This document shows positions 1-64,000 of a stretch of DNA of 64,000 nt, piece by piece. Under the pieces are notes generated by a model. The model saw nothing but the letters and a program-made list of their open reading frames with translations, was not told the origin of the DNA and did not search any database. The stretch is taken from NCBI GenBank assembly GCA_035318745.1, contig DATHEA010000005.1, positions 88,090 to 152,089 of the forward strand, written 5' to 3'. The translations under genes and the position numbers were made by a program. Origin of the DNA: Solirubrobacterales bacterium. Lineage in GTDB: Bacteria; Actinomycetota; Thermoleophilia; Solirubrobacterales; 70-9. Every line of letters starts with the position of its first letter. The stretch's first letter is position 1.

Positions 1-3
1 AAG

Positions 4-110
4 GCAAGAACCAGGCGTCCCCTCTGCCGGAACCCGCCGACGAACCTGGTGCGAGGGCTCGTTTCCCAGCGGGCTCACAAGTTCCTGCAGAGGGGACGCC
101 TGGTTCTTGC
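4..110 (+). repeat. Family-1 structured palindromic intergenic element, copy A
   Basis: 4-27 gcaagaaccaggcgtcccctctgc is the exact reverse complement of 87-110. The arms enclose the core cggaacccgc...gcgggctcacaagttcc, shared with copies at 1321, 21999, 22963, 30884 and 31441. Confidence 0.85.
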
Positions 111-125
111 GCTAGATTTCGCTCC

Positions 126-383
126 ATGAGTCTTCCCTCGCGCAAACGTCGTGCTGTTGCTGCACTGTTCGCGGCGCTGATGATGTTGCTGCTTGCGGTT
201 CCAGCTGCATTTGCTGAGAACGGGGTTGGGCTTGCCGGGCCTACCACCGACAAGACGGTGACCTTCTTCTGCTTTGGCGTCATTGCCTTCTTCGCGATCC
301 TGGTCATCGTCATGTCGCTGATTCAGGGCCGGCTGGAGAAGCGCAAGGAAATGCGCAAGCACACCCTAGATCGCCTGTCCTGA
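126..383 (+). CDS. small hypothetical membrane protein (signal peptide plus one TM helix)
   Basis: 85-aa ORF. N-terminal AALFAALMMLLLAVPAAFA|ENG looks like a signal peptide and FFCFGVIAFFAILVIVMSLI like a TM helix. No family recognised. Confidence 0.4.
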   Translation: MSLPSRKRRAVAALFAALMMLLLAVPAAFAENGVGLAGPTTDKTVTFFCFGVIAFFAILVIVMSLIQGRLEKRKEMRKHTLDRLS

Positions 384-457
384 CGGTCGCCAGGCAAGGA
401 CGCAGGGAGCGTGGCGTGCTCTGCACGCGAGCGACCGAGGACGCCGCATGGCGGCTG

Positions 458-1306
458 TTAGGACAGGCGGAAGCCGGTCAATAGGCGTTTCTCGGTCTCC
501 CCCTCGATCTTGGCGGCGACTTCGACGCGGCCCTCCAGCGGAGTTCCGCGGATCTTGGTCGCGAGCAGGTCGTCGACCTGGAAGATCCCGGCCGAGTTGT
601 TGAGCTCGATCTCGATCCTCACCGGCCGCTCCTCCCCCGCTTCGATCCGCACCTCGTCGACGGCAGCAGCGGAGATCGAGTGGATCCCCTCCTGGCCCGC
701 CTCCAGCGGGATCCGGGTCCGCCCCTGCGCCATGTCAAGGGCGTCGGCGACCCTGACGACGCCGGCCTCGAGCGTGTAGGGCTCGCCGCGACGGCGGTGG
801 CCGATGATCGCGTGCAGGATCTCCGCCGCGACGATCGTCCGCTTCGGCTCCTTGTATGAGCCCGCAAGCAGCCTCTCCAAAGCGCCGTCGGCCAAGAACA
901 AGCTGTACGCCTCATGGTCGGCTCGGTGAATCGACATGCCTACGTCGTGCAGCAGCGCCCCGCCGGCCACCACGACCTCGGCATCACGAGCCGACATCCC
1001 ATGATCGACAATGACAGCCGGCTCAACCCCACCCTTGACCAGCAATCGCAGCAGGCGCAGGGCGATGTTCAGGACGATCTGCGTATGGACCCACGAGTGG
1101 TCCGACATGCCAAGCCGTTCGGCATGGACCTGCGCCATGTACCACCAGGTCCGAACCTGCTCGTCGCCGTTGACCGCATCCAGGAACTGCTCCAGCTTCC
1201 GATTCCCTCGCGTAGGAGCCCGCACTTTCGCCTCCGCTATCGCCTCTTCCGGAAGCTTTCGAGTCGGCCCCGTCGGATCCGGTGCGGGCACTGCCTCGTC
1301 ACTCAT
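458..1306 (-). CDS. HD-domain metal-dependent phosphohydrolase
   Basis: 282-aa ORF with H...HD signature (SWVHTQIV ... GGALLHDVGMSIHRADHE). The antisense ORFs overlapping it are low-complexity. Confidence 0.6.
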   Translation of the reverse strand: MSDEAVPAPDPTGPTRKLPEEAIAEAKVRAPTRGNRKLEQFLDAVNGDEQVRTWWYMAQVHAERLGMSDHSWVHTQIVLNIALRLLRLLVKGGVEPAVIVDHGMSARDAEVVVAGGALLHDVGMSIHRADHEAYSLFLADGALERLLAGSYKEPKRTIVAAEILHAIIGHRRRGEPYTLEAGVVRVADALDMAQGRTRIPLEAGQEGIHSISAAAVDEVRIEAGEERPVRIEIELNNSAGIFQVDDLLATKIRGTPLEGRVEVAAKIEGETEKRLLTGFRLS

Positions 1307-1320
1307 GGCGTCATCGTAGA

Positions 1321-1423
1321 AAGGCCACCGGGTGTCCCCCCGGCGGAACCCGCGTCGAATCGCTCGCGAGGGCGCAGATCCCGCCGGCTCACAAGTTCCG
1401 GCGGGGGGACACCCGGTGGCCTT
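1321..1423 (+). repeat. Family-1 structured palindromic intergenic element, copy B
   Basis: aaggccaccgggtgtcccccc (1321-1341) is the exact reverse complement of 1403-1423. Core is ggaacccgcg...gccggctcacaagttcc. Confidence 0.85.
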
Positions 1424-1458
1424 CCCGGGAGCACCTGCGCTCCTCCGCTAGCTGACGA

Positions 1459-1944
1459 TCAGCCGCAGATCGGCCAGGGACTGGAACCCGACTGCGCATA
1501 GAGCAGGGCGGCGCGATAGTCCTGCTCGGCTTCGAGAGCAGCGGCGGGATCGCCGGAGCCGCCGATCGATTCCCAGGTTCCGTAGTCAAACTGGTACTTG
1601 CCGCGGTAGCTGCCGTCGGAGGAGACGGCCGTCGGGTCGCCGCCAGACTCGCAGGCGCCAATCGCGTCGAGGGTCGCTTGCGAGACGCCGCCCGGCAGGG
1701 TTGCGAAGGCTTCGCGCTGTTCGCGGCGGGCTTTCGCGCGGCGGGCTGCTTGGATGCGGTGAGCTGCTTTCCGCATCTCGGCCCGCAGGCTCTTGCCGAA
1801 ACTGAACAAGGGCAAAGCCGGCTTCGCATCGGCCAAGCCGATCCGGGCAGGGACCGCCTCTCCGCTCGGAGCTGCGATCGCCGCGGCCGGCACGGCGAGA
1901 GCGATTGAAAGGACGGCTATGGAATATGTGCGTTTTGTGAGCAA
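1459..1944 (-). CDS. secreted Rpf-like transglycosylase-domain protein
   Basis: Signal peptide SIAVLSIALAVPAAAIA. C-terminal CESGGDPTAVSSDGSYRGKYQFDYGTWESIGGSG...SPWPICG matches the resuscitation-promoting-factor transglycosylase-like domain pattern (CESGG...GLQF..TW...GG...WP.C). TTG start. Confidence 0.7.
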   Translation of the reverse strand: MLTKRTYSIAVLSIALAVPAAAIAAPSGEAVPARIGLADAKPALPLFSFGKSLRAEMRKAAHRIQAARRAKARREQREAFATLPGGVSQATLDAIGACESGGDPTAVSSDGSYRGKYQFDYGTWESIGGSGDPAAALEAEQDYRAALLYAQSGSSPWPICG

Positions 1945-2009
1945 GCGCGGAACCGTGGCGAGGTTCCGGGCGGCGTAGGGTGATCGCGCTCACAGAGCTC
2001 ACATAGTGC

Positions 2010-2954
2010 GTGCGGTTCCGCACCAGCGCAGGCGTGAATCGCAAGTCCCAGCTTCGATCGTTGAAAGCGATCCTGCGGGAAAACCCGCATCATTCCGCCA
2101 TCTCCGGCCAGCCCCCCACCTCGCGCCTGCTGCTCGCCTGCCCCGACCAGCCCGGTCTCATCGCCGCCGTCAGCGGCTTCCTCGCCGACGCCGGTCGCAA
2201 CATCGTCGACGCCGACCAGCACTCGAGCCACGAGGGACGTTTCTTCATGCGAATGGCCTTCGACCCCGCCCCCGAGGGCGAGCTGGAGGCGCTCTACCGT
2301 CGCTTCGAGAAGGAGATCGCGGAGCCTCTGCAGATGGACCACCACTTCGCCGAGTCGAGCGAACGCAAGCGCGTGGCGATCATGGTCTCGCGCGAAGACC
2401 ACTGCCTCTCCGACCTGCTCTGGCGCTGGCGCAGCGGCGAGCTGGGCGCTGAGATCGTCGCGGTCGTATCCAACCACTCCGACCACGCCGACCAGGTCAC
2501 CTCGCTCGGCCTCCCCTTCCATTACGTGCCGGTTGCCGGGGGCGAGAGGGGCGCGGCGGAGGAGCAGATCCTGGAGCTGCTCGCCGGCGAGATCGATCTG
2601 CTCGTCCTCGCCCGCTACATGCAGATCCTCTCCGCCGACTTCCTCGCCCGGGTCGCGGCGCCGGCGATCAACATCCACCACAGCTTCCTGCCCGCCTTCA
2701 TCGGCGCCGATCCCTACGCCCGCGCCCACGAGCGCGGCGTCAAGCTGATCGGCGCCACCGCCCACTACGTCACCGAGGAGCTCGACGCGGGCCCGATCAT
2801 CGATCAGGACGTGACCCGGGTCAGCCACCGCGACGAGATCGACGACCTGATGCGGATCGGTCGCGACATCGAGCGCCTCGTCCTCGCGCGGGCGGTGAAC
2901 GCCCACCTCGACGATCGCGTACTGCTCGACGGAGATCGAACCATCGTCTTCTGA
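2010..2954 (+). CDS. purU: formyltetrahydrofolate deformylase
   Basis: ACT-like N-terminus LLLACPDQPGLIAAVSGFLA, then the formyltransferase core INIHHSFLPAFIGADPYARAHERGVKLIGATAHYVTEELDAGPII, collinear with E. coli PurU. The real start may be the in-frame TTG at 2061 (the GTG at 2010 adds about 17 extra residues). Confidence 0.85.
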   Translation: MRFRTSAGVNRKSQLRSLKAILRENPHHSAISGQPPTSRLLLACPDQPGLIAAVSGFLADAGRNIVDADQHSSHEGRFFMRMAFDPAPEGELEALYRRFEKEIAEPLQMDHHFAESSERKRVAIMVSREDHCLSDLLWRWRSGELGAEIVAVVSNHSDHADQVTSLGLPFHYVPVAGGERGAAEEQILELLAGEIDLLVLARYMQILSADFLARVAAPAINIHHSFLPAFIGADPYARAHERGVKLIGATAHYVTEELDAGPIIDQDVTRVSHRDEIDDLMRIGRDIERLVLARAVNAHLDDRVLLDGDRTIVF

Positions 2955-2997
2955 CCTTCCTGGCTGACTAGCCAGTTTTCGCGTAAGGTGCGCTCCG

Positions 2998-4374
2998 ATG
3001 GAGCAGGCGACGATCTCCCGTCCCCCGGCAGCAATGGCGCCAGCGCGCTTCCCACCCGGCACCAGGCTCCCCGCCTTCGCCCAGGTCGGCCTCTACGCGC
3101 GCGACCCGCTCGGCTTTCTGATCCGCTTCCAGCGCCGCTACGGCGACATCTTCACCATTTCCTTTCCGTTCTACCGGCGACTCGTCTACGTTGCCGAGCC
3201 GGCGCTGGTCAAAGAGCTCTTTACGACCTCTCCGGAGCAGGCACACGCCGGCGAGGCGAACGCAACCGTGCTCGAGCCGGCGCTCGGCCCGAATTCGGTC
3301 CTCACCCTCGACGAGGCGCCCCATATGCGCCAGCGCAAGCTGCTGCTTCCGCCCTTCCATGGCGAGCGGATCGAGCGCTACGGCGAGCTGATCCGCGAGA
3401 CGACCCTGCGCGAGATGGAGAGCTGGCCGGTCGACGAGCCGTTCGCGTTGCGCCCCCATACTCAGCGGATCACGCTGGCGGTGATCATGCGCGCCGTCTT
3501 CGGCGTCCACGACGAGGAGCGACTGCGCCGTTTCGAGCACCTGATCGAGAACTTCGCCGGGCGGCTGAGCCTGGTCACCGCGCTGCCGCCGCTACGCCGC
3601 GACTTCGGCCGCTGGAGCCCCTGGGCACGCTTCCTCGCGGCCCGCGAAGCGCTCGACGCCTTCGTCTACGAGGAGATCGCCTTGCGCCGGGCCGAGCTGG
3701 CCGGCGGCGGAGCGGAGGCCGACGATGTCCTCTCGCTGCTGATGGAAGCCCGCCACGACGACGGCAGCCCGATGAGCGATGCCGAACTGCGCGACGAGCT
3801 GGTGACGATCCTCGGCGCCGGACACGAGACCACGGCCACCGGCCTCGCTTGGGCGATGGAGCGCCTGCTGCGTAACCCGCGGGTGCTCGCCAAGCTGCGC
3901 GATTCGCTCGGCGCCGGCGACGAGTACCTCGACGCGACGATCAAGGAGACGCTGCGGACGCGTCCGGTGATCGTCGACGTGGCACGCAAGCTGACCGCGC
4001 CGAAGTCGATCGGCGGCTACGAGCTCCCGGCCGGGACCTTCGTGATGGCGGCGATCGCCGCCCTGCACTACCGCGAGGACCTCTTCCCCAGCCCGGAGGA
4101 GTTCCGCCCCGAGCGCTTTCTCGAGGGCAAGGCGGACACCTACGCCTGGATCCCGTTCGGCGGCGGCGTGCGGCGCTGCATCGGCGCCGCCTTCGCCGAA
4201 TACGAGATGCGGATCGTCCTGCGCGCGATCCTCGAGCGGGCCGAGCTCAGCGCCCCCGATCCGAAGCCGGAAAAGGTAAAGGTCCGCAACATCACCCTCG
4301 CCCCCGGCAAGGGAACGCTGGTCAGCCTGGCTCAGCCCTCCACCTCGGTTTCGGCTGCCTCCCACTGCTCGTAG
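2998..4374 (+). CDS. cytochrome P450
   Basis: Heme-binding loop FGGGVRRCIGAAFAEYEM, I-helix AGHETTA and ExxR (ETLR). 458 aa. Confidence 0.9.
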   Translation: MEQATISRPPAAMAPARFPPGTRLPAFAQVGLYARDPLGFLIRFQRRYGDIFTISFPFYRRLVYVAEPALVKELFTTSPEQAHAGEANATVLEPALGPNSVLTLDEAPHMRQRKLLLPPFHGERIERYGELIRETTLREMESWPVDEPFALRPHTQRITLAVIMRAVFGVHDEERLRRFEHLIENFAGRLSLVTALPPLRRDFGRWSPWARFLAAREALDAFVYEEIALRRAELAGGGAEADDVLSLLMEARHDDGSPMSDAELRDELVTILGAGHETTATGLAWAMERLLRNPRVLAKLRDSLGAGDEYLDATIKETLRTRPVIVDVARKLTAPKSIGGYELPAGTFVMAAIAALHYREDLFPSPEEFRPERFLEGKADTYAWIPFGGGVRRCIGAAFAEYEMRIVLRAILERAELSAPDPKPEKVKVRNITLAPGKGTLVSLAQPSTSVSAASHCS

Positions 4375-6224
4375 AGCTCGACGACCGCCTGCTTCGCCGC
4401 GGCGTGCCGCGCTTCGGCCCGCTCAGCCCGGCCAGGACTCGACCAGGCTTCAGGGTCGGCAAGCTCCCCCTCCAGCTCGCGCAGCTCGGCCTCCGCCTGC
4501 TCGATCCGCTCGGCGAGGCGGCCCGCTTTGCGCGCCGCTTTCTTCGCCGCGCGGCCGGCGTTGCGGTTGGTGGCCACGGGGGGAGGCTTGGTTGCCTGCG
4601 CTGTTGCCTCGGTGGCGGCTTCCTGTTCGTCGCGCTCTCGCTGGTAGGTGGCCCAACCCGTCGGGTGGCTGCGCAGCGCACCGTCCTCGCAGACGAGGGT
4701 ACGGGTGCCGACGGCCTCCAGCAGAGCGCGGTCGTGGGAGACGAGGACCACCGCCCCCTCGAATGCCGAGAGAGCGTCCTCGAGCGCCTCGCGGCTCTCG
4801 ATGTCGAGGTGGTTGGTGGGCTCGTCGAGGATCAGCACGTTGGCGCCGGAGGCGACCAGGATCGCCAGCGAGAGGCGCCGCTGCTCACCGCCGGAGATAT
4901 CGCCGAGCTGCTTCTGCGCATCGGCGCCGGAGAAGAGGAAGTTGCCGAGCAGGTCGCGTGCCTTCTGACCGCTGAGGCCGGTCTGGCGCTGCGCCGCGTC
5001 GAGCACGGTCCCCTCCCCCGCCGCCGTGTCGGCGTGCTGGGAGAGGTAGCCGACCTTGACGTTGTGGCCGAGCCGCACCGAGCCGGCGACAAGCTCGCGA
5101 CGCTCGGCGAGGGTCTCGATCAGGGTCGTCTTGCCGGCGCCGTTGGGGCCGACGAGGACGACGTGCTCGCCGCGCTCGATTTCGAGCCGGGCGTCGGCGA
5201 GCAGGATCCGGCCCGGCACCTCGATCCGCGCCCCGACGAGCTTGAGCACGATCCGGCCGGGCCGCTCGGGCTGGACGAAGGAGAAGCGCAGGTTGCGGCG
5301 GTCGCGCTGCTCCGCCTCGGCCCCGTCACGCTTGATCTTGTCGATCTGCTTCAACCGCGACTGCGCCTGCCGCGCCTTCGTCGCCTTGTAGCGGAAGCGC
5401 TCGACGAAGCGCTCCATGCGCTCGATCTCGGCCTCCTGGCGCTCGATCGCCTTGCCGCGTGCGATCTCGCGGGCCGCCTGCTCCTTGCGCCAGGCGTGCC
5501 AGGGGCCGGCGAAGAAGCGTGCCCGCTTTGCCTCAAGCTCCAGCACCGAGGTGCCGACCGCCTCGAGGAACCAGCGGTCGTGGGCGACGAGGACGACGGC
5601 GGCATCGAGGTCGCGCAAGTAGCGCTCCAGCCACTCCAGCGAGGGGATGTCGAGGTGATTGGTCGGCTCGTCGAGAAGCAGCAGGTCGGGCCGGGTCGCC
5701 AGCGCCCGCGCCAGCGAGGCCCGGGTCAGCTCGCCACCGGAGAACGTCGCCAGGGAGCGCCCGGCCTCCTCGCCGTCGAAGCCGAGGCCGCGCAGCACCG
5801 ATAGGACGCCGTCGCGCCAACGGTAGCCGCCGCCGTGCTCGAGGCGCTGCTGGGCGGAGGCGTAGGCATCCAGTGTCCCCTCGCCGGTTTCTCCGGCCGA
5901 CATCGCCGCCTCCAGGCGCTGGAGCTCCGCCTCCGTCTCCAGCATCTCGGTACGGCCGGAGAAGACGTACTCGCCGAGCGAGGTCTCTGTTTCGCGCGGC
6001 GGGCGCTGGTCGTGCAGGGCGACGCGAGCGCCTTTCTGCAAGACCAGGCTGCCCGCGTCCGGCGCGAGCTCGCCTGCCAGCATGCGCAGCAGGGTCGACT
6101 TGCCCGCGCCGTTGCGACCGGAGAGGGTCATCCGCTCGCGCGGCTCGAGCTTGAACGAGACACCTTCGAACAGCAGCTTGCCGCCCATGTGGACGTCGAG
6201 GGAGGTTGCGGTGGCGATCGCCAT
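4332..6224 (-). CDS. ABC-F family ATPase (two ABC cassettes, Uup/EttA-like, C-terminal coiled coil)
   Basis: Two Walker A motifs (GRNGAGKST, GPNGAGKTT), two signatures (FSGGELTRASL, ISGGEQRRLSL), no TM segments. Its 3-prime end overlaps the P450 3-prime end by 43 nt (convergent). Confidence 0.9.
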   Translation of the reverse strand: MAIATATSLDVHMGGKLLFEGVSFKLEPRERMTLSGRNGAGKSTLLRMLAGELAPDAGSLVLQKGARVALHDQRPPRETETSLGEYVFSGRTEMLETEAELQRLEAAMSAGETGEGTLDAYASAQQRLEHGGGYRWRDGVLSVLRGLGFDGEEAGRSLATFSGGELTRASLARALATRPDLLLLDEPTNHLDIPSLEWLERYLRDLDAAVVLVAHDRWFLEAVGTSVLELEAKRARFFAGPWHAWRKEQAAREIARGKAIERQEAEIERMERFVERFRYKATKARQAQSRLKQIDKIKRDGAEAEQRDRRNLRFSFVQPERPGRIVLKLVGARIEVPGRILLADARLEIERGEHVVLVGPNGAGKTTLIETLAERRELVAGSVRLGHNVKVGYLSQHADTAAGEGTVLDAAQRQTGLSGQKARDLLGNFLFSGADAQKQLGDISGGEQRRLSLAILVASGANVLILDEPTNHLDIESREALEDALSAFEGAVVLVSHDRALLEAVGTRTLVCEDGALRSHPTGWATYQRERDEQEAATEATAQATKPPPVATNRNAGRAAKKAARKAGRLAERIEQAEAELRELEGELADPEAWSSPGRAERAEARHAAAKQAVVELYEQWEAAETEVEG

Positions 6225-6253
6225 CGGCGTCTACGTTACGAGAGTCGGCTTGG

Positions 6254-6366
6254 AGCCCACCCCGGCAGAGCTTCCACTTAACTTTTTCGGTGTGTCGCTT
6301 GCGTGCTGGCGCCCGGAGGCCTCGACGAAAAAGTACAAGACGTTTCAGCCCTACCGGGGTGGGCTC
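6254..6366 (+). repeat. Family-2 structured palindromic intergenic element, copy 1
   Basis: gagcccaccccgg (6254-6266) is the exact reverse complement of 6354-6366. The inner A/T-rich stem actttttcg/cgaaaaagt and the core ttccacttaactttttcggtg...cgacgaaaaagtacaagacgtt recur, inverted, at 27894-28009. Confidence 0.8.
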
Positions 6367-7056
6367 TCACGTAAGCAGGGTGATGACACTGCGGGCGATC
6401 ATTAGGAGGCCTAGGGTTGCGGCGATTCGTATGCCCCAGATGCGGCCGCGTTCGCTCAGCTTGGCCTTGAAGCGCTCAATCGCCTTCGGGGTCCAATCCG
6501 GGGCGAAGGTGTAGGCGAGCAGCGGGATCTCGAGCAGCATCAGCATGATCGCGTTGAAGGCGAGAACGGTGAGGACGGTGAGTGGGTCGGAGATGTTCTC
6601 GTCGGAGATCCGGTAGAGGGCGGTGATGTAGGTGGCGCCCGGCAGGGTGAGCAACGCGCCGACGACGAAGGTGGTCCGGGCCGAGCCGCGGCCGAGGGCT
6701 TGCTGCCAGCGTGGCGGGCCCGTCTTCTCCTTGCCCTTGGCCGCTTTGCGCTCGCGGCGGCGCTCGACCAGCTTCCGATCGCGCCCCGAACGCAGCACGA
6801 AGGCGATCGCGAGCGCCAGGCAACCGAGGGCGATGTCCTCACCGGGCCCGAGCGTCGCCTGCGTCGTCTTCGTCAAGCCCGCGTGGCGCAGGGTGAGGAC
6901 GACGATGAGGCCGAGCGTGACGCTGGTCATCGCAGCGCCGCCCAGGTAGCCGAGCAGCAGCCGCTTGGGGTGCGGCAGCAGCAGCATCACCGTCGTCGCC
7001 GCAAGCAACGTTGGGTAGAGCGCAGCGAGGAATGCAAGGAGGAAGACATCGCCCAC
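6367..7056 (-). CDS. polytopic membrane protein (GAP/LysE-like fold suspected)
   Basis: 229 aa with about 6 hydrophobic helices and a basic central loop RRRERKAAKGKEKTGPPRW. The family assignment is only by resemblance. Confidence 0.45.
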   Translation of the reverse strand: MGDVFLLAFLAALYPTLLAATTVMLLLPHPKRLLLGYLGGAAMTSVTLGLIVVLTLRHAGLTKTTQATLGPGEDIALGCLALAIAFVLRSGRDRKLVERRRERKAAKGKEKTGPPRWQQALGRGSARTTFVVGALLTLPGATYITALYRISDENISDPLTVLTVLAFNAIMLMLLEIPLLAYTFAPDWTPKAIERFKAKLSERGRIWGIRIAATLGLLMIARSVITLLT

Positions 7057-7095
7057 GGGATGAACCTACTGTGCTGACACGCGTACCCTCAGGCG

Positions 7096-7605
7096 ATGGA
7101 CCGCGAGAGACTCAAAGCCACCCAGGCGCCGCTCAAGCAGCGCTACGAGCAGGAGCCCGAGGCGGCCATGGTCACGCTGAAGGCGAGCGGCAGCCTCGGC
7201 GACGGCATCTCCTGCTCGGTCGACACCGGCCGGGCCCTCGCCGAGGCGGGCCTGCACCCCGCCTCGGGTGGCGACGGCACCCTGCTCTGCTCGGGCGACA
7301 TGCTGCTCGAGGCTCTGGTCGCCTGCGCCGGCGTGACCCTGCGCGCAGTCGCCACCTCGCTCGGGATCTCGGTCGAGTCGGGCAGCGTCCGTGCCGAGGG
7401 CGAGCTCGACTTCCGCGGCACCCTGGCCGTCGACCGCGACGCCCCGGTCGGCTTCCGCACGATCCGCCTCGACTTCGATCTCGACACCGACGCAGGCGAG
7501 GAAGCTCTCGCAACCTTGCTGAAGCTGACCGAGCGTTATTGCGTCGTCTTCCAGACCCTCAGCACCCCACCCCAGCTTTCGGCGTCAATCGCAAGGAAGT
7601 CGTAG
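7096..7605 (+). CDS. OsmC family peroxiredoxin-like protein
   Basis: 169 aa. GGDGTLLCSGDMLLEALVACAGVT and C-terminal TERYCVVFQTL are typical of the OsmC/Ohr fold with two Cys. Confidence 0.75.
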   Translation: MDRERLKATQAPLKQRYEQEPEAAMVTLKASGSLGDGISCSVDTGRALAEAGLHPASGGDGTLLCSGDMLLEALVACAGVTLRAVATSLGISVESGSVRAEGELDFRGTLAVDRDAPVGFRTIRLDFDLDTDAGEEALATLLKLTERYCVVFQTLSTPPQLSASIARKS

Positions 7606-7653
7606 CGAAGAATTTTCATTTGGCGCGCCACTCGTGCGTCGCCGAGGCCTACG

Positions 7654-7896
7654 GTGGCTTCCATGGCTCCGGTCGACCCGAGTCCCGCGAGAGAGATCCT
7701 TGAAGCGTTCATTGCCGCCTTTTCTGTCCTCGGCGGAGGCATGGCGTACGGCAGTGGCTTCCGGGCGGCCCAAGCCCTCTCCCAAGACAACCCCCCGGAG
7801 GTCGTGTCCCATAGCGTCAACGAAGGGATCGGAGCCGGGTTCGAAACGTTTTTGCCTCTGTCGGTCATCGCACTTATCATCATGGTGTGGAGTTGA
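7654..7896 (+). CDS. hypothetical small membrane protein
   Basis: 80-aa ORF with hydrophobic segments and no recognised family. Coding status is uncertain. Confidence 0.3.
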   Translation: MASMAPVDPSPAREILEAFIAAFSVLGGGMAYGSGFRAAQALSQDNPPEVVSHSVNEGIGAGFETFLPLSVIALIIMVWS

Positions 7897-8084
7897 TGGA
7901 ACGACTTGCACTGGCCCGGCACGGCGCGTTCGGCGCTGGCATGGTGATGGCCGTGATCGTCGCCATTGCGGTTTTTGTCTTTGGCGCTCCGGCCTGGATC
8001 CTGGTGCCGGTGGGCTGGGCAGGCGCAACGCTCTATATGGAGTTGCGTCTGCGGGCAATGCGTAACCTCGGCCATCGCGGATAG
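7887..8084 (+). CDS. hypothetical small membrane protein
   Basis: 65-aa ORF with two hydrophobic helices (GAGMVMAVIVAIAVFVFGAPAWILVPVGWAGA). It overlaps the previous ORF by 10 nt. No recognised family. Confidence 0.3.
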   Translation: MELMERLALARHGAFGAGMVMAVIVAIAVFVFGAPAWILVPVGWAGATLYMELRLRAMRNLGHRG

Positions 8085-8096
8085 GGCCCCGAACGA

Positions 8097-8636
8097 TTAA
8101 CCGAAATGTTTCGCGGCGATCTGGTTGATCGTGCCCTTGGTTCTGATCGTCATCGACCCGAGGATTGTGGCGAGGGCCTTGAGGTCGAGCTCGGAGTCCG
8201 ACATGCGTCCCTGCGGCAGCCAGTAGAGCTCGCGACCTTCCACCGCCAGGCGGTCGGCCTCGGTTGAGAGGGCGCTCGCCCTCTCAACCGCCTCCCCCGC
8301 CGGCTTCTTCGTCAACAGCGCGATCTGAAGCTTGCCGGCTGAGGCGTCGAGAGCCTTCGCCTCGAATGGCTCGTGCGCGGCGACCGCGAGCAATTCCTTC
8401 GCCGAGCGCAGGAAGACCGGCACCTCATAGCCGAGCGCGTCGGCGAGGCCGTCTTCGAGTCTTACGGTCAGCTTCGCCGGCGACTTACCGTCCACCGCGA
8501 AGATCACGTTTCCGCTGGCGCGGAAGGTGGCGACCTCCTTGCACTTCAGCGCCTCGAAATGCGAGCGCAGGTCGTCGTTGGTGATCCGACGGCCACCCAG
8601 GTTCATTCCCCTCAAAAAGGCGACATACCGGTTCAT
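8097..8636 (-). CDS. DUF1697 family protein
   Basis: N-terminus MNRYVAFLRGMNLGGRRITNDDLR...FRASGNVIF is the characteristic DUF1697 signature. Confidence 0.75.
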   Translation of the reverse strand: MNRYVAFLRGMNLGGRRITNDDLRSHFEALKCKEVATFRASGNVIFAVDGKSPAKLTVRLEDGLADALGYEVPVFLRSAKELLAVAAHEPFEAKALDASAGKLQIALLTKKPAGEAVERASALSTEADRLAVEGRELYWLPQGRMSDSELDLKALATILGSMTIRTKGTINQIAAKHFG

Positions 8637-8642
8637 GCTCGA

Positions 8643-9000
8643 TGGAGGCGGCCGGAATCGAACCGGCGTGTCTGGCCGTAGCGCGAAGGCTTCTACAGGT
8701 TTAGCCGGCGCTTGATTCTCGTCTCCCGGGGTCCGCGCCGGCGGGCACTGCGGGAGATAAAGCCCTCTGAAATGTCCCCTGGCGGACGGGGCGATCCGCC
8801 CGGGTAAGCCCGCAATTGAAGCCGGTGCCCCCCTCCGCGGGCGGGAGAGGGCCGACTCTCACTCACTTAGATCTAACTAAGCAGCGAGGGCGAACTCATG
8901 GTCCGCACGTATTGGTTGGTGCCGGGGTTTAACGAGGCCTCCGGCAACCTCGACCTGCAACCGTTCGCACGGATCGACCAGATCGAAGCCTGTCGCCCCC
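8643..9000 (-). ncRNA. ssrA: tmRNA (transfer-messenger RNA)
   Basis: The minus strand starts GGGGGCGACAGGCTTCGATCTGGTCGATCCGTGCGAACGG and ends GCCGGTTCGATTCCGGCCGCCTCCA (T-arm plus acceptor). The acceptor stem 5-prime GGGGGCG / 3-prime CGCCTCC contains the G3:U alanine identity pair. Internal tag frame GCG GAC CAT GAG TTC GCC CTC GCT GCT TAG (8906-8877) encodes ADHEFALAA*. The 3-prime CCA is not genome-encoded. Confidence 0.93.
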
Positions 9001-9045
9001 GTGCTATGTGACATCGATTGTACGGTGCCGGGTAGGGATGCCCAA

Positions 9046-10422
9046 ATGAGCAAGAAAGAATTCGACGCGATCGTGATCGGCGCCGGCGCGCCGGGCGAGG
9101 TCTGCGCGGGGCGCCTTGCCGACGGCGGGCTCTCGGTGGCGATCGTCGAGAGCCACCTGGTCGGCGGCGAGTGCTCCTATTACGCCTGCATGCCGTCGAA
9201 GGCTCTACTTCGCCCTGGCGAGCTGCTGGCTGAGGTACGCCGTGTACCTGGAATCGCCGCCGCGGTCAGCGGTGACCTCGACCCACAGGCGGTCCTCGAT
9301 CGCCGTGACGAGGTGATCCACGACCTCGACGACTCCGGCCAGTTGCCTTGGCTGGAGGAACGCGACATCGAGCTGTTTCGCGGCGAGGGACGGCTCGACG
9401 GCGAGCGGCAGGTCGTCGTCGGTGAGAAGACGCTGATCGCTCGCCAGGCCGTGGTGGTAGCGACCGGTAGCGGCGCGGCGATGCCGCCCAGCGACGGCCT
9501 CGACTCGGTTCGAACCTGGAACAACCGCGATGCGACGACCTCCAAACTGGTGCCGGAGAGCATGATCGTCCTCGGCGGCGGCCCGGTCGGCTCGGAGCTC
9601 GCTCAAGCATGGTCCACGCTCGGGACCACCGTCACCCTGGTCGAGGGCGAGGATCATCTGCTCCCGCGCGAGGAGCCGTTCGCCGGCGAGCAGGTCGCTG
9701 CCTCGCTGGGGAATTCTTACGGGATCGACGTGCGGACGGGGGTGCTCGCCGAGCGGGTCTCCTCCGGTGGCGCCGGGGTCGTGGTCGAGCTGAACGACGG
9801 CAGCCGCGCAGAGGCGGAGGAGCTCCTGGTAGCGATCGGCCGCGTCCCCCGCACCAAGAAGATCGGCCTCGACTCGGTCGGGGTCGAGCCAGGCGAGCAC
9901 GGCTTCCTCCCAACCGACGAGCGACTTCGGGTGAGAGGCCGCGAGTGGCTCTACGCCGTCGGCGACGTCAACGGTCGCGCCCTCTTCACCCACATGGGCA
10001 AGTACCAAGCCTGGGTTGCGGCCGAGAACGTGCTCGGCCGCAGGGTCGAGTCGATCGCCGAAGACATCGGCTCGCCGCGCGTCACCTTCACCGATCCCCA
10101 GGTCGCGGCCATCGGCAAGACGCTTGCCCAGGCCGAAGAGACAGGAATCGATGCCCGCGGGGTCGACGTCCCCACCGACGGCACGGCCGGTGCCAGCTTC
10201 CAAGGGAAGGAAACGGGAGGAACCTCCCGCCTCGTCATCGACCAAAGCAAGCAGATGATCGTCGGCGCCACCTTCACCGGCTTCGAGACCGCCGACTTTC
10301 TCCACGCAGCAACGATCGCAATCGTGGGAGAAGTGCCCCTCGATCGACTACGCCACGCGGTAGCTGCCTACCCCACGCGCAGCGAGATCTGGCTCAAGCT
10401 GATCGAGCAGTACGAACGCTGA
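9046..10422 (+). CDS. FAD-dependent pyridine nucleotide-disulfide oxidoreductase (class I, lipoamide dehydrogenase/mycothione reductase-like)
   Basis: FAD fold FDAIVIGAGAPGEVCAG, redox dithiol GGECSYYACMPSK, NAD fold VLGGGPVGSELAQ and a C-terminal dimerisation domain. Start set to the ATG at 9046 (MSKKEF); the track ORF from 9001 abuts ssrA. Confidence 0.8.
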   Translation: MSKKEFDAIVIGAGAPGEVCAGRLADGGLSVAIVESHLVGGECSYYACMPSKALLRPGELLAEVRRVPGIAAAVSGDLDPQAVLDRRDEVIHDLDDSGQLPWLEERDIELFRGEGRLDGERQVVVGEKTLIARQAVVVATGSGAAMPPSDGLDSVRTWNNRDATTSKLVPESMIVLGGGPVGSELAQAWSTLGTTVTLVEGEDHLLPREEPFAGEQVAASLGNSYGIDVRTGVLAERVSSGGAGVVVELNDGSRAEAEELLVAIGRVPRTKKIGLDSVGVEPGEHGFLPTDERLRVRGREWLYAVGDVNGRALFTHMGKYQAWVAAENVLGRRVESIAEDIGSPRVTFTDPQVAAIGKTLAQAEETGIDARGVDVPTDGTAGASFQGKETGGTSRLVIDQSKQMIVGATFTGFETADFLHAATIAIVGEVPLDRLRHAVAAYPTRSEIWLKLIEQYER

Positions 10423-10430
10423 ACCGGGCT

Positions 10431-10572
10431 GGGCGACCGCGGTGGTCCTCCGGGGGTGCCTCGCGAAGCGGCGCACCGGCGAGTGATTCTTGCCGCGAAG
10501 CGGCTCCAACATAGTGAGCGGAGCGTCAGCGAAGCGAACCCCGGCACCCACGGGGGACCACCGCGGTCGCCC
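10431..10572 (+). repeat. Family-3 structured palindromic intergenic element, copy 1
   Basis: 30-nt arms 10431-10460 and 10543-10572 are complementary at 27 of 30 positions. The interior has three exact GCGAAGC heptamers (10463-69, 10495-501, 10529-35) and the motif gtgatt-hairpin-tccaacatagt, shared with 40781-40932. Confidence 0.8.
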
Positions 10573-10581
10573 GAACGCTTG

Positions 10582-12189
10582 CTAAACGCGAGAACGCCGC
10601 TTCAGGTCTTCGGCAAACTCGCGCGGCAGGCCGGGAATCTCGTCCAGTTCGTCGATCGACTGAAAACGACCGACTCGCTCGCGGTGCGCAAGCAGGCGAG
10701 TCGCCTGGGTCACGGAGAGCCCCTGGGCCCTGAGCTGCTCGAAGCTGATGTTGTTGAGTTCGATCGTCTCCCCGGTCTGCGCCGCAGAGGGCGGTGCGGG
10801 CTGGGGCGGCATCGGTGGACCCGGCTGCGGCTCGGGCTGTGGTGGCGCCGGCGGCGGGCCGGGCTGGTCCGGCGCGGGCGGCGGAGGCTCAGGAGTCGGT
10901 GGTTGAGGCGTGGGCGCCGGAGGCGGTTGCGGGGTGTCCAACTGCGGTGAGCGCTCCGGCGGAGGTTCTGGAGGCAGGGGCTGGGGATTCAGCGAGGCGG
11001 CTTCTCCACCATGCACGGAACCGAGCACGGCCCGCTCCGCTGCTTCGGCCCGGCGCTCCGCCTCGCGGGCGCGCTCCTCGGCCTGGGCGACGCTTTCCTC
11101 GATCTCACGCAGGCGCTGCCGGCGCTCCTCCTCCTGCGATTTCAGCTGCGCAAGGCGCTCGGCCTCCGCTGCACGCCGTTCCGCGGCTTTGGTGCGCTCC
11201 TCGATCTGGCGCAGGCGCTCTTGCGCTTCGGCGAGCGAGCGCTCCTGCGCTTCGCGTCCCTGCTGCAGACGCTGTTCGGCCGTCTGAAGGTCGGGCGCCG
11301 GCGCGGCAGGGGGCGGGGGCGCAGCCATGCTCTGCGTCGTCTGCCCGGTCTCGGCTTGCGCCCGCCGTGCCTCGGCCTCACGCTGAAGTCGCTCCGCCTC
11401 CTCGATGCGCCGATCCGCCTCGGAGCGGATCCGCTCCTCCTCGCGCTGGATTTCGGCGACCTTGTCGTGAACGCGCTGTTCGGCCACGGCCGGGTCGTAT
11501 CCCCCTGGCGTGAGCGGCGGTGCGCCCGGTGGCGCCTGCGAAGGCACGGGGGGCGGCGACTGTGGCTGCGGTACCGCGGCAGGCGGAGGTACAGGCGGAG
11601 GTACGGCTTGCACGGCGGGTGGTGGAACGACCTGAGGCTGCGGCTGGGCAAACGGCTGGGCCGGCGGAGCCGGCGGCGGTTGAGCGGTAGCTGCGCTCTC
11701 CTGCTCGTACCGCGCCCGCTCCTGCGCGGCGCGAGCCGCGGCGAGCTCCCGCTCGGCCTTCGCCGCCTCTTTCTTGCCGCGACGCCCGGTGCGGCTGCCC
11801 CGACCCGGCTTGCCGCGACGCCCGGCTCGTTTCCTCGCCCGCTCTTCGCGGCGCCGCTTCGCTTCTTCCTGGCTGCGCTTGCGATGCTCGGCGCGAGCGG
11901 AACGTTGCTGCAGGCGAGCCTGCTTGCGCTTCTCCTTGGCGCTCAGCGGCTTGCCCGAGGGCGGCGGTGGCGCCGCGGTAGGGGGAGCGCCCGTTTGTCC
12001 CGCCTGCGGTTGGGCCGACTGTGGCGCCAAAGGCGGCGGTGGGGGCGATGCCGGCTTGCCGGCATCGCTTTTCTTATGCTGGTCCTTGCTGCGCCGCTGG
12101 ACGATGCTGATCACGAGCAGCAAGAGCAGGATCGCCACCACCAGCCCGGCGACGAAGTATTGGACGTTGTCGCTCACGAAGTCAGCCAT
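10582..12189 (-). CDS. membrane-anchored Pro/Ala-rich coiled-coil protein with C-terminal helix-hairpin-helix (ComEA-like) domain
   Basis: N-terminal TM helix FVAGLVVAILLLLLVISIV. Basic and proline-rich low-complexity tracts. Charged heptad-like repeats (AERRAAEAERLAQ, EERAREAERRAEAAERA). C-terminus LNNISFEQLRAQGLSVTQATRLLAHRERVGRFQSIDELDEIPGL resembles an HhH DNA-binding module. Confidence 0.6.
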   Translation of the reverse strand: MADFVSDNVQYFVAGLVVAILLLLLVISIVQRRSKDQHKKSDAGKPASPPPPPLAPQSAQPQAGQTGAPPTAAPPPPSGKPLSAKEKRKQARLQQRSARAEHRKRSQEEAKRRREERARKRAGRRGKPGRGSRTGRRGKKEAAKAERELAAARAAQERARYEQESAATAQPPPAPPAQPFAQPQPQVVPPPAVQAVPPPVPPPAAVPQPQSPPPVPSQAPPGAPPLTPGGYDPAVAEQRVHDKVAEIQREEERIRSEADRRIEEAERLQREAEARRAQAETGQTTQSMAAPPPPAAPAPDLQTAEQRLQQGREAQERSLAEAQERLRQIEERTKAAERRAAEAERLAQLKSQEEERRQRLREIEESVAQAEERAREAERRAEAAERAVLGSVHGGEAASLNPQPLPPEPPPERSPQLDTPQPPPAPTPQPPTPEPPPPAPDQPGPPPAPPQPEPQPGPPMPPQPAPPSAAQTGETIELNNISFEQLRAQGLSVTQATRLLAHRERVGRFQSIDELDEIPGLPREFAEDLKRRSRV

Positions 12190-12209
12190 TGGACCTCAAT
12201 ACCGCGAAG

Positions 12210-12695
12210 CTACCTCATTCTGCCCTTGAATTCGCGCTCGACCTCGCGGCGCACGTCCCGGTCCGCGATCTCGCGGCGCCGGTCGCGCCCCTCCTTCCCC
12301 CGTGCCAGCGCCAGCTCGACCTTCGCCCGCGCCCCCTTGAAGTAGATCCGAGTCGGAATCAGGGTCAGCCCGCGCTCGGCGGTTTTGCCGACGAGACGCT
12401 CGATCTCGGCCCGGTGCAGGAGCAGCTTGCGCGGTCGCTCCGGCTCGTGGTTATCGCGGCTAGCCGGCTCATATGGCGGGATATGGAGGTTGCGCAGCCA
12501 GACCTCGCCGTCGTTTATCACCGCGTAGGCATCGGTCATCTGCGCCTTGCCGTTGCGCAATGACTTGACCTCGGAACCGCGCAGCACCATGCCGGCCTCG
12601 ACTCTCTCGATCCACTCGAATTTGTGCCGGGCACGGCGGTTGGTGGCTACGTCGCCCGAGGCCGGATCGCGTTTTTTCTTCCCCTTCTTGGCCAC
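12210..12695 (-). CDS. smpB: SsrA-binding protein
   Basis: 161 aa. NRRARHKFEWIERVEAGMVLRGSEVKSLR...LLLHRAEI...LIPTRIYFKGARAKVELALARGK is canonical SmpB. Confidence 0.93.
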   Translation of the reverse strand: MAKKGKKKRDPASGDVATNRRARHKFEWIERVEAGMVLRGSEVKSLRNGKAQMTDAYAVINDGEVWLRNLHIPPYEPASRDNHEPERPRKLLLHRAEIERLVGKTAERGLTLIPTRIYFKGARAKVELALARGKEGRDRRREIADRDVRREVEREFKGRMR

Positions 12696-12698
12696 GGC

Positions 12699-14315
12699 TC
12701 AGTCCCCCGCCGGCTCCAGGTCGGCGCGACCCCGTGCCGCTTCGACCCCGCTCACCTGGACGGATATCGGATCGCCGAGCCGCAGCTTGCGCTTCGACTC
12801 CTGGCCGACCAGCGCCGTCTCGCTCTCGTCCAGCTCGAAGCGCTCGGCACCGCCGAAACGGCGGGCCGGCAGGAAGCCCTCGTAGACGTCGCCGAGCTCG
12901 CCGCGGAAGCCGACGAAGGCACCGGCCCTGATCAGGCCCGAGACCTCACCCTCGAACGGGGTCTCCGCGCCGCGCTCGCGCAACTCGCGCTCGAGCAGGA
13001 AGGCGGCGCAGATGTCGTCGGCCCGGCGCTCGACCTTCATCGACTCACGCTCCCGCTCGCTGCAATGCGACGCGACCTCACGCACTTCAGCGGGACTTGG
13101 AGCCGGCTCGCCCTCTCCCAGCGTCGCCAGCAGGGCACGGTGGACGATCAGGTCCGGGTAGCGCCGTATCGGCGAGGTGAAATGGCAATAGGCAGCGCTG
13201 CCGAGCCCGGCATGGCCGCTGTTGCGCTCGCTGTAGGAGGCCTGTTTGAGGGAACGCAACACGAGCGATGTATACGCGGCGCGGCCGTGCCCGCGTCGCG
13301 CCGCCTCCTTGGTCACCAGCCGGCTCGCTTCCGCCGCCAGCTCAGCCGCCTGGCTCGGCGACGGCGTACCGCGCAGCGGCGGCGTCGGCACTTCGAGCGC
13401 GTGCAGCTGCGCGATCAGGTTTTCTATCCGCGGCGGATCCGGCCGGGCGTGGACCCGGTAGATCGCCGGCACCCGCTTGCGCTCCAAGAGCTGCGCCACC
13501 TTCTCGTTGGCGAGGATCATCAGCCCCTCGATCAGCCGGTGGGACTCGGTCTGGGCGACGCCGTGGGCGGCGACGACGTTCCCGCGCGAGTCGAAGCGGA
13601 ACTCGGGCTCGAAGGACTCGACGTCGAGGCTGGTGGCGCCGCGTCGCTCGCCCAGGGCGGCCGCGGCCTCGCGGGCGACGGCGACCGACTCGGCAACCAC
13701 CTCCGGCGCTTCCGCCCGGCCCGAGAAGACGACATCGAGTTCGTCGTAGTCGAGCCGTGCGTCGGAGCGGATGCGGCTGCGGTAGAAGGCAGCGGCGCCG
13801 GGGCGTCCGTCTGCGCCGAGCTCGACCTCCGCCGTCACCGCCAGCCGTTCCACCCCCGGCGCCAGGCTGCAAGCCTGCTCGCTGAGCGCGTGCGGCAGCA
13901 TCGGCTCGACCGCACCCGGCGCGTAGGTGCTGTTGGCGCGACGCAGCGCCTCGCGATCGAGCGGCGAGCCCGGCGGCACGTGGGCGGCGACGTCGGCGAT
14001 GTGAATCCAGAGTCGCGTCGTGCCGGCCTCGCGCCGTGCCGAGACAGCGTCGTCGAAGTCGCGTGCCGTCGCCGGGTCGACGGTGAAGGTGGGCAGATCG
14101 GTCAGGTCGCGGCGCGGCCCACTGCGCGACTCCGCCACGGCGCCCGCCTCGGTCGCCTCGAGCTCGAGCGAGGCACGGAAGCCGCGACCGTCCAGCTCTT
14201 CGCGCAGCAGCGCCTCAACCGCCTCGCGGGCCGTCTTCGGCTCGGCCTGGCGGCGACCGCGCCCCCGCTGCCGCTCGCGGTGGTAGCGCCAGTCGCGCTC
14301 GCTCACCCGCCCCAC
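12699..14315 (-). CDS. rnr: RNase II/R family 3-prime-to-5-prime exoribonuclease (short form: RNB plus C-terminal S1 domain)
   Basis: RNB motifs TVDPATARDFDDAVSA, STYAPGAVEPMLP and HFTSPIRRYPDLIVHR, plus an S1-like C-terminus (GEVSGLIRAGAFVGF). The track ORF start at 14450 overlaps the upstream gene by 85 nt, so the start is placed at the in-frame GTG at 14315 (or 14306). The start is uncertain. Confidence 0.8.
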   Translation of the reverse strand: MGRVSERDWRYHRERQRGRGRRQAEPKTAREAVEALLREELDGRGFRASLELEATEAGAVAESRSGPRRDLTDLPTFTVDPATARDFDDAVSARREAGTTRLWIHIADVAAHVPPGSPLDREALRRANSTYAPGAVEPMLPHALSEQACSLAPGVERLAVTAEVELGADGRPGAAAFYRSRIRSDARLDYDELDVVFSGRAEAPEVVAESVAVAREAAAALGERRGATSLDVESFEPEFRFDSRGNVVAAHGVAQTESHRLIEGLMILANEKVAQLLERKRVPAIYRVHARPDPPRIENLIAQLHALEVPTPPLRGTPSPSQAAELAAEASRLVTKEAARRGHGRAAYTSLVLRSLKQASYSERNSGHAGLGSAAYCHFTSPIRRYPDLIVHRALLATLGEGEPAPSPAEVREVASHCSERERESMKVERRADDICAAFLLERELRERGAETPFEGEVSGLIRAGAFVGFRGELGDVYEGFLPARRFGGAERFELDESETALVGQESKRKLRLGDPISVQVSGVEAARGRADLEPAGD

Positions 14316-14364
14316 CTTCCGGTGCGCTTTATGTCTGCATAGGACACGTAAGGCGCACCGGAAC

Positions 14365-15549
14365 TCATGGTTCTTCGGCTGCCAGCACTTCGAGGGCCCG
14401 TTCGAGGCCCTCGTCGCGGCTCGTCCCCGGCAGGTCGGGGGCTCGCACATCGGGGTGGATGCCCTTGCCGGCCAGGTTGGTGCCGTCCGGCGTGAAGTAC
14501 TCCCCCACGGTCAGCTTCAGCGCACCGTCGTTGGAGAGGTCGATCTCCTGCTGGAAGACGCCCTTGCCGTAGGAGCGGGTGCCGACCGTCTTCGCACCGG
14601 CGTCGTCGGCCAGCGCCGCAGCGAGGATCTCGGCCGCCGAGGCGGTATTGCGGTCGATCAGGACGACGATCGGCAGCGACGGCAGGTTGCCGCCCTTCGT
14701 CTTGTAGACGGCGTGGCCCTGGCTGCGCGAGTCGGTCGAGACCACCGTTTCCCCCTTGGGCAGGAAGATGCCGGCATTCAGCACCGCCTCCTCCAGCAGA
14801 CCGCCGCCGTTGCCGCGCAGGTCGAGCACGAGCCCGTGGGCGCCCTGCCCCTGCAGCTTGCGCACCGCCTGCCGCAGCGCCAGGCTTGAGCCTTCGCTGA
14901 AGGTCGCAAGCCGCGCGTAGCCGAGCTTCCGGCCGTGCACGGTCTCAAGTTTGCTGCTCACGACCGGCAGTGAGATCTGGGCACGGGTGAGGCGCACCTG
15001 CCGCGTCTTGCCGCCCTTTGGACCACGCACCCCAACCGTCACCTCAGACCCTTCAGGACCTTTGATCAAGTCGGTGGCGGCGTTGGAGTCGAGACCGGCG
15101 ATCGAGCGTCCGTCGACCGAGATGACCGTGTCGCCGACCTCGATCCCGGCAGCATCGGCCGGCGAGCCCTTGAAGACGCGTTCGACCCGCAAGCCCTCTT
15201 TGACCCCGGTCACGCTGAGCCCGATCCCCGAGAAATGCCCCTCGATTTCCTCGTTGAAGCGGGCCAGCGCTTCTGGCGAGAAGTAGTCGGAGAAGCGGTC
15301 GCCGTAGCGCCGCCGCAGTCCCCGCACCATGCCCTGCAGCGAGGAGTCGATCAGCTTGCCCTGCGAGACCGGGCGGTAGTAGTTGTCTTCGATCAGCTCG
15401 GTTGCTTCCGCAGTCAGCCCGGCCGATTCGTCGACGAAGAGATCGCGCAGGGAAGGTGGCATCTTCGCCGGGTGGCCGCCGATCCAGAGCCCGGCGGCGA
15501 GCACGACGAGGAACGCAGCCGCGAGGCCCAGCGTCCGCGCAGCCCTCAC
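14365..15549 (-). CDS. S41 family carboxyl-terminal processing peptidase with PDZ domain
   Basis: PDZ segment GIGLSV...GSPADAAGIEVGDTVISVDG. Catalytic region LVLDLRGNGGGLL...VVLIDRNTASAAEILAAAL. N-terminal TM/signal sequence. Confidence 0.85.
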   Translation of the reverse strand: MRAARTLGLAAAFLVVLAAGLWIGGHPAKMPPSLRDLFVDESAGLTAEATELIEDNYYRPVSQGKLIDSSLQGMVRGLRRRYGDRFSDYFSPEALARFNEEIEGHFSGIGLSVTGVKEGLRVERVFKGSPADAAGIEVGDTVISVDGRSIAGLDSNAATDLIKGPEGSEVTVGVRGPKGGKTRQVRLTRAQISLPVVSSKLETVHGRKLGYARLATFSEGSSLALRQAVRKLQGQGAHGLVLDLRGNGGGLLEEAVLNAGIFLPKGETVVSTDSRSQGHAVYKTKGGNLPSLPIVVLIDRNTASAAEILAAALADDAGAKTVGTRSYGKGVFQQEIDLSNDGALKLTVGEYFTPDGTNLAGKGIHPDVRAPDLPGTSRDEGLERALEVLAAEEP

Positions 15550-15556
15550 GCGGACT

Positions 15557-16474
15557 TCAGACCTTGAGGAAGCGACGCAGGGTGACGCCGGAGCCGACCG
15601 CCGAAACCAGCACCGCGGCGGCGAAGAGAATCGCGACCAGAGCCGGGAAGGAGAGCGTGGTGCTGTTCTGCGCGGCGAGGAAGCCGATGCTGTTGCTCAG
15701 GGGGTCGACGATCGTCAGCTTGCCCAGCCACAGGATCAGTATGGCCACCAGGCCGCCGAAGAAGCCGACCACGACCCCCTCGATCATGAAGGGCCAGCGG
15801 ATGAACCAGCGGGTGGCCCCGACCAGGCGCATCACCTCGACCTCGCGGCGACGGGTGTAGATCGAGAGCCGGATCGTGTTGCCGACCAGCATCAGCGAGG
15901 CGATGATCAGCAGCGCCGTGATCACGGTCAGGACGATCTTCAGCGCGCTCGTCACCTGCTCGATCTTCTTCGAATCTTCCTGACGGTCGAATACGTCCTG
16001 GACGATCGGCGAGATCGGCTGCGGCTTGCCGTTCGCTCCGGGTGGCGTCACCGCCGCCCGCACCGAGTCGAGGTTGCCGGCGTCGTCGGCCTTGACTTCG
16101 AAGTTCGCCGGCAGCGGGTTCGAGTGCAGCTGGGTCAGCAGTTCGCTGCTCTTCTTCTTGCCCAGGTCTTCGGTCAGTTCGTGCAGCGCCTCGGACTTGC
16201 TGATCAGCCTCACCGAGGCGACGTGCGGGATCGCCAGCAACTGGTCTTCCAGCTTGGCGATTTCGGGCTGAGTGGCATCGTCGAAGATCGCGACCCGGAA
16301 CTCGAGGCTGTCGCGGACCTGATCGCTCTTGGCCTGCGTCGTCTGGAAGATCGGGATCAGCACCCCGAGCAGGATCACCGTGACGACGGTGGTGACGATC
16401 GCCGCCATGCTCGGCGCGCCGTTGCGGCGCAGCGCCCGGAAAGCCTCCTGAGTGAAGAAGAGAAGTCGCGACAT
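15557..16474 (-). CDS. ftsX: cell division permease FtsX
   Basis: 305 aa with four TM segments and a large first extracytoplasmic loop. Start/stop are contiguous with ftsE (16474/16475). Confidence 0.85.
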   Translation of the reverse strand: MSRLLFFTQEAFRALRRNGAPSMAAIVTTVVTVILLGVLIPIFQTTQAKSDQVRDSLEFRVAIFDDATQPEIAKLEDQLLAIPHVASVRLISKSEALHELTEDLGKKKSSELLTQLHSNPLPANFEVKADDAGNLDSVRAAVTPPGANGKPQPISPIVQDVFDRQEDSKKIEQVTSALKIVLTVITALLIIASLMLVGNTIRLSIYTRRREVEVMRLVGATRWFIRWPFMIEGVVVGFFGGLVAILILWLGKLTIVDPLSNSIGFLAAQNSTTLSFPALVAILFAAAVLVSAVGSGVTLRRFLKV

Positions 16475-17320
16475 CTAAAAGAGCGAGTCGTGGGCGTGGC
16501 CGTTGGTCTGCCCCTCGGGGCCGACACCCATCTCGGCCCGCATGCGCAGGCCGAACTCGGACGTCGACTCCTCGGTGTAGCCGCCGCTGACCTCGTCGCG
16601 GACGACACGGCCCTCGTACAGCTCGATCACGCGGCGACGCATGTTGTCGACCATCTCGCGGTCGTGGGTGACGACGACGACGGTGGTGCCGGTCTTGTTG
16701 ATCCGGTAGAGCAGCTGCATCACGCCGATCGAGGTGACCGGGTCAAGGTTGCCGCTGGGCTCGTCGGCGAGCAAAAGAGGTGGGTGGTTGACGAAGGCGC
16801 GGGCAATCGAGACGCGCTGCTGCTCGCCGCCGGAGAGCTCGTCGGGGAAGCTGTGCAGCTTGGTCGAGAGGCCGACGAGGCGGAGGATCTCCGGCACCTG
16901 GCGGCGGATTTCGCCGCGGTGGGCGCCGATCACCTGCAGCGCGTAGGCGACGTTGTCGTAGACCGTGCGGTCGGGAAGCAGCTTGAAGTCCTGGAAGACG
17001 GTGCCGATGTTGCGCCGCAGCTGCGGCGTTTTCTTCTCCGACATCGCGCCGATGTCGCGGCCGGCGATGTGGACGCTGCCGTCGGTCGCCTCGAGCTCGC
17101 GGATCAGCATCTTGATCAGGGTCGACTTGCCGCAGCCGGTCGGGCCGACGAGGAAGACGAACTCGCCGCGGTCGATCGCCAGCGAAACGCGGTCCAGCGC
17201 CATGTGGCCGCCGGGATAGACCTTGGTCACGTCGCGCATCTCGATGATCAGCGCACCGCCCTTGCGGTTGCGCGGCACCGGCGGCTCGCCGCCCTTCTTG
17301 CTCTTTCTGGCTCTGGCCAT
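16475..17320 (-). CDS. ftsE: cell division ATP-binding protein FtsE
   Basis: Walker [10 protein letters not shown], signature [14 protein letters not shown] and Walker B LLLADEP. Start set to the ATG at 17320 ([11 protein letters not shown]); a later start at MRDVTKVY is also possible. Confidence 0.88.
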
Positions 17321-17471
17321 GCTCGCGGATCCTTCTCCAGCCACAGGGTGACTCCTGCGCACCGCATCGCGCGCAACACCCTGCCCACAAAGGATGTGCA
17401 GAAGACTAGCCTATTGTCAGCGACTGCTCATATTCTTTGTCGCCCTGCCTCGCTGCTGATAGAACAGTGCC

Positions 17472-17747
17472 ATGGAGGCTGCTGTGAGAACTGAGCAGGA
17501 GTTGCGCGAAAAGGCCGTCTCCCGGCTCAAGAAGAAGCGCGATTTTCGCGCTCACATCTTCATATACGTCGCGGTGAACGCGATGCTCGTCGTCATCTGG
17601 GCTGTGACCGGCAGTGGCTTTTTCTGGCCGATCTTCCCGATTCTCGGCTGGGGCGTCGGGGTCGCCGCAAACGCTTGGGGCGTCTATGGGCGCAAGCCGA
17701 TCAGCGAGGACGAGATTCGGCGCGAGACCGAACGACTACAGGGCTGA
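17472..17747 (+). CDS. 2TM domain-containing protein
   Basis: LKKKRDFRAHIFIYVAVNAMLVVIWAVTGSGFFWPIFPILGWGVGVAANAWGVY matches the 2TM domain pattern. Confidence 0.65.
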   Translation: MEAAVRTEQELREKAVSRLKKKRDFRAHIFIYVAVNAMLVVIWAVTGSGFFWPIFPILGWGVGVAANAWGVYGRKPISEDEIRRETERLQG

Positions 17748-17760
17748 GAGAAGGCGGGCG

Positions 17761-18135
17761 ATGCAGAACTGGGATCTGAAGGCCATCGAGGGGGAGCCGC
17801 ACCAACCGCGGATCCTCGCCTCGGCCGACGATGCACGGACGATCGTTCTCCTTCTCCCAGCCGGCGAGGAGCTGCAGGAGCATGAGGTGCACGAGCGGGC
17901 GCGGCTTGCCGTCATCGAGGGAGAGGTCGAGGTCACCACGCTCGCCGGAGAGCGCGCCACGGCAAGCGCCGGGCACCTCTTCGAGTTCGACCCCGGCGAG
18001 CGTCACACGGTTGCCGCGCGGTCCGATGCCCGCCTGCTGCTGATCCTCACCCCGTGGCCGGGCGACGGACATCCGGGGGCGCTGACGCTCGAGCAGAAGG
18101 CCGATGTTCGAGAGCGCGCCGCCCGACACCCTTAG
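17761..18135 (+). CDS. cupin domain protein
   Basis: The ATG at 17761 gives 124 aa with a beta-rich cupin-like core (LLLPAGEELQEHEVHERARLAVIEGEVEV...GHLFEFDPGERHTVAA). The upstream part of track ORF 17614 overlaps the 2TM gene. Confidence 0.55.
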   Translation: MQNWDLKAIEGEPHQPRILASADDARTIVLLLPAGEELQEHEVHERARLAVIEGEVEVTTLAGERATASAGHLFEFDPGERHTVAARSDARLLLILTPWPGDGHPGALTLEQKADVRERAARHP

Positions 18136-18197
18136 GCCTAATCACGGAAGACCGCGCAACCGCCGGGCGGGCCTCGACGGCAGGAAAGTGGGTGGCG

Positions 18198-20045
18198 CTA
18201 CGCGACTTTCTCCGCCGCGGAAACGATGCTCGCGGCGTCGATGCCGGCCGCGCCGAGGAGTGCCTCGGGGGGGCCGCTGCTGGGACGACCGGTGACGGCT
18301 AGACGCACCAGCGGGGTGCTTGCGGCGGCTTCGGCGAGGACTCCGGCGATGGTCTCGCCGATTCCCCCCTCGGCCCAGTGGTCCTCGACAGTGATGAGTG
18401 CCTTGGTCTCCCTCGCCGCGGCGAGGATGGCGTCGGCGTCCACCGGCTTGACCGAGTAGAGGTCGATCACACGCGCCGTGACTCCGCGGCCGGCGAGCTC
18501 CTCGGCGGCGGCGAGGCATTCGCGCAGGGTGATCCCGGCACCGATCAGGGTGATCTGGTCTGCATCGCTGGAGCGCACCGTGCGGCTGCCGCCGATCTCG
18601 AAGCTCTCGCCCGCCTCGTAGAGCACCGGCGTCGCCTCGCGGGTCGTCCGCATATAGCTGATGCCGCGGTGCTCGCGCATGGCGTCGAGCAGCTGCACCG
18701 CTTGGTTGGCGTCGCTCGGGTAGAGCACCACGCTGTCGAAGACCGCACGCAGCGAGGCGATGTCTTCGAGCGCCATCTGCGAGGGCCCGTCGGGGCCGAT
18801 CGAGACGCCGACGTGGGAGCCGCAGAGCTTCAGGTCGGCATTGGATATCGCCGCCATGCGGACGAAGTCATAGGCGCGGCTGAGGAAGGCGCCGAAGGAC
18901 GAGGCGAACGGCTTCCAGCCGCGCGTCTGCAGGCCGACCGCGGCGGCGACCATCTGCTGCTCGGCGATGTACATCTCGAAGAAGCGGTCCGGATGCTTGG
19001 CGGCGAAACGTTCGGCGTAGGTCGAGTTGCCGACCTCGCCGTCGAGCGCGACGACCTTCTCGTCGATCGAGCCGATCCAGGCAAGGGCGTCGCCGTAGGC
19101 GCCGCGCGTCGCCACCTTCTCGCCGACCTCGTAGGTCGGTTTCGCGACCGGCACCCGCGCGATCTCATATGGCTGCTCCTGCGGGGGCGAGTGCACCTCG
19201 ACCCGCAGAGCGCGGATGCCACCCAGCTCCTCGACCGCCCCCTCGGGGTCCGCCAGGGGCTTGCCGTGCTGGTTCGGCTGGTCCTCGACCGCCGCCACCC
19301 CGGAGCCCTTCTTGGTGCGGGCGAAGATCACCGCTGGAACGCCGGCGGCGAGCGCCTGCGCGTAGGCCGCATCGATCGCCTCCAAGTCGTGCCCGTCGAT
19401 CTCCTGCACGTCCCAGCCGCAGGCCGCGGCGCGTGCCGCCAAGGAGGAGGTGTCCCACTCGTGCATCGTCGGACCCCGCTGACCGAGCCGGTTGACGTCG
19501 ACGATCGCGATCATGTTGTCGAGGCTGGCAACGCCGGCGTGCTCGAACGCCTCCCACATCGAGCCCTCGGCCAGCTCGGAATCGCCGCAGAGCACCCAGA
19601 CGCGAAAGTCCGCTGACTCGAGCCGCTTGCCGGCCAGCGCGATCCCGACCGAGATCGGCAGGCCCTGGCCCAGCGAGCCGGTCGCCACGTCGACCCAAGG
19701 GATTTCCGGCGTCGGGTGGCCCTGCAGGCGCGAGCCGAACTCGCGGAAGGTGAGCAGCTCCTCGTCCTCGATCGCGCCGGCCATCTTGTACATGCCGTAG
19801 AGCAGCGGCGAGGCGTGGCCCTTGGAGAAGACGAGGTGGTCGTTCGCCCGGTTCTCGGGCGCCGAGAAGTCGTAACGCAGATAGCGCGTCAGCAGGACCG
19901 CCATCAGGTCGGCGGCCGACATCGAGGAGGTCGGGTGACCGGAATTGGCAGCCGCCGCGGCGCGAACCGAATCGACACGCAACTGCTGCGCGAGCTCGTG
20001 CAGCTGCTCGCGATCGATGGGGTCCGCGGACGTCACCTGGGCCAT
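18198..20045 (-). CDS. tkt: transketolase
   Basis: From MAQVTSADPIDREQLHELAQQLRVDSVRAAAAANSGHPTSS, with the ThDP motif CGDSELAEGSMWEA and pyrimidine-binding and C-terminal domains. The Arg-rich 150-aa upstream extension of the track ORF overlaps nadA and is rejected. Confidence 0.9.
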   Translation of the reverse strand: MAQVTSADPIDREQLHELAQQLRVDSVRAAAAANSGHPTSSMSAADLMAVLLTRYLRYDFSAPENRANDHLVFSKGHASPLLYGMYKMAGAIEDEELLTFREFGSRLQGHPTPEIPWVDVATGSLGQGLPISVGIALAGKRLESADFRVWVLCGDSELAEGSMWEAFEHAGVASLDNMIAIVDVNRLGQRGPTMHEWDTSSLAARAAACGWDVQEIDGHDLEAIDAAYAQALAAGVPAVIFARTKKGSGVAAVEDQPNQHGKPLADPEGAVEELGGIRALRVEVHSPPQEQPYEIARVPVAKPTYEVGEKVATRGAYGDALAWIGSIDEKVVALDGEVGNSTYAERFAAKHPDRFFEMYIAEQQMVAAAVGLQTRGWKPFASSFGAFLSRAYDFVRMAAISNADLKLCGSHVGVSIGPDGPSQMALEDIASLRAVFDSVVLYPSDANQAVQLLDAMREHRGISYMRTTREATPVLYEAGESFEIGGSRTVRSSDADQITLIGAGITLRECLAAAEELAGRGVTARVIDLYSVKPVDADAILAAARETKALITVEDHWAEGGIGETIAGVLAEAAASTPLVRLAVTGRPSSGPPEALLGAAGIDAASIVSAAEKVA

Positions 20046-20065
20046 GTGCCGGACTTTATCTGGCG

Positions 20066-21094
20066 CTATCCGATCGCGACCATGCGCTCGATCGGCAGCC
20101 GTGCCCGCGCGGCGATCTCGGCCGGGACGCTGACCTCGAACTTCATCTCGCGCAGGGCGTCGCGCAGCTTCGGCAGCGTGATCATCTTCATGTACTTGCA
20201 GTAGGCCATCCGGTTCGCCTCGATCAGGCTCGCCCCCGGAGCGGCCTGCTGGAGCGGATGCAGCATGCCGTTCTCGGTGGCGACGATGTACTCGCCGTCG
20301 GGTCGCTTCTGCACGTAGTCGAGCATCTGCCCGGTGGAGAGCATGTGCACGCCCTCCTCGTCGACTTCGCCGGCGGCGACGAACTCCATCACCTGGGTCA
20401 CGCAGCCGCACTCGGGGTGGACGAGGAACTCGGCGTCGGGGTGGGCGGCTCGCTGCGTCCTGATGTCGTCGGGCCGGATGCCGGCGTGGACGTGGCACTC
20501 ACCGGGCCAGACGTGCATCGAGCGACCGGTCTCGCGCTCGACGTAGGAACCCAGCCACATGTCGGGGCCGAAGAGGATCTCGGTATCGGGGCCGTGCTCG
20601 CGCCGGATGTGCTCGACGACCTTGACCGCGTTGGAGGAGGTGCAGCAGTAGTCGGTCTCCGCCTTGACCTCGGCAGAGGTGTTGACGTACATGACGACGA
20701 CGGCATCGGGGCTGTGGCGGCCCTTCCACTCGCGCAGTTCCTCGGCGGTGATCGCGTCGGCCAGCGAGCAGCCGGCATCGAGGTCGGGGATGAGGACCGT
20801 CTTCTGCGGGGAGAGGATCGAGGCGGTCTCGGCCATGAAGTGGACGCCACAGAAGGCAATTACCGAGGCGCCCGACTCGGCCGCCTTGCGCGAGAGGCCG
20901 AGCGAGTCGCCGGTGTAGTCGGCGACGTCCTGCACCTCGGGCACCTGGTAGTTGTGGGCGAGGATGACGGCGTCGCGCTCGCGCGCCAGCTCGCGCACCT
21001 CGCGCGCCATCTCCTCGACCTCCCCTGGCGAGAGGTCGAGCATCGGAACCGGCTCGTTGATCGTCGGCAGCTCTCTCATTATGTTCGCTGGCAT
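20066..21094 (-). CDS. nadA: quinolinate synthase
   Basis: 342 aa. ILAHNYQVPEVQDVADYTGDSL...VHFMAETA...CCTSSNAVKVV...HPECG is canonical NadA. Confidence 0.92.
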   Translation of the reverse strand: MPANIMRELPTINEPVPMLDLSPGEVEEMAREVRELARERDAVILAHNYQVPEVQDVADYTGDSLGLSRKAAESGASVIAFCGVHFMAETASILSPQKTVLIPDLDAGCSLADAITAEELREWKGRHSPDAVVVMYVNTSAEVKAETDYCCTSSNAVKVVEHIRREHGPDTEILFGPDMWLGSYVERETGRSMHVWPGECHVHAGIRPDDIRTQRAAHPDAEFLVHPECGCVTQVMEFVAAGEVDEEGVHMLSTGQMLDYVQKRPDGEYIVATENGMLHPLQQAAPGASLIEANRMAYCKYMKMITLPKLRDALREMKFEVSVPAEIAARARLPIERMVAIG

Positions 21095-21147
21095 GGCCTA
21101 GGCCTGAGTCCAGTCGAATGAACTAGCCGGAAGTCTACTCTCTCGGC

Positions 21148-21993
21148 ATGCCCGAGCTGCCGGAGGTCGAGATCACCGTACGGCGGCTCGACGCCGCGTT
21201 GCGGGGAGCTTCCGTGGAATCGGCGCTGGCCCCTGGGATGAACGTGATGAAGACCTTCGACCCGCCGCTCGAAAAGCTGATCGAGCGCGAGATAACGGCG
21301 ATCCGGCGCGTCGGCAAGATGCCGGTCGTCGAGTTCGGCGACCTGGCGCTCCTCATCCACCTGATGTCGGCCGGCAGGTTGCGCGTCTTCGACAAACGGG
21401 CCTCGCCCAAAGACCGCGCCTCGCGGGTGCTCGTCGGGATCGAGGACGGGCGCGAGCTGCGGCTGCGCGAGTTCGGCACCAAGCAGCGCGCCTGGGCCAA
21501 GCTGCTGGCAGCCGACGCCGTCGAAGCGGACGAAGCCGTCGCCACGCTCGGGCCCGAAGCCTGGCCGCCGCCCCCGCTCGATGCCTTCGCCGCGGCGATC
21601 GGCCGGCCCCGGCACCTGCACCCGCTGCTCCGCCATCAACGTGACATCGCCGGCATCGGCCGTTCCTGGGTCGACGAGATCCTCTGGGAGGCCCGCCTCT
21701 CCCCCTTCAAACAGGGTTCCGAGCTGGATCGGGGGGAGGTAGAGCGACTGCACGCCGCGCTGCACGTGCTCGGCGACGCGATCGCTCATTACGAGGAGAC
21801 GGTTGGCGAGGAGCTACCCGACAAACTGCCGATGCCGCTGCGGATCCACAAGCGCGAGGGCGAGCCCTGTCCGCGCTGCGGGACGACGATCGAGGCCGTC
21901 TTCTTCGCCGAGCACCAGACCAACTACTGCCCAAAGGAGCAGACCGGCGGCCGCGTGCTCAAAGACCGCCGCCTCTCCCGCCTGCTCAAGTGA
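21148..21993 (+). CDS. mutM: formamidopyrimidine/Nei-type DNA glycosylase
   Basis: N-terminal catalytic MPELPEVE and C-terminal zinc finger CPRCGTTIEAVFFAEHQTNYCPKEQ. Confidence 0.88.
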   Translation: MPELPEVEITVRRLDAALRGASVESALAPGMNVMKTFDPPLEKLIEREITAIRRVGKMPVVEFGDLALLIHLMSAGRLRVFDKRASPKDRASRVLVGIEDGRELRLREFGTKQRAWAKLLAADAVEADEAVATLGPEAWPPPPLDAFAAAIGRPRHLHPLLRHQRDIAGIGRSWVDEILWEARLSPFKQGSELDRGEVERLHAALHVLGDAIAHYEETVGEELPDKLPMPLRIHKREGEPCPRCGTTIEAVFFAEHQTNYCPKEQTGGRVLKDRRLSRLLK

Positions 21994-21998
21994 AGCAG

Positions 21999-22100
21999 GG
22001 AGGACGGGTGCCCCTCCGCCGGAACCCGCCGCCGACAGCTTGCCCAGGGCGCCCTCGCCTTGCGGGCTCACAAGTTCCGTCGGAGGGGCACCCGTCCTCC
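21999..22100 (+). repeat. Family-1 structured palindromic intergenic element, copy C
   Basis: ggaggacgggtgcccctccg (21999-22018) is the exact reverse complement of 22081-22100. Core is ggaacccgcc...gcgggctcacaagttcc. It fills the gap between the convergent fpg stop (21991-93) and nadC stop (22101-03). Confidence 0.88.
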
Positions 22101-22943
22101 TCATGCCGGTTCGATCAGCATGCTGAAGTCAAGCGTCGGCGCGGAGTGCGTCAGCGCCCCAACCGAGATGTAGTCGACGCCCGTTTCTGCAATCCCACGC
22201 ACGGTCTCCAAGCTGACGCCGCCGGAGGCCTCCAGCGGCGGGCCGTTGGCGCTGCGCTCGGCATCGCGCAGGGCGACCGCTTCGCGCAGCTCCTCCAGGG
22301 TCATGTTGTCGAGCAGCAGTCGGTCGGCGCCGGTGCCCAACGCGTAGCCAGACTCCAGGACGGTGCGGCACTCGACCTCGACCGGCAGATCCGGACGCGC
22401 GTTGCGCGCGGCGTAGACGGCCTTGGCGAGACTTCCCGCCAGGGCGATGTGGTTCTCCTTGATCAGGATCGCGTCGTAGAGCCCCATGCGGTGGTTCTTG
22501 CCCCCACCGGCGGCCACCGCCGCCTTCTCCAGAGCCCGCAGCCCCGGGGTCGTCTTGCGCGTGTCGAGGATGACGGCACCGGTTCCGGCGACCGCCTCGA
22601 CGTAACGCGCCGTAAGGGTGGCGATGCCAGAGAGGTGGCCGAGGAAGTTGAGTGCAGTCCGCTCGGCGGCAAGCAAGCCTACGGCTGGACCGCTGGCGAG
22701 CAACACCTCAGCTGGCACGTCCTCACGCCACTGCCCCTCGACAACCAGATTGTCGATGTCCTCCACCCCGCACTGGCGCATCGTCTCGGCAACCACAGCA
22801 AGACCGAAGACAACGCCAGTCTCCTTCTGCACGATCCGTGCTCTACCACGAGCACCCTGAGGGACAGTCGCCTCCGAAGTCACATCCCCAGCTCCAAGAT
22901 CCTCGGCGAGCGTGCGGGCAACCGTCTCCTCTAGATCAACCAT
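22101..22943 (-). CDS. nadC: nicotinate-nucleotide pyrophosphorylase (carboxylating)
   Basis: From the ATG at 22943, MVDLEETVARTLAEDLGAGDVTSEA...ERTALNFLGHLSGIAT...DTRKTTPGLR...LDNM...SGG is canonical NadC. The track ORF start at 23045 reads through repeat copy D. Confidence 0.9.
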   Translation of the reverse strand: MVDLEETVARTLAEDLGAGDVTSEATVPQGARGRARIVQKETGVVFGLAVVAETMRQCGVEDIDNLVVEGQWREDVPAEVLLASGPAVGLLAAERTALNFLGHLSGIATLTARYVEAVAGTGAVILDTRKTTPGLRALEKAAVAAGGGKNHRMGLYDAILIKENHIALAGSLAKAVYAARNARPDLPVEVECRTVLESGYALGTGADRLLLDNMTLEELREAVALRDAERSANGPPLEASGGVSLETVRGIAETGVDYISVGALTHSAPTLDFSMLIEPA

Positions 22944-22962
22944 CCCCGGGACCCTAGATCGG

Positions 22963-23056
22963 GAGAGAGACGGGTGCCCCTCCGACGGAACTTGTGCCCG
23001 CACCCTGGGGCAAGCTGCCAGCGGCGGGTTCCGACGGAGGGGCACCCGTCTCTCTC
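22963..23056 (-). repeat. Family-1 structured palindromic intergenic element, copy D (inverted relative to the others)
   Basis: gagagagacgggtgcccctccg (22963-22984) is the exact reverse complement of 23035-23056. The core reads ggaacttgtgcccgc...gcggcgggttcc, which is the reverse complement of the family core. Confidence 0.88.
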
Positions 23057-23090
23057 ACACCCAGCCCCTCCGAAGCGTTTAATCCCACAG

Positions 23091-23558
23091 GTGACCGCAT
23101 TGCCTCCCTTCCAGGCTCTCCTAGACGAGCACGCCGCCGACGTGATGGCGGTGCTGCGCGGCGCGGTTGGCCGCGCCGACGCCGAGGACTGTTTCCAGGA
23201 GACCTTCCTGGCTGCCCTGCGCGCCTACCCGATGCTGAGCGACGACGGCAACTTGCGCGGCTGGCTGCTGACCATCGCTTACCGCAAGGCGATCGACCAC
23301 CACCGCGCCAACGGACGCCGGCCAACCCCGATCGCCGAGCCAGACGAGATGGCGGGCGTGACCACGGAGCCCGAGCCGGACGACGGGATTTGGGCGCTGG
23401 TCGGAGCGCTGCCGCCGAAACAACGTGCCGCGGTGGCCCTGCGCTACGCCTGCGACCTCCCCCACGCTGAGATCGCGGCGGCGTTGGGCTGCTCCCCCGA
23501 TGCAGCGCGACGCAGCCTCCACGAGGGAATCAAGCGATTGAGAAAGGAGCTGGCATGA
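23091..23558 (+). CDS. ECF-type sigma-70 family RNA polymerase sigma factor
   Basis: GTG start at 23091. Region 2 AEDCFQETFLAALRAYP...RGWLLTIAYRKAIDHHR and region 4 LPPKQRAAVALRYACDLPHAEIAAALGCSPDAARRSLHEGIKRLR. Confidence 0.85.
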   Translation: MTALPPFQALLDEHAADVMAVLRGAVGRADAEDCFQETFLAALRAYPMLSDDGNLRGWLLTIAYRKAIDHHRANGRRPTPIAEPDEMAGVTTEPEPDDGIWALVGALPPKQRAAVALRYACDLPHAEIAAALGCSPDAARRSLHEGIKRLRKELA

Positions 23559-24112
23559 AGGCAAGCCTTGAACATCTCACCGAGCGGGCGGCCGCCGAGG
23601 GCCTGCTCGACGTCGCCTACGCCACCGCCGACTCCCCGTTCGGATCCCTGCTCCTCGCCACCACTCCCAAGGGACTGGTCAAGGTCGGCCTGCCGGACTA
23701 CGATTCCGAGGAGACGCTGGAGGACCTGGCGGCGCGGGTCTCGCCCCGGGTATTGGAGGCTCCGGCCCGCCTCGACGATGCCCGCCGCCAACTCGACCTC
23801 TACTTCGAGGGCCGTCTGCACGAGTTCGACCTGCCGCTCGACTGGCAGTTGAGCAGGGGCTTCCGCCGGCGCGCTTTGCGAGCGATCGATCGCATCCCCT
23901 ACGGCAGGACCCGTAACTACACCGAGATAGCCCGCAGTGCCGGCAACGAGCGAGCGGTGCGCGCGGCGGGCACGGCCTGCGGCTCCAATCCGATCCCGAT
24001 CGTCGTCCCCTGCCACCGGGTCCTGCGCAGCAGCGGAGGGCTGGGTGGATATGGCGGTGGACTACCGATGAAGGAAGCCCTGCTCGAGTTGGAGCGCGCG
24101 GAAATACACTGA
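23555..24112 (+). CDS. ogt: methylated-DNA--protein-cysteine S-methyltransferase (Ogt/Ada C-terminal type)
   Basis: Active site IPIVVPCHRV with upstream IPYGRTRNYTEIA and NPIPI. The ATGA start/stop overlaps the sigma gene. Confidence 0.85.
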   Translation: MKASLEHLTERAAAEGLLDVAYATADSPFGSLLLATTPKGLVKVGLPDYDSEETLEDLAARVSPRVLEAPARLDDARRQLDLYFEGRLHEFDLPLDWQLSRGFRRRALRAIDRIPYGRTRNYTEIARSAGNERAVRAAGTACGSNPIPIVVPCHRVLRSSGGLGGYGGGLPMKEALLELERAEIH

Positions 24113-24142
24113 TTTCGTTAAAGGGGGCGCCATGGCAAGCCG

Positions 24143-24820
24143 ATGGATGCCCCCATGCCAAGCAAGCTTCAACTACTCGCCGTCCCGCTCGTCCTGGCGA
24201 TCCTCCTGTTCGCTGTGAGCGCGGCACATGCGGTTCCCGTGACTCCCAGCGTCACGCCGCTCGCCTTCGAAGAAGAATTCGCAGCTGAAGAAGGCGAAGG
24301 CGAGGAAGGCGAAGGCGAACTCGAAGCAGCCGACTGCGAAGAAGCCGAAGAAGAATTCGACGAAGGCGAACTCAGCGGAGCCGAAGTCAAGGAAATCTGC
24401 GACGAAGCGGCGGCCGAAAGCAGGATGAAGGCCGCCGGGACCGGCGCAGTCGCGCCCGAGGAGTGCATCCTGCGTAGCGCCCACGCAAACGCCGTCACCG
24501 ACGCAGATAGCAACAAGCTGAAGCTGACCGTCGGCTACACCACCTACGAGCCGGCCACGGCGACGCTCGACTACAGCCTCGTCGGCAGCAAGGGATCGCT
24601 CCATATGAAAACGGCCAAGCGCCAGCTCGGCCGGAGCGGCGTGATCCGTCTGACCGCCGCGCTGGCCGATCCGGAGATGGACAAGGCCGACGCGGCCAGG
24701 CACTTCGTCGTCAGGCTGCACGTCACGGGATCGCCCAGCAGCTGCCAGCGCTTCGAGACCGAGCAGCTGAGCGTCAAGCGCGCATCGAAGGACCAGGCCG
24801 TCTGGTCTCAGGCCAAATAG
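24143..24820 (+). CDS. secreted acidic hypothetical protein
   Basis: Signal peptide LLAVPLVLAILLFAVSAAHA and an acidic EEGEGEEGEGELE tract. No recognised family. Confidence 0.5.
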   Translation: MDAPMPSKLQLLAVPLVLAILLFAVSAAHAVPVTPSVTPLAFEEEFAAEEGEGEEGEGELEAADCEEAEEEFDEGELSGAEVKEICDEAAAESRMKAAGTGAVAPEECILRSAHANAVTDADSNKLKLTVGYTTYEPATATLDYSLVGSKGSLHMKTAKRQLGRSGVIRLTAALADPEMDKADAARHFVVRLHVTGSPSSCQRFETEQLSVKRASKDQAVWSQAK

Positions 24821-25461
24821 ATCTCCTCCAGCCACCCCTCGGCAGCCGCCAGCTGCGAGCGGTCGATCTGGTGCCCGCCGTCCGACTCGCGGTACTCGAC
24901 TTCGAGCCCAGCGGCCTCGAGCAGGTCTCTGGCGCGGCGGCCGAAGCCGACCTCTATCACCGGATCGGCACGGCCATGAGCGATGAATGCCTGGGTCTCC
25001 CGGCGGTCGTCCAGCTCTGGCTCCCAACCTTCGACGACAGGGACGAAGCCGCTGAAGGCCAAGATTCCGGCCACCGGCGGCCGGTCGGCGCCTAGGGCCG
25101 TCGCGTAGCTCATCACCGCCCCCATCGAGAAGCCGCCCAAGACGGTGTCGGCAGGCTTGAGACCGGTCTCCTCCCAGAGGCGGTCGTGGAGCTCGGCGAG
25201 GGCACCGCGGGCGGCTTGGAAGGTGTCGGGGTCGGGATAGCCGACCCGCGGGACCAGATACCAGTGATAACCCGAGGAGGCGGGCAACGTCAACGGTGCA
25301 CGCGGCGTGGAGACGTGCAACCGCCGCTTGGGATCGAGCGCGTCCGCCAGGCCGAGCAGATCGCGCTCGTCGGTCCCGCGCCCGTGGTGGAGGACGAGAA
25401 GGCCCTCGGGCCGGTCCGCGGCCGGTCGCTCGAGATACGTCAGCGGCTTGCTCGGGGGCAT
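24808..25461 (-). CDS. alpha/beta hydrolase (phospholipase/carboxylesterase family)
   Basis: Nucleophile elbow GFSMGA and LVLHHGRGTDERDL, plus a C-terminal His region. 217 aa. Confidence 0.7.
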   Translation of the reverse strand: MPPSKPLTYLERPAADRPEGLLVLHHGRGTDERDLLGLADALDPKRRLHVSTPRAPLTLPASSGYHWYLVPRVGYPDPDTFQAARGALAELHDRLWEETGLKPADTVLGGFSMGAVMSYATALGADRPPVAGILAFSGFVPVVEGWEPELDDRRETQAFIAHGRADPVIEVGFGRRARDLLEAAGLEVEYRESDGGHQIDRSQLAAAEGWLEEIYLA

Positions 25462-25466
25462 CGCGC

Positions 25467-26586
25467 CTAGCTGGCTGAGGAGGCCGCGGTCTTGTTCAGG
25501 TAGTCGCGGATGAAGTCGTCGATGTCGCCGTCGAGCACCCGCTGGGCATCGCCAATCTCATGGCCCGTGCGATGGTCTTTCACCCGCTGGTCAGGGTGCA
25601 GGAAGTAGCTGCGAATCTGCGATCCCCAGGCGACTTCCTTGACCTCGCCGCGCTCCTTGGCCAGCGTCTCCGCCCGTTTGCGCTCCTCCAGCTCGATCAG
25701 CTTCGAGCGCAGCAGCTGCATCGCGACGGCCTTGTTCTGGGTCTGCGAGCGCTCGTTCTGGCACTGCACGACGACGCCGGTCGGCAGGTGCGTGATTCGC
25801 ACCGCCGAGTCGGTCTTATTGACGTGCTGGCCGCCCGCGCCCGATGCGCGGTAGGTGTCGACGCGCAGATCGGCGTCGTCGATCTCGACCTCGACCCCCT
25901 CGTCGACAAGCGGCCCGACGTCGACCTGGGCGAAGCTGGTGTGGCGCCGCGCCGAGGAGTCGAAGGGCGAGATCCGCACCAGCCGGTGGACACCGCGCTC
26001 GGCGGCGAACAATCCATAGGCGTTCTCGCCACGGGCGATGAAGGTCGCCGACTTGAGGCCCGCCTCCTCCCCCGGCGAGGCCTCCTTCATCTCTACCTCG
26101 AAGCCGCGACGCTCGGCCCAGCGCAGGTACATCCGCAGCAGGATCTCGGCCCAGTCCTGGGAATCGGTTCCTCCTGCACCGGCGTGAACGGTGACCACAG
26201 CATCGCCCGCGTCGTATTTCCCGCTGAACAGGCGCGCCTCTTCCAGCTCTGCCAGCCGCCTTTCGACGGATGCCATCTGCGTGCTCAGCTCGGCTGCCAT
26301 CTCCTCGTCCTCGGCCGCCATCTCGGCCAGCTCGCCAAGGTCGCCGGCTTCGGATTCCAGCTCCTCGAAAGTCTTCAGCTTGCGCTGGGCGCGGGCATGC
26401 GCTGCCGAGACACGCGCGGCCGTCTCCTGGTCGTCCCAGAAGCCGGGTCGGCCCATCTCCTCCTCCAGCCGCTCTGCTTCCTCCCGCAGCGAAGCCGGGT
26501 CAAAGGTAGTCCGAGAGCAGCTTCAACTGCTCGCGGATCTCGGCGAGCCGCGCCGGTACCGATTCGGTCGAGGCGACATCGGCCAT
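25467..26586 (-). CDS. prfB: peptide chain release factor 2, expressed through a programmed +1 frameshift
   Basis: ORF0 is ATG 26586...MADVASTESVPARLAEIREQLKLLSDYL then TGA. The +1 frame continues DPASLREEAERLEEEMGRPGFWDD into track ORF 25467..26456, which carries SPF (RISPFDS) and GGQ (SGAGGQHVNKT). Confidence 0.93.
26499..26505 (-). promoter_or_regulatory. prfB: prfB +1 ribosomal frameshift site CUU UGA C
   Basis: The minus strand reads ...GAC TAC CTT TGA CCC.... This heptamer is identical to the classical RF2 autoregulatory site, and the downstream frame is +1. Confidence 0.88.
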
Positions 26587-26628
26587 GGCGACAGCCTAGT
26601 GGGCGCGGCCCCGGAGCACTAGCCGCGC

Positions 26629-27495
26629 TCAGGGGGCGGTGGCGCCGATGATCCAGGTGGAGGCAGGCGCGATCACTCCGTCGGGCCCGTCGAACTCGGC
26701 AAGCGCCTCGCGCAGGTCACCGGCGATCTTCGGACGGATCTCCTCGATGCGGTCTTCCCAGAGTCGCAGCACCTCGCCGGCCGGGCCCAGCGCCATGTTG
26801 AACTCGACCGCGTGCTCGAGGTCCTCGCCGATCTTGATCGGCAGGTCGCAGCGGCGCAACGAGATTTCCTCGAAGCCGGCGATCGAGAGCTGCTCGCTCA
26901 CCGTGTCGGCGCTCGCCATCGAGAAGGGACCGGGACCGCAGGTCGGCTCGTCGGTCTCCTCAGGGCGCTCGAGGTACTCCTCGACGACCAGCTCGGCGCG
27001 GTTCATCCACGCGTTGTCGAGCTTGCGCCGCCAGACGATCGCGCAGAACTGGCCACCGGGCGCCAGTGCCGATCGCACGTTGCGGAGCGCCTGCACGGGA
27101 TTCGCAAAGAACATGATTCCCATGCGCGAGAAGGCGTAGTCGAAGCCTTCGCCGAGGTCCATGATCTGGACGTCGCCACTGAGGAAGCGCACGTTTTCGG
27201 CGCCTGCGCCGTCGGCCTCCTCGCGCGCCGCAGCAATGAAGGGCTCGGAGACATCTACGCCGACCGCCTCGCCACCGGGACCAACGAGTGCGGCAAGCTG
27301 CTGCGTCGTATCGCCGAAGCCGCAGCCGAGATCGAGCACCCGACCCCCAGGGGGCGGCGGATACGCCTCCAGCGCCGCTTCGCCGTGCGCTCCCAGCCCG
27401 CCGGTGACAAGGTCGCGGAACTGGACGAAGCGGTCGAACAGAGGCCCGCTCCAGGCGTCGGTTGCCTCCCTATTGGATGCGGCGATCTGCTCCAT
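26629..27495 (-). CDS. class I SAM-dependent methyltransferase
   Basis: From the ATG at 27495 (MEQIAASNREA...). Motif I is VLDLGCGFGDTT. The upstream part of the track ORF overlaps the SnoaL-like gene. Confidence 0.75.
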   Translation of the reverse strand: MEQIAASNREATDAWSGPLFDRFVQFRDLVTGGLGAHGEAALEAYPPPPGGRVLDLGCGFGDTTQQLAALVGPGGEAVGVDVSEPFIAAAREEADGAGAENVRFLSGDVQIMDLGEGFDYAFSRMGIMFFANPVQALRNVRSALAPGGQFCAIVWRRKLDNAWMNRAELVVEEYLERPEETDEPTCGPGPFSMASADTVSEQLSIAGFEEISLRRCDLPIKIGEDLEHAVEFNMALGPAGEVLRLWEDRIEEIRPKIAGDLREALAEFDGPDGVIAPASTWIIGATAP

Positions 27496-27880
27496 CGCGT
27501 AGATGGTACGCCTGCCACGCCGCCTCACGGTCCTCGAACGGACGCCAGCTGCGAATCCGGTGGTCGTGCAGTGCGAAAAGCCATGCCATCTCGTCGGTGT
27601 TCGCGTGCGACCCATCCTCGTCCCAGTGCCACACACGCCTGATCAGAGCGAGCGCCGCCCCACCGCCGGACTCGGTCCCGTCCTCGAAGAGTGCGTCCAG
27701 CTCAATCGTCTGCTGCACCCCACCCGCCGCTCGCGTCGCCCAGAGCCGCGCTGCGTCGCGACCCTTCCGCAAGCCCTTCATCGAATGAAGCTCCACCTCC
27801 GGATCAAGCACCTCCACGAACGCATCCAGGTCCCCCTCGTTGAAGCTCCGGATGAACTCGCGAATCGGGTCGTGGGTCAC
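27470..27880 (-). CDS. SnoaL-like/NTF2-like domain protein
   Basis: 136 aa. IREFIRSFNEGDLDAFVEVLDPEVELHS is typical of the NTF2-like fold. Confidence 0.55.
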   Translation of the reverse strand: MTHDPIREFIRSFNEGDLDAFVEVLDPEVELHSMKGLRKGRDAARLWATRAAGGVQQTIELDALFEDGTESGGGAALALIRRVWHWDEDGSHANTDEMAWLFALHDHRIRSWRPFEDREAAWQAYHLRDGADRRIQ

Positions 27881-27893
27881 GAGGCGCCAGCTT

Positions 27894-28009
27894 AGAGCCC
27901 GCCGCGGTAGGGATGGAACGTCTTGTACTTTTTCGTCGACGCCTGCGGGCGCCCGCCCACCCGCGCCCCACCGAAAAAGTTAAGTGGAATCCCTACCGCG
28001 GCGGGCTCT
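27894..28009 (-). repeat. Family-2 structured palindromic intergenic element, copy 2 (inverted relative to copy 1)
   Basis: agagcccgccgcggtaggga (27894-27913) is the exact reverse complement of 27990-28009. The reverse complement contains ttccacttaactttttcggtg...cgacgaaaaagtacaagacgtt, as in 6254-6366. Confidence 0.82.
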
Positions 28010-28017
28010 GAAACGCC

Positions 28018-30861
28018 TCAAGCCCCGTGGCACTTCTTGAACTTTTTGCCGCTGCCGCACCAGCAGGGATCGTTGCGACCGATTTCTTTCTCTCGCTCGT
28101 CCTTGACCACGGTCTCGATCACCTCGGGCGCCGGGGCGCCGTTGCCACCGCCGTTTGGCCGCGCGGTCCCTTCGGTGACACTGACACCCGCCGCCACCTC
28201 CTGCAGGGCCGACGGTTGGGCGTCCGGAGTGCCGCCGGAGTAGTCGAGCGCCGTCGGCCCGCCGCCGTTGCCGGCAAATGAGCCTTCTTGCACCTGTGAG
28301 GGGTCGATTTCGATCTGCGCGTTGAAGACGAGTTTGCTGAATTCCTCCCAGATCGAGTGCATCAGCTCCTCGAACATGCCAAAGCCTTCGTTTTTGTAGG
28401 CGACGAGGGGGTCGATCTGAGCGAAGCCGCGCAGGTGGATGCCCTCGCGCAGGTAGTCCATGTCGTAGAGGTGCTCACGCCAGCGGCTGTCGATCACCTG
28501 CAGCAGGATCGAGCGCTCCAGATAGCGCATCAGCTCCTCGCCGAGTGCCTGCTCGCGGTCGTCGTAGGCGCTCATCGAGTCGTCGTCGAGGGCGTCCTTG
28601 AGCTTTTCGCGGTCGACCGTCTCCGGAGACAACGAGCCGACCTCGATCCCGACCGGCCAGATCTGGCGCAGCTGCGCCTCCAGCCCGGCCAGGTCCCAGT
28701 CTTCGAGGTCGTCGCCGGGGGTGTACTCGTCGACCAGGCGCTCGATCACGCCCTCCAGCTCGTCGCGGGCGATGTCGGACATGTCTCGCCCCTCGAGGAT
28801 CTCGCGGCGATATTTGTAGACGACGCGGCGCTGCTCGTTCATCACATCGTCGTACTCGAGCACGCGTTTGCGGATCAGGAAGTTCTGTTCCTCGACCTTC
28901 TTCTGCGCCCCCTCGACCGTTTTGCTCAGCATTTTGGCCTCGAGCGGCATCTCCCCACCCTCCTCGTCGACGGGGCCGAGGCGGTCGAGAATTTTGTAGA
29001 TGCGGTCGCCGGCGAAGAGGCGGATCACGTCGTCTTCGGCGGAGAGGAAGAAGCGCGTCTCGCCGGGATCACCCTGACGGCCGGAGCGGCCGCGCAGCTG
29101 GTTGTCGATGCGGCGTGATTCGTGGCGCTCGGTGCCGCAGATATAGAGGCCACCGAGCTCGCGCACTTCCTCGGCCTCCCCCTTGCACTGCGGCTCCATC
29201 TCGACGATCTTTGCGGCCAGCGCCTCCTCGTAGCCCTCGTCGCCGTGACCGAGCCCCTGCTTTTTCAGCTCTTTCATCGCGAGGTGCTCGGGGTCGCCGC
29301 CGAGCTTGATGTCGACGCCGCGGCCGGCCATATTGGTGGCGATCATCACCGCACCCTTGCGCCCGGCTTCGGCGATCCGCTCGCCCTCTTTTTCCGCGTG
29401 CTCGGGCTTCGCATTGAGCACGGCGTGCTCGACTCCGTGCCGTTTCAGCTCGCCGGAGATCATCTCCGAGACCTCGACCGAGACGGTGCCGACGAGGATC
29501 GGCTGACCTTCCTCGTGGCGGGCGAAGATCTCCTCGAGCACGGCTTTCCACTTGCCGTCCTTGGTTTTGAAGATCTGGTCGTTGTGATCGGCCCGGACCA
29601 TCGGCCGGTTGGTCGGGATCTCGACCACGGGCACTTTGTAGATTTTCATGAACTCGGTCGCCTCGGTCAGCGCCGTGCCGGTCATTCCCCCGAGCTTGTC
29701 GTAGAGGCGGAAGTAGTTCTGCAGGGTGATCGTTGCCAGGGTCTGGTTCTCCTCGCCGATCGCCACCCCCTCCTTCGCCTCGACCGCCTGGTGCAGGCCC
29801 TCCGACCAGCGCCGGCCCTCGAGGATGCGGCCGGTGAACTCGTCGATGATCATCACCTGGCCGTCGACCACGGCGTAGTCCTTGTCCTTCTTGTAGAGCG
29901 ACTCGGCCTTGAGCGCCTGGCCGAGGTGGTTGACGAGGGTGCCGTGCTCGCTCAGGTAGAGGTTGTCGACGTCGAGGAACTCCTCGGCGCGTTTGACCCC
30001 GCGCTCGGTCGGCGAAACGGTCTTGTGCTTCTCGTCGTATTCGTAGTCGTAGTCGGCCTCGGAGGTGTCTTTCGATTCGCCCAGGGATTTCAGCCGGTCC
30101 TTGGCCTGGACGCCCTCCATCTGACGCGCGAGGCGAGCGAACTGGTAGTAGATCTGCGCCGCCTGTTCGGGGGCGCCGGAGATGATCAGCGGCGTCCGCG
30201 CCTCGTCGATCAGGATGTTGTCGACCTCGTCCACGATCGCGAAGTGGTGGCCGCGCTGAACGCATTCCTCCAGCGATCCGGACATGTTGTCGCGCAGGTA
30301 GTCGAAGCCAAACTCGGAATTGGTGCCGTAGGTCACGTCGCAGCCGTATTTGACCTGCCGTGCGGCGTGATCGTCGGAGTCCTGGATCGCAGCAACGGTG
30401 ACGCCGAGCGCCTCGTAGACCGGCGTCATCCATTCGGCATCGCGGCGTGCGAGATAGTCGTTGACGGTGACGAGGTGGACGCTGTCGCCCGCCAGCGTGT
30501 TGAGGAAGACCGCCAGGGTCGCCGTCAGCGTCTTGCCCTCGCCGGTCTTCATCTCGGCGATCGCACCCTCGTGGAGCGCCATGCCGCCGATCAGCTGTAC
30601 GTCAAAGTGGCGCTGGCCGATGCTGCGCCGCGCCGCCTCACGGGTCAGCGCAAAGGCCTCCGGCAGGAGGTCGTCCAGGGTCTCGCCGCCCCGGGCGCGC
30701 TCACGCAGAGAGTCGGCCTCGGCGCGCAGCTCCTCGTCGCTGAGCAGCTCCATCTCGGGCTCGATCGCGTTGATTCTCTGCGCACGCTTCTCGTACGCCT
30801 TGAATTTGCGACCCTCTCCCACGCGGAGCGCCCGCGTGACCATGTCCCGTGCATTGGCCAT
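28018..30861 (-). CDS. secA: preprotein translocase ATPase SecA
   Basis: 947 aa. Walker A MKTGEGKTL, DEAD-like DEVDNILIDEARTPLIISG and C-terminal zinc-binding CWCGSGKKFKKCHG. Confidence 0.95.
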   Translation of the reverse strand: MANARDMVTRALRVGEGRKFKAYEKRAQRINAIEPEMELLSDEELRAEADSLRERARGGETLDDLLPEAFALTREAARRSIGQRHFDVQLIGGMALHEGAIAEMKTGEGKTLTATLAVFLNTLAGDSVHLVTVNDYLARRDAEWMTPVYEALGVTVAAIQDSDDHAARQVKYGCDVTYGTNSEFGFDYLRDNMSGSLEECVQRGHHFAIVDEVDNILIDEARTPLIISGAPEQAAQIYYQFARLARQMEGVQAKDRLKSLGESKDTSEADYDYEYDEKHKTVSPTERGVKRAEEFLDVDNLYLSEHGTLVNHLGQALKAESLYKKDKDYAVVDGQVMIIDEFTGRILEGRRWSEGLHQAVEAKEGVAIGEENQTLATITLQNYFRLYDKLGGMTGTALTEATEFMKIYKVPVVEIPTNRPMVRADHNDQIFKTKDGKWKAVLEEIFARHEEGQPILVGTVSVEVSEMISGELKRHGVEHAVLNAKPEHAEKEGERIAEAGRKGAVMIATNMAGRGVDIKLGGDPEHLAMKELKKQGLGHGDEGYEEALAAKIVEMEPQCKGEAEEVRELGGLYICGTERHESRRIDNQLRGRSGRQGDPGETRFFLSAEDDVIRLFAGDRIYKILDRLGPVDEEGGEMPLEAKMLSKTVEGAQKKVEEQNFLIRKRVLEYDDVMNEQRRVVYKYRREILEGRDMSDIARDELEGVIERLVDEYTPGDDLEDWDLAGLEAQLRQIWPVGIEVGSLSPETVDREKLKDALDDDSMSAYDDREQALGEELMRYLERSILLQVIDSRWREHLYDMDYLREGIHLRGFAQIDPLVAYKNEGFGMFEELMHSIWEEFSKLVFNAQIEIDPSQVQEGSFAGNGGGPTALDYSGGTPDAQPSALQEVAAGVSVTEGTARPNGGGNGAPAPEVIETVVKDEREKEIGRNDPCWCGSGKKFKKCHGA

Positions 30862-30883
30862 CTCTCAAGGGTAGCTATCTCGG

Positions 30884-30992
30884 ACGAAGGGGACCGGGTG
30901 TCCCCTCGACGGAACCCGCGTCGGATTCCGGGCGGAGGCGCAGTTCCCAGCGGCTCACAAGTTCCTCTGAGGGGACACCCGGTCCCCTTCGT
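30884..30992 (+). repeat. Family-1 structured palindromic intergenic element, copy E
   Basis: acgaaggggaccgggtgtcccctc (30884-30907) is the exact reverse complement of 30969-30992. Core is cggaacccgcgtcggattccgggcggaggcgcagttcccagcggctcacaagttcc. Confidence 0.9.
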
Positions 30993-31005
30993 AGGTTGAG
31001 CTAGC

Positions 31006-31359
31006 TCAAGCTGAGGCGGTGCGACCGCGCACCTGATTCACGAGCTTGCGCGTCCGGCTCCGCTTGCGTCGCTTCTCGCGGTGCTTCTTGACCTGGCGGC
31101 GGATGTCCTCGGCAAGTTCGTGGACGCTGTGGGCCATCTCCGGCGCGCACTCCTTCGCGTGCAGCGTCACGCCCTTGAGCCTCAGCGTGGCCTCGGCGAC
31201 CTGGCTATCCGCAATCGCCGGATTCTTCTCTTCCCAGACGATCACTTCGAGCATCGCCAGCTCAGAGACCTGCCTGCCGACGCGACGAAATCGCTTGAAG
31301 ATGTGTTCCCGCAGCTCGTCATCGATCTCGACGTTGCGCCCACGCACCTCAATCCGCAT
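31006..31359 (-). CDS. hpf: ribosome hibernation/S30EA family protein (short HPF/RaiA type with basic tail)
   Basis: MRIEVRGRNVEIDDELREHIFKRFRRV...ATLRLKGVTLHAKE...VHELAEDIRRQVKKHREKRR fits the sigma-54 modulation/S30EA family. 117 aa, with no long-HPF C-terminal domain. Confidence 0.8.
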   Translation of the reverse strand: MRIEVRGRNVEIDDELREHIFKRFRRVGRQVSELAMLEVIVWEEKNPAIADSQVAEATLRLKGVTLHAKECAPEMAHSVHELAEDIRRQVKKHREKRRKRSRTRKLVNQVRGRTASA

Positions 31360-31440
31360 TTTGGCCTCCTCTGTCTGGGTCTGCCTCGATCCTACGCCGG
31401 TACCCGGTCCACGACAAGAGGAACTTCTGCGGATGTTGCG

Positions 31441-31549
31441 GACAGAGAGATCGGGTGTCCCCTCGACGGAACCCGCGTCGGATTCCGGGCGGGGGCGCTA
31501 TTCCCAGCGGCTCACAAGTTCCTCTGAGGGGACACCCGATCTCTCTGTC
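31441..31549 (+). repeat. Family-1 structured palindromic intergenic element, copy F
   Basis: gacagagagatcgggtgtcccctc (31441-31464) is the exact reverse complement of 31526-31549. The interior is nearly identical to copy E. Its last base overlaps the comF stop codon. Confidence 0.9.
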
Positions 31550-32172
31550 TACAGCCGGCGCGTAAAAGTGATTGCCACGACCCGAACGCTTCCAGCTTGG
31601 CGGAGGGCTCTGGCGCACGAGGAGAGAGTGGCGCCTGTGGTTAGAACGTCGTCGATCAGTAGGACGCTGCGAGGGACTTCACCGCGGGCGTGGATCTCAG
31701 GTGGATGGCCGATGCGCTCAGCTCGGCGCTTGCCTACTTGGCGGCCGCCGCCGCGGCGGATGAGACAGGTGCTTAGGGGCAGCTCGGCTCTCTGCGCCAG
31801 GGCTACCGCTATCTCGGCGGCTGGGTCGAAGCCGCGGAGGGCCGAGCGGAGCGGTGCCGTGGGGACGGGGACGATCGTGCCGCTCAGGATCGTGCCAGGG
31901 GCCAGCCACTGGATCCGGTCGGCCATCAGCTCGGCGACGGGAAGTAGGCGGCGAAACTTGAGCGCTGTCACCAGGTCGCGGGCCACGCCCTCGTGAGGGG
32001 CGGAGGACCAAGCGCGATCCAGTCCGGGAGCGCCGCAGCCCTCCAGGGGATCGGCCTTGCCAAGTCGTCGCGAGCAGCGGGTGCAGAGCGTCGCTTCGGG
32101 GCGGCAGGTTCGCCCGCAGGCCGCGCAGAGCGGCGGGACGATGGCGGCAGTGACTGCGTGGAGGAGCTTCAT
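31549..32172 (-). CDS. comF: ComF family phosphoribosyltransferase-domain protein
   Basis: N-terminal Cys cluster CAACGRTCRPEATLCTRC and PRTase motif VLLIDDVLTTGATL. Confidence 0.8.
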   Translation of the reverse strand: MKLLHAVTAAIVPPLCAACGRTCRPEATLCTRCSRRLGKADPLEGCGAPGLDRAWSSAPHEGVARDLVTALKFRRLLPVAELMADRIQWLAPGTILSGTIVPVPTAPLRSALRGFDPAAEIAVALAQRAELPLSTCLIRRGGGRQVGKRRAERIGHPPEIHARGEVPRSVLLIDDVLTTGATLSSCARALRQAGSVRVVAITFTRRL

Positions 32173-32228
32173 CGCCCGATCGTCCGGGCCCGCGGCGCGC
32201 GTGTGGCGCGCTAAATGTCAATTTTTCG

Positions 32229-33239
32229 TCAAGCGTCCCGCGCGTGAGCCGCGATACCGCCGATCAGGATCGACTTCGGCGATAGCTCGGCCCCCTCGAG
32301 CAGGATCGAGTCACGGACGATGGCGCCGTCGCCGATCCGGCAACCGTCGCCGATGATCGCCGGCCCCTCGATCCGCACGTCGGTGCCGATCTTCACCCCG
32401 GTCCCGACCAGAACCGGCGCGGTCACCTCGGCGCCGTCGAGCGAGCTTGCCGCCCGCACGCCCTCCGCCACCTGCGGTGCGCCGGGCTCGACCTCGACCT
32501 CGCCGTACAGGGCGTCGAGGTTGCCCTGCCGCAGCTCGTCAAGGTTGCCGATGTCGTTCCAGTAGGCGTCGATCTCGTGCGAGTAGAAGGGCACGTCACC
32601 CTCCAGTAGCGCCGGGAATACGTCGGTAGCCCAGTCAGCGAAGCCCGGGGGGGCGTCCGGACCGGCGAACTTGGCGGTGCCCGGCTCAGGGAAGAAGTCG
32701 AAGATCTCCGCGCTAAACATGTAGATGCCGCAGTTGGCGAGATCGCTGAGCGCTTCAGCCGGGTCGGGCTTCTCCTGGAAGCCCTGGATGCGACCGTCGG
32801 CGCCGGTGATCGCAACGCCGAACTGGCTGGTGTCCCTGACCCGCTTGGTCGCCAACGTTGCGATCCCGTCGTGGGACTTGTGGAACTCACGCATCGCCGC
32901 GAGGTCGAGGTCGGTGAGCGCGTCGCCGGAGATGACGAGGAAGGAATCACCGAGGAAGTTCGCCGCGTTGCGCACCCCGCCCGAGGTCCCCAGCAGCTGC
33001 TCCTCACGACTGTAGGAGAGCTCGAGCCCAAACGCCGAGCCGTCGCCGAAGTGCCCCTCGATCAGCTCGGGGAACCAGTGCAGGTTGGCGATCGCCTCGT
33101 CGAAGCCATTGCGGGCAAGCAGTCGCGCGATGTGCTCCATCACCGGCCGGTTGAGCACCGGCACCATCGGCTTCGGCATGCCGTAGGTGATCGGTCGCAG
33201 CCGGGTGCCAAGCCCGGCCGCGAGGATCATCGCCTTCAT
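32229..33239 (-). CDS. NDP-sugar pyrophosphorylase with C-terminal left-handed beta-helix
   Basis: From the ATG at 33239, MKAMILAAGLGTRLRPITYGMPKPMVPV (nucleotidyltransferase G-loop) and C-terminal hexapeptide-like repeats (VGTGVKIGTDVRIEGPAIIGDGCRIGDGAIV). The upstream part of the track ORF overlaps ahcY. Confidence 0.82.
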   Translation of the reverse strand: MKAMILAAGLGTRLRPITYGMPKPMVPVLNRPVMEHIARLLARNGFDEAIANLHWFPELIEGHFGDGSAFGLELSYSREEQLLGTSGGVRNAANFLGDSFLVISGDALTDLDLAAMREFHKSHDGIATLATKRVRDTSQFGVAITGADGRIQGFQEKPDPAEALSDLANCGIYMFSAEIFDFFPEPGTAKFAGPDAPPGFADWATDVFPALLEGDVPFYSHEIDAYWNDIGNLDELRQGNLDALYGEVEVEPGAPQVAEGVRAASSLDGAEVTAPVLVGTGVKIGTDVRIEGPAIIGDGCRIGDGAIVRDSILLEGAELSPKSILIGGIAAHARDA

Positions 33240-33243
33240 CGGC

Positions 33244-34662
<1,419 letters not shown>

Positions 34663-34712
34663 CGATTCCCTTTCAGTCTCTATTGGTCCGGGCGAAGGAT
34701 ACGTAGAACGCG

Positions 34713-35690
34713 TCAGCCGGACAGGGAGGCCTTGAGCCGGTCGATCGCCTCGATCGGCAGTGGCTCGACCCCGTGGATCGTGGCCAGCTCCAGCGAGACC
34801 AGGTCGCCGAGCATCACCGTCCAGAGCAGGCGCTCGGTGCGGCTCTCCCCGGCCGCCTCGATGCGAACCGCCGTGGCCCCATCGCGTTCGACCTCGGCCG
34901 CGGTCAGCTCGAAGCGCAGCTGCTCCCGTGGATGCTGGTCGCGAGCTTCCAGGAGGACAGCGGCCAGCTGGGCAGCGCTTGGCGCCTCCCAGATGCAGAT
35001 CTCGTTGTGATTGGCGTCGGGCAGCTCCGAGCTGAAGGCCGGCAGCTTCGCGTTCTCGTTGATCTGGGTCTTCCAGCGGCGCGCCACGGCGGCGGTCGGG
35101 CCGGCGCCGTAGACGACCGGCACCCGCTCGCCGATCGCCGCCGCAACCTCGGTGGCGCGGTGGCGTAGATCGTCCCGATTGGCCTCCAGAAAGACGGCTG
35201 CGGCCTCGATCTCCGTCGCGATGCTCGGCGCGATTCCACTCGCGGCGGCAACCTCGGCTGCGCAGACGAGCATGTAGGCGACTGCGGTCCGGGGGGCCGG
35301 CAGCAAGCCGGGCAGCCCGATGACCGGGTCGCCGGCAGCGCGGGCACCCTCGACCAGGGCGCCACCGGTGCTGGCGACGACGCGGCGGACGCCGAGCGCC
35401 TCGGCAGCGGCGAAGCAGGAGAGAGTCTCCTCGGTTTCGCCCGAGTAGCTGGAGCAGAACACCGTCCACTCGGCGCCGGCCCAGCTCGGCAGTCCGTAGC
35501 CGCGCACCGTCACCAACGGCCCAGCGAGCCGCTCGCCGAGCGCTGCCGCAGCGAGATCGCCGCCGATCGCCGAACCGCCCATGCCACAGACGAGGAGCCC
35601 GGCGGATTCGCTCCGCTCCAGCCGGGCCGACTCGACCCTCCAGAGAGCATCGCGAAGGTGATCGGGGATTGCGAGGACGTCGTCGAGCAT
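34713..35690 (-). CDS. bifunctional phosphoglucose/phosphomannose isomerase-like SIS-domain protein
   Basis: 325 aa. SIS-type [10 protein letters not shown] and a second SIS half. The layout resembles the archaeal/actinobacterial PGI/PMI family. Confidence 0.6.
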
Positions 35691-36673
35691 CAGCCGAGGA
35701 GTCTTTCGCCCTCTGCGGCGACTGCTCCTTCAACGACCGCACCGGGAGGCACCTCGGCTCGCGGCGAGAGGATCGAGTCGACGACGTGGGCGTTCTCGCC
35801 GACCGTGCAGTCGTCGAGGACGACCGACCTAAGGATCTGCGCCCCCGCCTCAACCTGACAACCCGGCCCGATCACGGCCTGAGGCCCGATCTTGGCCGCG
35901 CTGTCGACATGCGCCCCGGGGTCGACCAAAACGCTCTCGAAAGTGGGCTCGACCCGGGTCTCCACGCGGCCTTCGAGGATGTCCCAGCTCGCCTGCCGGT
36001 AACGCTTGGGCGTGCCGATGTCCAGCCAGTAGCCGTCGAGGAGCCGGCCGTGCAACCCCTTGCCGACCAGGCGCGGGAATACGTCGCGCTCGATCGAGAC
36101 GTTCTCGCCGGGCGGGATCAGGTCGAGCACGGAGCGCTGCAGCACGTACATCCCCGCGTTGACCTCTCCCGGCTTGCGCTCCCCGGTCTTCTCGAGGAAC
36201 TCGAGCACCGCCCCGCCGTCGTCGCTATGGACCAAGCCGAAGGCCGAGGAGTCCTCGACCGGATGCAGGCCGATCGTCGCCGCGGCGCTCCATCCCTGGT
36301 GCGCGCGCAAGAGCGTGCTCAGGTCGAGGTCGGTGAGCACGTCGCCGTTGAGGGCGAGGAAGCGATCCTCGAGCTCGTCCCCCAGGGCGTCGGCGGCGAA
36401 GCGGATCGCCCCGGCGGTGCCCAGCGGCTCGGGCTCGGCGACGTAGCGGATCCGCACGCCCGCCCGCTCTTCCTCCCCGCTGAGCGCGGCCCGCAGCACG
36501 TCAGGCAGGAAGCCGCAGGCAAGCACCACCTCGGTCACCCCGTGCCCCGCCAGCCACTCGATCATGTAGGCGAGGAAGGGCCGATCGACCAGGGTCAGCG
36601 CCGGCTTCGGGGTTGACTCGGTCAACGGCCTCAGCCGCGTCCCTTCCCCCCCGACCAAAACGATTGCCTGCAT
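35690..36673 (-). CDS. NDP-sugar pyrophosphorylase (mannose-1-phosphate guanylyltransferase-like)
   Basis: [35 protein letters not shown]-loop, followed by a beta-helix-like C-terminus. Confidence 0.8.
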
Positions 36674-36676
36674 GCG

Positions 36677-37991
36677 TCAGTCGGCGGTCGCCGCCGACGG
36701 CGCATCGACCGGTGCCCTGCCGATTCCCTCGTATTCGAAGCCTGCTGCGACCAGCTTTTGGGGGTCGAGGAAGTTGCGCCCGTCGACCAGCAGCGGCCGC
36801 GCCATCCTGCTCGCCACATCGGACCAATCCAGCTCGGCGAACTCGGGCCACTCGGTGACCAGCACCGCTGCGTCGGCGCCGGCGAGCGCTTCCAGTGCCG
36901 AGTCGCACAGCTCGACGCCATCGAGTAGATCCCGGGCCGGGCCGGCTGCAACCGGATCGTAGGCCGCAACCTCCGCCCCTTCGCCCTGCAGTCGCGCCGA
37001 CAGCACCAGGCTCGACGCCTCGCGCATGTCGTCGGTCTGCGGCTTGAAGGCGAGGCCGAGTAGTGCCACCCGACGCCCGACCAGCGAGCCCAGATGGCCG
37101 ACCAGCTTCTGCACCACGCGGCGCTTCTGCAGCTCGTTCACCTCGATCACCGCGTTGAGCAATTGAAAGTGGTAGCCCGTATTACCAGCAAGCATCTTGA
37201 GCGCGCTGACATCCTTCGGGAAACATGACCCCCCGTAGCCGATCCCGGCTCGCAGGAACGAGGGGCCGATGCGCTGGTCGAGCCCCATGCCCCGGGCTAC
37301 TTCGCCGACGTCTGCGCCGACCTCCTCGCAGACATTGGCGATCTCGTTGACGAAGGAGATCTTGGTCGCGAGGAAAGCGTTCGAGGCGAGCTTGATCATC
37401 TCGGCGCTGGCGACATCGGTGTGGACGATCTCCCCCCCCAGCGGCTCATAGAGAGCGGCCACGGCTTCGCCGGCTGCGCGGTCGCCCACATCGGCGCCGA
37501 TCACGACACGGTCGGGGTGGAGGAAGTCGGCGACCGCCGATCCCTCCTTGAGGAACTCGGGACAGGAGACATAGGCAAGCCCGGGGCGATCGCGGCGGAT
37601 CGCTTCCCCGGTGCCGGCCGGCACGGTGCTCTTCATGATCAGCACGTGGTCGCCGTCGGCAGCCAGCTCCTCGACCACCGTGCGGACCCGGGAGAGGTCG
37701 GCGTCGCCGGAGCGGGTCGGCGGCGTGTCGACGCAGACGAAGAGCAGCCTGGCCGAAGCCAACAGCTCGTCCATGTCGGTAGTGAAGGTGAGGCGCTCGG
37801 CGTTGCGCTCGAGCAGCTCGTCGAGCTCGGGCTCGTGGATCGTGGTCTCGCCCCGCGAGAGTGCGGAGACCTTCTCGGGGAGGATGTCGCGGGCGACGAC
37901 CCGGTGGCCAAGATCGGCGAAGCAGGCCGCCGTCACCAGGCCGACCCAGCCCACCCCGATAACGCCGATCGGCTCTCTGCTCTCCATCATG
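36677..37991 (-). CDS. ugd: UDP-glucose 6-dehydrogenase
   Basis: From the ATG at 37991, Rossmann fold IGVIGVGWVGLVTAACFADLGH and catalytic GYGGSCFPKD. The ATGATGA start/stop overlaps the LCP gene. Confidence 0.9.
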
Positions 37992-39609
37992 GTTGTGCGC
38001 TCCCTCGCTTTCGCTTCGGCTTCTTGTTCGGAATTATCACCCTGGCCGACCGCGCCATGCCCAGCATCTGATCGTTGGTCAGGGATTGCAGCAGGCTGTT
38101 GGAGACCCAATAGCTGTTGTCGCCTCGGTGCCAGGCAATCATGCTGACGCGATCGCCGTCGATATAGATGTCGTACTCGCGGCCGTGGATCGTCCTCGTT
38201 TCGCTCGGATTGTCGAGGATCGGAGGATCGCTCCAGCCCCGAATGCCCTGGACCCCGAAGTACTGGGTTTCGTATTCGGGCCCGTACTCGGCGACCATCC
38301 GGTAGGCGGCATGGCGGTTGCCGTCGGTGTCCTTGAAGTGGTACACGCGCGGGTCCTGCACGTGGTAGTAGCTGTTGCTTTCCACGTATGACGCTTCCGC
38401 GGGAAGGCGGCTCGCGTAGAAGACGGGGAATCCGCTGCTGACCTTGCGAGCGACCGACTTCCCCTCGAGCTCGCCTGCTTCGCCGGCGGCGACGAGGCCG
38501 TCGCTCCCGGGCGGCTTCGCCTTCACCCGGGGCTTGGGATGAGGCTTGCTCTTCTTCCCCTTGCCCTTCGTCTTCTTCGACTTCGGGTGTTCGCCGCCTT
38601 CGAGCGAGCCGCGCGGTCCCCCGCTGGCTTCAATCCCGAGGAATTTGTCGACGGCTTCGCCGATCGCTTCCGGAGTCGCGTAGACGAAGCTGGGGCCGAG
38701 TTCCGCCGGGAAGTGGACCTCCTTGATTTCCGCGTTGCGCGAGGCGACGAACAGCTTCAGAACTTCGAGCATCGTCTCCGTGTCGCTGATGTCGGAGGTC
38801 GTGTACTTGGTGAAGATGTCGATCAGTTCGTTGCGGCCGAGGACGAGCTGGTCGATCGGGACCCGCTGGCGTGCGGCGCTGAGGAAGTCCTGCTGGCGCG
38901 CCGCCCGGACCAGGTCGGTGTCGGTGTGGCGGTAGCGCACGTACTGCAGCGCTTTCTTACCGCAGAGCAATTGATAACCCGGCTGGACGTTGATTTCGGC
39001 ATATTCTTCGGAGGGCGGGACGCCGACGTTGGAGTGGTAGTAGCGGCGGTCTACGTCGACGTAGACGCAGTTGATCGCGTCGACCGCGCGGACGAAGCCG
39101 AGGTAGTCGACGTTGACGACGTGGTTGATCGGCAGGCCGGTGAGTTCCTTGACGACCTGCAGGGTCAGCTTCGGCCCCCCGAAGGTGTAGGCGGCGTTGA
39201 ACTTTTCGGTCCCGAAGCCGGGAATTTCAACCTTGAGGTCACGCGGGATCGACATCAGCGCGATCGCGTTCTTTTCCGGGTCGAGCCGCAGCAGCAGGGT
39301 GGTGTCGGAGCGACCTGGGTCTTCGGGTTCGCTGGCGCGCTTGTCGGAGCCGATGATGAGGATGTTCTCCGGTTCCCCCCCATGCGTCTGGGCAAGGACG
39401 CGCTCGACCTTGTTCTGCAATTTGTTGTTGTGAGAGAGAGCGTTGGCGATGCTGCCGATGTAGAGCAGGATGCTGGCCGACGTAGCCGCCGCGGTGACGG
39501 CGACGATCACGACCGAGGCCAGGGTGAAGCGCCACCAGTAGCGCTTGCGCTTCGGCGGTGGCTCGTGGTCGCCCTCGGGTGGCGGCTTCTTGAAGACCGG
39601 CTCGATCAT
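37987..39609 (-). CDS. LytR-CpsA-Psr (LCP) family glycopolymer transferase with C-terminal extension
   Basis: From the ATG at 39609: TM anchor WRFTLASVVIVAVTAAA, then the LCP core ILIIGSDKR...RSDTTLLLRLDP...LMSIPRDL...INHVVNVDYLGF. Confidence 0.85.
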   Translation of the reverse strand: MIEPVFKKPPPEGDHEPPPKRKRYWWRFTLASVVIVAVTAAATSASILLYIGSIANALSHNNKLQNKVERVLAQTHGGEPENILIIGSDKRASEPEDPGRSDTTLLLRLDPEKNAIALMSIPRDLKVEIPGFGTEKFNAAYTFGGPKLTLQVVKELTGLPINHVVNVDYLGFVRAVDAINCVYVDVDRRYYHSNVGVPPSEEYAEINVQPGYQLLCGKKALQYVRYRHTDTDLVRAARQQDFLSAARQRVPIDQLVLGRNELIDIFTKYTTSDISDTETMLEVLKLFVASRNAEIKEVHFPAELGPSFVYATPEAIGEAVDKFLGIEASGGPRGSLEGGEHPKSKKTKGKGKKSKPHPKPRVKAKPPGSDGLVAAGEAGELEGKSVARKVSSGFPVFYASRLPAEASYVESNSYYHVQDPRVYHFKDTDGNRHAAYRMVAEYGPEYETQYFGVQGIRGWSDPPILDNPSETRTIHGREYDIYIDGDRVSMIAWHRGDNSYWVSNSLLQSLTNDQMLGMARSARVIIPNKKPKRKRGSAQP

Positions 39610-39619
39610 CGCCCGGCGA

Positions 39620-40708
39620 TCAGCCTTCGAGCCGGTCCGGGAGCGCCCGCAGGAAGCCTTCGAGCGCCTGCCGGTAGGCCACCAGCGAGGGCACCGAGAC
39701 CCACTCGGCGGGACCGTGGTGGCCTTCGCCAACCGGGCCGAACTCGACCGCCGGCACGCCCACGCGAAGGAACGAGACGGCATCCGAGGCGCCGTCGCGG
39801 CCGACGCTCATCGGCTCCCCGTCGTGGTGAGCCGATGCCGCCTCGCGCAGCCCCTGGACGAAGGGCGAATCGCGGTCGACCACCGCCGGCGGCCTTGTGA
39901 AGAGCGAGGTCACCTCGGCGTCGGGAAGGCTCCGCACCTGCTCGAGCACGGTCTCGGGATCCTGGTCGGGCAGGTAGCGGATGTCGACGTCGATCGCGCA
40001 TCGGTCAGGCACCTTGTTGAGCGCGTCGCCACCCAGGATCCGGCCGAGATTGATCGAGGGGCGGTCGAACAGCTCCGAGCTGTGCCGGGCAAACGGTAGC
40101 GACTCGATACTGCGGAAAACGTCATGTGCCTTCAGCACCGCGTTGTCGCCCAGCCACGGCGTCGCCCCGTGGGCGGCGACGCCGCTGACCTCCAGGCGCA
40201 GCGCCAGGACCCCCTTGGCCTCGACGCCGATCTGCAGGTCGGTCGGCTCACCGGTGATCGCGAAGTCACCGACGAAGCCTCCATCGACGAGATGGTCGCT
40301 GCCGCGGTCCGCCTCCTCCTCGGACTCCTCGTCGCCGACGATGCCAAGCCGAACCCGCACCCGCTCGGAGTCGCGCATAGCGGCCGTGGTCAGCAGCATC
40401 GCCGCCAGCGCCCCCTTCATGTCATAGGCACCACGCCCATAAAGCCGCTCGCCGTCGGCCCGCGGATCGAACTGCCCAGGCCTTCCCGGCACGACGTCGA
40501 GATGCCCATGCAGCACAACCGTAGGCGCGTCCTCAGGCCCGACTTCAGCCTTGAGCACCGGAAGCCCCCGCACCTCTTCCGTAGCCACCTCAATCCCGCG
40601 AGCTTCCAACCAGCCCTCAACGAAACCGGCAGCTTCCAGCACCCCATCCGCCTCGGACGTGTCATAACCGATCAGCCGCGTAGCAAGTGCAACCAGCTCC
40701 TCGCTCAT
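39620..40708 (-). CDS. M20 family metallopeptidase (ArgE/DapE-like)
   Basis: HGHLDVVP, GRGAYDMKG and GDEESEE metal ligand motifs. 362 aa. Confidence 0.78.
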   Translation of the reverse strand: MSEELVALATRLIGYDTSEADGVLEAAGFVEGWLEARGIEVATEEVRGLPVLKAEVGPEDAPTVVLHGHLDVVPGRPGQFDPRADGERLYGRGAYDMKGALAAMLLTTAAMRDSERVRVRLGIVGDEESEEEADRGSDHLVDGGFVGDFAITGEPTDLQIGVEAKGVLALRLEVSGVAAHGATPWLGDNAVLKAHDVFRSIESLPFARHSSELFDRPSINLGRILGGDALNKVPDRCAIDVDIRYLPDQDPETVLEQVRSLPDAEVTSLFTRPPAVVDRDSPFVQGLREAASAHHDGEPMSVGRDGASDAVSFLRVGVPAVEFGPVGEGHHGPAEWVSVPSLVAYRQALEGFLRALPDRLEG

Positions 40709-40780
40709 GGTCCCTTCCCCGAACTTGCACTTACCCGCCTATACGGCGGGAAACTGAAAGTTCGAGCGGCAGAGCGAGGT

Positions 40781-40932
40781 GAGAGGCGACGATGTCCCGA
40801 GGCGGGAATGTGGCCGAAGGCCGCGATATGCAATCTCGTGATTGCGCGGCCGTAGGCCGCGCTCAAACTTAGTCGCAGAGGCCCGCAGGGCCGAGCGATG
40901 TCAATTCCCGCCTCGGGACATCGGCGCCTCTC
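40781..40932 (+). repeat. Family-3 structured palindromic intergenic element, copy 2
   Basis: 29-nt arms 40781-40809 and 40904-40932 are complementary at 28 of 29 positions. The interior has three C-GNA-G triloop hairpins: gtggcc-gaa-ggccgc (40810-24), gcgcggcc-gta-ggccgcgc (40844-62) and ggccc-gca-gggcc (40880-92). The gtgatt / tcaaacttagt motifs are shared with 10431-10572. Confidence 0.82.
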
Positions 40933-40934
40933 AT

Positions 40935-41348
40935 TCATCCCTGGGCGATTGCAAGAAACGCTTCGGCCCGATCGCGATCTTTCTGCGCCCGGGTCTGCTC
41001 GCCGCTCTTGTCCTCCGCCTCAGCGAAACGCTGTTCGGCGTCGGCGAGCTGCTCTTTGAGCGTGGCGGCGTCGAGGTCCTCCGGCGCGATCGCCTCCTCG
41101 ACCAGCAAGCGGGCGTGGTTGCCGAAGACCTGCAGCCAACCGTGTGCCTGCGCGAAGCGGCGGGGCTCGCCGTCGCCCTCAAAGAGGCGAAGCTCGGTCG
41201 GTCGCAGGGCGGCCAGAAGCGGCGCGTGGTTGGCGAGGATGCCGATTTCGCCCCCCGCGGTGCGGGTCGAGACCTGGCTCACCTCGCCGTTGAAGACCTC
41301 ACCCTCGGGAGTGAGGATCTCGACCTCGAATTTGCTCTCGCCGGCCAA
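40935..41348 (-). CDS. atpC: F1 ATP synthase subunit epsilon
   Basis: 137 aa at the operon end, with a beta-sandwich plus helical hairpin pattern (EVEILTPEGEVFNGEV...). Confidence 0.88.
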   Translation of the reverse strand: MAGESKFEVEILTPEGEVFNGEVSQVSTRTAGGEIGILANHAPLLAALRPTELRLFEGDGEPRRFAQAHGWLQVFGNHARLLVEEAIAPEDLDAATLKEQLADAEQRFAEAEDKSGEQTRAQKDRDRAEAFLAIAQG

Positions 41349-41356
41349 GCTGATCC

Positions 41357-42820
<1,464 letters not shown>

Positions 42821-43741
42821 TTAGCCGAGCGCCTCGGCGCCGGCGACTACCTCGAGGATCTCCTGGGTGATCTCCGCCTGCCTGGCCCGGTTCATCTCCA
42901 GGGTGAGGTCGTCCATCATCGTCTCGGCGTTCTCCGCCGCGTTGCGCATCGCCGTCATCCTCGCCCCCAGCTCGGAAGCAGCCGACTCGAGCAGCGCCCG
43001 GTAGACCGAGATGTTCACGTACTCCGGGATGAGCTGTGCCAGCAGCTCTTCGGCGTCGGGCTCGTACTCCCACAGCGCTCGGCTGTGGGCCTTCTCGATC
43101 TCAGTCTCCTCGGCATCCTCTTCCTCCTCTTCGGCGCCAGAGCCGATCACGTCGGCCTGCTGGAGAGGAAGCAGCGTCTGCCGCCAGACGTGTTGGGTGA
43201 GGGGCGAGACATAACGGTTGTAGACGAGCTCGACCCGGTCCAGCTCCTCGTCGACGTAGCGCGCGGTCAGCTCCTCGCCGATCTCACGCGCGTTGGCGAA
43301 GCCGGGCCGGTCGGTGAAGCCGACGTATGAAGTGCGCACGTCCTGCTTGCGGAAGGTCAGCGCGGAGACACCCTTGCGGCCGACCGCGGAGAAGGCCGTC
43401 TCGGCCCCCTGCTCCCGCCACTCGTCGCGCAGGCGCAGGCCGTCGCGGATCACGTTCGTGTTGAAGGCGCCGGCGAGGCCGCGATCGCCGGTGACCAGGA
43501 CGATGCCGACGCGCTTCACGTCCTCGCGCTCGGTCAGCACCGGCACGCGCGGCACCCCGCCGGCCTGCTCGGCAGCACGGCGGGTCAGCTTGCGCATGCC
43601 CTGGGCGTAGGGCCGCAGCTGCTCGATCCGCTGCTCGGCCCGGCGCAGCCGCGCCGCGGCCACCATCTCCATCGCCCGCGTGATCTTGTTGATGTTCTTG
43701 ATCGACGCGATGCGGCTCTTGACGTCCTTCTGGGAAGCCAT
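42821..43741 (-). CDS. atpG: F1 ATP synthase subunit gamma
   Basis: IKNINKITRAMEMVAAARLRRA N-terminus and ITQEILEVVAGAEAL C-terminus. Confidence 0.93.
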   Translation of the reverse strand: MASQKDVKSRIASIKNINKITRAMEMVAAARLRRAEQRIEQLRPYAQGMRKLTRRAAEQAGGVPRVPVLTEREDVKRVGIVLVTGDRGLAGAFNTNVIRDGLRLRDEWREQGAETAFSAVGRKGVSALTFRKQDVRTSYVGFTDRPGFANAREIGEELTARYVDEELDRVELVYNRYVSPLTQHVWRQTLLPLQQADVIGSGAEEEEEDAEETEIEKAHSRALWEYEPDAEELLAQLIPEYVNISVYRALLESAASELGARMTAMRNAAENAETMMDDLTLEMNRARQAEITQEILEVVAGAEALG

Positions 43742-43759
43742 GGACTAGAGGGCCCGCCC

Positions 43760-45400
43760 TTAGGCGGGGGTCGGCTCCTTCTCCGCGTCGTTCTCGGCTT
43801 CCTCGCTGCGACTCGGCGTCGAGCGCTCCTTCTCGGACTTGACCCGGTCGGATTCGCCCGCCTCGAGCGGATCGCCGTGCTCGTCGAAATCGGCGCCGAA
43901 GTCGTCGACGAAGTCGCGGATCGAGGCGCCGAGCTCCTCCTCGTCGGCCTCCTCGAGCTTGCCGGTCTCGGAGATCCGCGCCAGCAGCTCGGACTTCTCG
44001 GAGTGCAGGTGGAGCTTCAGGTCGCGCAGGAACTCGCCGACCCGCTCGGTTTTGATCCGGTCGAGGAAGCCGCCGGTGCCGGAGTAGATCGCGGCGACCT
44101 GATCGGCCATCTCGAGCGGTTCGCGCTCTTTCTGTTTGAGCAGCTCAACCAGCCGTTCGCCGCGGTTCAGCGTTTTCTGCGTCTCCGGATCGAGCTCGGA
44201 GCCGAACTGGGCGAACGCCTCCAGGTCGCGGTACTGGGACAGATCGAGGCGCAGTTTCCCGGCGACCTTCTTCATCGCCTTGGTCTGCGCGTTGCCGCCG
44301 ACCCGCGAGACCGAGATGCCGACGTTGATCGCCGGCCGCACGCCCGAGTTGAAGAGGTCGGACTCGAGGAAGATCTGACCGTCGGTGATCGAGATCACGT
44401 TGGTCGGGATGTAGGCGGAGACGTCCGAGGCCTGGGTCTCGATGATCGGCAGCGCCGTAAGCGAGCCGCCGCCGAGCTCGTCGTTCAGTTTCACCGCCCG
44501 CTCGAGAAGGCGCGAGTGCAGGTAGAAGACGTCGCCGGGGTATGCCTCGCGACCGGGCGGGCGCCGCAGTAGCAGCGACATCTGGCGGTAGGCGTAGGCG
44601 TGCTTGGTGAGGTCGTCGTAGACGCAGAGCGCGGCTTTGCCGTTGTAGAGGAAGTGCTCCCCCATCGCGCAGCCGGCATAGGGCGCGATGAACTTGATCG
44701 GCGCCGCCTCGTCGGCGGGGGCGGCGACGATGATCGTGTTCTCCATCGCGCCGTTCTCCTCCAGCACCTCCTTCAGCTGGACGACGGTCGACATCCGCTG
44801 GCCGATCGCGACATAGATGCAGATCATGTCCTTGTCGCGGTTGTTGATGATCGTGTCGATCGCAATCGCCGTCTTGCCGGTCTGTCGATCGCCGATGATC
44901 AGCTCTCGCTGGCCCCGGCCGATCGGGATCATCCCGTCGATCGACATCAACCCGGTCTGCACCGGCTCGGTCACCGGCTGGCGCTCGACGACTCCCGGCG
45001 CTTTGAACTCGGCCGGGCGGGTCTGATCGGTGGCGATCTCCCCCTTGTTGTCGAGCGGGCGGCCGAGCGGGTCGACGAGGCGCCCGAGCAGATGGTCGCC
45101 GACGGGGATCCGCAGCAGGTGCCCGGTGCGCTTCACCGTGTCGCCCTCGACGACCTTGTCCCACTCGCCGAAGAGCACGGCGCCGACGTTGTCCGCCTCG
45201 AGGTTGAGGGCAAGGCCGGTGACTCCGTGCGGCAGCTCCAGCATCTCCAGCGCCATGCAGTTGTCGAGGCCGTGGATGCGGGCGATCCCGTCGGCCACGG
45301 ACAGCACGGTGCCAACCTCGGAGAGGTCGGCACTGCCGGTGTCCAGTCCCTCGATCCTCTCCCTGAGGATGGATGCGATCTCGTCGGGCTTGATCTCCAT
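43760..45400 (-). CDS. atpA: F1 ATP synthase subunit alpha (with about 35-aa acidic C-terminal extension)
   Basis: Walker [10 protein letters not shown] and a canonical alpha core. 546 aa, ending ...[32 protein letters not shown]. Confidence 0.95.
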
Positions 45401-45419
45401 TGGGGTGCTCTACTCCTCC

Positions 45420-45953
45420 TTACGCCGCTTGGGCGACGCTCTTTCGAAGTTTGTCCAGGCGGCTGCGGATGCTCGCGTCGAGCACCATGTTGCCGACCTG
45501 CAGGACGATGCCACCGAGGATCTCGCCGTCGACCCGGCTGGCCAGCTCGACCGTCTGGCCGGTCTGCCGCTCGATCTCCTCGCCGACCTTGGCCACCACT
45601 GCCGGGTCCAGCTCGACCGCGCTGGTCACGGTCACGTCGATCCGCTTGTTCTCCTTCTTCCACATCTCCTCGAACTCACGGCGGATGCGGAAGATCTCGT
45701 TCATGCGGTGCTTCTCGATCAGCAGCTCGAGGAAGTTGACCAGCTCCTGGTCGGCGCCGCCGACCGCCCGCCGCAGTCCCTCGATCTTCTCGGCCGAGGA
45801 GAAATGCGGGCTGAAGAAGAAGACCTGCAGCTCACGGTCGCCTTCGACGGCATCCGCGAACTGGGCCAGGTCGGCGCCGATCGCGTCAAGCTTGCCTTTC
45901 TCTTTCGCGACGTCGAAAAGCGCCTCGGCGTATACGCGAGCTGCGTCCTGCAT
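45420..45953 (-). CDS. atpH: F1 ATP synthase subunit delta (OSCP)
   Basis: From the ATG at 45953, MQDAARVYAEALFDVAKEKGKL...GGIVLQVGNMVLDASIRSRLDKL. The upstream part of the track ORF overlaps atpF. Confidence 0.88.
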   Translation of the reverse strand: MQDAARVYAEALFDVAKEKGKLDAIGADLAQFADAVEGDRELQVFFFSPHFSSAEKIEGLRRAVGGADQELVNFLELLIEKHRMNEIFRIRREFEEMWKKENKRIDVTVTSAVELDPAVVAKVGEEIERQTGQTVELASRVDGEILGGIVLQVGNMVLDASIRSRLDKLRKSVAQAA

Positions 45954-45955
45954 CT

Positions 45956-46534
45956 CTAGCTCTCCGCCCCCGAGAGGCTGGTGAAGTCGACTTCCGAGAG
46001 CGCCTCCTCGACCAAGCGGCGCTGGTCCTCGGCATTGAGGCTCTTGCGAGTCACCTTCTCGGTGGCCAGCACGGTCAGGTCGGCGACCTCCTTGCGGATC
46101 TGCTCCAGCGAGCGTCGCGTCTCGGCTTCGATGTCGCGCGTCGCAGCCGCAACCAGCTCCTCGCGCTTCTCCTTGCCTGCCGTAGTCGCCTCCGTTTCGG
46201 CGGTTTCCGCTGCCTTGCGGGCGCGGGCCATGATGTCGTCGGCCTGCTCGCGAGCCTCGGCGAGGCGCCTGCGGTACTCCTCGAGCAGCTCGTCGGATTC
46301 GCGCCGCTGCCGTTCCGCCGCGTCGATCGACTCGGCGATCGTCTTGGCCCGCTTGTCGAGTGCCTCCTGGATCTTCGGGAAGGCGACCTTGCTCAACACC
46401 CACATCGTGAAGAGGAAGAGGACGAGCGTCCAGATCATCAGGCCGAGACCCGGCGAGACGAGGAAGCTGCCGCCCGATTCGCTGCCACTCTCGGCGGCAA
46501 ACGGAAGCGCGGATATGTAGCCGAGAACCTCCAT
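45956..46534 (-). CDS. atpF: Fo ATP synthase subunit b
   Basis: Single N-terminal TM helix (LMIWTLVLFLFTMWVL) followed by a long charged helix. Operon position between atpE and atpH. Confidence 0.85.
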   Translation of the reverse strand: MEVLGYISALPFAAESGSESGGSFLVSPGLGLMIWTLVLFLFTMWVLSKVAFPKIQEALDKRAKTIAESIDAAERQRRESDELLEEYRRRLAEAREQADDIMARARKAAETAETEATTAGKEKREELVAAATRDIEAETRRSLEQIRKEVADLTVLATEKVTRKSLNAEDQRRLVEEALSEVDFTSLSGAES

Positions 46535-46537
46535 CCC

Positions 46538-46807
46538 TTACGAGAGGAAGAAGGCGATGAGGCCGAAGATGAAGGTGTAGAAGGCGACCGCCTCGGTCAG
46601 CGCGAAGCCGAGCCAGCGGATGCTTTCGAGCTCGCTTTTCATCTCGGGCTGGCGGGCTACCGACTCGATCTCCTTACCGAAGATGAAGCCGACGCCGATG
46701 CCGGCGCCGATCGAGCCGAGGCCGGCTCCTACGCCGAGGGCGATCGCTTTGCCAGCGCTTTTGACACCTTCATCGGTGACCGCGGCGGCGACGGGGGACA
46801 GATCCAT
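46538..46807 (-). CDS. atpE: Fo ATP synthase subunit c
   Basis: From the ATG at 46807. Helical hairpin with a Gly-rich helix (GAGLGSIGAGIGVG), loop ARQPE and carboxylate helix LGFALTEAVAFY. Confidence 0.9.
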   Translation of the reverse strand: MDLSPVAAAVTDEGVKSAGKAIALGVGAGLGSIGAGIGVGFIFGKEIESVARQPEMKSELESIRWLGFALTEAVAFYTFIFGLIAFFLS

Positions 46808-46829
46808 AGTGAGAACAGTGCTCCTTTGT

Positions 46830-47738
46830 CTAGTGGCTTGCGGAGGTCGCTCCGCCGATGTAGATCGCGGTGAGGGTCGAGAAGATAAACGCCTGCAAGG
46901 TGGCGACGAGGCCGACCTCGAAGATGAAGAAGGCGAAGGCGAGCGGGAAGGTGAGCGTGCCGAGCGCAGCGATCCCGAGCAGCACGGCGAGCCCACCTCC
47001 CATGAAGAGCAGCAGCAGGTGGCCGGCGAGGATGTTGGCGAAGAGACGCACCGAGAGCGAGATCAGCCGCACGAAGTGCGAGATCACCTCGATCAGGAAG
47101 ATCGCCGCCTTGCCGAACGGGCTCATTTCCTCCAGGCCGGGGGGGAGCCAGCCGGCGAAGTAGGCGAAGAAGCCCTTGGACCGGATCCCTTCGACGTGGT
47201 AGGAGATCCAGACCACCAGCGTGAGGACGAGCGGGATCGAGATGTTCGCGGTCGCCGCGTAGATCGCGAAGGCCGGGATTTCCAGGCCGAAGACGTCGAC
47301 GGTGTGCTCGGTGTTGATCGGCAGCGGGATGAAGCCGATCATGTTCGAGAACCAGATGAAGAAGAAGAGGGCGCCGAGGAAGGGGAACCAGCGGATCGCG
47401 GTCTTGGTGTCCATGTTGCCGCCGGTGATGTTGTTCTTGGTCAGGTCGTAGGCGAGCTCGACCGCGGTCTGGACGCGGTTGGGCTTCTGCGCCATGCGGC
47501 GCGAGATCCAGGTCATCGCGAAGATCGTCAGGGCGCTGGCGAGGACGAGGTAGAGGACGGCCTTGTTGATGCTGAGATCGAGGCTGCCGAGGTGGATCGG
47601 CACCCATTCTTCGAGTTTGAACTCGTTCTGGGGCTTGAACTCTTCGTTCTTGCCGTCATTGCCGAAGATCAGCAGCATCGCGATCGCCAGCGCGAGGTAG
47701 CCACCGATGCCGATCAGGACTTTGCTGCGCGTCTTCAC
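46830..47738 (-). CDS. atpB: Fo ATP synthase subunit a
   Basis: 302 aa, polytopic, with the essential Arg region LISLSVRLFANILAGH. Confidence 0.92.
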   Translation of the reverse strand: MKTRSKVLIGIGGYLALAIAMLLIFGNDGKNEEFKPQNEFKLEEWVPIHLGSLDLSINKAVLYLVLASALTIFAMTWISRRMAQKPNRVQTAVELAYDLTKNNITGGNMDTKTAIRWFPFLGALFFFIWFSNMIGFIPLPINTEHTVDVFGLEIPAFAIYAATANISIPLVLTLVVWISYHVEGIRSKGFFAYFAGWLPPGLEEMSPFGKAAIFLIEVISHFVRLISLSVRLFANILAGHLLLLFMGGGLAVLLGIAALGTLTFPLAFAFFIFEVGLVATLQAFIFSTLTAIYIGGATSASH

Positions 47739-48115
47739 GGCGCCTTGATCTCCCGCGCTTCGGGCTCGAGCAGGTAGACGAGGCCCTGCGCGGCCAAGGA
47801 GATGGTGAAGAGGGCGAGCAGCAGCAGCGCGGCCGAGAGGCCGGCTTCACGCTCGGCGATGCCGACCAGCAGCACGGCGGTCACCATCAGCCAGACCCGA
47901 CCCAGGGCGGTCGCTGCGACCGTCCCCATCGCCTTCTGGCGGTTTCCGTGAGCCAATTCCTTGCTGACGCGGCGAGCGGCGAGCACCTGGATTCCCCGCT
48001 GCGCGAGCCAGGCGCCAGCGGCTACGGCGTAGCCGAGCAGGGGCAGCCCGCCGAGCACGAACACGGCGAGGGCGGCGGCTAGCACCAGGAGATCGACATG
48101 CTTGGGAGGAGACAT
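47735..48115 (-). CDS. small membrane protein at the head of the atp operon (AtpI-like by position)
   Basis: From the ATG at 48115: about 126 aa and 3-4 TM helices, overlapping the atpB start by 4 nt. Assignment is by position only. Confidence 0.45.
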   Translation of the reverse strand: MSPPKHVDLLVLAAALAVFVLGGLPLLGYAVAAGAWLAQRGIQVLAARRVSKELAHGNRQKAMGTVAATALGRVWLMVTAVLLVGIAEREAGLSAALLLLALFTISLAAQGLVYLLEPEAREIKAP

Positions 48116-48247
48116 AAGTCTGCAACAGCCGCCCGTCTCATGGGGAGCGGGCGGACGAGCGACTATATCCGAAAGGGCCGTCGATCCGCTTTCTAGAGCC
48201 AGTTCGTGAGGCTTGTCACAACCTCGCACAAAGTCGAAAAAGCCCTT

Positions 48248-49504
48248 TTAGCGGTCTGGTTCGACTGCCTCGAACTCACCCGTCTCCGGATCGATCGCGG
48301 GGAAGCTGCCGGTCTCCAGCTCGCGGGCAACGGCGAGGTCGACCTGCTCGGCCTGCGGGACCGGTCGGCCGGCATCGCGGCGCACGCTGACGAGCTGGCG
48401 CAGCCGCATGTGGCGCAGGTTGAGGATCTCGAGCACCTCGACCAGGTAGACGCTCGCCCCGAGAGCGAACAGGCCGAAGGCGATCATCACCGCGGTCCAG
48501 AAGGGGTCGAAGTGGCCGTGGTCGTCGCTGTAGGGGACGAAGCGCAAGGCCAGCGCGACGGCGGCCATGACGAAGGTCCAGCCATAGAGGTAGGCGAGCG
48601 TGCGCCGCTGCGAGAAGCCGATGTCGGCCATGCGGTGGTGGAAGTGCCAGCGGTCGGCACGGTAGATCGGGCGGCGGTATTTGAGCCGCTTGGCGACGAC
48701 GAAGCCGGTATCGAGGATCGGCACGGTGAGGATGATCAGCGGCAGGAACAGGGCAATTACGGCGTTGGTCTTCAGTGCTCCCTGCACAGCGACGACGCCC
48801 AGCAGGAAGCCGAGCAGGTTGGAGCCGGTGTCCCCCATGAAGGTCTTGGCCGGCGGGAAGCCGTGGCGGAGGAAGCCGAGCGAGGCGCCGGCGGTGAGCG
48901 CGGCGAGGATGCCGGCGGCGTTGCGCTCCAGCGAAAGGGCGATCACGGCAAGCGCGACCCCGGAGATGACGCAGACCCCCGCGGCGAGCCCGTCGACGCC
49001 GTCGATCAGGTTGATCACGTTGATCACAGCGACGATGCCGATCACGGTGCCGACGTCGCCGAGTGAGATCGTGCCGCCGCCGGGCAGGCCGAGCAGGTCT
49101 ACGGAGCCCGGGTTGAGCTGGCCGAGGAAGGGGAAGGTGAAGCTTTCGACCGTGACGCCGGCAGTGACCGGGATCACAACGGCGACCGTTTGCCCGAGGA
49201 GCTTGGTCGCCGCGCCGAGGTCGTAGATGTCGTCGAGGACGCCGATCGCCGTGATTGCTGCTGCGCCGATGAGGATCGCCCGCGTCTCGGCGTCCCAGGG
49301 CAGCCAGATCAGGGCAGAGACCAGGACCCCGGCAAAGATCGCCAGACCGCCCAGTTTCGGCGTCGGCACTTCGTGCAGCGAGCGCACGCCGGGAAGGTCG
49401 ATCGCCCCGGCGCGACGGGCGAGGCGGATCGTGGCAGGCACCAGAAGCAGGGTCAGGATCCCCGCGACGAGGAAGGCGAGGAGGGCTTCGACCGACGCCG
49501 GCAT
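48248..49504 (-). CDS. wecA: polyprenyl-phosphate N-acetylhexosamine-1-phosphate transferase (MraY/WecA family)
   Basis: Polytopic, with DDxxD-like VLDDIYDL, NLIDGVDGL and MGDTGSN motifs. It sits directly upstream of the atp operon, as Rv1302 (rfe) does in M. tuberculosis. Confidence 0.88.
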   Translation of the reverse strand: MPASVEALLAFLVAGILTLLLVPATIRLARRAGAIDLPGVRSLHEVPTPKLGGLAIFAGVLVSALIWLPWDAETRAILIGAAAITAIGVLDDIYDLGAATKLLGQTVAVVIPVTAGVTVESFTFPFLGQLNPGSVDLLGLPGGGTISLGDVGTVIGIVAVINVINLIDGVDGLAAGVCVISGVALAVIALSLERNAAGILAALTAGASLGFLRHGFPPAKTFMGDTGSNLLGFLLGVVAVQGALKTNAVIALFLPLIILTVPILDTGFVVAKRLKYRRPIYRADRWHFHHRMADIGFSQRRTLAYLYGWTFVMAAVALALRFVPYSDDHGHFDPFWTAVMIAFGLFALGASVYLVEVLEILNLRHMRLRQLVSVRRDAGRPVPQAEQVDLAVARELETGSFPAIDPETGEFEAVEPDR

Positions 49505-49513
49505 CGATCCAGG

Positions 49514-51379
49514 CTAGTTCGCGCACCTGTCGAACCAGAGCGTGAAGGCGATCAATCCCCAGAGCTGACGGCTGAGGTCCTCGCGGCCGGCGCAGTGGCG
49601 GTCGAGCAGTGCGGTGACGGTTGCGGGGTCGAGCCAACCCTGTCGCGACAAGGTCTCCGCCGAGAGCGTTTCGCGCGCGAATCCCTGCAGGGGCCCGCGC
49701 AGCCAGGCGGCCACCGGGATCGAAAACCCCTGCTTCGGCCCGCGCAGAACCTCCTTCGGCAGCAGCGGCGCCAGAGCGCTTCGCAGCAGCCGCTTCTTGG
49801 CGAGCCCGCGCACCTTGAGCGGCGTCGCCAGCCCGAGAGCCATCGTCGCCACCTCGTTGTCGAGGAAGGGAACGCGCAGCTCCAGCGAGTGCGCCATGCT
49901 CGAGCGGTCGGTCTTGACCAGCAGGTCGTCGACCAGGTAGATGCCGAGGTCGACGTCTTGGAGGCGGGCAAGCGGCTCAGCCCCCGCGGTCTCGGCATAG
50001 CGCTCGCGGTAGACGTCGACCGGGTCCCAGCCCGGATCGCGATCGCCCAGCAGCGAGGCCTGAAGCTGCCGCGAGAAGATCTCCTTCCAGGCGTGGTGGC
50101 GCTCCAGCGGCGGCAGCCCCGCGCCCCGCGCGAAGCGCTTCGCTTTGTAGTCGAGGCTGACCTTGGAATCGGAGCTGGGCAGCATCTCGGCGAGCGGCGC
50201 GGCGAGGGCGGCGAGACGGCCGACTCGCGGCGCCAGCAGGTCCGCGACGTAGGTGTAGTAGCCGCCGAAGAGCTCGTCGCCCCCCTCCCCCGAGAGGGCG
50301 ACCTTGACCTCGCCCGCGGCCAGCTCGGAGACGAGGTAGGTCGGCAGGGCCGAGGAGTCGCCGAAGGGCTCGTCGAAGGCCTCGACCAGCTTCGGGAAGA
50401 GCTCGACTGCGTCGGGGCGCAGGACGATCTCGTGGTGGTCGGTGCCGTAGCGCTCGGCCACCAGCCGCGCACGGTCGAGCTCGTCGAAGCTCGCCTCCTC
50501 GAAGCCGACGGAGAAGGTCTTCACCGGGTCGGCCTGCTCGCCGGCGGCGAGGGCGACGATCCCGGCCGAGTCGACGCCGCCGGAGAGCAGCACGCCGACC
50601 GGGACGTCGGCGACGAGGTGAGCCCGGATCGAGTCGCGCAGGGTCTCGCGCAGCTCGTCGGCCAAGGCGCTTTCCGGCCTGCGCCTGGTCTCCCCCGCGG
50701 CGACCGGAGACGGCCTGGCGTAACGCGTCTGCGTCAGCTCGCCGTCCCGCCAGACCGCCAGCGTTCCGGCGGGCAGCTTGCGCGCCTCGGCGAAGATCGT
50801 CAGCGGTGCCGGAATCGAATTGAAGGCGAGGTAGGCGGCGACGGCCTGGGGATCGATCTGGCGCGAGAAGCCGGGCTGCTCCAGCATCGCCTTCAACTCG
50901 GAGGCGAACGACAAGGTGCCCGCGGCGAGCCGGTAGTAGAGCGGCTTGATCCCGAAACGGTCGCGGGCCAGAAGGAGGTGGTGCGAGCGCGAGTCCCAGA
51001 GCGCGATCGCGAACATCCCACGCAGGAGCTCGACGAAGCCGTCGCCGTGCTCCTCGTAGAGATGGACCAGAACCTCGGTATCCGAATCGGTTGCGAAACG
51101 GTGGCCGCGCCGCTCCAGCTCGCCGCGCAGCTCGCGGTAGTTGTAGATCTCGCCGTTCTGAACGACGGTGACAGTGCCGTCCTCGTTGGAGATCGGCTGG
51201 TCGCCATGCTCGAGGTCGATGATCGAGAGCCGCCGCATCGCCAGCGCGACCCCTCCTTCGTGGAACAGACCGTCGCTGTCCGGCCCGCGGTGCGTCAGCC
51301 GCGAGTTCATCGCCCTGACCGCATCGACGTCCGCAACCGCACCCCGCTCAGCCATGGCCACTCCACAGATCCCACACAT
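49514..51379 (-). CDS. asnB: asparagine synthase (glutamine-hydrolysing) family amidotransferase
   Basis: N-terminal nucleophile MCGICG, Ntn glutaminase domain and PP-loop LSGGVDSA. 621 aa. Confidence 0.9.
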   Translation of the reverse strand: MCGICGVAMAERGAVADVDAVRAMNSRLTHRGPDSDGLFHEGGVALAMRRLSIIDLEHGDQPISNEDGTVTVVQNGEIYNYRELRGELERRGHRFATDSDTEVLVHLYEEHGDGFVELLRGMFAIALWDSRSHHLLLARDRFGIKPLYYRLAAGTLSFASELKAMLEQPGFSRQIDPQAVAAYLAFNSIPAPLTIFAEARKLPAGTLAVWRDGELTQTRYARPSPVAAGETRRRPESALADELRETLRDSIRAHLVADVPVGVLLSGGVDSAGIVALAAGEQADPVKTFSVGFEEASFDELDRARLVAERYGTDHHEIVLRPDAVELFPKLVEAFDEPFGDSSALPTYLVSELAAGEVKVALSGEGGDELFGGYYTYVADLLAPRVGRLAALAAPLAEMLPSSDSKVSLDYKAKRFARGAGLPPLERHHAWKEIFSRQLQASLLGDRDPGWDPVDVYRERYAETAGAEPLARLQDVDLGIYLVDDLLVKTDRSSMAHSLELRVPFLDNEVATMALGLATPLKVRGLAKKRLLRSALAPLLPKEVLRGPKQGFSIPVAAWLRGPLQGFARETLSAETLSRQGWLDPATVTALLDRHCAGREDLSRQLWGLIAFTLWFDRCAN

Positions 51380-51397
51380 GGCCGCGCAGTCTCGCAG

Positions 51398-51447
51398 GAC
51401 GTGCCGGTGCTGCGAGGTCCATATGGACCTCGCAGCACCGGCACGTC
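51398..51447. repeat. perfect 50-nt palindrome (candidate inter-cistronic hairpin/terminator)
   Basis: gacgtgccggtgctgcgaggtccatatggacctcgcagcaccggcacgtc is its own reverse complement. It lies between the sugar transferase stop (overlapping it by 2 nt) and the asnB start (51379). No U-tract on either side. Confidence 0.9.
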
Positions 51448-52255
51448 AGCCGGGGGCGGCGGGGCCGCGGCCCAGGACCTTGACCACGGTGGCCAGGAGG
51501 ACGCTGATGTAGAGCGGCACGGAGCGGTCGGCGATGTACTCCATGTCGTGGGCGAGCTTGTCGGCCCAGGACTCCTCGCGGGTCATCCGCGTCTGGGCGA
51601 AGCCGGTGACGCCCGGGCGAACCACCAGCCGCTGCCAGTACTGCGGGATCTCGCGGCAGAGCTCGGTGAAGAAGGCCGGGCGGATCGGCCGCGGCCCGAC
51701 CACCGCCATGTCTCCTCGCAGGACGTTCCACAGCTGCGGTACCTCGTCGAGATGGACCTTCCGCAGCACCCGTCCGATGCGCGTCACCTCTTCTTCGGTG
51801 CGCCGGGTGAGCTCCTCCCCCAGGTACGGGCCAAGGCGGTCCTCGGCATCCGGCTTCAGGGTGCGGAACTTGTACATGCGGAAGAGCCGCCCGCCTCTGC
51901 CCACGCGGGCACCGTGGTAGAAGAGCGGCCGGCCCGAGGTGAGCACGATCGCCAGCGCGGTCAGCGCCAGAAGCGGCGCCAGAATCAACAAAAAGGAAAA
52001 TGAAATAAAGATGTCCAGGCCCCTGAGGAGAGAATCTACTGAGCGCCTCTCACCATCGCCGGCGAGCGCGATGAAGTGCTCCAGCTCGGCCTGGACGTCG
52101 GCGGGCAGGGTTGGTGCCGTGTCAGGCAACGTTCGCCTTCTCTGGCTTGCCCTCGCCGCGCCTGGCGGCGTCCTCGACCACTCGACGTGGCTCTGCCACG
52201 CCTTCGGGTCTGCGTCCTTGCCAGGCACGACGATGACTGCGCCAGAACCGGGCAA
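51446..52255 (-). CDS. monotopic phosphoglycosyl (bacterial sugar) transferase
   Basis: LILAPLLALTALAIVLTSGRPLFY...MYKFRTL...DEVPQLWNVLRGDMAVVGPRP matches the Bac_transf domain pattern. The exact start is uncertain. Confidence 0.85.
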   Translation of the reverse strand: MPGSGAVIVVPGKDADPKAWQSHVEWSRTPPGAARASQRRRTLPDTAPTLPADVQAELEHFIALAGDGERRSVDSLLRGLDIFISFSFLLILAPLLALTALAIVLTSGRPLFYHGARVGRGGRLFRMYKFRTLKPDAEDRLGPYLGEELTRRTEEEVTRIGRVLRKVHLDEVPQLWNVLRGDMAVVGPRPIRPAFFTELCREIPQYWQRLVVRPGVTGFAQTRMTREESWADKLAHDMEYIADRSVPLYISVLLATVVKVLGRGPAAPG

Positions 52256-52281
52256 ACGTCACCGGACACGGCACTAGGGAT

Positions 52282-53322
52282 TCAGCTCGAGATGTGGCTT
52301 GCCGCGGGATGGTCGGCTCCGACGGTACCTAGAATGGTCTCGACCAGCAGACCAGGGTCTCGCCTGATCGGAGTCGCGTCCGCAGTCCGTTTCTCGAGCT
52401 GAATCGCGCGCGGGTCGGTCAGCGGCCGCAACCGTCCCGACCTGATCAGCGCTTCGTCGACGCCGCCGAGGCGCCCGCCGTAGGTCGTGTAGACGGGCGT
52501 GCCCAGCGCCGCCGCCTCGCGGTTCATCGTTCCCCCGGCGGAGACGACGAGGTCCGCGAGCGCCACCAGGCTCTGCGCCTCGACGGCGCCGGGTGGCAGG
52601 ATCAGCGACGGCAGCGCGAGGCTCTCGACCAGCTCGCGCTGCGCCTGGGTGCGGGGCAGGACGATCGCGTGCACGTTCTCGTCGGTGCCGAGCCGTTGCA
52701 GGACTTTCGGGAAGAGCGGGTTCGACTTGCGGTGGTAGAGCGAGACGTCGGGGGGCGGCCGCACGACCACGACGACGCGCCCGGTGTCGACCGAGAGGCG
52801 CTCGAGCGAATCGGGGTCCGGCTCGAAGTCATAGAGGTAGTACTCCTCCTTCAGCCCCGGATAGGGGAAGAGCTTCTCGGGCCCGACGCCGAAGCGGCGC
52901 AAGCGCTCGGCGGGCACCGTGTCGGGGAACATCACCCGCTTGGCGAGCCGGCAGCCGATCCGGTGCTGGGTGACCGCGTACTCGTAGTCGTGCATGTTGG
53001 TCTCGGGAATGCCGAGCAGGCGCGCCGCGATCGCCAGGTCGTTGGAGCCATGGGCGAGGGCGAGGTCGAAGGAGCGGCCGCGGCCGAAGCGGATCATCGC
53101 CGTGGTGCGAGCGCCGAGCCGCAGCGCCTTGCGTACCCGCGAGGCGCCGCCGTGGCGGCCGATCGGCGTGTGCTCCATCCCGTGCAGCTCGAGCAGCGCC
53201 TGCGTCTGAGCGTAGTCGCGCGAGGTGACCTCGACCTTGTGACCCTGGGCGCGGAGACGCTCGATGATCGGACGCAGAACAAGCACATGCGCCGGCGCGC
53301 TCATGTCGACCCATATGTTCAT
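52282..53322 (-). CDS. DUF354 family protein (GT-B/epimerase-like fold)
   Basis: From the ATG at 53322, MNIWVDMSAPAHVLVLRPIIERLRAQGHKVEVTSRDYAQTQALLELHG is the typical DUF354 N-terminus. Confidence 0.65.
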   Translation of the reverse strand: MNIWVDMSAPAHVLVLRPIIERLRAQGHKVEVTSRDYAQTQALLELHGMEHTPIGRHGGASRVRKALRLGARTTAMIRFGRGRSFDLALAHGSNDLAIAARLLGIPETNMHDYEYAVTQHRIGCRLAKRVMFPDTVPAERLRRFGVGPEKLFPYPGLKEEYYLYDFEPDPDSLERLSVDTGRVVVVVRPPPDVSLYHRKSNPLFPKVLQRLGTDENVHAIVLPRTQAQRELVESLALPSLILPPGAVEAQSLVALADLVVSAGGTMNREAAALGTPVYTTYGGRLGGVDEALIRSGRLRPLTDPRAIQLEKRTADATPIRRDPGLLVETILGTVGADHPAASHISS

Positions 53323-53423
53323 CGGCAGACCATAGTGCTCGGTGGAGTGAACACCCACGGTCGACTGAGAGGTCGGCACTCCGCTATTGGGAGTCGGGTG
53401 AGCGGTCTGCTATAGGTCACGCG

Positions 53424-53984
53424 ATGGCGATGAACCTCTTCGCAACCGGCATAGTGCTCGGGATCGTCATCTCCGTGCCGCCGGGCCCCAATGCCGCCCT
53501 GTGCATCGACCTGGCCCGCGGCGGCGTGCGGCGGGCCATACCGCTGATCACCGGGGCCGCCCTGACGGATGCCGCGTACTCCCTGCTCGCAGCATCGGGG
53601 GTCTTGATCGCGGGCCGAGCGAGTTCTAGTGCCCTCGCCGTCCTCGCCCCATGCTTCCTACTCGGCACCGCGATCCTGTTCTGGTCGCCGGCCTCGATCT
53701 CCCCCAAGGCGGCGGTTGGCATCGCCCTGCTGAACCCGGCCACCGCAGCTATCTGGCTGAGCCTCTCCTCCACCCCGGCCCTGCGGGCCATCTCGACTCC
53801 CGACCTCTTGATACGCCCACTGCCGGTCGCGCTTGGCACCGCCGCATGGTTCACCCTGCTCGCGGTCGTGTCCGCCAAGCTCAGCTTTCGCCTCACCCCG
53901 CAACTCACCGCAAACCTACGGAAACTGCTGGCCGTGTCACTTGCCGTGCTCGGCCTGGTCAGCCTGGGACCCATCCTCTTCTGA
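53424..53984 (+). CDS. LysE/RhtB-type amino-acid exporter family protein (short)
   Basis: 186 aa with about 5-6 TM helices. N-terminus GIVLGIVISVPPGPNAALCI resembles the LysE superfamily motif. It overlaps the convergent 53937..55823 gene by 48 nt. Confidence 0.55.
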   Translation: MAMNLFATGIVLGIVISVPPGPNAALCIDLARGGVRRAIPLITGAALTDAAYSLLAASGVLIAGRASSSALAVLAPCFLLGTAILFWSPASISPKAAVGIALLNPATAAIWLSLSSTPALRAISTPDLLIRPLPVALGTAAWFTLLAVVSAKLSFRLTPQLTANLRKLLAVSLAVLGLVSLGPILF

Positions 53985-55823
53985 TGGCTCAGATTGTCCC
54001 GCGCAGTGCGGGGTGGTTACGACCTTGACGTCTTTGAGGTCGTCGAATTCCCGCCGCACCGCAAAGCAGGCCTCACTTGCCCTCAACCGACCGGCCTCGG
54101 TGTTGGCAAACAACAGGCCGCAGACGGTACCGGTATGCCCGACGTTGACCCCAAGAGCGCCGAACTCATCGAGTCGATCGCTCAGGTTGCAGCAATAGGG
54201 ACTGAGGAGAAACCGTTCATTGAGCCCCGCCGATCTCGTCGACTGCGCGGCGAAGTTGGCCAGCGACCGCTCGGAAATCGCCCGGTCCATGTTTTCCAAG
54301 AGAACCTCGTACTCCGTAGCGAGCTGCTCTTGGCCGGCGAAGCCGATCGACTGAGTGTCGACGCTGTCGTGGGGCACGAGCATCACGATCACGAACTCCG
54401 GGTACCAATCCCAGGCTTTGACGAGCTCGCAGGTCTTGTGGTTGACGGCGGCGATACCCGGATACATCGAGCCATCGGATGACTCCACCCTTGCCGCGAG
54501 CGCCCCCTCCTCGGCAACATCGAGACGCTCCCCAGCCGCATTCGCGACGGCGCGGATGCCGGAAAGGACGTCGGCGGTGCTGGAGCCCATGCCCTTGCCG
54601 ATGTCGATGTCGCTCCAGTGGCGGATCGTCACCTCGGTCGGCCCAAGATCCAGTCTCTCAACGGTGTACTCGATCGCGAGACCCAGCTTGCGATGGTGCT
54701 CGCTCAGGCCGATCACCGACAGCTCGCGGGCGGGTCGAAGCTTCGCCACCACATTTGCACTCTTATTGATCGGACAGGTCACGTGGAACGGGGTGCCGTC
54801 CGGCAAGATGCCCTGGATGAACTCCCCACAGGTGCCGGGCGCGGTGCCCTGGCCCTCCCGGGCGCCGGGACGCTTCGTCCGTGTCCCTGCGGTGCTAATG
54901 CCACCGGGCTTCGCGCTCGAATCGCCTGGCCGTACACCCATCGCCGGGGGGAGCCCGTTGCGCAGATCCCAGAAAGGGCTGTGGATCGACCAGCCCTCGG
55001 GCGCGGGGTCAAGGATGTAGGAGGTCGCGGTCGTGGCCGCCCAATCCTCCGCCCAGCGCTCGGTCACCGACATCGCCGCGACGACTTCCTCCTCGAACAA
55101 CACGCCCCGCTCCTCTCCGCATACCAGATGAACGAAATCTCCGGCCTCGCTGCGCAAGAGGAGGGTAATGGTCCCAACCGGATGCGCCAGGATGGAATCC
55201 GCGACAGCGCTGTGGGTGAGCAGCTCGACGATGGCATCGTGGAGCAGCGGGCCCATAACGTTCCAGTAGTGCTCGTTGCCGGTTGGCCAAGGGTCGCGGC
55301 CGGAGTGCACGACCCTGTTGCGATAGGCGATCAGGCGCTGCCAGGCCTCCCACCAATCCAGCCGGTCCCCCTCTTCTCCGAGACCATCCTTGACGTAGTG
55401 GGAAACGTCGATCGCCGCCGAAGAGGCCCCCGGGCTCAGACCAGCAACGGCGGCATCGAGAGCGCCGACCGCTGCCGCGAACCGCCGCACGTCGTCGAGC
55501 TGCGCAGCAGAAAGGCCATCGACCCGCGGAACGAGCGGATCCGGCATGGCCTTGGCACTGACTCTGAACAGATCCAGGACGCGGCCCATGGTAAGGGGCT
55601 TGTTCCGCGACTTCTCGATCAGGGACTCGACGTTCCCGACCAGCTCGGTACAGCGGGTTCGGTAGTCCGAGAGCGAGAGAGACGCCAGATAACCGAGAGC
55701 CGCCTCGGCGAAGTCGAGCAATCCCTTGTGCCTGCTGCTCCAGTCCCGCGCACGCACTGCGTCGCCGTAGGCATTGCGCAACTCCGGCGGAAAATCGCGG
55801 TACAACAATCGATTCGGCTGCAT
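53937..55823 (-). CDS. fusion protein: unknown N-terminal domain with RNxxxH (HEPN-like) motif plus C-terminal PduX-like GHMP kinase
   Basis: Residues ~326-628 carry GTAPGTCGEFIQG (PduX-type N-terminal motif) and GHMP motif II GKGMGSSTADV. Residues 1-~300 match no family I can name but contain LIAYRNRVVHSG (R168-H173, nt 55305-55322). The linker is Gly/Pro/Ser/Arg-rich. Confidence 0.7.
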   Translation of the reverse strand: MQPNRLLYRDFPPELRNAYGDAVRARDWSSRHKGLLDFAEAALGYLASLSLSDYRTRCTELVGNVESLIEKSRNKPLTMGRVLDLFRVSAKAMPDPLVPRVDGLSAAQLDDVRRFAAAVGALDAAVAGLSPGASSAAIDVSHYVKDGLGEEGDRLDWWEAWQRLIAYRNRVVHSGRDPWPTGNEHYWNVMGPLLHDAIVELLTHSAVADSILAHPVGTITLLLRSEAGDFVHLVCGEERGVLFEEEVVAAMSVTERWAEDWAATTATSYILDPAPEGWSIHSPFWDLRNGLPPAMGVRPGDSSAKPGGISTAGTRTKRPGAREGQGTAPGTCGEFIQGILPDGTPFHVTCPINKSANVVAKLRPARELSVIGLSEHHRKLGLAIEYTVERLDLGPTEVTIRHWSDIDIGKGMGSSTADVLSGIRAVANAAGERLDVAEEGALAARVESSDGSMYPGIAAVNHKTCELVKAWDWYPEFVIVMLVPHDSVDTQSIGFAGQEQLATEYEVLLENMDRAISERSLANFAAQSTRSAGLNERFLLSPYCCNLSDRLDEFGALGVNVGHTGTVCGLLFANTEAGRLRASEACFAVRREFDDLKDVKVVTTPHCAGQSEPSEEDGSQADQAEHGK

Positions 55824-55857
55824 CGGGTGCCCTAAAGGATGCCTAGGGCGAGGGCGA

Positions 55858-57123
55858 TTAGACTGCTTCGTTGCTCACCGTGCGGCATCCCGGTGCCGGA
55901 TATCGGCTCATCAGGTCATGGACCTCGGCTCGCACCCGCTCGGCAACCGAACCGTCAGCCGGTGCGGATACGACCTCATCCATCCAATCGGCCACCTGAC
56001 TCATGTGCTCCTCCCCAAGCCCTCTGGTGGTAGCGGCGGGCGTGCCGATCCTGACTCCCGACGGGTCCAGCGGTTTGCGCGGATCGAAGGGGATCGAGTT
56101 GGCGTTGGAGACGATCCCGGCGCGGGACAGCGCGCTCGCCGCCTCCTTGCCGCTCAAGCCCTTGGCGGTCATGTCGAGCAGGATCAGGTGATTGTCGGTG
56201 CCGCCTGAGACGAGGCTGAACCCCCTCTCGATCAGAGCCTCCGCCAGCACCTGGGCGCTGGCGACAACCGCCTGGGCATAGTCGCTGAACTCCGGCGCCA
56301 GTGCCTCGCCGAGCGTGGCTGCGATTGCAGCGGTCTGATGCTGGTGCGGCCCGCCCTGGAGTCCCGGAAAGACTGCTCGGTCGATTGCCTTGGCATGCTC
56401 CTCGCGACAAAGCAGGATCGCGCCCCTCGGTCCCCGCAGCGTCTTGTGCGTAGTCGTCATCACGATGTCGGCGTGTGGGATTGGAGAAGGATGAGCCCCG
56501 CCCGCAATCAGGCCGGCGATGTGGGAGACGTCGGCAGCCATCAGGGCTCCGACCTCATGGGCTATCTCGGCAAAGCCGGCGAAATCGATCGTGCGCGGGA
56601 CCGCCGTCCCCCCACAGAACAGGAGCTTCGGCCGCCGATCGAGAGCCAGATCGCGAACGGCGTCCATGTCGACCCGGCCACTGTCACGCTCGACGCCATA
56701 GTGAACCGCGTCGAACCAGATCCCCGTAGCCGAAACCCGCCAGCCGTGGGTTAGATGACCGCCGGCTGGCAGGGAAAGACCCATGACCGTATCCCCCGGC
56801 TGGAGGAAGGCGAGGTAGATGGCAAGGTTCGCCGGTGACCCCGAGTAGGGCTGGACGTTGGCGTGCTCGGCACCGAAGAGCTCCTTTGCGCGGGATACCG
56901 CCAGTCGCTCAACCTCGTCGATCACCTCGTTGCCCTCGTAGTAGCGGCGGCCGGGATAGCCCTCCGAGTACTTGTTGACCAATACCGAGCCATTCGCTTC
57001 GAGCACCGCGGTCGAGCAGTAGTTCTCCGAGGGGATCAGGCAGAGCGAATTTGCCTGCCGCTCATCCTCTCTGCGAAGAAGCTCGGCGAGCTCAGGGTCG
57101 GTGAAATCGATTGCGTCGCTCAC
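55858..57123 (-). CDS. glyA: serine hydroxymethyltransferase
   Basis: 421 aa. GYPGRRYYEG, PLP-lysine region TTTHKTLRGPRG and GGPHQH. Confidence 0.95.
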   Translation of the reverse strand: MSDAIDFTDPELAELLRREDERQANSLCLIPSENYCSTAVLEANGSVLVNKYSEGYPGRRYYEGNEVIDEVERLAVSRAKELFGAEHANVQPYSGSPANLAIYLAFLQPGDTVMGLSLPAGGHLTHGWRVSATGIWFDAVHYGVERDSGRVDMDAVRDLALDRRPKLLFCGGTAVPRTIDFAGFAEIAHEVGALMAADVSHIAGLIAGGAHPSPIPHADIVMTTTHKTLRGPRGAILLCREEHAKAIDRAVFPGLQGGPHQHQTAAIAATLGEALAPEFSDYAQAVVASAQVLAEALIERGFSLVSGGTDNHLILLDMTAKGLSGKEAASALSRAGIVSNANSIPFDPRKPLDPSGVRIGTPAATTRGLGEEHMSQVADWMDEVVSAPADGSVAERVRAEVHDLMSRYPAPGCRTVSNEAV

Positions 57124-57206
57124 TATGGCCGATGCTACCAGCGCAAGTCAGGCGGATTTCCCAGCGGTGGCCGGATCGAGGCCCCCTCGGCGAGAGAGAT
57201 AGCCTG

Positions 57207-57968
57207 ATGGCGGTGAAGGCTCGCTCGACGCTGGCAATCGCCACCCTCCTCTTGCTCGCAGCACCGGCCGCTTCGGCGGCGCCGACCAACCCCTGCGAAG
57301 GCCCCGAAGCTCGCCATCTGCTCTGCCCCGATCTGAGGATCGGCAAGCCGAGCGAAATTTACGTCTCGAGCTACGGCGGCAGGGTCCTGTTGCGGGCGAC
57401 GAGCGACGTTATGAGCCGCGGCACGGGCCCGATGGAGCTGCGCGGCCACCGCGATGGCTGGCACACGATGCGGGTCAACCAGCGGATCCACCGCAAGGGC
57501 GGCGGCCGCCTCGTCGTCAGGACCGCTGCCACCCTGCACTTCACCGACGTCGGCACGTACTTCGGCGGCAGCTACTGGAAGGTGCACCAGCTTGCCCTGT
57601 TCGAGCTGCGCCGGGTCGGGCCGGACGGCAAGAACGGGCCGGTCATCCGCACCGGGCCCAAGCTCAACTACTGCCTGCGCGATCTCGAGCGCACCCGCCC
57701 CGGCAAGCGCTCGCCCAGCGTCCGTCACTACCCCGGTTGCGACCAGGACCCCTACACCGACGCGGTCACGCTCGGCACCTCGGTCGGCTGGTCGGACATC
57801 TACCCGGCCGATTACGACAAGCAATGGATAGACGTCAGCGGCCTGCGCGGCTGCTTCGTCTTCACGATGACCGTCGACCCCAAGGAGTTGCTCTTCGAGT
57901 CGAACGAGCACGACAACACCTCACACCGCCTAGTCCGACTCCCCTACCGCGGTCAACCGGGCTGCTAG
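57207..57968 (+). CDS. secreted lysyl-oxidase-like domain protein
   Basis: Signal peptide MAVKARSTLAIATLLLLAAPAASA. By-eye alignment to the animal LOX catalytic domain: PDL...RVLLRxxxxVxxxGTG, GPKLNYCLRD (LOX GHKASFCLED) and GWSDIYPADYDKQWIDVSGL...VDPKELLFESNEHDN (LOX [20 protein letters not shown]...VNPSYLVPESDYTNN). Confidence 0.6.
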   Translation: MAVKARSTLAIATLLLLAAPAASAAPTNPCEGPEARHLLCPDLRIGKPSEIYVSSYGGRVLLRATSDVMSRGTGPMELRGHRDGWHTMRVNQRIHRKGGGRLVVRTAATLHFTDVGTYFGGSYWKVHQLALFELRRVGPDGKNGPVIRTGPKLNYCLRDLERTRPGKRSPSVRHYPGCDQDPYTDAVTLGTSVGWSDIYPADYDKQWIDVSGLRGCFVFTMTVDPKELLFESNEHDNTSHRLVRLPYRGQPGC

Positions 57969-58577
57969 GTCTCCGGGGGAGAGCCCTCCCTCGCGCAGAA
58001 CGGTCCACTCGCCCTCCACGTCGAAGTCGGTGAGGTCGACAACGGTCGACGGTATTCCGGTCAGCCCGCCGCCGTCGATCGCGAGGTCGGCCGCGGTGAC
58101 GATCTCGGCTGGAACGTCCTCGAAGCGAGACGGGGCCCGCGCGCCGCTGAGATTGGCCGAGGTCTGGAACAGCGGGCACATCGCACCGGCCAGCGGTCCG
58201 CCGATCAGGCGGACTCCGAGGCGGGCGGGATCCTCGCGGCAGGCGAGCGGGTAGCGACCTTCGGGATTGGCGACCACCAGCGTCACCGGACCCGGCAAGA
58301 GGGCGGCAAGCGCCAAGCGGGTCCGTGGCCCGAGCCCTTCGACCAGCTCGCGCATCGCCAGCGGCGAGAAGTACATGACCGCCGAGGGCTTGCCGTCGTC
58401 GCGACCCTTGATCTCGTGGATGCGCATGATCGCCGCCGCGTCGAGCGGGTCGCAGGCAAGTCCGTAGAGACCGTCGGCGGGAAAGACGGCGACTCCGCCC
58501 GCGGCGATCGTCCGCTCCAGGGCAGTGCACGCGGCATCGGGACCATCGCGATCTATCGAGACGATCTCACTCACCAT
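57930..58577 (-). CDS. tsaC: L-threonylcarbamoyladenylate synthase (Sua5/YrdC/YwlC family)
   Basis: FPADGLYGLACDP, SAVMYFS and LFQTSANLSG motifs. Positioned next to prmC, as in other actinobacteria. Confidence 0.82.
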   Translation of the reverse strand: MVSEIVSIDRDGPDAACTALERTIAAGGVAVFPADGLYGLACDPLDAAAIMRIHEIKGRDDGKPSAVMYFSPLAMRELVEGLGPRTRLALAALLPGPVTLVVANPEGRYPLACREDPARLGVRLIGGPLAGAMCPLFQTSANLSGARAPSRFEDVPAEIVTAADLAIDGGGLTGIPSTVVDLTDFDVEGEWTVLREGGLSPGDLAARLTAVGESD

Positions 58578-58634
58578 CCACCCCCTGGCGACTTATCGTC
58601 CCCTTTCGGGGGTAACTCGCCAATGCCCCCGCTT

Positions 58635-59453
58635 TCATTGCCGCCCGACCATCACTCGCGGTATCCCCGCCAGGTCGGGACGGGTCTCGACCGTGGCGAA
58701 GCCGGCCTCGAAGAGCAGCTCACCGACAGCCGCGGCCTGCCCGGCGCCGACCTCGAGCGCCAGCGATGACGCCGCCCCCGCAGCAATCGGGATCGCGGCA
58801 CGCAGCACGTCGAGCCCGTCCGGTCCCGCGAGCAGCGCCTCGCGCGGCTCCCACTTGGTCACCTCGGGCTCCAGGCTCCCCCACTCCGACTCGGCGACGT
58901 AAGGCAGATTGGCCACGATCAGGTCGAGCCCACCGGCATCCGGCGGCAGCATCGCCTCGACGAACTCGACCCGATCGGTCAGCTGAAGACGCTCCGCGTT
59001 CGCCCGCGCGACCGCGAGCGCCGCGACGGAGGTGTCAGTGGCGACTACCTCGCAGGTGGGCAGCTCGTCGGCGATCGCCAGCGCGATCGCACCCGAGCCG
59101 GTCCCCATGTCGAGCACGCGTCGGGGGTCCAGCCCCAGCGCCAGCTCGACCAGCAGCTCGGTCTCTGGCCGGGGGATGAGCACCCGCCGATCGACCGCCA
59201 GCTCGATATTGCGGAACCCCTTGCGGCCGAGGATGTAGGCGACCGGCTCGCGCCGCAACCGCCGCCTCACCAGCTCGCCAAAGCGCCTCGCGGCAGTGGC
59301 AGGAATGTCCGTCTCCGGCTCGGCCGCCAGACGTGCGCGGTCCCAGCCGGCGGCCTCACACAACAACAGTTCGGCATCGAGCCTCGGGGTATCGACGCCT
59401 GCCGCTTGCAGAGCGTCCGACGCCGCAGCGAGCGCTTCCCTCACAGGGGCCAA
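58635..59453 (-). CDS. prmC: release factor glutamine N5-methyltransferase
   Basis: SAM motif VLDMGTGSGAIALA and a catalytic NPPY variant IVANLPYV. Immediately downstream of prfA. Confidence 0.85.
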   Translation of the reverse strand: MAPVREALAAASDALQAAGVDTPRLDAELLLCEAAGWDRARLAAEPETDIPATAARRFGELVRRRLRREPVAYILGRKGFRNIELAVDRRVLIPRPETELLVELALGLDPRRVLDMGTGSGAIALAIADELPTCEVVATDTSVAALAVARANAERLQLTDRVEFVEAMLPPDAGGLDLIVANLPYVAESEWGSLEPEVTKWEPREALLAGPDGLDVLRAAIPIAAGAASSLALEVGAGQAAAVGELLFEAGFATVETRPDLAGIPRVMVGRQ

Positions 59454-59474
59454 GTCATGCGCCGGTCACGTGCG

Positions 59475-60551
59475 TCATGCGACCGCTGCTGCTTCAAGGC
59501 GTTGGCGCTTCTCCTCGGCAGCAAGGGCGTCCGTGAATTCGAACAAACCCCCGGCCAGCACCGCTTCGATGTTGTGCGAGGTCAGCTTGATCCGGTGGTC
59601 GGTGACCCGTCCCTGGGGGAAGTTGTAGGTGCGGACCTTCTCGGAGCGCTCGCCACTGCCGACCTGCGCCTTGCGCTCGGCAGCGACCTTCGCCTGCTGC
59701 TCGGCAAGCTCGCGCTCGTACAGCCGGGCGCGCAGAACCCGCATCGCCTTCTCGCGATTCTGCAGCTGCGACTTCTCGTCCTGCATCGAGACGACGATCC
59801 CACTCGGCTTGTGGGTGATCCGCACCGCCGAGTCGGTCGTGTTGACCGACTGGCCCCCCGGCCCCGAGGAGCGGTAGACGTCGATCTGCAGGTCGTTCTG
59901 GTCGACATCGACCTCGACCTCCTCGGCCTCGGGAAGCACCGCGACCGTCGCGGTCGAGGTATGGATCCGGCCCTGAGACTCGGTCTCGGGCACGCGCTGC
60001 ACGCGGTGGGTACCGCCCTCGAACTTGAAGATCGAGTAGGCGCCCTCGCCCTTGATCGCGAAGGTCACCTCCTTGAAACCGCCGACCTCGGCCGCCGACT
60101 GGGAGAGAACCTCGGTGGCGAATCCGCGCTCCTCCGCGTAGCGGGTGAGCATCTTGCAGAGGTCGCCGGCGAAAAGCGCCGCCTCGTCGCCACCGGTGCC
60201 GGCACGGATCTCGACCAGCACGTTCTTGGCATCGTTGGGATCGCGCTCGACCATCGCCAGCCGGATCTCCTCTTCGAGCTCCTCCAGCCTGCCCGGCGCC
60301 TCATCGACCACCTTGCGCAGCTCAGCGTCCTCGCCCTCCTCCAGCAGCTCCCGGGCCCCTTCAAGATCGTCCTTGAGGGTCCGCCAGTCCGCCGCCAGCA
60401 CCCGAGCAGACTGCAGCTCCCGATACTCCCGCCCGACATCCGCATAACGCTCCCGATCCGAGATCACATCGGGGTCCGACATCAGCCCCTCCAGCTCGGA
60501 GAACCTCGCCTCAACCTGCTCGACAAGCGCTTCGATCACGCCGTGAACCAT
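59475..60551 (-). CDS. prfA: peptide chain release factor 1
   Basis: From the ATG at 60551 ([12 protein letters not shown]...). PxT-type tripeptide region, GGQ motif [12 protein letters not shown] and RVTDHRI. The track ORF start at 60620 reads into the upstream palindromic element. Confidence 0.93.
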
Positions 60552-60573
60552 AGGCGCCCCTCGCGTGGGTGGC

Positions 60574-60686
60574 GTCGGGTGGGGGTGTCCAAGCGGGGCG
60601 GCGTCCTCTTTTTCGCCCACCGCCCAGCGAGAGACACATGCTCACCTGGCGAAAAACCCAGCCTCGCTTGGACACCCCCACCCGAC
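60574..60686. repeat. long palindromic intergenic element (singleton, Family-2-like architecture)
   Basis: gtcgggtgggggtgtccaagcg (60574-60595) is the exact reverse complement of 60665-60686. The inner stem tttttcgcc/ggcgaaaaa resembles the TTTTTCG/CGAAAAA inner stem of Family 2. Confidence 0.75.
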
Positions 60687-60710
60687 GACAGGACCCGCGC
60701 GCAAAAGCGT

Positions 60711-61718
60711 CTAAGCGACGATCTCAATCGGCGACTCGCCGGCCTCAGCCGGCTTCTCCTCGGCCAAAACCTTCTCCAGCGCCGCAATCGCCACCGCAAG
60801 CTGCTCTTCGTCGGGCTCGCGCGTGGTCAGGTTCTGCAGCATCAGGCCCGGCCACATCACAGCCCGCACCCAGCGTTTGCGCCTGTTTTTGCCAGCCCAC
60901 TTGATCACCTCGTAGGAGAGGCCGGCGATCAGCGGGATGCCGAGGATCCGCGAAGCGACCAGCCAGTACCAGGCGGGCAGCCCGATCGGGGCGAAGACGA
61001 AGATCGCCAGCACCATCACGATCAGCAGGAAGCTGGTGCCGCAGCGCGGGTGCAGGCGCGAGTAGAGCCTGGCCCGGGCCGGGACCAGCTCGTCTTCGGC
61101 CTCGTAACAGGAGATCGTCTTGTGCTCGGCGCCGTGGTACTCGAAGACACGGCGCAGGTCCGGCAGGCGGCTGATCGCGGCGATGTAGCCGATGAAGATC
61201 GCGGTTCTGAGGACCCCCTCGACCAGCCAGAAGAGGAAGGCATTGCCGAGCTGGTCCTTGATCAAGCTGGTCAGCCCGACCGGGACGACGAAGAAGAGCC
61301 CGACCGCCAGCACCATCGAGAAGGCGATCGTCAGCCCCCAGACCCAGCCGCCGATCTCCTCCTTCTCCCCCTCCTCGTCCTCCTCCAGCTGGGCGTTGGC
61401 GGAGATCGCCAGGGCGCGGAACCCGATCTTCAGCGACTCGCCGAGGGCGACGACGCCGCGCAGGACCGGCACCCGCCAGAGGCGGTGACGCTTCGCCCAG
61501 GGCACCAGGGGCTCGGAGCTGAGCTCGACCTGACCCGCCGGATTGCGCACCGCGACCGCCCAGGTCGAGACGCCGCGCATCATCACGCCCTCCAGAACCG
61601 CCTGGCCGCCGACCGGCGCGTCGCGTTTCGCGACCAGCGCGCCGTCGGGCATGCGAAGCGGGTCTGCCCCGTTGGAGGAGACCGACTCAGCCAGCGGAGA
61701 GCCTGTCTCCGCGCTCAT
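60711..61718 (-). CDS. DUF1385 family membrane protein
   Basis: GGQAVLEGVMMRG N-terminal motif, HGAEHK and multiple TM helices. It occupies the usual position between rpmE and prfA. Confidence 0.75.
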   Translation of the reverse strand: MSAETGSPLAESVSSNGADPLRMPDGALVAKRDAPVGGQAVLEGVMMRGVSTWAVAVRNPAGQVELSSEPLVPWAKRHRLWRVPVLRGVVALGESLKIGFRALAISANAQLEEDEEGEKEEIGGWVWGLTIAFSMVLAVGLFFVVPVGLTSLIKDQLGNAFLFWLVEGVLRTAIFIGYIAAISRLPDLRRVFEYHGAEHKTISCYEAEDELVPARARLYSRLHPRCGTSFLLIVMVLAIFVFAPIGLPAWYWLVASRILGIPLIAGLSYEVIKWAGKNRRKRWVRAVMWPGLMLQNLTTREPDEEQLAVAIAALEKVLAEEKPAEAGESPIEIVA

Positions 61719-61721
61719 GGC

Positions 61722-61943
61722 CTACTTCGATGCCTTGGCGTGCTTGGCGGCGCGGCGCTGGAACCGCTCGACCCGCCCACCCGTGTCGACGAGCTTCTGC
61801 TTGCCGGTGTAGAAGGGGTGGCACTCCGAGCAGAGCTCGACGTGCAGATCCTCGACCGTGGAGCGCGTGTAGAACTGGTTGCCGCACGAGCAATGCACGT
61901 GGGCGAGCTTGTAGTCGGGGTGAATTCCTGCCTTCATCGTCAC
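61722..61943 (-). CDS. rpmE: 50S ribosomal protein L31
   Basis: [27 protein letters not shown]...[13 protein letters not shown] (zinc-ribbon type). The start is either 61943 or the ATG 6 nt downstream. Confidence 0.93.
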
Positions 61944-62015
61944 TCAAGTCTAGAGAAGTGCGCAAGCACTCTGTTCGAGGCTTGGGGAATGGCCTCGATC
62001 TGCCGATAGCTGGGC

Positions 62016-63548
62016 ATGGCCACGAGGGAACCGGCGGCTGACGACAGCGCCCTCGCGCACGTCCTGCGCGCCTCCCTCGCGATCCTCTTGCTGGGAGGCA
62101 CGCTGCTGGTCGCCCTTCACTACTGGCTCGGCATCGGCGACAGCCTCCATTCTGCGATCGGCAGCGTCGTCTACGACGCGGTCGTGCTGGGTGCAGGCGT
62201 CGCCTGCCTGGTCAGAGCATCGGCTTTCGGGCCCGAGCGTCGGGCCTGGATCCTGATCGGGATCGCGATCCTCTTCTGGGGCGCCGCCGAGGTCTACTGG
62301 GCGATCTTCATCGAAGGCAACGCGAGCGCCCCCTATCCCTCCCCGGCCGACGTCGGCTACCTCCTCTTCTACCCCTTTGTCTACGCCGGGCTCGCCCTTC
62401 TAGTCCGTGCCAGGGCGCACGAGATGAATTGGCGGCTGTGGATGGACGGCGCCATCGCGGCGCTGGGCACCGCCGCCCTCGGAGCGGCCTTCGTCTTCGA
62501 TTTCGTCGCCGAGAAGACCGAAGGCACGCCGCTGCAAGTCGCGACCACTCTTGCCTACCCCCTGGGCGACATCGCGATGGTCGCGATGGTCGTCGGCGTG
62601 GTCGCGCTGACCGGTTGGCGGCCGGGGCGGACCTGGTCGCTGCTGCTCGCCGGCCTCTCGGCGCTCGTCATCGCCGACATCGCCTACACCCTCCAGTCGA
62701 CCGGGGAAGCGATCCCCGGAGGCAACTGGATCGACCCGGTCTACCTGATCGCCGCGGTCTGCCTCGGTGCCGCCGTCTGGCAGCCGGCGGCTGCCGCGGA
62801 GATCACCGCGCCGGAAAACGACCGGCGGCGGGAGATGATCGTCCCGCCGGTCTTCGCCGGGGTGATGATCGGCCTCTTCGCGATGCAGTACTTCAGCGCC
62901 ACCAGTGGCCTCTCTACCGTCCTCTGGGCAGCGACGATGAGCGCGGTGATCATGCGGCTGGCGATGAGCGACCGCGAGAACAAGGCGCTGCTCGAGCAGG
63001 TGCGGACCGACCCGCTTACCGGGCTCGCCAACCAGGGCCGGATGCAGGTCGATCTGCCGATCGAGGTTGCCCGGGCGACGAAGGAGCACCCGGTGATGCT
63101 GCTGCTTTTCGACCTCAACGGCTTCAAGCACTACAACGACACCTTCGGCCACCCGGCCGGAGACGAACTGCTGAGGAGGCTCGGCGGAGCGCTGCGAGAC
63201 GCGGTCGGCGAGGATGGCACCGCGTACCGCATCGGCGGCGACGAGTTCTGCGTGCTGCTGACCTGTGCGGCGGATCGCTTCGAGGCCGTGAGCCGCGCCG
63301 CGACGAGCGCGCTGACCGCGGTGGGGCCGGGATTCGACGTCAGCTCTGCCCGGGGCGCGGTCGAGGTGCCATCCGAGGAGAAGGAGCCCTCTGCCGCGCT
63401 GCAGCTCGCCGACGTGCGGATGTACGCGCAGAAGGAGTCGCGCCGCCTCACCCACGAGGACATCATGGGGCCGGTGGTGGCCGAGGCCCCGCAGAAGCGG
63501 AAGCCAGACCAGACCTCGGCATTTCGCGGTCCGGCTACGCAGCGCTGA
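62016..63548 (+). CDS. membrane-bound diguanylate cyclase (GGDEF domain)
   Basis: About 8 N-terminal TM helices, then DPLTGLANQG...LLLFDLNGFKHYNDTFGHPAGDELL...YRIGGDEF. Confidence 0.88.
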   Translation: MATREPAADDSALAHVLRASLAILLLGGTLLVALHYWLGIGDSLHSAIGSVVYDAVVLGAGVACLVRASAFGPERRAWILIGIAILFWGAAEVYWAIFIEGNASAPYPSPADVGYLLFYPFVYAGLALLVRARAHEMNWRLWMDGAIAALGTAALGAAFVFDFVAEKTEGTPLQVATTLAYPLGDIAMVAMVVGVVALTGWRPGRTWSLLLAGLSALVIADIAYTLQSTGEAIPGGNWIDPVYLIAAVCLGAAVWQPAAAAEITAPENDRRREMIVPPVFAGVMIGLFAMQYFSATSGLSTVLWAATMSAVIMRLAMSDRENKALLEQVRTDPLTGLANQGRMQVDLPIEVARATKEHPVMLLLFDLNGFKHYNDTFGHPAGDELLRRLGGALRDAVGEDGTAYRIGGDEFCVLLTCAADRFEAVSRAATSALTAVGPGFDVSSARGAVEVPSEEKEPSAALQLADVRMYAQKESRRLTHEDIMGPVVAEAPQKRKPDQTSAFRGPATQR

Positions 63549-64000
63549 GCCCAGCCAGCAGCACGTCCAGCGTGCGTCCGACTTCGGCCCGCATCCGCTC
63601 GGGATCCTCGGCCCGGGCGACCAGCATCGCCGCCTCGTCGAGGGCCCCCATCAGCACGTGGGCAAGTGGCCGGACAGGCTGGTCGGCGATCGCGCCGGCC
63701 TCGATCGCCGCCTGCAGGGTCGCCTCGATAAGTCCGAGCCCGTGCGCGGCGGCGATCTCCCGCCAGCGGTCCCAGCCCAACACCGAGGGCCCATCGAGCA
63801 GGACGATCTGCTGTGCCTCCGGCTCGGTGGCGGCCTGCAGGAACATCTCCGCGCCCGCCCGCATCGCCTCAAGCGGCGACGTGGCTCCCGCGTCGAGAGC
63901 CCCGCCGGCGATGCGCTGCGCGAGCTCGACCTCGATCCGCTCGTAGACGGCCTCGAAGAGGTCGCGCTTGCCGCCGAAGTGGTGGTAGAGCGCCCCGCGG
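63535..64000 (-). CDS. TetR family transcriptional regulator (partial; N-terminus beyond the window edge)
   Basis: The minus-strand frame stays open to the window end and reads ...RGALYHHFGGKRDLFEAVYERIEVELAQRIAG...MRAGAEMFLQ.... LYHHFGGKRDLF is the typical end of the TetR HTH domain. Confidence 0.7.
   Translation of the reverse strand, partial: RGALYHHFGGKRDLFEAVYERIEVELAQRIAGGALDAGATSPLEAMRAGAEMFLQAATEPEAQQIVLLDGPSVLGWDRWREIAAAHGLGLIEATLQAAIEAGAIADQPVRPLAHVLMGALDEAAMLVARAEDPERMRAEVGRTLDVLLAGLSAA

What the first reader, a model, noticed from the sequence alone, without database searches (positions are those of the whole stretch)
10431..10572. Family-3 element with three exact GCGAAGC heptamers inside a 30-bp stem
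This 142-nt element sits between two convergent stop codons. Its arms are complementary at 27 of 30 positions. The 82-nt interior carries GCGAAGC three times (10463, 10495, 10529), spaced 32 and 34 nt apart. d(GCGAAGC) is the textbook extraordinarily stable DNA mini-hairpin (a GAA triloop closed by C:G). The second family member (40781-40932) has three hairpins at the equivalent places with different stems and GAA, GTA and GCA loops. So the C-GNA-G triloop, not the stem sequence, is what is conserved. The special stability of GNA triloops is a DNA property rather than an RNA one. That hints at function in single-stranded DNA (replication/priming signal, HUH-endonuclease or ssDNA-transposase substrate) rather than only in RNA.
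Basis: partly seen in the sequence, partly recalled or inferred. Interest (0 to 1): 0.65.

Follow-up and report, generated by a model that had tools for sequence, protein, structure and literature searches.

The report
Clamp hairpin repeat with GNA triloops
This is one copy of an apparently undescribed palindromic repeat of soil Solirubrobacterales: a 30-bp clamp stem encloses three tiny hairpins whose loops almost always read G-N-A closed by C:G, and its evolution suggests the fold is kept up in DNA, while its function is unproven.

Summary
Window 10431-10572 is a 142-nt inverted repeat (28/30 arm positions paired) between two convergent stop codons, with GCGAAGC at 10463, 10495 and 10529.

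It is a divergent member of a real family. I collected 47 distinct relatives of the second copy (40780-40933) and three orthologues of this copy.

- Stems covary massively: 47 of 56 pairs change on both sides.
- G·U intermediates are almost absent.
- The arms diverge as fast as synonymous sites yet stay paired.
- Palindromised and collapsed derivatives exist.
- The same intergenic sites carry Family 3, Family 1, Family 2, short palindromes or nothing in different genomes.

My best reading is a REP/MITE-like palindromic repeat whose fold is maintained, and probably propagated, as a DNA hairpin, and which also forms the 3' stem-loop of the upstream mRNA. The single-stranded-DNA idea is partly supported. 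No Rfam family matched and a literature search found nothing on it.

The parts
10431..10460 (+). 5' arm of the clamp stem (GGGCGACCGCGGTGGTCCTCCGGGGGTGCC)
   Evidence: (I8): 30 nt, 93% complementary to 10543-10572. The arms covary in orthologues L208-L210.
10462..10470 (+). Mini-hairpin 1, CGC-GAA-GCG (heptamer GCGAAGC at 10463-10469). It corresponds to hairpin C of the main subfamily: the 13-mer TCGCGAAGCGGCG is shared.
   Evidence: the 13-mer recurs in about 30 e2-type copies. It is invariant in e1-like contigs of three soil metagenomes.
10483..10488 (+). Linker GTGATT, shared with copy 2
   Evidence: The linker varies among e1-like copies.
10492..10504 (+). Mini-hairpin 2, GCCGC-GAA-GCGGC (heptamer at 10495-10501)
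   Evidence: A compensatory change, 10493 C>T with 10503 G>A, occurs in the same metagenome contigs.
10504..10515 (+). Linker CTCCAACATAGT, shared with copy 2 (CTCAAACTTAGT)
10529..10535 (+). Mini-hairpin 3, GC-GAA-GC, with only a 2-bp stem
   Evidence: It is kept in L208 and L209 and reads GCGGAGC in L210.
10543..10572 (+). 3' arm of the clamp stem
   Evidence: I8.
40780..40933 (+). Second Family-3 copy (main subfamily), 2 nt after the atpC stop. The covariance model was built on its reverse complement.
   Evidence: I5; 170.6 bits.
9001..10422 (+). Flanking gene: pyridine-nucleotide-disulphide oxidoreductase. Its stop is 8 nt before the element.
10582..12189 (-). Flanking gene: HHH_3-domain protein. 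Its stop is 9 nt from the element. Its mRNA would carry the element with UNC loops.

Best explanation
**What it is.** The element is one copy of a lineage-restricted palindromic repeat, seen so far only in Solirubrobacterales-type soil contigs. It occurs at moderate copy number.

**Architecture.**
- It has a 29-34-bp GC-rich clamp stem.
- The stem encloses three short palindromes, each centred on three bases that read G-N-A on one strand and are closed by C:G.
- This copy belongs to a divergent subfamily in which all three palindromes are reduced to GCGAAGC.

**Proposed mechanism (inferred).**
- When the DNA is single-stranded (replication, repair or transfer), the GNA mini-hairpins nucleate and the clamp zips up into a cloverleaf or 'rabbit-ear' fold.
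- Copying within the strand across this fold (quasipalindrome template switching) keeps the two arms strictly Watson-Crick complementary while their sequence drifts at a neutral rate.
- The same process produces collapsed or fully palindromised derivatives.
- The folded DNA is probably also the form in which the element is gained and lost behind stop codons, in the manner of REP/REPIN elements.
- Because it sits 0-9 nt behind stop codons it is also transcribed, and it gives the upstream mRNA a very stable 3' stem-loop.

**Shown versus inferred.**
- Shown: the family exists, its stems covary, the loop and closing-pair rule holds, wobble pairs are lacking, the arms evolve fast, sites turn over, and different families occupy the same sites.
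- Inferred: folding in single-stranded DNA, template-switch maintenance, mobility through a folded strand, and the mRNA 3'-end effect.
For: **Family and covariation**
- The covariance model found 47 distinct full copies at 79-182 bits, and this copy at 41.9 bits, E 2e-6.
- 93.4% of cells are paired, against 74.8% in shuffles and 33-46% when the partners are slid. 47 of 56 pairs change on both sides, in 424 cells.

**Loops**
- 133/139 loops are 3 nt long, 117/139 read TNC (GNA on the other strand), and 136/139 are closed by C:G.
- The background rate is 7/164 in the window and 4.8% in shuffles.

**No wobble signature**
- One-sided (G·U) changes are near zero.
- Mismatches are A·C 47 versus G·T 28, and 30 versus 25 in the copies that lie in the transcribed orientation.

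**Rate**
- The arms differ at 0.30-0.38 per site, against 0.17-0.34 at atpC third codon positions, yet stay about 95% paired.

**DNA-level derivatives at the atpC site**
- L180 and L145/L173 are palindromised.
- L196 has the interior deleted.
- L141, L157 and L167 carry short perfect palindromes equal to the arm ends.

**Turnover**
- The e1 site is filled in L208-L210, empty in L206/L207 (leaving GAGCGcCGCTC, the base of the stem), and holds Family 2 in L213/L214.
- The atpC site holds Family 3, Family 1 or nothing.

**Copy number**
- At least 6 other contigs with an e1-like interior lie at the genome's own depth in the source metagenome.
- A 31-nt e2 block occurs in at least 4 other contigs.

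**Chemistry and precedents**
- PMC13037366 (mini-hairpin review), PMC3201870 (closing-pair dependence), PMC5449611 (GNA-loop palindromes in Streptomyces telomere overhangs) and PMC7202029 (quasipalindrome template switching).

**RNA**
- A 172-nt metatranscriptome contig spans 10434-10606, the element plus 34 nt of the minus-strand gene's 3' end.
- A contig from a relative with an empty site runs straight through the convergent junction.
Against: - No transposase, HUH or RAYT gene lies next to any copy, and none was listed among the genes called in ten fetched loci. The whole genome could not be searched.
- No target-site duplication was seen.
- Copy number is modest, and copies are syntenic over AtpC identities of 75-98%. 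The interior block CAGATTGCATATCGC is nearly invariant. These features look more like a conserved functional element than a selfish one.
- First copies after atpC all have the same orientation, and both window copies put UNC, not GNA, in the nearest upstream gene's mRNA.
- Hairpin B has non-GNA loops in 13/47 copies.
- The mismatch counts are not phylogenetically independent.
- The RNA evidence is two low-depth contigs with no strand information.
Confidence: 0.5

Rival explanations
1. It is a purely RNA-level 3'-UTR element. The clamp stem acts as a U-tract-less ('I-shaped') terminator, a block to exonucleases or an RNase III site. The conserved interior binds an RNA-binding protein. The GNA pattern is incidental, because the mRNA strand reads UNC.
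For: - Copies start 0-9 nt after stop codons.
- All first copies after atpC, and this copy relative to the HHH gene, share one orientation.
- Different hairpin families occupy the same post-stop site, as if any strong hairpin will do.
- An RNA contig ends at the element's outer edge, and a relative with an empty site reads through.
- The interior 15-mer is nearly invariant.
Against: - G·U pairs are about 1% of cells and no commoner than A·C, even in the transcribed orientation.
- Second copies are inverted and lie upstream of the next gene, not at a 3' end.
- 96% of loops are triloops, which is unusual for RNA hairpins.
- A 2-bp mini-hairpin would not be stable as RNA (PMC13037366).
- No U-run follows the stem.
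- No Rfam family matches.
Confidence: 0.22
2. It is a dedicated single-stranded-DNA signal with a cellular job: a priming or replication-restart site, or the recognition site of a structure-specific recombinase that swaps hairpin modules and lets small gene cassettes insert between paired copies.
For: - GNA mini-hairpins mark the phage G4 origin, RSF1010 ssiA, N4 promoters and Streptomyces telomere overhangs (PMC13037366, PMC5449611).
- Inverted pairs of copies flank variable cargo: a DUF4062 protein in L132 and an ImmA/IrrE peptidase in L149.
- The interior is conserved in sequence.
Against: - No enzyme was identified.
- The orientation of the GNA strand relative to replication is unknown, and GC skew in the window is too weak to call.
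- Copies are lost without visible consequence in close relatives.
- Cargo is present in only 4 of about 14 paired loci.
Confidence: 0.15
3. It is a neutral, decaying MITE relic. The structure is only the terminal inverted repeats of a dead transposon, and the heptamers are inherited sequence without meaning.
For: - Presence and absence vary between relatives, and truncated or degenerate copies exist (L191, L176, L127).
- There is no nearby transposase.
Against: - A relic would lose complementarity as it diverges. Here the arms diverge by 30-38% and remain 95% paired.
- The loop rule and closing pair are kept across 11-18 different stems.
- No target-site duplication is present.
Confidence: 0.08

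Closest known systems
REP / BIME / REPIN elements with RAYT (Y1 HUH) transposases of Enterobacteria and Pseudomonas
   Same: - They are intergenic palindromic repeats placed just behind stop codons and between convergent genes.
- They are co-transcribed as mRNA 3' hairpins.
- They are handled as single-stranded DNA hairpins.
- They occur as inverted doublets.
- Their structure is kept while their sequence drifts.
   Different: - This element is 142-160 nt, against about 35 nt for a REP.
- It has a 30-bp clamp plus three internal triloop hairpins.
- It has no conserved 5' GTAG tetranucleotide.
- Copy number appears to be tens at most (my rough reading of the contig depths), not hundreds.
- No RAYT gene was found in the DNA held, and the genome could not be searched.
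Transcribed MITE-like hairpin repeats (Neisseria Correia/NEMIS, Yersinia ERIC, Stenotrophomonas SMAG). This comparison is from my own knowledge.
   Same: - They are 100-160 bp long with long terminal inverted repeats.
- They are intergenic and fold into long RNA hairpins that affect mRNA processing and stability.
- Their presence or absence varies between strains.
   Different: - Those elements have sequence-conserved terminal repeats and target-site duplications (TA for Correia).
- Here the arms vary freely with compensation and no duplication is seen.
- The interior carries a structured, conserved triloop module.
Streptomyces telomere 3'-overhang palindromes (PMC5449611, PMC4513846)
   Same: - Both are from Actinomycetota.
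- Both have several tightly packed palindromes whose 3-nt loops read GNA with a sheared G:A pair.
- Both fold into 'rabbit ears' or 'clover leaf' shapes in single-stranded DNA.
   Different: - The telomere palindromes lie at the ends of linear replicons and serve Tap/Tpg end-patching.
- This element is internal, multi-copy and sits behind genes.
- No sequence similarity was tested.
Single-stranded-DNA initiation signals with mini-hairpins (phage G4 origin, RSF1010 ssiA CCGAAGG, phage N4 early promoters; PMC13037366)
   Same: The same C-GNA-G mini-hairpin motif, including exact GCGAAGC-type heptamers, serves as the recognisable structure in single-stranded DNA.
   Different: - Those are single sites on phage or plasmid DNA with a known primase or RNA polymerase partner.
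- Here the motif occurs in a chromosomal repeat family with no known partner.
Integron attC sites
   Same: - Structure is conserved rather than sequence.
- They fold as single-stranded hairpins.
- They lie behind ORFs, and cargo genes lie between some pairs of copies.
   Different: - There are no RYYYAAC/GTTRRRY ends.
- There are no arrays in direct orientation.
- No intI gene is nearby.
- The pairs here are inverted.

Membership tests
REP/REPIN (RAYT-associated) | Short (about 20-40 nt) imperfect palindrome with a conserved 5' GT(A/G)G tetranucleotide | tested here: not met
   The element is 142-160 nt with a 29-34-bp clamp. The arm ends are GRGGRGG-like and variable, with no conserved GTAG.
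REP/REPIN (RAYT-associated) | A cognate RAYT (Y1 HUH) gene in the genome, usually flanked by REPs | not testable with these tools
No Y1_Tnp was listed among the genes called in ten fetched loci.
REP/REPIN (RAYT-associated) | Extragenic, near gene 3' ends, often as inverted doublets | tested here: met
   Copies start 0-9 nt after stop codons. 13 loci carry an inverted pair: 9 with spacers of 30-136 nt and 4 with cargo between.
MITE | Terminal inverted repeats conserved in sequence and matching an autonomous IS | tested here: inconclusive
   Inverted arms are present with a loose consensus (..CCGGTG.CCCTCCGCGGGAAT), but they vary with compensation at 23 of 26 pairs of the main clamp helix. No autonomous partner is known.
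MITE | Target-site duplication flanking the element | tested here: not met
   No direct repeats flank 50 examined copies. Comparing empty and filled sites shows the joint at the centre of a short palindrome instead.
Curated RNA families (Rfam 15) | A match to any covariance model | tested here: not met
   The only hit in the window is tmRNA at 8640-9000. Two copy-bearing loci gave no hit at E up to 1.
Structured cis-acting RNA (generic) | Compensatory covariation with frequent G·U intermediates on the transcribed strand | tested here: not met
   Covariation is strong, but G·U is about 1% of cells and not commoner than A·C. In transcribed-orientation copies the counts are A·C 30 and G·T 25.
DNA mini-hairpin motif d(C-GNA-G) | A 3-nt loop reading G-N-A, closed by 5'-C...G-3' | tested here: met
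DNA mini-hairpin motif d(C-GNA-G) | Actually folds as single-stranded DNA in the cell | not testable with these tools
   This needs melting and nuclease mapping or in vivo probing.
Integron attC | RYYYAAC...GTTRRRY core sites, arrays of cassettes, and a neighbouring intI | tested here: not met
   No such ends are present. Copies are single or in inverted pairs, and no integrase appears in the called genes.

The most novel reading that the evidence does not exclude
Family 3 (perhaps with Families 1 and 2, which replace it at the same sites) could be a new class of chromosomal element that works as folded single-stranded DNA. Its GNA-triloop cloverleaf would be read by a structure-specific enzyme not yet identified. 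That enzyme would install, exchange or remove hairpin modules directly behind stop codons, and would allow small cargo genes to enter between paired copies. This would be a chromosomal counterpart of Streptomyces telomere overhangs, parvoviral hairpin ends or attC sites.
Probability: 0.2. Interest if true: 0.8.

Novelty: new variant of a known kind. Interest (0 to 1): 0.55.

Why it matters
- If the fold is really maintained in DNA, the family is a natural example of long palindromes that evolve at a neutral rate yet stay perfectly paired. That would separate 'covariation' from 'RNA structure under selection', which matters for every covariation-based search for non-coding RNA.
- It would extend the biology of GNA mini-hairpins from phage origins and Streptomyces telomeres to a repeat family inside chromosomes.
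- It shows that, in an abundant but little-studied soil lineage, gene 3' ends carry interchangeable hairpin modules from several families.
- It gives concrete, testable sequences for terminator, mRNA-stability and single-stranded-DNA recognition assays.

Tried and rejected
I therefore could not do a whole-genome census, an HUH/RAYT search or a replication-strand test.
- My one genome-contig scan was wasted on too loose a pattern, GTGATT..TCMAACWTAG. It returned 120 chance hits in AT-rich genomes and no family member.

**Searches with no result**
- A viral-contig scan for the conserved block found nothing.
- Rfam gave no match at gathering threshold or at E up to 1.
- A blastn search with the e1 interior against 685 kb of held loci found no further e1-type copy, only the shared 13-mer.
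- A literature search for Solirubrobacterales hairpin repeats found nothing.

**Readings considered and dropped**
- Hammerhead-like or other ribozyme core: the A-B linker is not conserved.
- Promoter in the conserved 15-mer: no acceptable -10/-35 pair on either strand.
- Small ORF: the indels are not in multiples of three.
- Outer arms as pre-existing target hairpins: stem length is constant at 29-34 bp and the arms share a consensus.
- attC: the core sites are absent.

**Uninformative**
- GC skew in the window is too weak and noisy to assign leading and lagging strands.

Full report
**1. The observation**

The sequence is as described. Arms 10431-10460 and 10543-10572 are 30 nt long and 93% complementary (28/30), with 82 nt between them (I8). 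GCGAAGC occurs at 10463, 10495 and 10529 on the + strand.

The heptamer is not rare here: there are 41 copies on both strands of the window against 31 expected. Three copies on one strand within 82 nt is still unlikely. About 0.024 are expected per such interval, so roughly 0.01 such triplets in the whole window.

The element lies 8 nt behind the stop of a pyridine-nucleotide-disulphide oxidoreductase gene (9001-10422, +). It lies 9 nt behind the stop of an HHH_3-domain protein gene (10582-12189, -).

It folds far better than shuffled sequence as DNA (z -6.3) and as RNA on either strand (z -7.3 and -5.0). The nearest-neighbour minimum-energy folds keep hairpin 2, but they do not draw the 2-3-bp mini-hairpins 1 and 3.

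The second copy (40780-40933) has 29/30 arms and hairpins with GAA, GTA and GCA loops. The two copies share the linkers GTGATT and CTCMAACWTAGT, which occur nowhere else in the window.

**2. Getting relatives**

I therefore reached relatives through the flanking proteins.

- AtpC (40935-41348, -) has many 75-98% identical relatives in soil Solirubrobacterales contigs. I fetched 5 loci by exact look-up and 80 by a metagenome scan.
- The atpC-M20 peptidase spacer in L122-L125 holds the same element, with many compensated changes in the arms and a different third hairpin (GCGC-GAA-GCGC instead of GGCCC-GCA-GGGCC).
- A covariance model built from four of these copies found 47 distinct full-length copies at 79-182 bits in 685 kb. 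It also found this finding's element at 41.9 bits (E 2e-6), in the matching orientation.

So the two window copies do belong to one family. Copy 1 is a divergent subfamily: it lacks the near-invariant block CAGATTGCATATCGC of the main subfamily, but it shares the 13-mer TCGCGAAGCGGCG, the layout and the linkers.

Rfam has nothing like it. A literature search for hairpin repeats in Solirubrobacterales found nothing.

**3. Anatomy of the family**

- a variable purine-rich arm ending in ..CCGGTG.CCCTCCGCGGGAAT;
- TGA.GTCGC;
- hairpin A;
- a variable linker that often pairs with the linker after hairpin B (TGATC/GATCA, GGATC/GATCC, GTT/AAC, CTC/GAG);
- hairpin B (typically GCGCGGCC-TNC-GGCCGCGC);
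- CAGATTGCATATCGC, which contains a 3-bp hairpin GAT-TGCAT-ATC;
- hairpin C (CGC-TTC-GCG or GGCC-TTC-GGCC);
- ACATTCCC and the 3' arm.

The clamp is always 29-34 bp long, and no target-site duplication flanks it.

**4. Covariation**

On the 47 copies, 93.4% of cells form standard pairs. This compares with 74.8% after shuffling and 33-46% when the partners are slid. 47 of 56 pairs show changes on both sides, in 424 cells, and no shuffle reaches any measure.

The alignment was fitted to the model, which inflates these figures somewhat. The effect is nevertheless far beyond the controls, and it is visible in plain MAFFT alignments.

**5. The triloop rule**

|---|---|---|---|
| A | 44/47 | 41/47 | 11 |
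| B | 45/47 | 34/47 | 18 |
| C | 44/45 | 42/45 | 6 |

- In total, 133/139 loops are 3 nt long and 136/139 are closed by 5'-C...G-3'.
- Hairpin B's other loops are mainly TAT (8), with TGG and TGT.
- The loop's first base on the atpC strand is T in nearly all copies.
- Among all perfect palindromes in the window with at least 5 bp and a 3-nt centre, only 7 of 164 obey the rule, and 3 of those lie in Family 3. Shuffles give 4.8%.
- Orthologues of copy 1 keep GCGAAGC three times (L208, L209) or twice plus GCGGAGC (L210).
- Loose ends of e1-like metagenome contigs show other third hairpins that obey the same rule: CCCACC-GAA-GGTGGG, GATCCGCC-GCA-GGCGGATC and GCC-GCA-GGC.

**6. RNA or DNA?**

Several results point away from a classical RNA structure.

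- (a) One-sided changes (G·U) are almost absent. Counted directly, mismatches are A·C 47 and G·T 28 in about 2,600 cells. They are 30 versus 25 in the copies that lie in the transcribed orientation behind atpC. An RNA stem under selection should tolerate G·U and purge A·C.
- (b) The arms differ at 0.30-0.38 per site between orthologous copies whose atpC third positions differ at 0.17-0.34. They therefore change at least as fast as synonymous sites yet stay about 95% paired. Independent compensatory substitution under selection should be much slower than neutral. A copying mechanism within the hairpin fits better. Quasipalindrome template switching is an established mechanism of that kind (PMC7202029).
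- (c) Products of such processes are visible at the atpC site. L180 and L145/L173 have half of the interior mirrored into a perfect long hairpin. L196 keeps the full clamp with the interior deleted. L141, L157 and L167 keep only short perfect palindromes equal to the outer ends of the arms.
- (d) Three-base loops and C:G closure are the optimum for DNA hairpins (PMC3201870). The RNA versions are much less stable (PMC13037366). The third mini-hairpin of this copy has only two base pairs.
- (e) Second copies are inverted relative to the first, so there is no single transcribed orientation.

Other results favour an RNA role.

- The position is 0-9 nt behind stop codons.
- All first copies share one orientation.
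- In both window copies the nearest upstream gene's mRNA carries UNC loops rather than GNA.
- A soil metatranscriptome holds a 172-nt contig, 97.7% identical, that covers 10434-10606. That is the element plus 34 nt of the minus-strand gene's end.
- A relative with an empty site gives a contig that runs through the convergent junction.
- These are single low-depth contigs without strand information, and DNA carry-over is possible.

**7. Turnover and interchangeability**

*The e1 site*:

- L208-L210 carry the e1-type element.
- L206 and L207 have a 14-nt spacer containing GAGCGcCGCTC, which equals the base of the L208 stem.
- L211 has a small hairpin.
- In L212 the two genes overlap.
- L213 and L214 carry a Family-2 element instead.

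*The atpC site*:

- Some genomes have Family 3.
- Others have Family 1 (L121, L137, L139, L186, L152, L136).
- Others have short palindromes.
- L159 and L162 have nothing.

The model also scores Family-1 copies at 36-48 bits through their similar arms, so the families share a chassis.

Thirteen loci have an inverted pair of copies behind atpC. Nine pairs are 30-136 nt apart, and a fourteenth locus (L151) has two copies in direct orientation. Four inverted pairs enclose cargo: a DUF4062 protein plus a small ORF in L132, an ImmA/IrrE peptidase in L149, and unassigned ORFs in L142 and L175.

**8. Copy number**

In the metagenome that holds the window (X1, genome depth about 10-13), at least six other contigs carry an e1-like interior at depths 10.4-13.7, with different arms. 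A 31-nt block of copy 2 (40806-40836) lies in at least four other contigs.

The family is therefore dispersed at moderate copy number in this genome. No other copy occurs within ±10 kb of the two sites in any fetched genome.

**9. Verdict**

The best reading (about 0.5) is a REP/MITE-like palindromic repeat with three properties.

- Its cloverleaf fold forms in single-stranded DNA.
- It is kept complementary there by template switching.
- It is probably gained and lost in that form.

It also serves as, or is at least tolerated as, the 3' stem-loop of the upstream mRNA.

The rivals are a purely RNA-level 3'-UTR element (0.22), a dedicated single-stranded-DNA signal or recombination site (0.15) and a neutral relic (0.08).

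It is not a member of REP, of MITEs in the strict sense, of attC or of any Rfam family. Defining features of each were tested and not met.

It resembles the GNA-loop palindromes of Streptomyces telomere overhangs (PMC5449611) and the mini-hairpin signals of single-stranded phage and plasmid origins (PMC13037366). The resemblance is in motif and fold style, not in context.

The family appears undescribed. I class it as a new variant of a known kind.

Noticed in passing
L213:4377-4489 and L214:4371-4485 (orthologous to window 10423-10581): The same convergent spacer that holds this Family-3 copy holds a Family-2 element (GAGCCC..GGTAGGG..CTTTTTCG..CGAAAAAG..) in two other genomes. Hairpin families are interchangeable at one site.
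   Followed up: partly
L121:10415-10547, also L137, L139, L186, L152 and L136 (orthologous to window 40709-40934): A Family-1 hairpin sits directly after the atpC stop where other genomes have Family 3. The Family-3 model also scores Family-1 copies (window 1318-1425 at 45 bits, window 21994-22104 at 36 bits) through their similar arms, so the families share an arm chassis.
   Followed up: partly
L132:777-2667, L149:10414-11437, L142:619-1571, L175:1772-2350: Variable cargo lies between atpC and an inverted Family-3 copy (a full inverted pair in L132, L142 and L175; in L149 only the inverted copy is left). It includes a DUF4062 (TIR-like) protein plus a small ORF, an ImmA/IrrE M78 peptidase, and unassigned small ORFs. 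A shared motif GTTGAAATACCGTC lies about 40 nt before the second copy in three of these loci.
   Followed up: partly
L180:500-660, L145:613-690, L173, L196:607-700, L141, L157, L167: Derivatives of the element show hairpin-templated rearrangement. These are mirrored half-interiors (including a mirrored GAGATTGCAT block), a full clamp with the interior deleted, and short perfect palindromes equal to the arm ends.
   Followed up: yes
L122:13541-16297: In one relative the UDP-glucose/GDP-mannose dehydrogenase gene downstream of the atp operon carries an intein with a LAGLIDADG endonuclease domain (918 aa, against 437 aa elsewhere).
   Followed up: no
window 8640-9000 (-): A tmRNA gene (133.6 bits) abuts the start of the oxidoreductase gene. 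smpB and an RNase R-like gene (PF00773 RNB) lie just beyond the HHH gene in the orthologous loci, so the element sits inside a trans-translation gene neighbourhood.
   Followed up: no
window 40709-40779 and L122:10570-10643: A second, unrelated small hairpin (CCCGCC-GTATA-GGCGGG in the window, GGACGATTGTG.CCCC...GGGG.CACAATCGTCC in relatives) follows the Family-3 copy before the M20 peptidase start.
   Followed up: no
window 10434-10606 (runs X19, X26): A soil metatranscriptome contig of 172 nt matches the element plus 34 nt of the HHH gene's end. In another run of the same study, a contig from a relative lacking the element crosses the convergent junction.
   Followed up: partly

What the first reader, a model, noticed from the sequence alone, without database searches (positions are those of the whole stretch)
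30884..31549. Family-1 architecture: near-identical direct repeats flank hpf, with copy-specific but perfectly compensated outer arms
Copies E (30884-30992) and F (31441-31549) sit between secA, hpf and comF, a block that is contiguous in other actinobacteria. Each has a 24-bp perfect outer stem, a small internal loop, a ggaac/gttcc helix, a ~45-nt asymmetric interior and an unpaired CTCACAA next to the closing helix. The E and F interiors differ at only a few positions (ggaggcgcagttccc versus gggggcgctattccc). Their outermost arm bases are different (acgaaggggacc versus gacagagagatc), and every difference is mirrored exactly in the partner arm. Across all six copies the purine-rich outer arm varies (gcaagaacc, aaggccacc, ggaggac, gagagagac...) while remaining perfectly self-complementary, and the inner arm gggtgYcccctc is conserved. 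This is the opposite of a classical MITE, whose termini are conserved. It implies selection for, or templated arm-to-arm copying of, the hairpin itself. I do not recognise the element as any named repeat or RNA family.
Basis: seen in the sequence. Interest (0 to 1): 0.7.

Follow-up and report, generated by a model that had tools for sequence, protein, structure and literature searches.

The report
Covarying intergenic hairpin repeat family
The two repeats flanking hpf belong to an apparently undescribed family of ~105-base hairpin elements, found almost only in soil Solirubrobacterales, whose long stem changes sequence freely yet stays paired; this makes it a structure-constrained element and not an ordinary decaying transposon relic.

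Summary
E (30884-30992) and F (31441-31549) are 95% identical over 93 nt, and their differing outer arms are each perfectly self-complementary. The window holds exactly six members; D is inverted. A genome-collection scan found over 115 stretches, nearly all in Solirubrobacterales MAGs. Of 140 copies found by interior motif alone, 139 carry a 22-27 bp stem. Twenty-one of the 22 stem pairs covary, so the whole stem varies. What is conserved is GGAAC/GTTCC plus an asymmetric motif. Mismatches are strand-biased (33 C.A/A.C against 5 G.T/T.G; 12:0 per site), so the constrained fold lies on the opposite strand, where the 'unpaired CTCACAA' pairs through three U.G wobbles. The 120 analysed copies occupy only 22 site clusters. 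Orthologous sites show presence, inversion, replacement, decay and empty sites. No Rfam match, transposase, consistent target duplication, U-tract or viral/plasmid copy was found. The E/F near-identity is an unusual, recent core homogenisation; their outer arms resemble same-site copies elsewhere. Best reading: a REP/REPIN-like structured intergenic hairpin, probably acting in RNA and renewed by copy replacement. RNA or single-stranded DNA remains unresolved.

The parts
30884..30992 (-). Copy E, whole element. It lies 13 nt downstream of the hpf stop and 22 nt upstream of the secA ATG. The wobble-tolerant (f) strand is the minus strand, which is the mRNA sense strand here.
   Evidence: R1 score 103.3 bits on the minus strand against 56.7 on the plus strand
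30884..30907 (.). E arm, 24 nt, pairs perfectly with 30969-30992. The outer 12 nt (ACGAAGGGGACC) are specific to this copy.
30969..30992 (.). E partner arm
30908..30910 (.). E imperfect linker (GAC opposite TCT at 30966-30968). Family-wide this zone is only about 63% paired.
30911..30920 (-). E: GGAAC+CCGCG on the plus strand, which is the 3' half of helix 2 on the minus strand (CGCGG-GUUCC).
30956..30965 (-). E: CACAA+GTTCC on the plus strand, which is the 5' half of helix 2 on the minus strand (GGAAC-UUGUG). Three U.G wobbles are invariant in 105-106 of 106 copies, although the search pattern forced this sequence.
30921..30955 (-). E apex: family-wide hypervariable region with a conserved central CCCU-like motif (CCUCC here).
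31441..31549 (-). Copy F, whole element. Its last base overlaps the comF-like stop codon (TAG, 31549-31551 on the minus strand). It lies 81 nt upstream of the hpf ATG.
   Evidence: R1 score 103.5 bits on the minus strand
31441..31464 (.). F arm (outer GACAGAGAGATC), pairs perfectly with 31526-31549. It resembles F-site arms of other species (GAGAGGATC, GAGGGGATC).
31526..31549 (.). F partner arm
2..112 (-). Copy A. Orthologues in L078, L101, L110 and L113 share the GCAAGAGCC arm and the gctagatt flank.
1318..1426 (-). Copy B, 15 nt upstream of the start of the HD-domain gene
21994..22105 (-). Copy C, wedged between the convergent stops of fpg (21993) and nadC (22101). It is absent in the closest relatives L005, L075 and L015.
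22960..23059 (+). Copy D, in the opposite orientation, between the nadC start and an ECF sigma gene. It has the same orientation in at least 12 species.

Best explanation
E and F are two copies of a lineage-specific family of ~105-nt structured intergenic hairpin elements, almost all found in Solirubrobacterales. Read on the strand that tolerates wobble pairs (the comF-hpf-secA mRNA strand in this window), the element has five parts. First, a 22-27 bp stem that is free in sequence but strictly paired, with a purine-rich 5' outer part. Second, a 3-nt imperfect linker. Third, an invariant helix GGAAC/GUUCC extended by U.G, U.G, G-C, U.G. Fourth, a conserved AGC. Fifth, a ~30-nt hypervariable apex. 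Shown: the stem is kept by a constraint on pairing in one specific strand. Shown: copies sit in the short gaps behind stop codons, between convergent genes or between cistrons. Shown: sites are conserved across species but undergo loss, inversion, replacement and decay. Inferred: the element works as a transcribed hairpin that punctuates transcription units, either as a 3'-end-forming or protecting structure or as a double-strand-specific processing site. In this role it resembles REP/BIME and Correia elements. Inferred: the family is renewed by copy-and-replace events between members through their conserved core. One such recent event made the cores of E and F nearly identical and left their site-specific outer arms untouched.
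For: Family and taxon: over 115 stretches, nearly all Solirubrobacterales MAGs. Stem: 139 of 140 motif-defined copies have the long hairpin. Covariation: 21 of 22 stem pairs, far above the slide and shuffle controls; rare variants covary even in GGAAC/GTTCC. Strand specificity: 33 C.A/A.C against 5 G.T/T.G (p=4e-6), 12:0 per site, independent of the abutting gene's direction. The f strand scores 25-48 bits above the other strand. The f interior is more stable with RNA parameters in 87 of 105 copies but not with DNA parameters, 60 of 105. Placement: stop codons are enriched at both stem ends; contexts are 31 convergent, 21 co-directional and 12 divergent; flanking genes are unrelated housekeeping genes. 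Dynamics: empty, inverted, replaced and decayed states occur at the E, F, C and D sites. E/F: apex identity 0.91 against 0.58-0.72 in other genomes; outer arms match same-site copies elsewhere.
Against: No expression data exist, so RNA against single-stranded DNA is unresolved. G.U pairs make up only about 1.3% of stem pairs, which is low for a long-lived functional RNA. There is no U-tract (4 and 1 of 120 copies). Many copies have the wobble-tolerant strand antisense to the gene they abut (49:12 copies, 12:4 sites). About a fifth of classifiable copies lie in divergent regions. Gene calls came from a crude GC3 heuristic. No copying mechanism was identified.
Confidence: 0.45

Rival explanations
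1. A REPIN-like non-autonomous mobile element acting as single-stranded DNA. One strand folds during replication and is recognised, excised and re-inserted by a so far unseen strand-specific enzyme, such as an HUH/Y1 transposase or another hairpin-binding recombinase. Any RNA effect would be incidental.
For: Strand-specific constraint tied to the element's own polarity and not to the neighbouring gene. Near-perfect Watson-Crick stems. A fixed imperfection zone of the kind seen in protein-recognised hairpins. Presence/absence, inversion and a centre-deleted palindromic remnant at orthologous sites. REPINs likewise show long hairpins with common compensatory changes (PMC3116915).
Against: No RAYT, IS200 or other transposase was found beside copies or anywhere in about 1 Mb. 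There is no conserved 5' tetranucleotide; the TAG enrichment is explained by stop codons. The conserved and variable parts are arranged the opposite way to REPINs. The three tandem G.T steps give the folded strand no advantage with DNA parameters. Orientation shows no link to the coding-strand majority, used as a proxy for replication direction (42:39).
Confidence: 0.25
2. Hairpin perfection is maintained mechanically by arm-to-arm templating, that is template switching within quasi-palindromes or intra-hairpin repair, without selection for function.
For: Stems at the same site diverge at least as fast as their flanks (24% at 8% flank divergence) while staying paired. Both-arm changes outnumber single-arm changes 1054:244 in same-site pairs. 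Transversion-type pair flips occur, for example GA/TC to CT/AG in L049.
Against: Templating alone predicts neither the strand-biased wobble spectrum, nor the tight stem length and purine composition, nor the persistent unpaired linker that is never 'corrected'. Much of the apparent fast divergence can be copy replacement.
Confidence: 0.15
3. The outer arms derive from the target. The mobile core either inserts into pre-existing palindromes such as terminator stems, or duplicates its target in inverted form.
For: E/F and C/D share cores but differ in outer arms. One E-site empty allele (L042) contains a small hairpin.
Against: Empty C, E and F sites contain no sequence resembling the outer arms and no equivalent palindrome. 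Outer arms have constrained length and purine composition across unrelated sites.
Confidence: 0.05
4. A classical MITE left by a DDE transposase, with terminal inverted repeats and target-site duplication.
For: Size, inverted-repeat ends, intergenic location.
Against: The termini are the least conserved part. The arms remain complementary in old, positionally conserved copies. No consistent direct duplication was seen at the E, F or C sites. No parent IS was found.
Confidence: 0.03

Closest known systems
REPINs / REP sequences with RAYT (Pseudomonas, Enterobacteria; PMC3116915)
   Same: About 100-nt extragenic elements forming one long hairpin. Tens to hundreds of copies. Vertically persistent. 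Compensatory changes are common. Strand-specific biology is expected.
   Different: In REPINs the two inverted REP 16-25-mers are the invariant part and the spacer varies. Here the stem is free in sequence, and the junction motif GGAAC-UUGUGAGC...GCGGG-UUCC is the invariant part. No RAYT was found, and there is no GTAG-type 5' motif or within-arm palindrome covariation.
Correia/NEMIS, ERIC, RUP/BOX and 'stem-loop sequence families' (PMC2267715)
   Same: Interspersed 100-150 nt hairpin-forming intergenic repeats that are co-transcribed with neighbouring genes. In Neisseria they are RNase III substrates or terminators (from my own knowledge).
   Different: Those have conserved terminal inverted repeats, and Correia elements have a TA duplication. 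None is known for a freely covarying stem combined with an invariant apical junction.
Intrinsic (including U-less 'I-shaped' actinobacterial) terminators and RNase III processing hairpins
   Same: G+C-rich hairpin directly behind stop codons, enriched between convergent genes. A stem of at least 22 bp fits a double-strand-specific nuclease substrate.
   Different: There is no U-tract. The stem is far longer than a terminator's. There is a shared invariant sequence motif, copies occur in divergent regions, and the element has a polarity of its own.
Integron attC sites
   Same: Imperfect hairpins that flank single genes and are recognised as a folded single strand, with strand choice set by fixed imperfections.
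   Different: There are no R''/L''/L'/R' boxes (GTTRRRY), no integrase, copies are not co-oriented in arrays, and the flanked genes are core housekeeping genes in conserved order.

Membership tests
REPIN/REP-RAYT | Two inverted, highly conserved REP sequences separated by a less conserved spacer | tested here: not met
   The stem arms are the variable, covarying part. The conserved part is the inner junction.
REPIN/REP-RAYT | Long hairpin with compensatory changes, extragenic, multi-copy | tested here: met
REPIN/REP-RAYT | A single-copy RAYT (Y1 transposase) gene flanked by family members | tested here: inconclusive
   tblastn with E. coli RayT against about 1 Mb of fetched loci plus the window gave a best E-value of 0.77, and those ORFs are unrelated. 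Genes bracketed by element pairs are nadC, an HD-domain gene and hpf. Whole genomes could not be searched.
REPIN/REP-RAYT | Conserved 5' tetranucleotide (GTAG-type) next to each palindrome; each REP is itself a palindrome | tested here: not met
   GTAG/TAG ratio equals the background and positions are scattered, so these are stop codons. There is no within-arm covariation.
MITE (DDE transposon derivative) | Conserved terminal inverted repeats that decay independently after insertion | tested here: not met
   The termini are the most variable part yet stay paired at sites conserved across species.
MITE (DDE transposon derivative) | Direct target-site duplication | tested here: not met
   Filled and empty alleles at the C, E and F sites show no consistent direct repeat. 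Divergence blurs the exact boundaries.
MITE (DDE transposon derivative) | A parent autonomous IS with the same ends | tested here: inconclusive
   No split element with a long insert in about 1 Mb. Genomes were not fully searched.
Intrinsic terminator | Hairpin followed by a U-tract | tested here: not met
   At least 4 T in the first 8 nt in only 4 of 120 copies (st strand) and 1 of 120 (f strand).
Intrinsic terminator | Located just downstream of stop codons or between convergent genes | tested here: met
   crude gene calls
Any Rfam 15 family | Score at or above the gathering threshold | tested here: not met
   Only tmRNA passes in the window. E and F give sub-threshold generic miRNA-hairpin hits.
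Integron attC | R''/L''-L'/R' core sites, adjacent integrase, co-oriented cassette array | tested here: not met
   No such boxes by inspection. D is inverted. The flanked genes are conserved core genes also adjacent in element-free relatives.

The most novel reading that the evidence does not exclude
The family is a new class of strand-specific functional nucleic-acid module. An invariant tandem-wobble junction (GGAAC-UUGUGAGC / GCGGG-UUCC) would serve as the docking site for a lineage-specific protein, and a length-measured duplex of about 25 bp would be read only as structure. The module would punctuate transcription units in compact Solirubrobacterales genomes. It would also propagate itself through a hairpin-templated or core-homology copying process that needs no classical transposase.
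Probability: 0.2. Interest if true: 0.75.

Novelty: new variant of a known kind. Interest (0 to 1): 0.55.

Why it matters
If the reading holds, this is a clean natural example of a multi-copy element in which structure is the inherited trait and stem sequence is not. It comes with a built-in strand polarity and dozens of orthologous site series across uncultured soil actinobacteria. That makes three questions directly testable with metatranscriptomes and long-read populations. How are perfect long hairpins maintained: by selection, templating or copy replacement? Are REP-like repeats selfish or domesticated? How do G+C-rich genomes that lack U-tract terminators delimit transcripts? In practical terms, the covariance model gives annotators a way to recognise these elements, which sit against stop codons and can mislead gene-end calling and assembly.

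Tried and rejected
(1) Rfam at gathering and permissive thresholds gave nothing relevant. (2) Each arm as a REP-like palindrome, with the purine tract pairing the inner C-tract of the same arm (the 'clover' fold), shows no covariation in any register. (3) GTAG as a RAYT-type recognition motif is rejected; it is explained by stop codons. (4) Outer arms as target-derived sequence is rejected, because the empty sites lack them. (5) Elements as brackets of a mobile cassette or transposase gene is rejected, because the bracketed genes are nadC, an HD-domain gene and hpf. (6) A regulon-specific cis-regulator is rejected, because the flanking genes are unrelated. (7) No split or full-length autonomous version was found. 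(8) No RAYT homologue was found in the fetched loci. (9) No viral, plasmid or phage carriage was found. (10) The apex has no conserved fold on either strand; it falls into 48 clusters among 105 copies. (11) General concerted evolution of neighbouring copies is only episodic, so I withdrew it as a general rule. (12) The strong orientation bias relative to the abutting gene (49:12) shrank to 12:4 (p=0.08) after collapsing orthologous sites, so it is reported only as suggestive. (13) A resemblance to an ECF-sigma -35 box (GGAAC) and to group II intron domain 5 was considered by eye. I dropped both, for lack of a matching -10 motif and lack of an Rfam hit respectively.

Full report
OBSERVATION. 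The sequence is as described. E (30884-30992) and F (31441-31549) are direct repeats 557 bp apart that bracket hpf (31006-31359, minus strand). They lie between a comF-like gene (31549-32172, minus) and secA (28018-30861, minus). Each copy has 24-nt perfectly complementary arms, a 3x3 imperfect linker, the helix GGAAC/GTTCC and a 45-nt interior. A 93-nt core is 95% identical between E and F. The outermost 8-12 nt differ, and each pair of outer arms is perfectly complementary. All six window copies fold with z-scores of -7.5 to -10. A covariance model built later finds exactly these six copies in the window. Copy D is in the opposite orientation.

NOT A KNOWN RNA FAMILY. Rfam 15 gives only tmRNA at 8640-9000 in the window. 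For E and F it gives only sub-threshold matches to generic long-hairpin (miRNA precursor) models.

THE FAMILY. Almost all were Solirubrobacterales MAGs. From these loci I extracted 140 distinct copies, defined by the interior motif alone. Of these, 120 have an ungapped stem of at least 20 bp. Nineteen of the remaining 20 are intact hairpins with a one-base bulge or a tandem mismatch, and only one is degraded. Stem length beyond the GGAAC helix is tightly 22-27 bp. Pairing drops to background immediately outside the stem.

WHAT VARIES AND WHAT DOES NOT. Family-wide, the entire stem varies with exact compensation. In an alignment of 106 copies, 21 of the 22 stem pairs show double-sided changes. 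Overall 98.3% of cells are paired, against 77.5% in shuffles and 43-57% when partners are slid. There are 676 double-sided changes against about 165 in shuffles. That alignment was pre-filtered for good stems (109 of 140 copies), so the percentage is somewhat flattering. The unfiltered per-position pairing is 0.86-0.99. The outer 6-8 positions of the 5' arm are almost exclusively A or G, so the 'variable' arm is a constrained polypurine tract. The invariant part is GGAAC...GTTCC with its adjoining motif. This was forced by my search pattern, but rare variants outside the pattern covary even there: GAAAC/GTTTC, GCAAC/GTTGC and GGAAAC/GTTTCC. The ~30-nt apex is hypervariable (48 clusters among 105 copies) and has no conserved fold. 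The linker between the helices is a persistent imperfection, about 63% paired.

WHICH STRAND. Isolated stem mismatches are strongly asymmetric. These are G.U wobbles on the opposite strand. The model scores that strand 25-48 bits higher. With RNA energy parameters its interior is more stable in 87 of 105 copies. With DNA parameters there is no difference. In the window this strand is the comF-hpf-secA mRNA strand for A, B, C, E and F.

WHERE THE COPIES SIT. Stop codons are enriched at both stem ends, at scattered distances. With a crude GC3-based gene caller, contexts are 31 convergent, 21 co-directional and 12 divergent. Convergent pairs often carry two copies tail-to-tail, each against one stop codon. 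There is no U-tract. Flanking genes are unrelated housekeeping genes and none is a transposase. By eye, a conserved TTGnCn-17-TAGnAT motif lies between F and hpf, including in a relative that lacks F. A conserved TACCCT lies 6 nt before the secA ATG. If these are real, E and F each sit between an upstream stop codon and the next gene's promoter. This is inference only, because the consensus scan found nothing.

EVOLUTION. The 120 analysed copies fall into only 22 site clusters, and about 50 are orthologues of the window's six. The element is therefore positionally conserved across species whose flanks are 76-94% identical. Collapsing to sites keeps the mismatch asymmetry (12:0, p=5e-4). It weakens an apparent orientation bias relative to the abutting gene (49:12 copies; 12:4 sites, p=0.08). 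The asymmetry holds even in copies whose other strand is the sense strand of the abutting gene (14:3). It is therefore tied to the element's own polarity. Orthologous sites show every state.
- E site: same orientation in five genomes (including the window), inverted in three, empty in three, and occupied by another hairpin family in two.
- F site: four in one orientation, four inverted, one empty and one that has lost its 3' arm.
- C site: absent in the three closest relatives, where fpg and nadC abut or overlap.
- D site: same orientation in at least 12 species, with compensated arm changes. One centre deletion leaves a 24-nt perfect palindrome, and one genome keeps only an arm remnant.
Empty sites contain nothing resembling the outer arms, so the arms are not target-derived, and no consistent target duplication is seen. 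Same-site stems diverge at least as fast as their flanks (24% at 8% flank divergence, with a plateau near 33%). Unrelated copies differ by 45%. Both-arm changes outnumber one-arm changes 1054:244.

E AND F SPECIFICALLY. E-F apex identity is 0.91 in the window but 0.58-0.72 in five other genomes that have both copies. The baseline is about 0.6. Their outer arms resemble same-site copies elsewhere: F-site GAGAGGATC and GAGGGGATC, and E-site GGGACC with the CTTCGT flank. The simplest account is that the two sites were inherited vertically and that a recent core homogenisation or replacement occurred in this lineage. Similar sporadic events appear for C-D in L098 and L051.

MECHANISM. Shown: a constraint on pairing in one specific strand, site conservation with turnover, and placement behind stop codons. 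Inferred as most likely (0.45): a transcribed, REP-like hairpin that delimits or protects transcript ends, or serves as a double-strand-specific processing site, renewed by copy replacement through the conserved core. Main rival (0.25): a REPIN-like element that acts as single-stranded DNA and is mobilised by an unseen strand-specific enzyme. No RAYT or other candidate was found in about 1 Mb, and the element is absent from viral contigs, plasmids and phages. Pure arm-to-arm templating (0.15) does not explain the strand bias, the length and composition constraints or the uncorrected linker. Target-derived arms and a classical MITE are essentially refuted.

COMPARISON AND NOVELTY. The closest known elements are REPINs, in which long hairpins and common compensatory changes are also reported (PMC3116915). 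However, the conserved and variable parts are arranged the opposite way, and the defining RAYT and GTAG features were not met. Literature searches found no description for this lineage. I rate it a new variant of a known kind, namely structured interspersed intergenic hairpin repeats, of moderate interest.

LIMITS. There are no expression data. Gene calls are heuristic. Whole genomes could not be censused.

Noticed in passing
window 372-469, 6253-6366, 10431-10572, 27894-28009, 40780-40933, 52114-52274, 60570-60690: At least seven other long (100-160 nt) near-perfect hairpins of different sequence families, mostly in short intergenic gaps. The outer arm of 40780-40933 (TGAGAGGCGACGATGTCCC) resembles family-1 arms but has GGGAAT/ATTCCC in place of GGAAC/GTTCC. 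The genome appears generally rich in such elements.
   Followed up: partly
window 51398-51447: Perfect 50-bp palindrome with no loop (25+25, 100% complementary) between two minus-strand genes. It may be a centre-deleted hairpin element, like the L037 D-site remnant.
   Followed up: no
L037, D-site orthologue: A family-1 copy reduced to the 24-nt perfect palindrome GAGAGAGACGGA|TCCGTCTCTCTC. This is a symmetric deletion of the whole core that leaves only the outer arms, either a hairpin-processing deletion or an excision footprint.
   Followed up: partly
L048 and L049 at the E site; L043 at the D site: Other hairpin families occupy the same intergenic sites in other species. The L048 element has a family-1-like stem (GGAGGGTCGGGCGTCCCTCTGCC) but a different junction (CGGAGGC/GCCTCCG) and a different interior.
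   Followed up: no
window 30862-30883 and orthologues: AGCTACCCTTGAG directly upstream of the secA ATG is conserved in all relatives, including element-free ones. It is possibly a -10 box (TACCCT) for a leaderless or very short-leader secA mRNA.
   Followed up: no
window about 31385-31425 (minus strand): Conserved TTGnCn-17 nt-TAGnAT promoter-like motif upstream of hpf, also present in L012, which lacks F. It falls below the threshold of the consensus scan.
   Followed up: partly
window 30996-31009: 14-nt perfect palindrome TTGAGCTAGCTCAA overlapping the hpf stop codon, immediately beside E.
   Followed up: no
window 8640-9000 (-): tmRNA gene (Rfam RF00023, 133.6 bits).
   Followed up: no
L096 and L098, upstream of the D site: Short tandem TTGCAAGTAG-like repeats in a ~150-nt insert absent from other species.
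   Followed up: no
L032, C site: A 513-nt insert, apparently a small minus-strand ORF, occupies the fpg-nadC junction where other species have the hairpin element or nothing.
   Followed up: no
L031 (JBLMYD010000054.1, 2.6-kb contig): A contig labelled as a Chloroflexota MAG carries two family-1 copies. It is probably a mis-binned Solirubrobacterales fragment.
   Followed up: no
L001 (ENA ERZ27268094 k141_512397): A 58-kb metagenome contig is 100% identical to the window over the stretches compared, so the same organism was assembled independently with the same E and F copies.
   Followed up: partly

Follow-up and report, generated by a model that had tools for sequence, protein, structure and literature searches.

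Organization of the locus

The window analyzed here is the whole 64,000-nt stretch of DNA from a Solirubrobacterales bacterium, a soil actinobacterium (GCA_035318745.1, DATHEA010000005.1:88090-152089). On its minus strand it carries an ORF of 628 aa in which an N-terminal module, a linker and a GHMP kinase follow one another (Table 1). The ORF had been delimited in a preliminary description made from the sequence alone, and its limits were borne out, as were the positions of three motifs: LIAYRNRVVHSG lies inside residues 163-175, GTCGEFIQG occupies residues 330-338 and GKGMGSSTADV residues 409-419. More than 120 full-length homologues with identities of 33-81% were found, and their N-termini agree with the chosen start codon in the family alignment. 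The linker (residues 298-318) is variable across this alignment. The full-length AF2 model nevertheless reached a pTM of 0.78 in spite of the disordered linker, a value which suggests that the two halves are packed in a fixed way. The combination of such an N-terminal module with a PduX-like GHMP kinase on one polypeptide appears not to have been described before.

The gene follows glyA by 34 nt and overlaps a convergent LysE-type gene by 48 nt at its 3' end, and both neighbors had been named correctly in the preliminary description. No terminator-like site was seen in the glyA spacer, and we infer that the two genes are co-transcribed; a pattern scan for promoters and terminators between 53300 and 57400, which is uninformative for high-GC actinobacteria, found none. 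The pair lies inside a conserved housekeeping block, prfA-prmC-sua5-glyA ... wecA-atp. As had been noted, no cobalamin-related Pfam family occurs within ~ 10 kb, and no CobD-like gene was found in the whole window.

Table 1 Features of the fused gene and its neighbors (positions in the 64,000-nt window)
Feature	Position	Strand	Basis
LysE-type membrane protein, convergent, 48-nt 3' overlap	53424..53984	+	Pfam LysE, weak
Whole ORF, 628 aa: N-module, linker and GHMP kinase	53937..55823	-	ORF list, homologues
GHMP kinase domain, residues 322-607	54003..54860	-	Pfam, Foldseek
GHTGTV, GHMP motif III	54123..54140	-	family alignment
ESSDG, conserved acidic segment of the kinase	54471..54485	-	family alignment
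GKGMGSSTADV, GHMP motif II, phosphate-binding loop	54567..54599	-	family alignment
GTCGEFIQG, N-terminal kinase motif, PduX-type CGE..QG	54810..54836	-	family alignment
Linker, disordered, Pro/Gly/Ser/Thr-rich, residues 298-318	54870..54932	-	pLDDT <50, full-length model
Small beta domain, five strands, residues 216-284	54972..55178	-	AF2 secondary structure
All-alpha HEPN-like domain, residues 5-213	55185..55811	-	AF2 and profile search
R168-N169-R-V-V-H173, putative HEPN catalytic motif (Rx4H)	55305..55322	-	alignment, AF2, published definition
D53-Y54-R-T-R57, acidic residue and near-invariant Tyr, end of helix 28-57	55653..55667	-	
glyA-to-gene spacer, 34 nt, AGGG Shine-Dalgarno-like 6 nt before ATG	55824..55857	-	
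glyA, serine hydroxymethyltransferase	55858..57123	-	NCBIfam SHMT, E=1e-168

The gene had also been called low in G+C and possibly foreign on account of two 60-nt lines. These lines contain 56.7% and 58.3% G+C, values as low as which are found in 8.2% of the 60-nt lines of the window. The whole gene has a G+C content of 64.6% and a GC3 of 0.79, matching the housekeeping gene glyA (65.1% and 0.78), while the mean of the window is 67.7% with a standard deviation of 1.9 for gene-sized windows; in codon-usage distance, the gene ranks 17th among 38. The composition profile is therefore native, and the N-domain was missing from the phage, plasmid and viral collections searched. On these grounds, the foreign origin was rejected, and we do not regard the gene as a mobile defence gene of recent acquisition.

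The C-terminal half is an intact GHMP kinase

Pfam GHMP_kinases_N (PF00288) matched the C-terminal half with E=1e-8 (35.7 bits; cut-off, 22.3), while GHMP_kinases_C taken alone stayed below threshold (E=0.057). In NCBIfam, no model scored above its cut-off, the best being thrB (E=1e-5, 24.5 versus 168 bits). The AF2 model of residues 322-607, with pLDDT mostly 80-97, is closest in Foldseek to homoserine kinase (4p52, E=5e-11), followed by IspE, ForT and mevalonate kinase; for homoserine kinase, IspE and mevalonate kinase, the probability was 1.00 and the target TM 0.6-0.67.

The three GHMP motifs and the CGE..QG signature are invariant or nearly so in 26 family members. In the N-terminal motif, C332 is invariant and G330, T331, G333, E334, Q337 and G338 are conserved in at least 90%; in motif II, all positions from G409 to D418 are invariant except G413 (at least 90%); and in motif III, H563, T564, G565 and T566 do not vary. 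Residues E447, S448, S449, D450 and G451 of the acidic segment are likewise invariant, and D450 may be the catalytic base, as the reported mutagenesis of PduX would suggest. A pattern search with CGE..QG also recovered kinase-only relatives, and the identity to kinase-only genes that adjoin CobD-type genes is 30-48%. Compared clade by clade, the active site is identical with or without a decarboxylase neighbor.

These data show an intact small-molecule kinase of the GHMP superfamily, probably of the PduX/homoserine-kinase type, in the C-terminal module. Its earlier description as PduX-like agrees with the Pfam match, the JGI name of homologues (L-threonine kinase), the homoserine kinase fold and the CobD-like neighbors of relatives. 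The substrate may be L-threonine or a similar beta-hydroxy amino acid, for instance L-serine. With PduX, the L-threonine kinase of Salmonella enterica, the window protein has in common the GHMP fold and motifs, including CGE..QG, and its relatives, fused ones too, adjoin homologues of the CobD-like threonine-phosphate decarboxylase. It differs in the extra N-terminal module of ~ 320 aa and in its setting, following glyA with no CobD, cob or pdu genes nearby. Homoserine kinase ThrB provides the closest solved fold, yet with 15% identity in the structural alignment, and the N-terminal kinase motif is of the PduX type, unlike that of ThrB. According to PMC10906522, DabA of the monobactam precursor operon dabABC is a PduX-like L-threonine kinase acting outside cobalamin biosynthesis, which shows that kinases of this type also serve other pathways; DabA belongs to proteobacterial secondary metabolism.

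The N-terminal module belongs to a large superfamily with a conserved R-N-x3-4-H motif

The AF2 model of the N-terminal module (pLDDT 90.4, pTM 0.89) contains ten helices, in the order of a long helix at residues 28-57, a helical insert at ~ 58-156, a helix at 157-172 and a segment at 186-213. For the beta domain that follows (residues 216-284), Foldseek against PDB and BFVD gave no fold match; in its closest relatives fused to STAND or ROK, the match to the family N-domain profile runs through this region as well. Residues 1-300, for which no nameable family had been recognized earlier, are without a match in Pfam, NCBIfam or PADLOC families, and for the window protein, PADLOC-DB v2 gave only one weak candidate, PDC-M09A (E=0.0028, residues 48-134).

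An exhaustive search with the family N-domain profile collected 285 proteins at E≤1e-3. The alignments show the N-module to be part of a large unclassified superfamily, marked by a near-universal R-N-x3-4-H motif and without a match above curated thresholds in Pfam, NCBIfam or PADLOC. Among the proteins that carry its domain N-terminally are STAND NTPases (AAA_16 or NB-ARC combined with TPR), type IIG restriction-methyltransferases (PADLOC E=3e-154), HSDR_N proteins, ROK kinases and an SNF2 helicase for which the HmaA model gave E=0; the closest non-GHMP relatives, P0124 and P0131, are STAND proteins. Six short matches lacking a kinase domain (P0082, P0083, P0088-P0090 and P0116) were rejected as standalone N-domains, being truncated or frameshifted copies.

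The R, N and H of the motif do not vary among 26 family members, whose identities go down to 33%, and among 243 members of the wider superfamily, R is present in 241, N in 242 and H in 242, with Rx5H spacing in place of Rx4H in distant members. Conservation in these alignments is far beyond chance, and since both R168 and H173 are retained among homologues, the HEPN reading of the preliminary description is not refuted on this point. Upstream, position 53 is D or E in 194/243 sequences, Y54 is present in 219/243 and K or R at +4 in 124/243; other acidic positions are E/D40 (205/243) and E/D66 (217/243). In the model, R168 and N169 close helix 157-172, the loop opens with H173, and helix 186-202 comes next.

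These features can be compared with the published definition of HEPN domains (PMC3710099), which includes Rx4-6H in which R is directly followed by a polar residue (N, D or H), a motif placed where a helix passes into the following loop, and a further conserved acidic residue on the upstream side, commonly as Ex3[KR] of helix-2. The motif site, the N after R and the helical insert that precedes the motif helix fit this definition, and the order of the helices in the model would be compatible with it; the conserved acidic residues found upstream may correspond to the further acidic residue, and the segment D53..R57 resembles in sequence the Ex3[KR] element of helix-2. The N-module superfamily is, moreover, fused to restriction-modification, helicase and STAND modules, as is the case for many HEPN families. 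Differences also exist: the all-alpha domain has about twice the size of a minimal HEPN domain and a beta domain of its own behind it, and fusion of HEPN to GHMP or ROK small-molecule kinases is unmentioned in PMC3710099.

An important question is whether database searches place the module among HEPN domains. When N-domains of the superfamily were scanned against 24,736 Pfam models, the only families matched by more than one domain were HEPN families. Four members matched HEPN_RiboL-PSP (E values including 4.6e-5, 0.0017 and 0.0079), and HEPN_Apea was matched with E=0.009 and 0.053; there were single weak matches to HEPN_MAE_28990 (0.059), Abi_2 (0.059) and Ribonuc_2-5A (0.092). All five HEPN-type families were matched below gathering scores and over the motif region, most matches covering chiefly the motif-proximal half; the best one, to HEPN_RiboL-PSP, spans 128 residues and profile positions 25-176 of 191. 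The N-domain of the window protein itself matched no HEPN model, even at E≤5, so the link to HEPN is transitive, running through other superfamily members. In full-length Pfam scans of 29 superfamily proteins, the HEPN_RiboL-PSP matches were not reproduced; their appearance only when the N-domain is scanned alone cautions against over-reading them.

Foldseek of the N-module model against PDB and BFVD returned no HEPN structure and no known fold (best E=0.04, TM ~ 0.15); its sensitivity may be too low for small, divergent helical bundles. Profile searches of PDB sequences with the family and superfamily alignments gave noise only. In a large-database search for annotated HEPN families, the superfamily profile reached only five members of its own family, and the N-domain of P0196 reached two unannotated proteins and no HEPN family. 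The earlier HEPN assignment is thus plausible: the motif, its position in the model and the weak Pfam matches speak for it, while the structure searches found no HEPN. We conclude that the N-module likely belongs to the HEPN superfamily, although this is not proven.

Genomic context and distribution of the fused gene

The gene glyA lies directly upstream of the fused gene at nine loci (L001-L005, L010, L011, L084 and L098), including every Solirubrobacterales locus, and a convergent LysE homologue lies downstream at five of the seven fused Solirubrobacterales genome loci as well as at L009 and L098. Elsewhere, SHMT heads two cassettes (L086 and L087) with the order SHMT - Unk - fused gene - CobD-like enzyme. 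The CobD-like gene overlaps or directly follows the fused gene at L083, L085 and L087 and is close behind it at L086. In the fused clades represented by L083 and L085, the best model for this partner is TIGR01140 CobD (7e-63 and 1.5e-49), below the equivalog cut-off (213 versus 290.55 bits). Kinase-only relatives from other phyla adjoin CobD-type aminotransferases. For those of Solirubrobacteraceae, no recognizable cobalamin context was seen, with ORF picks that may err in such high-GC DNA. Neither the operon nor the cassettes carry a riboswitch or other RNA element at Rfam gathering thresholds.

The genomic context of the fused gene points to metabolism. The Ser/Gly/Thr theme, on which the preliminary description had based a regulated amino-acid kinase, is strengthened by the glyA adjacency and by the SHMT - unknown - kinase - CobD-like cassette; threonine-phosphate-type enzymes lie consistently beside homologues and, together with the native composition, speak against a foreign conflict gene, a combination that the preliminary description had itself set as refuting.

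Unk is a conserved membrane protein found outside the window clade. It also adjoins the ROK-fused paralogue P0142, and its pairing with the N-module is thus independent of the kinase fold. As a universal partner of the N-module it was rejected, being missing beside P0124 (STAND), P0153 (ROK) and in the window clade; a CorA-like C-terminus of Unk was unsupported, as the PDB profile search with the Unk alignment gave noise. Another ROK-fused copy adjoins Vsr and a DNA methylase.

Among close relatives, the distribution of the fused gene is patchy: it is present in one of three contigs with glyA at ≥75% identity. At L098, it shows 52% identity compared with 84-85% for its neighbors. Such patchiness and fast divergence are seen more often in accessory or conflict genes. 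Within the protein, the N-domain (identities of 38-55%) evolves faster than the kinase half (71-76%). At L009, the kinase is found in the same context, but the N-domain is deleted and the kinase itself frameshifted by 2 nt, so that this copy may be a pseudogene in decay. Two further loci, L095 and L096, were rejected as empty sites; glyA lies there in unrelated neighborhoods, which show neither insertion nor deletion.

Possible functions

The interpretation that we favor, plausible but still tentative, is a stable chromosomal two-module enzyme, co-transcribed with glyA, in which a hydroxy-amino-acid kinase is coupled to an RNA-acting HEPN module. The two modules are joined by the disordered linker, and the kinase would transfer phosphate to the hydroxyl group of L-threonine or of a similar beta-hydroxy amino acid; in the sister clades, the phospho-product would be passed on to the CobD-like phospho-amino-acid decarboxylase encoded next to it. 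The N-module, as a divergent HEPN domain, would use R168, N169 and H173 to bind or cleave RNA. The most speculative step is a coupling of both activities similar to that in Ire1 and RNase L, whereby ligand- or ATP-dependent dimerization of the kinase half might switch the RNase half and so link Ser/Gly/Thr status to RNA turnover. GHMP kinases usually dimerize and HEPN RNases need two motifs together, and the fixed packing suggested by the full-length model is in keeping with such a coupling. Shared ancestry of the gene order could account for the glyA adjacency without any functional link.

In Ire1 and RNase L (KEN), a HEPN-type RNase and a nucleotide-binding kinase domain likewise share one polypeptide, and nucleotide binding and dimerization of the kinase domain assemble the RNase. 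These proteins differ from the window protein in being eukaryotic, in carrying a protein kinase or pseudokinase instead of a GHMP kinase and in their reversed domain order. A wider scheme, to which we give little credence, would make the new HEPN clade a portable head, either RNase effector or sensor, which in Actinomycetota would belong to a metabolite-gated two-gene core not recognized before: Unk and an N-module protein with a GHMP or ROK kinase, often between SHMT and the CobD-like gene. Phosphorylation of an amino acid or sugar, or its mere binding, would switch the HEPN nuclease in stress or immunity; in the window, a reduced form of this system would have come to lie within the glyA operon.

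Does the fused gene serve conflict or metabolism? A conflict or stress effector, as suggested in the preliminary description, would use the HEPN module as an RNase toxin and the kinase as a small-molecule sensor or as an enzyme making or destroying a signal or toxic metabolite; the PLP enzymes and Unk of the sister clades would be parts of the same system, of which the window copy would have lost Unk and the decarboxylase. The company that the N-module keeps elsewhere argues for this (STAND NTPases, among them its closest non-GHMP relatives, type IIG restriction enzymes, the SNF2/HmaA helicase and HSDR_N proteins), as do the Unk neighbor of the ROK-fused P0142, the copy beside Vsr and DNA methylase, the faster evolution of the N-domain and the patchy presence. 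Against it stand the native composition and codon usage, the housekeeping block, the absence of phage, plasmid or viral copies and of a meaningful PADLOC match of the protein itself, and the lack of an evident antitoxin-like partner. The partner genes, moreover, encode PLP enzymes of metabolism, which recalls the classical pairing of PduX with CobD, and in agreement with the earlier statement, no defence system using a GHMP kinase is described in the literature searched. We regard such an effector as rather unlikely, and judge similarly a purely metabolic role, in which the protein would be the L-threonine (or serine) kinase of its lineage for aminopropanol-phosphate or a related amino-alcohol-phosphate precursor. 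The N-module would then be a non-nucleolytic accessory for oligomerization, ligand or nucleotide binding or allosteric control, with R-N-H binding a small molecule. The kinase and CobD-like pairing resembles that of the canonical pathway, the active site is equally conserved with and without a decarboxylase neighbor, the gene is placed in the glyA operon, and PMC3710099 names the HEPN domains found on nucleotidyltransferases as potential binders of substrate. However, non-catalytic HEPN domains in the same source have lost Rx4-6H, whereas the motif here is invariant; a threonine-related ligand would make no sense for a module found on restriction enzymes, helicases and STAND NTPases; and no cobalamin genes lie beside this gene or the kinase-only relatives of the same order. 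The kinase of L009, kept in context after deletion of the N-domain, would favor a metabolic role, but it is frameshifted and so does not prove that the kinase works alone.

That the N-module is not a HEPN domain at all but a new all-alpha fold of unrelated activity, with a convergent R-N-x3-H at a helix end, seems to us improbable. The empty Foldseek searches of PDB and BFVD would fit such a fold, as would the sub-threshold and mostly motif-proximal Pfam matches and the ~ ten helices, far above the minimal four-helix HEPN core. Convergence would not readily account for five HEPN-type families being matched, the sole ones with more than one member among all Pfam models, for a best match extending beyond the motif, or for the agreement of motif site, polar residue, insert and, possibly, acidic residues with the published definition.

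If the N-module is merely a regulatory appendage, the present results amount to a modest improvement in annotation. If it is an active HEPN RNase, the protein would be a prokaryotic counterpart of the kinase-plus-KEN arrangement of Ire1 and RNase L, wired to amino-acid metabolism; we know of no earlier case of a bacterial GHMP small-molecule kinase on the same polypeptide as an RNase. A large HEPN clade of at least 285 representative clusters would also be added, and restriction enzymes, STAND NTPases and a helicase with a match to the Hachiman HmaA model are already among its carriers. Many cobamide producers lack the L-threonine kinase of the pathway or have none assigned, and the lineage-specific fused kinase with its SHMT - kinase - CobD-like cassette is a candidate for this step.

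The fused gene and its surroundings

The fused gene encodes an intact GHMP kinase and a conserved N-terminal region (residues ~1-300, here called the N-module) carrying a HEPN-style motif, stands in operon-like linkage to the serine hydroxymethyltransferase (SHMT) gene glyA and, in sister clades, is linked to a CobD-like decarboxylase and a conserved membrane protein without a family (Unk). The open reading frame was recovered as the preliminary description had it, and checking of the translation placed its peptides at residues 163-175 (RLIAYRNRVVHSG), 330-338 (GTCGEFIQG) and 409-419 (GKGMGSSTADV). The reported spacing also held: glyA ends 34 nt upstream, and the LysE-type ORF said to converge on the fused gene overlaps its 3' end by 48 nt. 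The sequence of the spacer contains an AGGG element 6 nt ahead of the ATG, and no terminator-like structure was found in it. The Rfam search revealed no riboswitch or other element near the glyA operon or related cassettes. In Pfam, the protein matched the GHMP N-terminal domain (E=1e-8), weakly the GHMP C-terminal domain and no other family; NCBIfam returned only far sub-threshold matches (thrB, mevalonate kinase and similar models), and PADLOC returned a single weak match to a candidate model. Residues 1-300, of whose N-terminal ~300 aa the preliminary description could name no family, had no match in any of the three.

Positions of the fused gene, Unk family members (L-numbers, loci on other contigs) and other window features, with fusion partners of the N-module (P-numbers, proteins from database searches)
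Feature	Location or proteins	Strand	Remarks
Fused ORF	53937-55823	-	ATG start, 628 aa, ORF list
tmRNA gene	8640-9000	-	Rfam RF00023, 133.6 bits
Gene with weak Lysyl_oxidase match	57111-57968	+	between sua5 and glyA
DUF354 interval	48248-53379	-	DUF354, Bac_transf sugar transferase, asparagine-synthase-like gene
Unk	L086:2583-3848		conserved family member
Unk	L087:1660-2997		conserved family member
Unk	L085:1982-3283		conserved family member
Unk	L083:13130-14263		conserved family member
Unk	L088:453-1823		upstream neighbour of ROK-fused N-module paralogue; blastp 4e-26 to 7e-24
Partner: F5/8-type-C domains	P0180, P0186, P0204, P0210
Partner: STAND NTPases (AAA_16 or NB-ARC with TPR)	P0124, P0131, P0239		proteins listed for STAND
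Partner: ROK kinases	P0142, P0153
Partner: HEAT repeats
Partner: PEGA with FGE-sulfatase	P0205
Partner: HSDR_N / MmeI_N	P0163		protein listed for HSDR_N
Partner: type IIG restriction-methyltransferases			PADLOC E=3e-154
Partner: SNF2 helicase with NOV_C	P0182		matches HmaA model, E=0

Origin and conservation of the fused gene

The low G+C content of two 60-nt lines had been taken as a sign of foreign origin. These lines do contain 56.7% and 58.3% G+C, but equally low values occur in 8.2% of all 60-nt lines of the window. Over its whole length, the fused gene (64.6% G+C, GC3 0.79) is indistinguishable from glyA (65.1%, GC3 0.78) and lies just 1.7 sd under the window mean; in codon-usage distance from the other 37 long genes, it ranks 17th and glyA 11th. 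No relatives of the N-domain were found in IMG/VR viral contigs, PLSDB plasmids or GenBank phages, while the kinase half alone finds relatives in these collections. The composition and codon profiles and the absence of the N-domain from the viral, plasmid and phage sets thus contradict the proposed foreign origin. Three plasmid matches on Kitasatospora and Streptomyces megaplasmids (H1, H4 and H5) are kinase-only relatives with 33-36% identity annotated as 'kinase', possibly from clusters for secondary metabolites; H1 additionally overlaps a 'lyase family protein' annotation.

Full-length homologues form more than 120 clusters with 33-81% identity, nearly all metagenomic, the named sources being Solirubrobacterales, Pseudonocardiaceae and unclassified Actinomycetota. 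Complete MAG chromosomes with the fused gene are OY970339.1, OY970313.1 and OY969118.1. One protein of 874 aa (P0114) joins the kinase artefactually to the downstream CobD-like gene, apparently via frameshifts. Across 26 aligned members, the columns without variation include Y167, R168, N169, H173, W179 and P180 in the N-half and all kinase motifs; the motif reads RNRVVH (Rx4H) in the window and RNRSEGH (Rx5H) in distant family members. Identity to the window protein within Solirubrobacterales is 38-55% for the N-half and 71-76% for the kinase half.

Among metagenome contigs with at least 2 kb downstream of glyA, the fused gene was present in one of three with a glyA of at least 75% identity and in none of 41 with 60-75% identity. 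At the syntenic locus L098, the fused gene shows 52% identity to the window copy and glyA and prfA 84-85%. In a Solirubrobacterales MAG (L009:9660-10900), the glyA - kinase - LysE order is kept, the whole N-domain is gone and the gene begins in the linker; with a 2-nt frameshift in the kinase after 'CPI', it may be degenerating into a pseudogene or reflect faulty assembly. We conclude that the fused gene is chromosomal and vertically inherited inside one sub-lineage, yet fast-evolving and dispensable.

The kinase half and the four-gene cassette

In the AF2 model of the full-length protein (pLDDT 84.8, pTM 0.78), residues 322-607 adopt a predicted standard GHMP fold, for which the nearest Foldseek structure was homoserine kinase 4p52 (E=5e-11), ahead of IspE, ForT and mevalonate kinase. 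Kinase-only relatives with 30-48% identity (Bacillota, Dehalococcoidia, Caulobacter, Aureimonas and others) mostly adjoin an aminotransferase-class gene. Such a pair corresponds to the classical arrangement of PduX and CobD in the aminopropanol-phosphate branch of the cobamide pathway. In Caulobacter sp. KR2-114 (L024, ~8691-11900), an SHMT-like gene with 43% identity to the window glyA is divergent to a kinase-only PduX-like gene and a CobD-like aminotransferase; therefore, the SHMT - kinase - decarboxylase trio recurs beyond Actinomycetota.

At every fused locus in Solirubrobacterales (L001-L005, L010, L011, L084, L098 and the window), glyA directly precedes the fused gene in the same orientation, also at those whose wider surroundings are different, and most of these loci have the convergent LysE gene. 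In distant clades (L083/L006, L007, L008 and L085), the fused gene overlaps a downstream aminotransferase-class gene of ~340 aa, whose best NCBIfam match in L083 and L085 is CobD threonine-phosphate decarboxylase (7e-63 and 1.5e-49, respectively, under the equivalog cut-off), and Unk, here ~380-430 aa long, is also found beside it. In an intermediate clade (L086 and L087), SHMT, Unk, the fused kinase and the CobD-like enzyme stand in one row. Unk proteins (~380-456 aa) share SIYLDALLLG and FRNVFWW motifs and two C-terminal hydrophobic helices, have no match in Pfam, NCBIfam or PDB and adjoin the fused kinase in every clade except the window's own. The window copy is a reduced form of this four-gene cassette: neither Unk nor the CobD-like gene was found in the window or in those regions of its clade that were searched.

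Distribution and structure of the N-module

When 1.84 billion representative proteins were searched exhaustively with a profile, 285 matched the N-module at E<=1e-3 and 120 of these at E<=1e-10; in most of the 285, the helical part is N-terminal in a protein of 500-1500 aa with one of various partners (see the table). The N-module is a widespread, unclassified N-terminal domain, with at least 285 representative clusters and many architectures, and would deserve its own family definition. Across the 243 sequences covering the motif, the R column is conserved in 241 and the N and H columns in 242 each; other well-conserved positions are G80 (224), Y54 (219), E66 (208), E/D40 (205) and D/E53 (194). 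The ROK-fused gene at L092:11096-12918 (P0153) has a Vsr endonuclease and a DNA cytosine methylase as neighbours at a distance of ~1 kb, a context characteristic of mobile regions or of restriction-modification.

The AF2 model of residues 1-300, built from a 20-sequence alignment (pLDDT 90.4, pTM 0.89), predicts ten helices within residues 5-213 and a five-stranded beta domain at 216-284. It agrees with the HEPN definition (PMC3710099) in that helix 157-172 closes with R168-N169, H173 starts the loop and the next helix is 186-202. The order of the elements, with a helical insert over roughly 58-156, is also compatible with that definition.

Possible affiliation and function

In a lenient-threshold scan of 30 isolated N-domains against the full set of 24,736 Pfam models, more than one domain matched only in the case of HEPN_RiboL-PSP (four, best 4.6e-5), HEPN_Apea (two) and HEPN_MAE_28990 (two), with one match apiece for Abi_2 and the KEN-domain model Ribonuc_2-5A. 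The HEPN-type matches cover the R-N...H region, the best spanning profile positions 25-176 of 191, and the N-modules concerned join the profile of the window family at E=1e-14 to 1e-17. These matches and the motif position in the predicted structure make membership in the HEPN superfamily quite probable. The main rival here is a fold outside HEPN whose motif arose by convergence: all HEPN-type matches are under the gathering score and disappear when full-length proteins are scanned, the window protein's own N-domain had none in the same scan, Foldseek with the N-module model found no HEPN structure, and further database searches found no bridge to an annotated HEPN family.

The kinase would phosphorylate L-threonine or a closely related beta-hydroxy amino acid, and the N-module would act on RNA via R168, N169 and H173. 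More speculatively, dimerisation of the kinase half might build a composite HEPN site by analogy with Ire1 and RNase L; the high full-length pTM is at most compatible with a fixed arrangement of both halves. Two other main rivals concern function. A purely metabolic enzyme, with the N-module just a ligand binder, is favoured by the genomic context, although the invariant catalytic-type motif is hard to reconcile with ligand binding alone. A conflict or stress system is suggested by the other fusion partners of the N-module, the Unk neighbour and the fast, patchy evolution.

The kinase and the HEPN-like part are each of a known kind. The novelty lies in the pairing of the two, in how large the unclassified clade is (for the N-module, Pfam, NCBIfam and PADLOC give nothing above their curated thresholds) and in the four-gene cassette; the searched literature contains no mention of HEPN together with a GHMP kinase, and the HEPN survey (PMC3710099) nowhere mentions GHMP or ROK.

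Other features of the window

The tmRNA gene bears no relation to the fused gene. The DUF354 interval sits between the glyA/kinase/LysE group and a wecA-like GT4 gene preceding the atp operon; its counterpart in L098 yielded just DUF354 and the GT4 gene. The product of the gene between sua5 and glyA, on the strand opposite to them, is ~250-285 aa long, has an N-terminal hydrophobic segment and weakly matches Lysyl_oxidase in Pfam; in L098, the gene occupies the same position with 67% identity.
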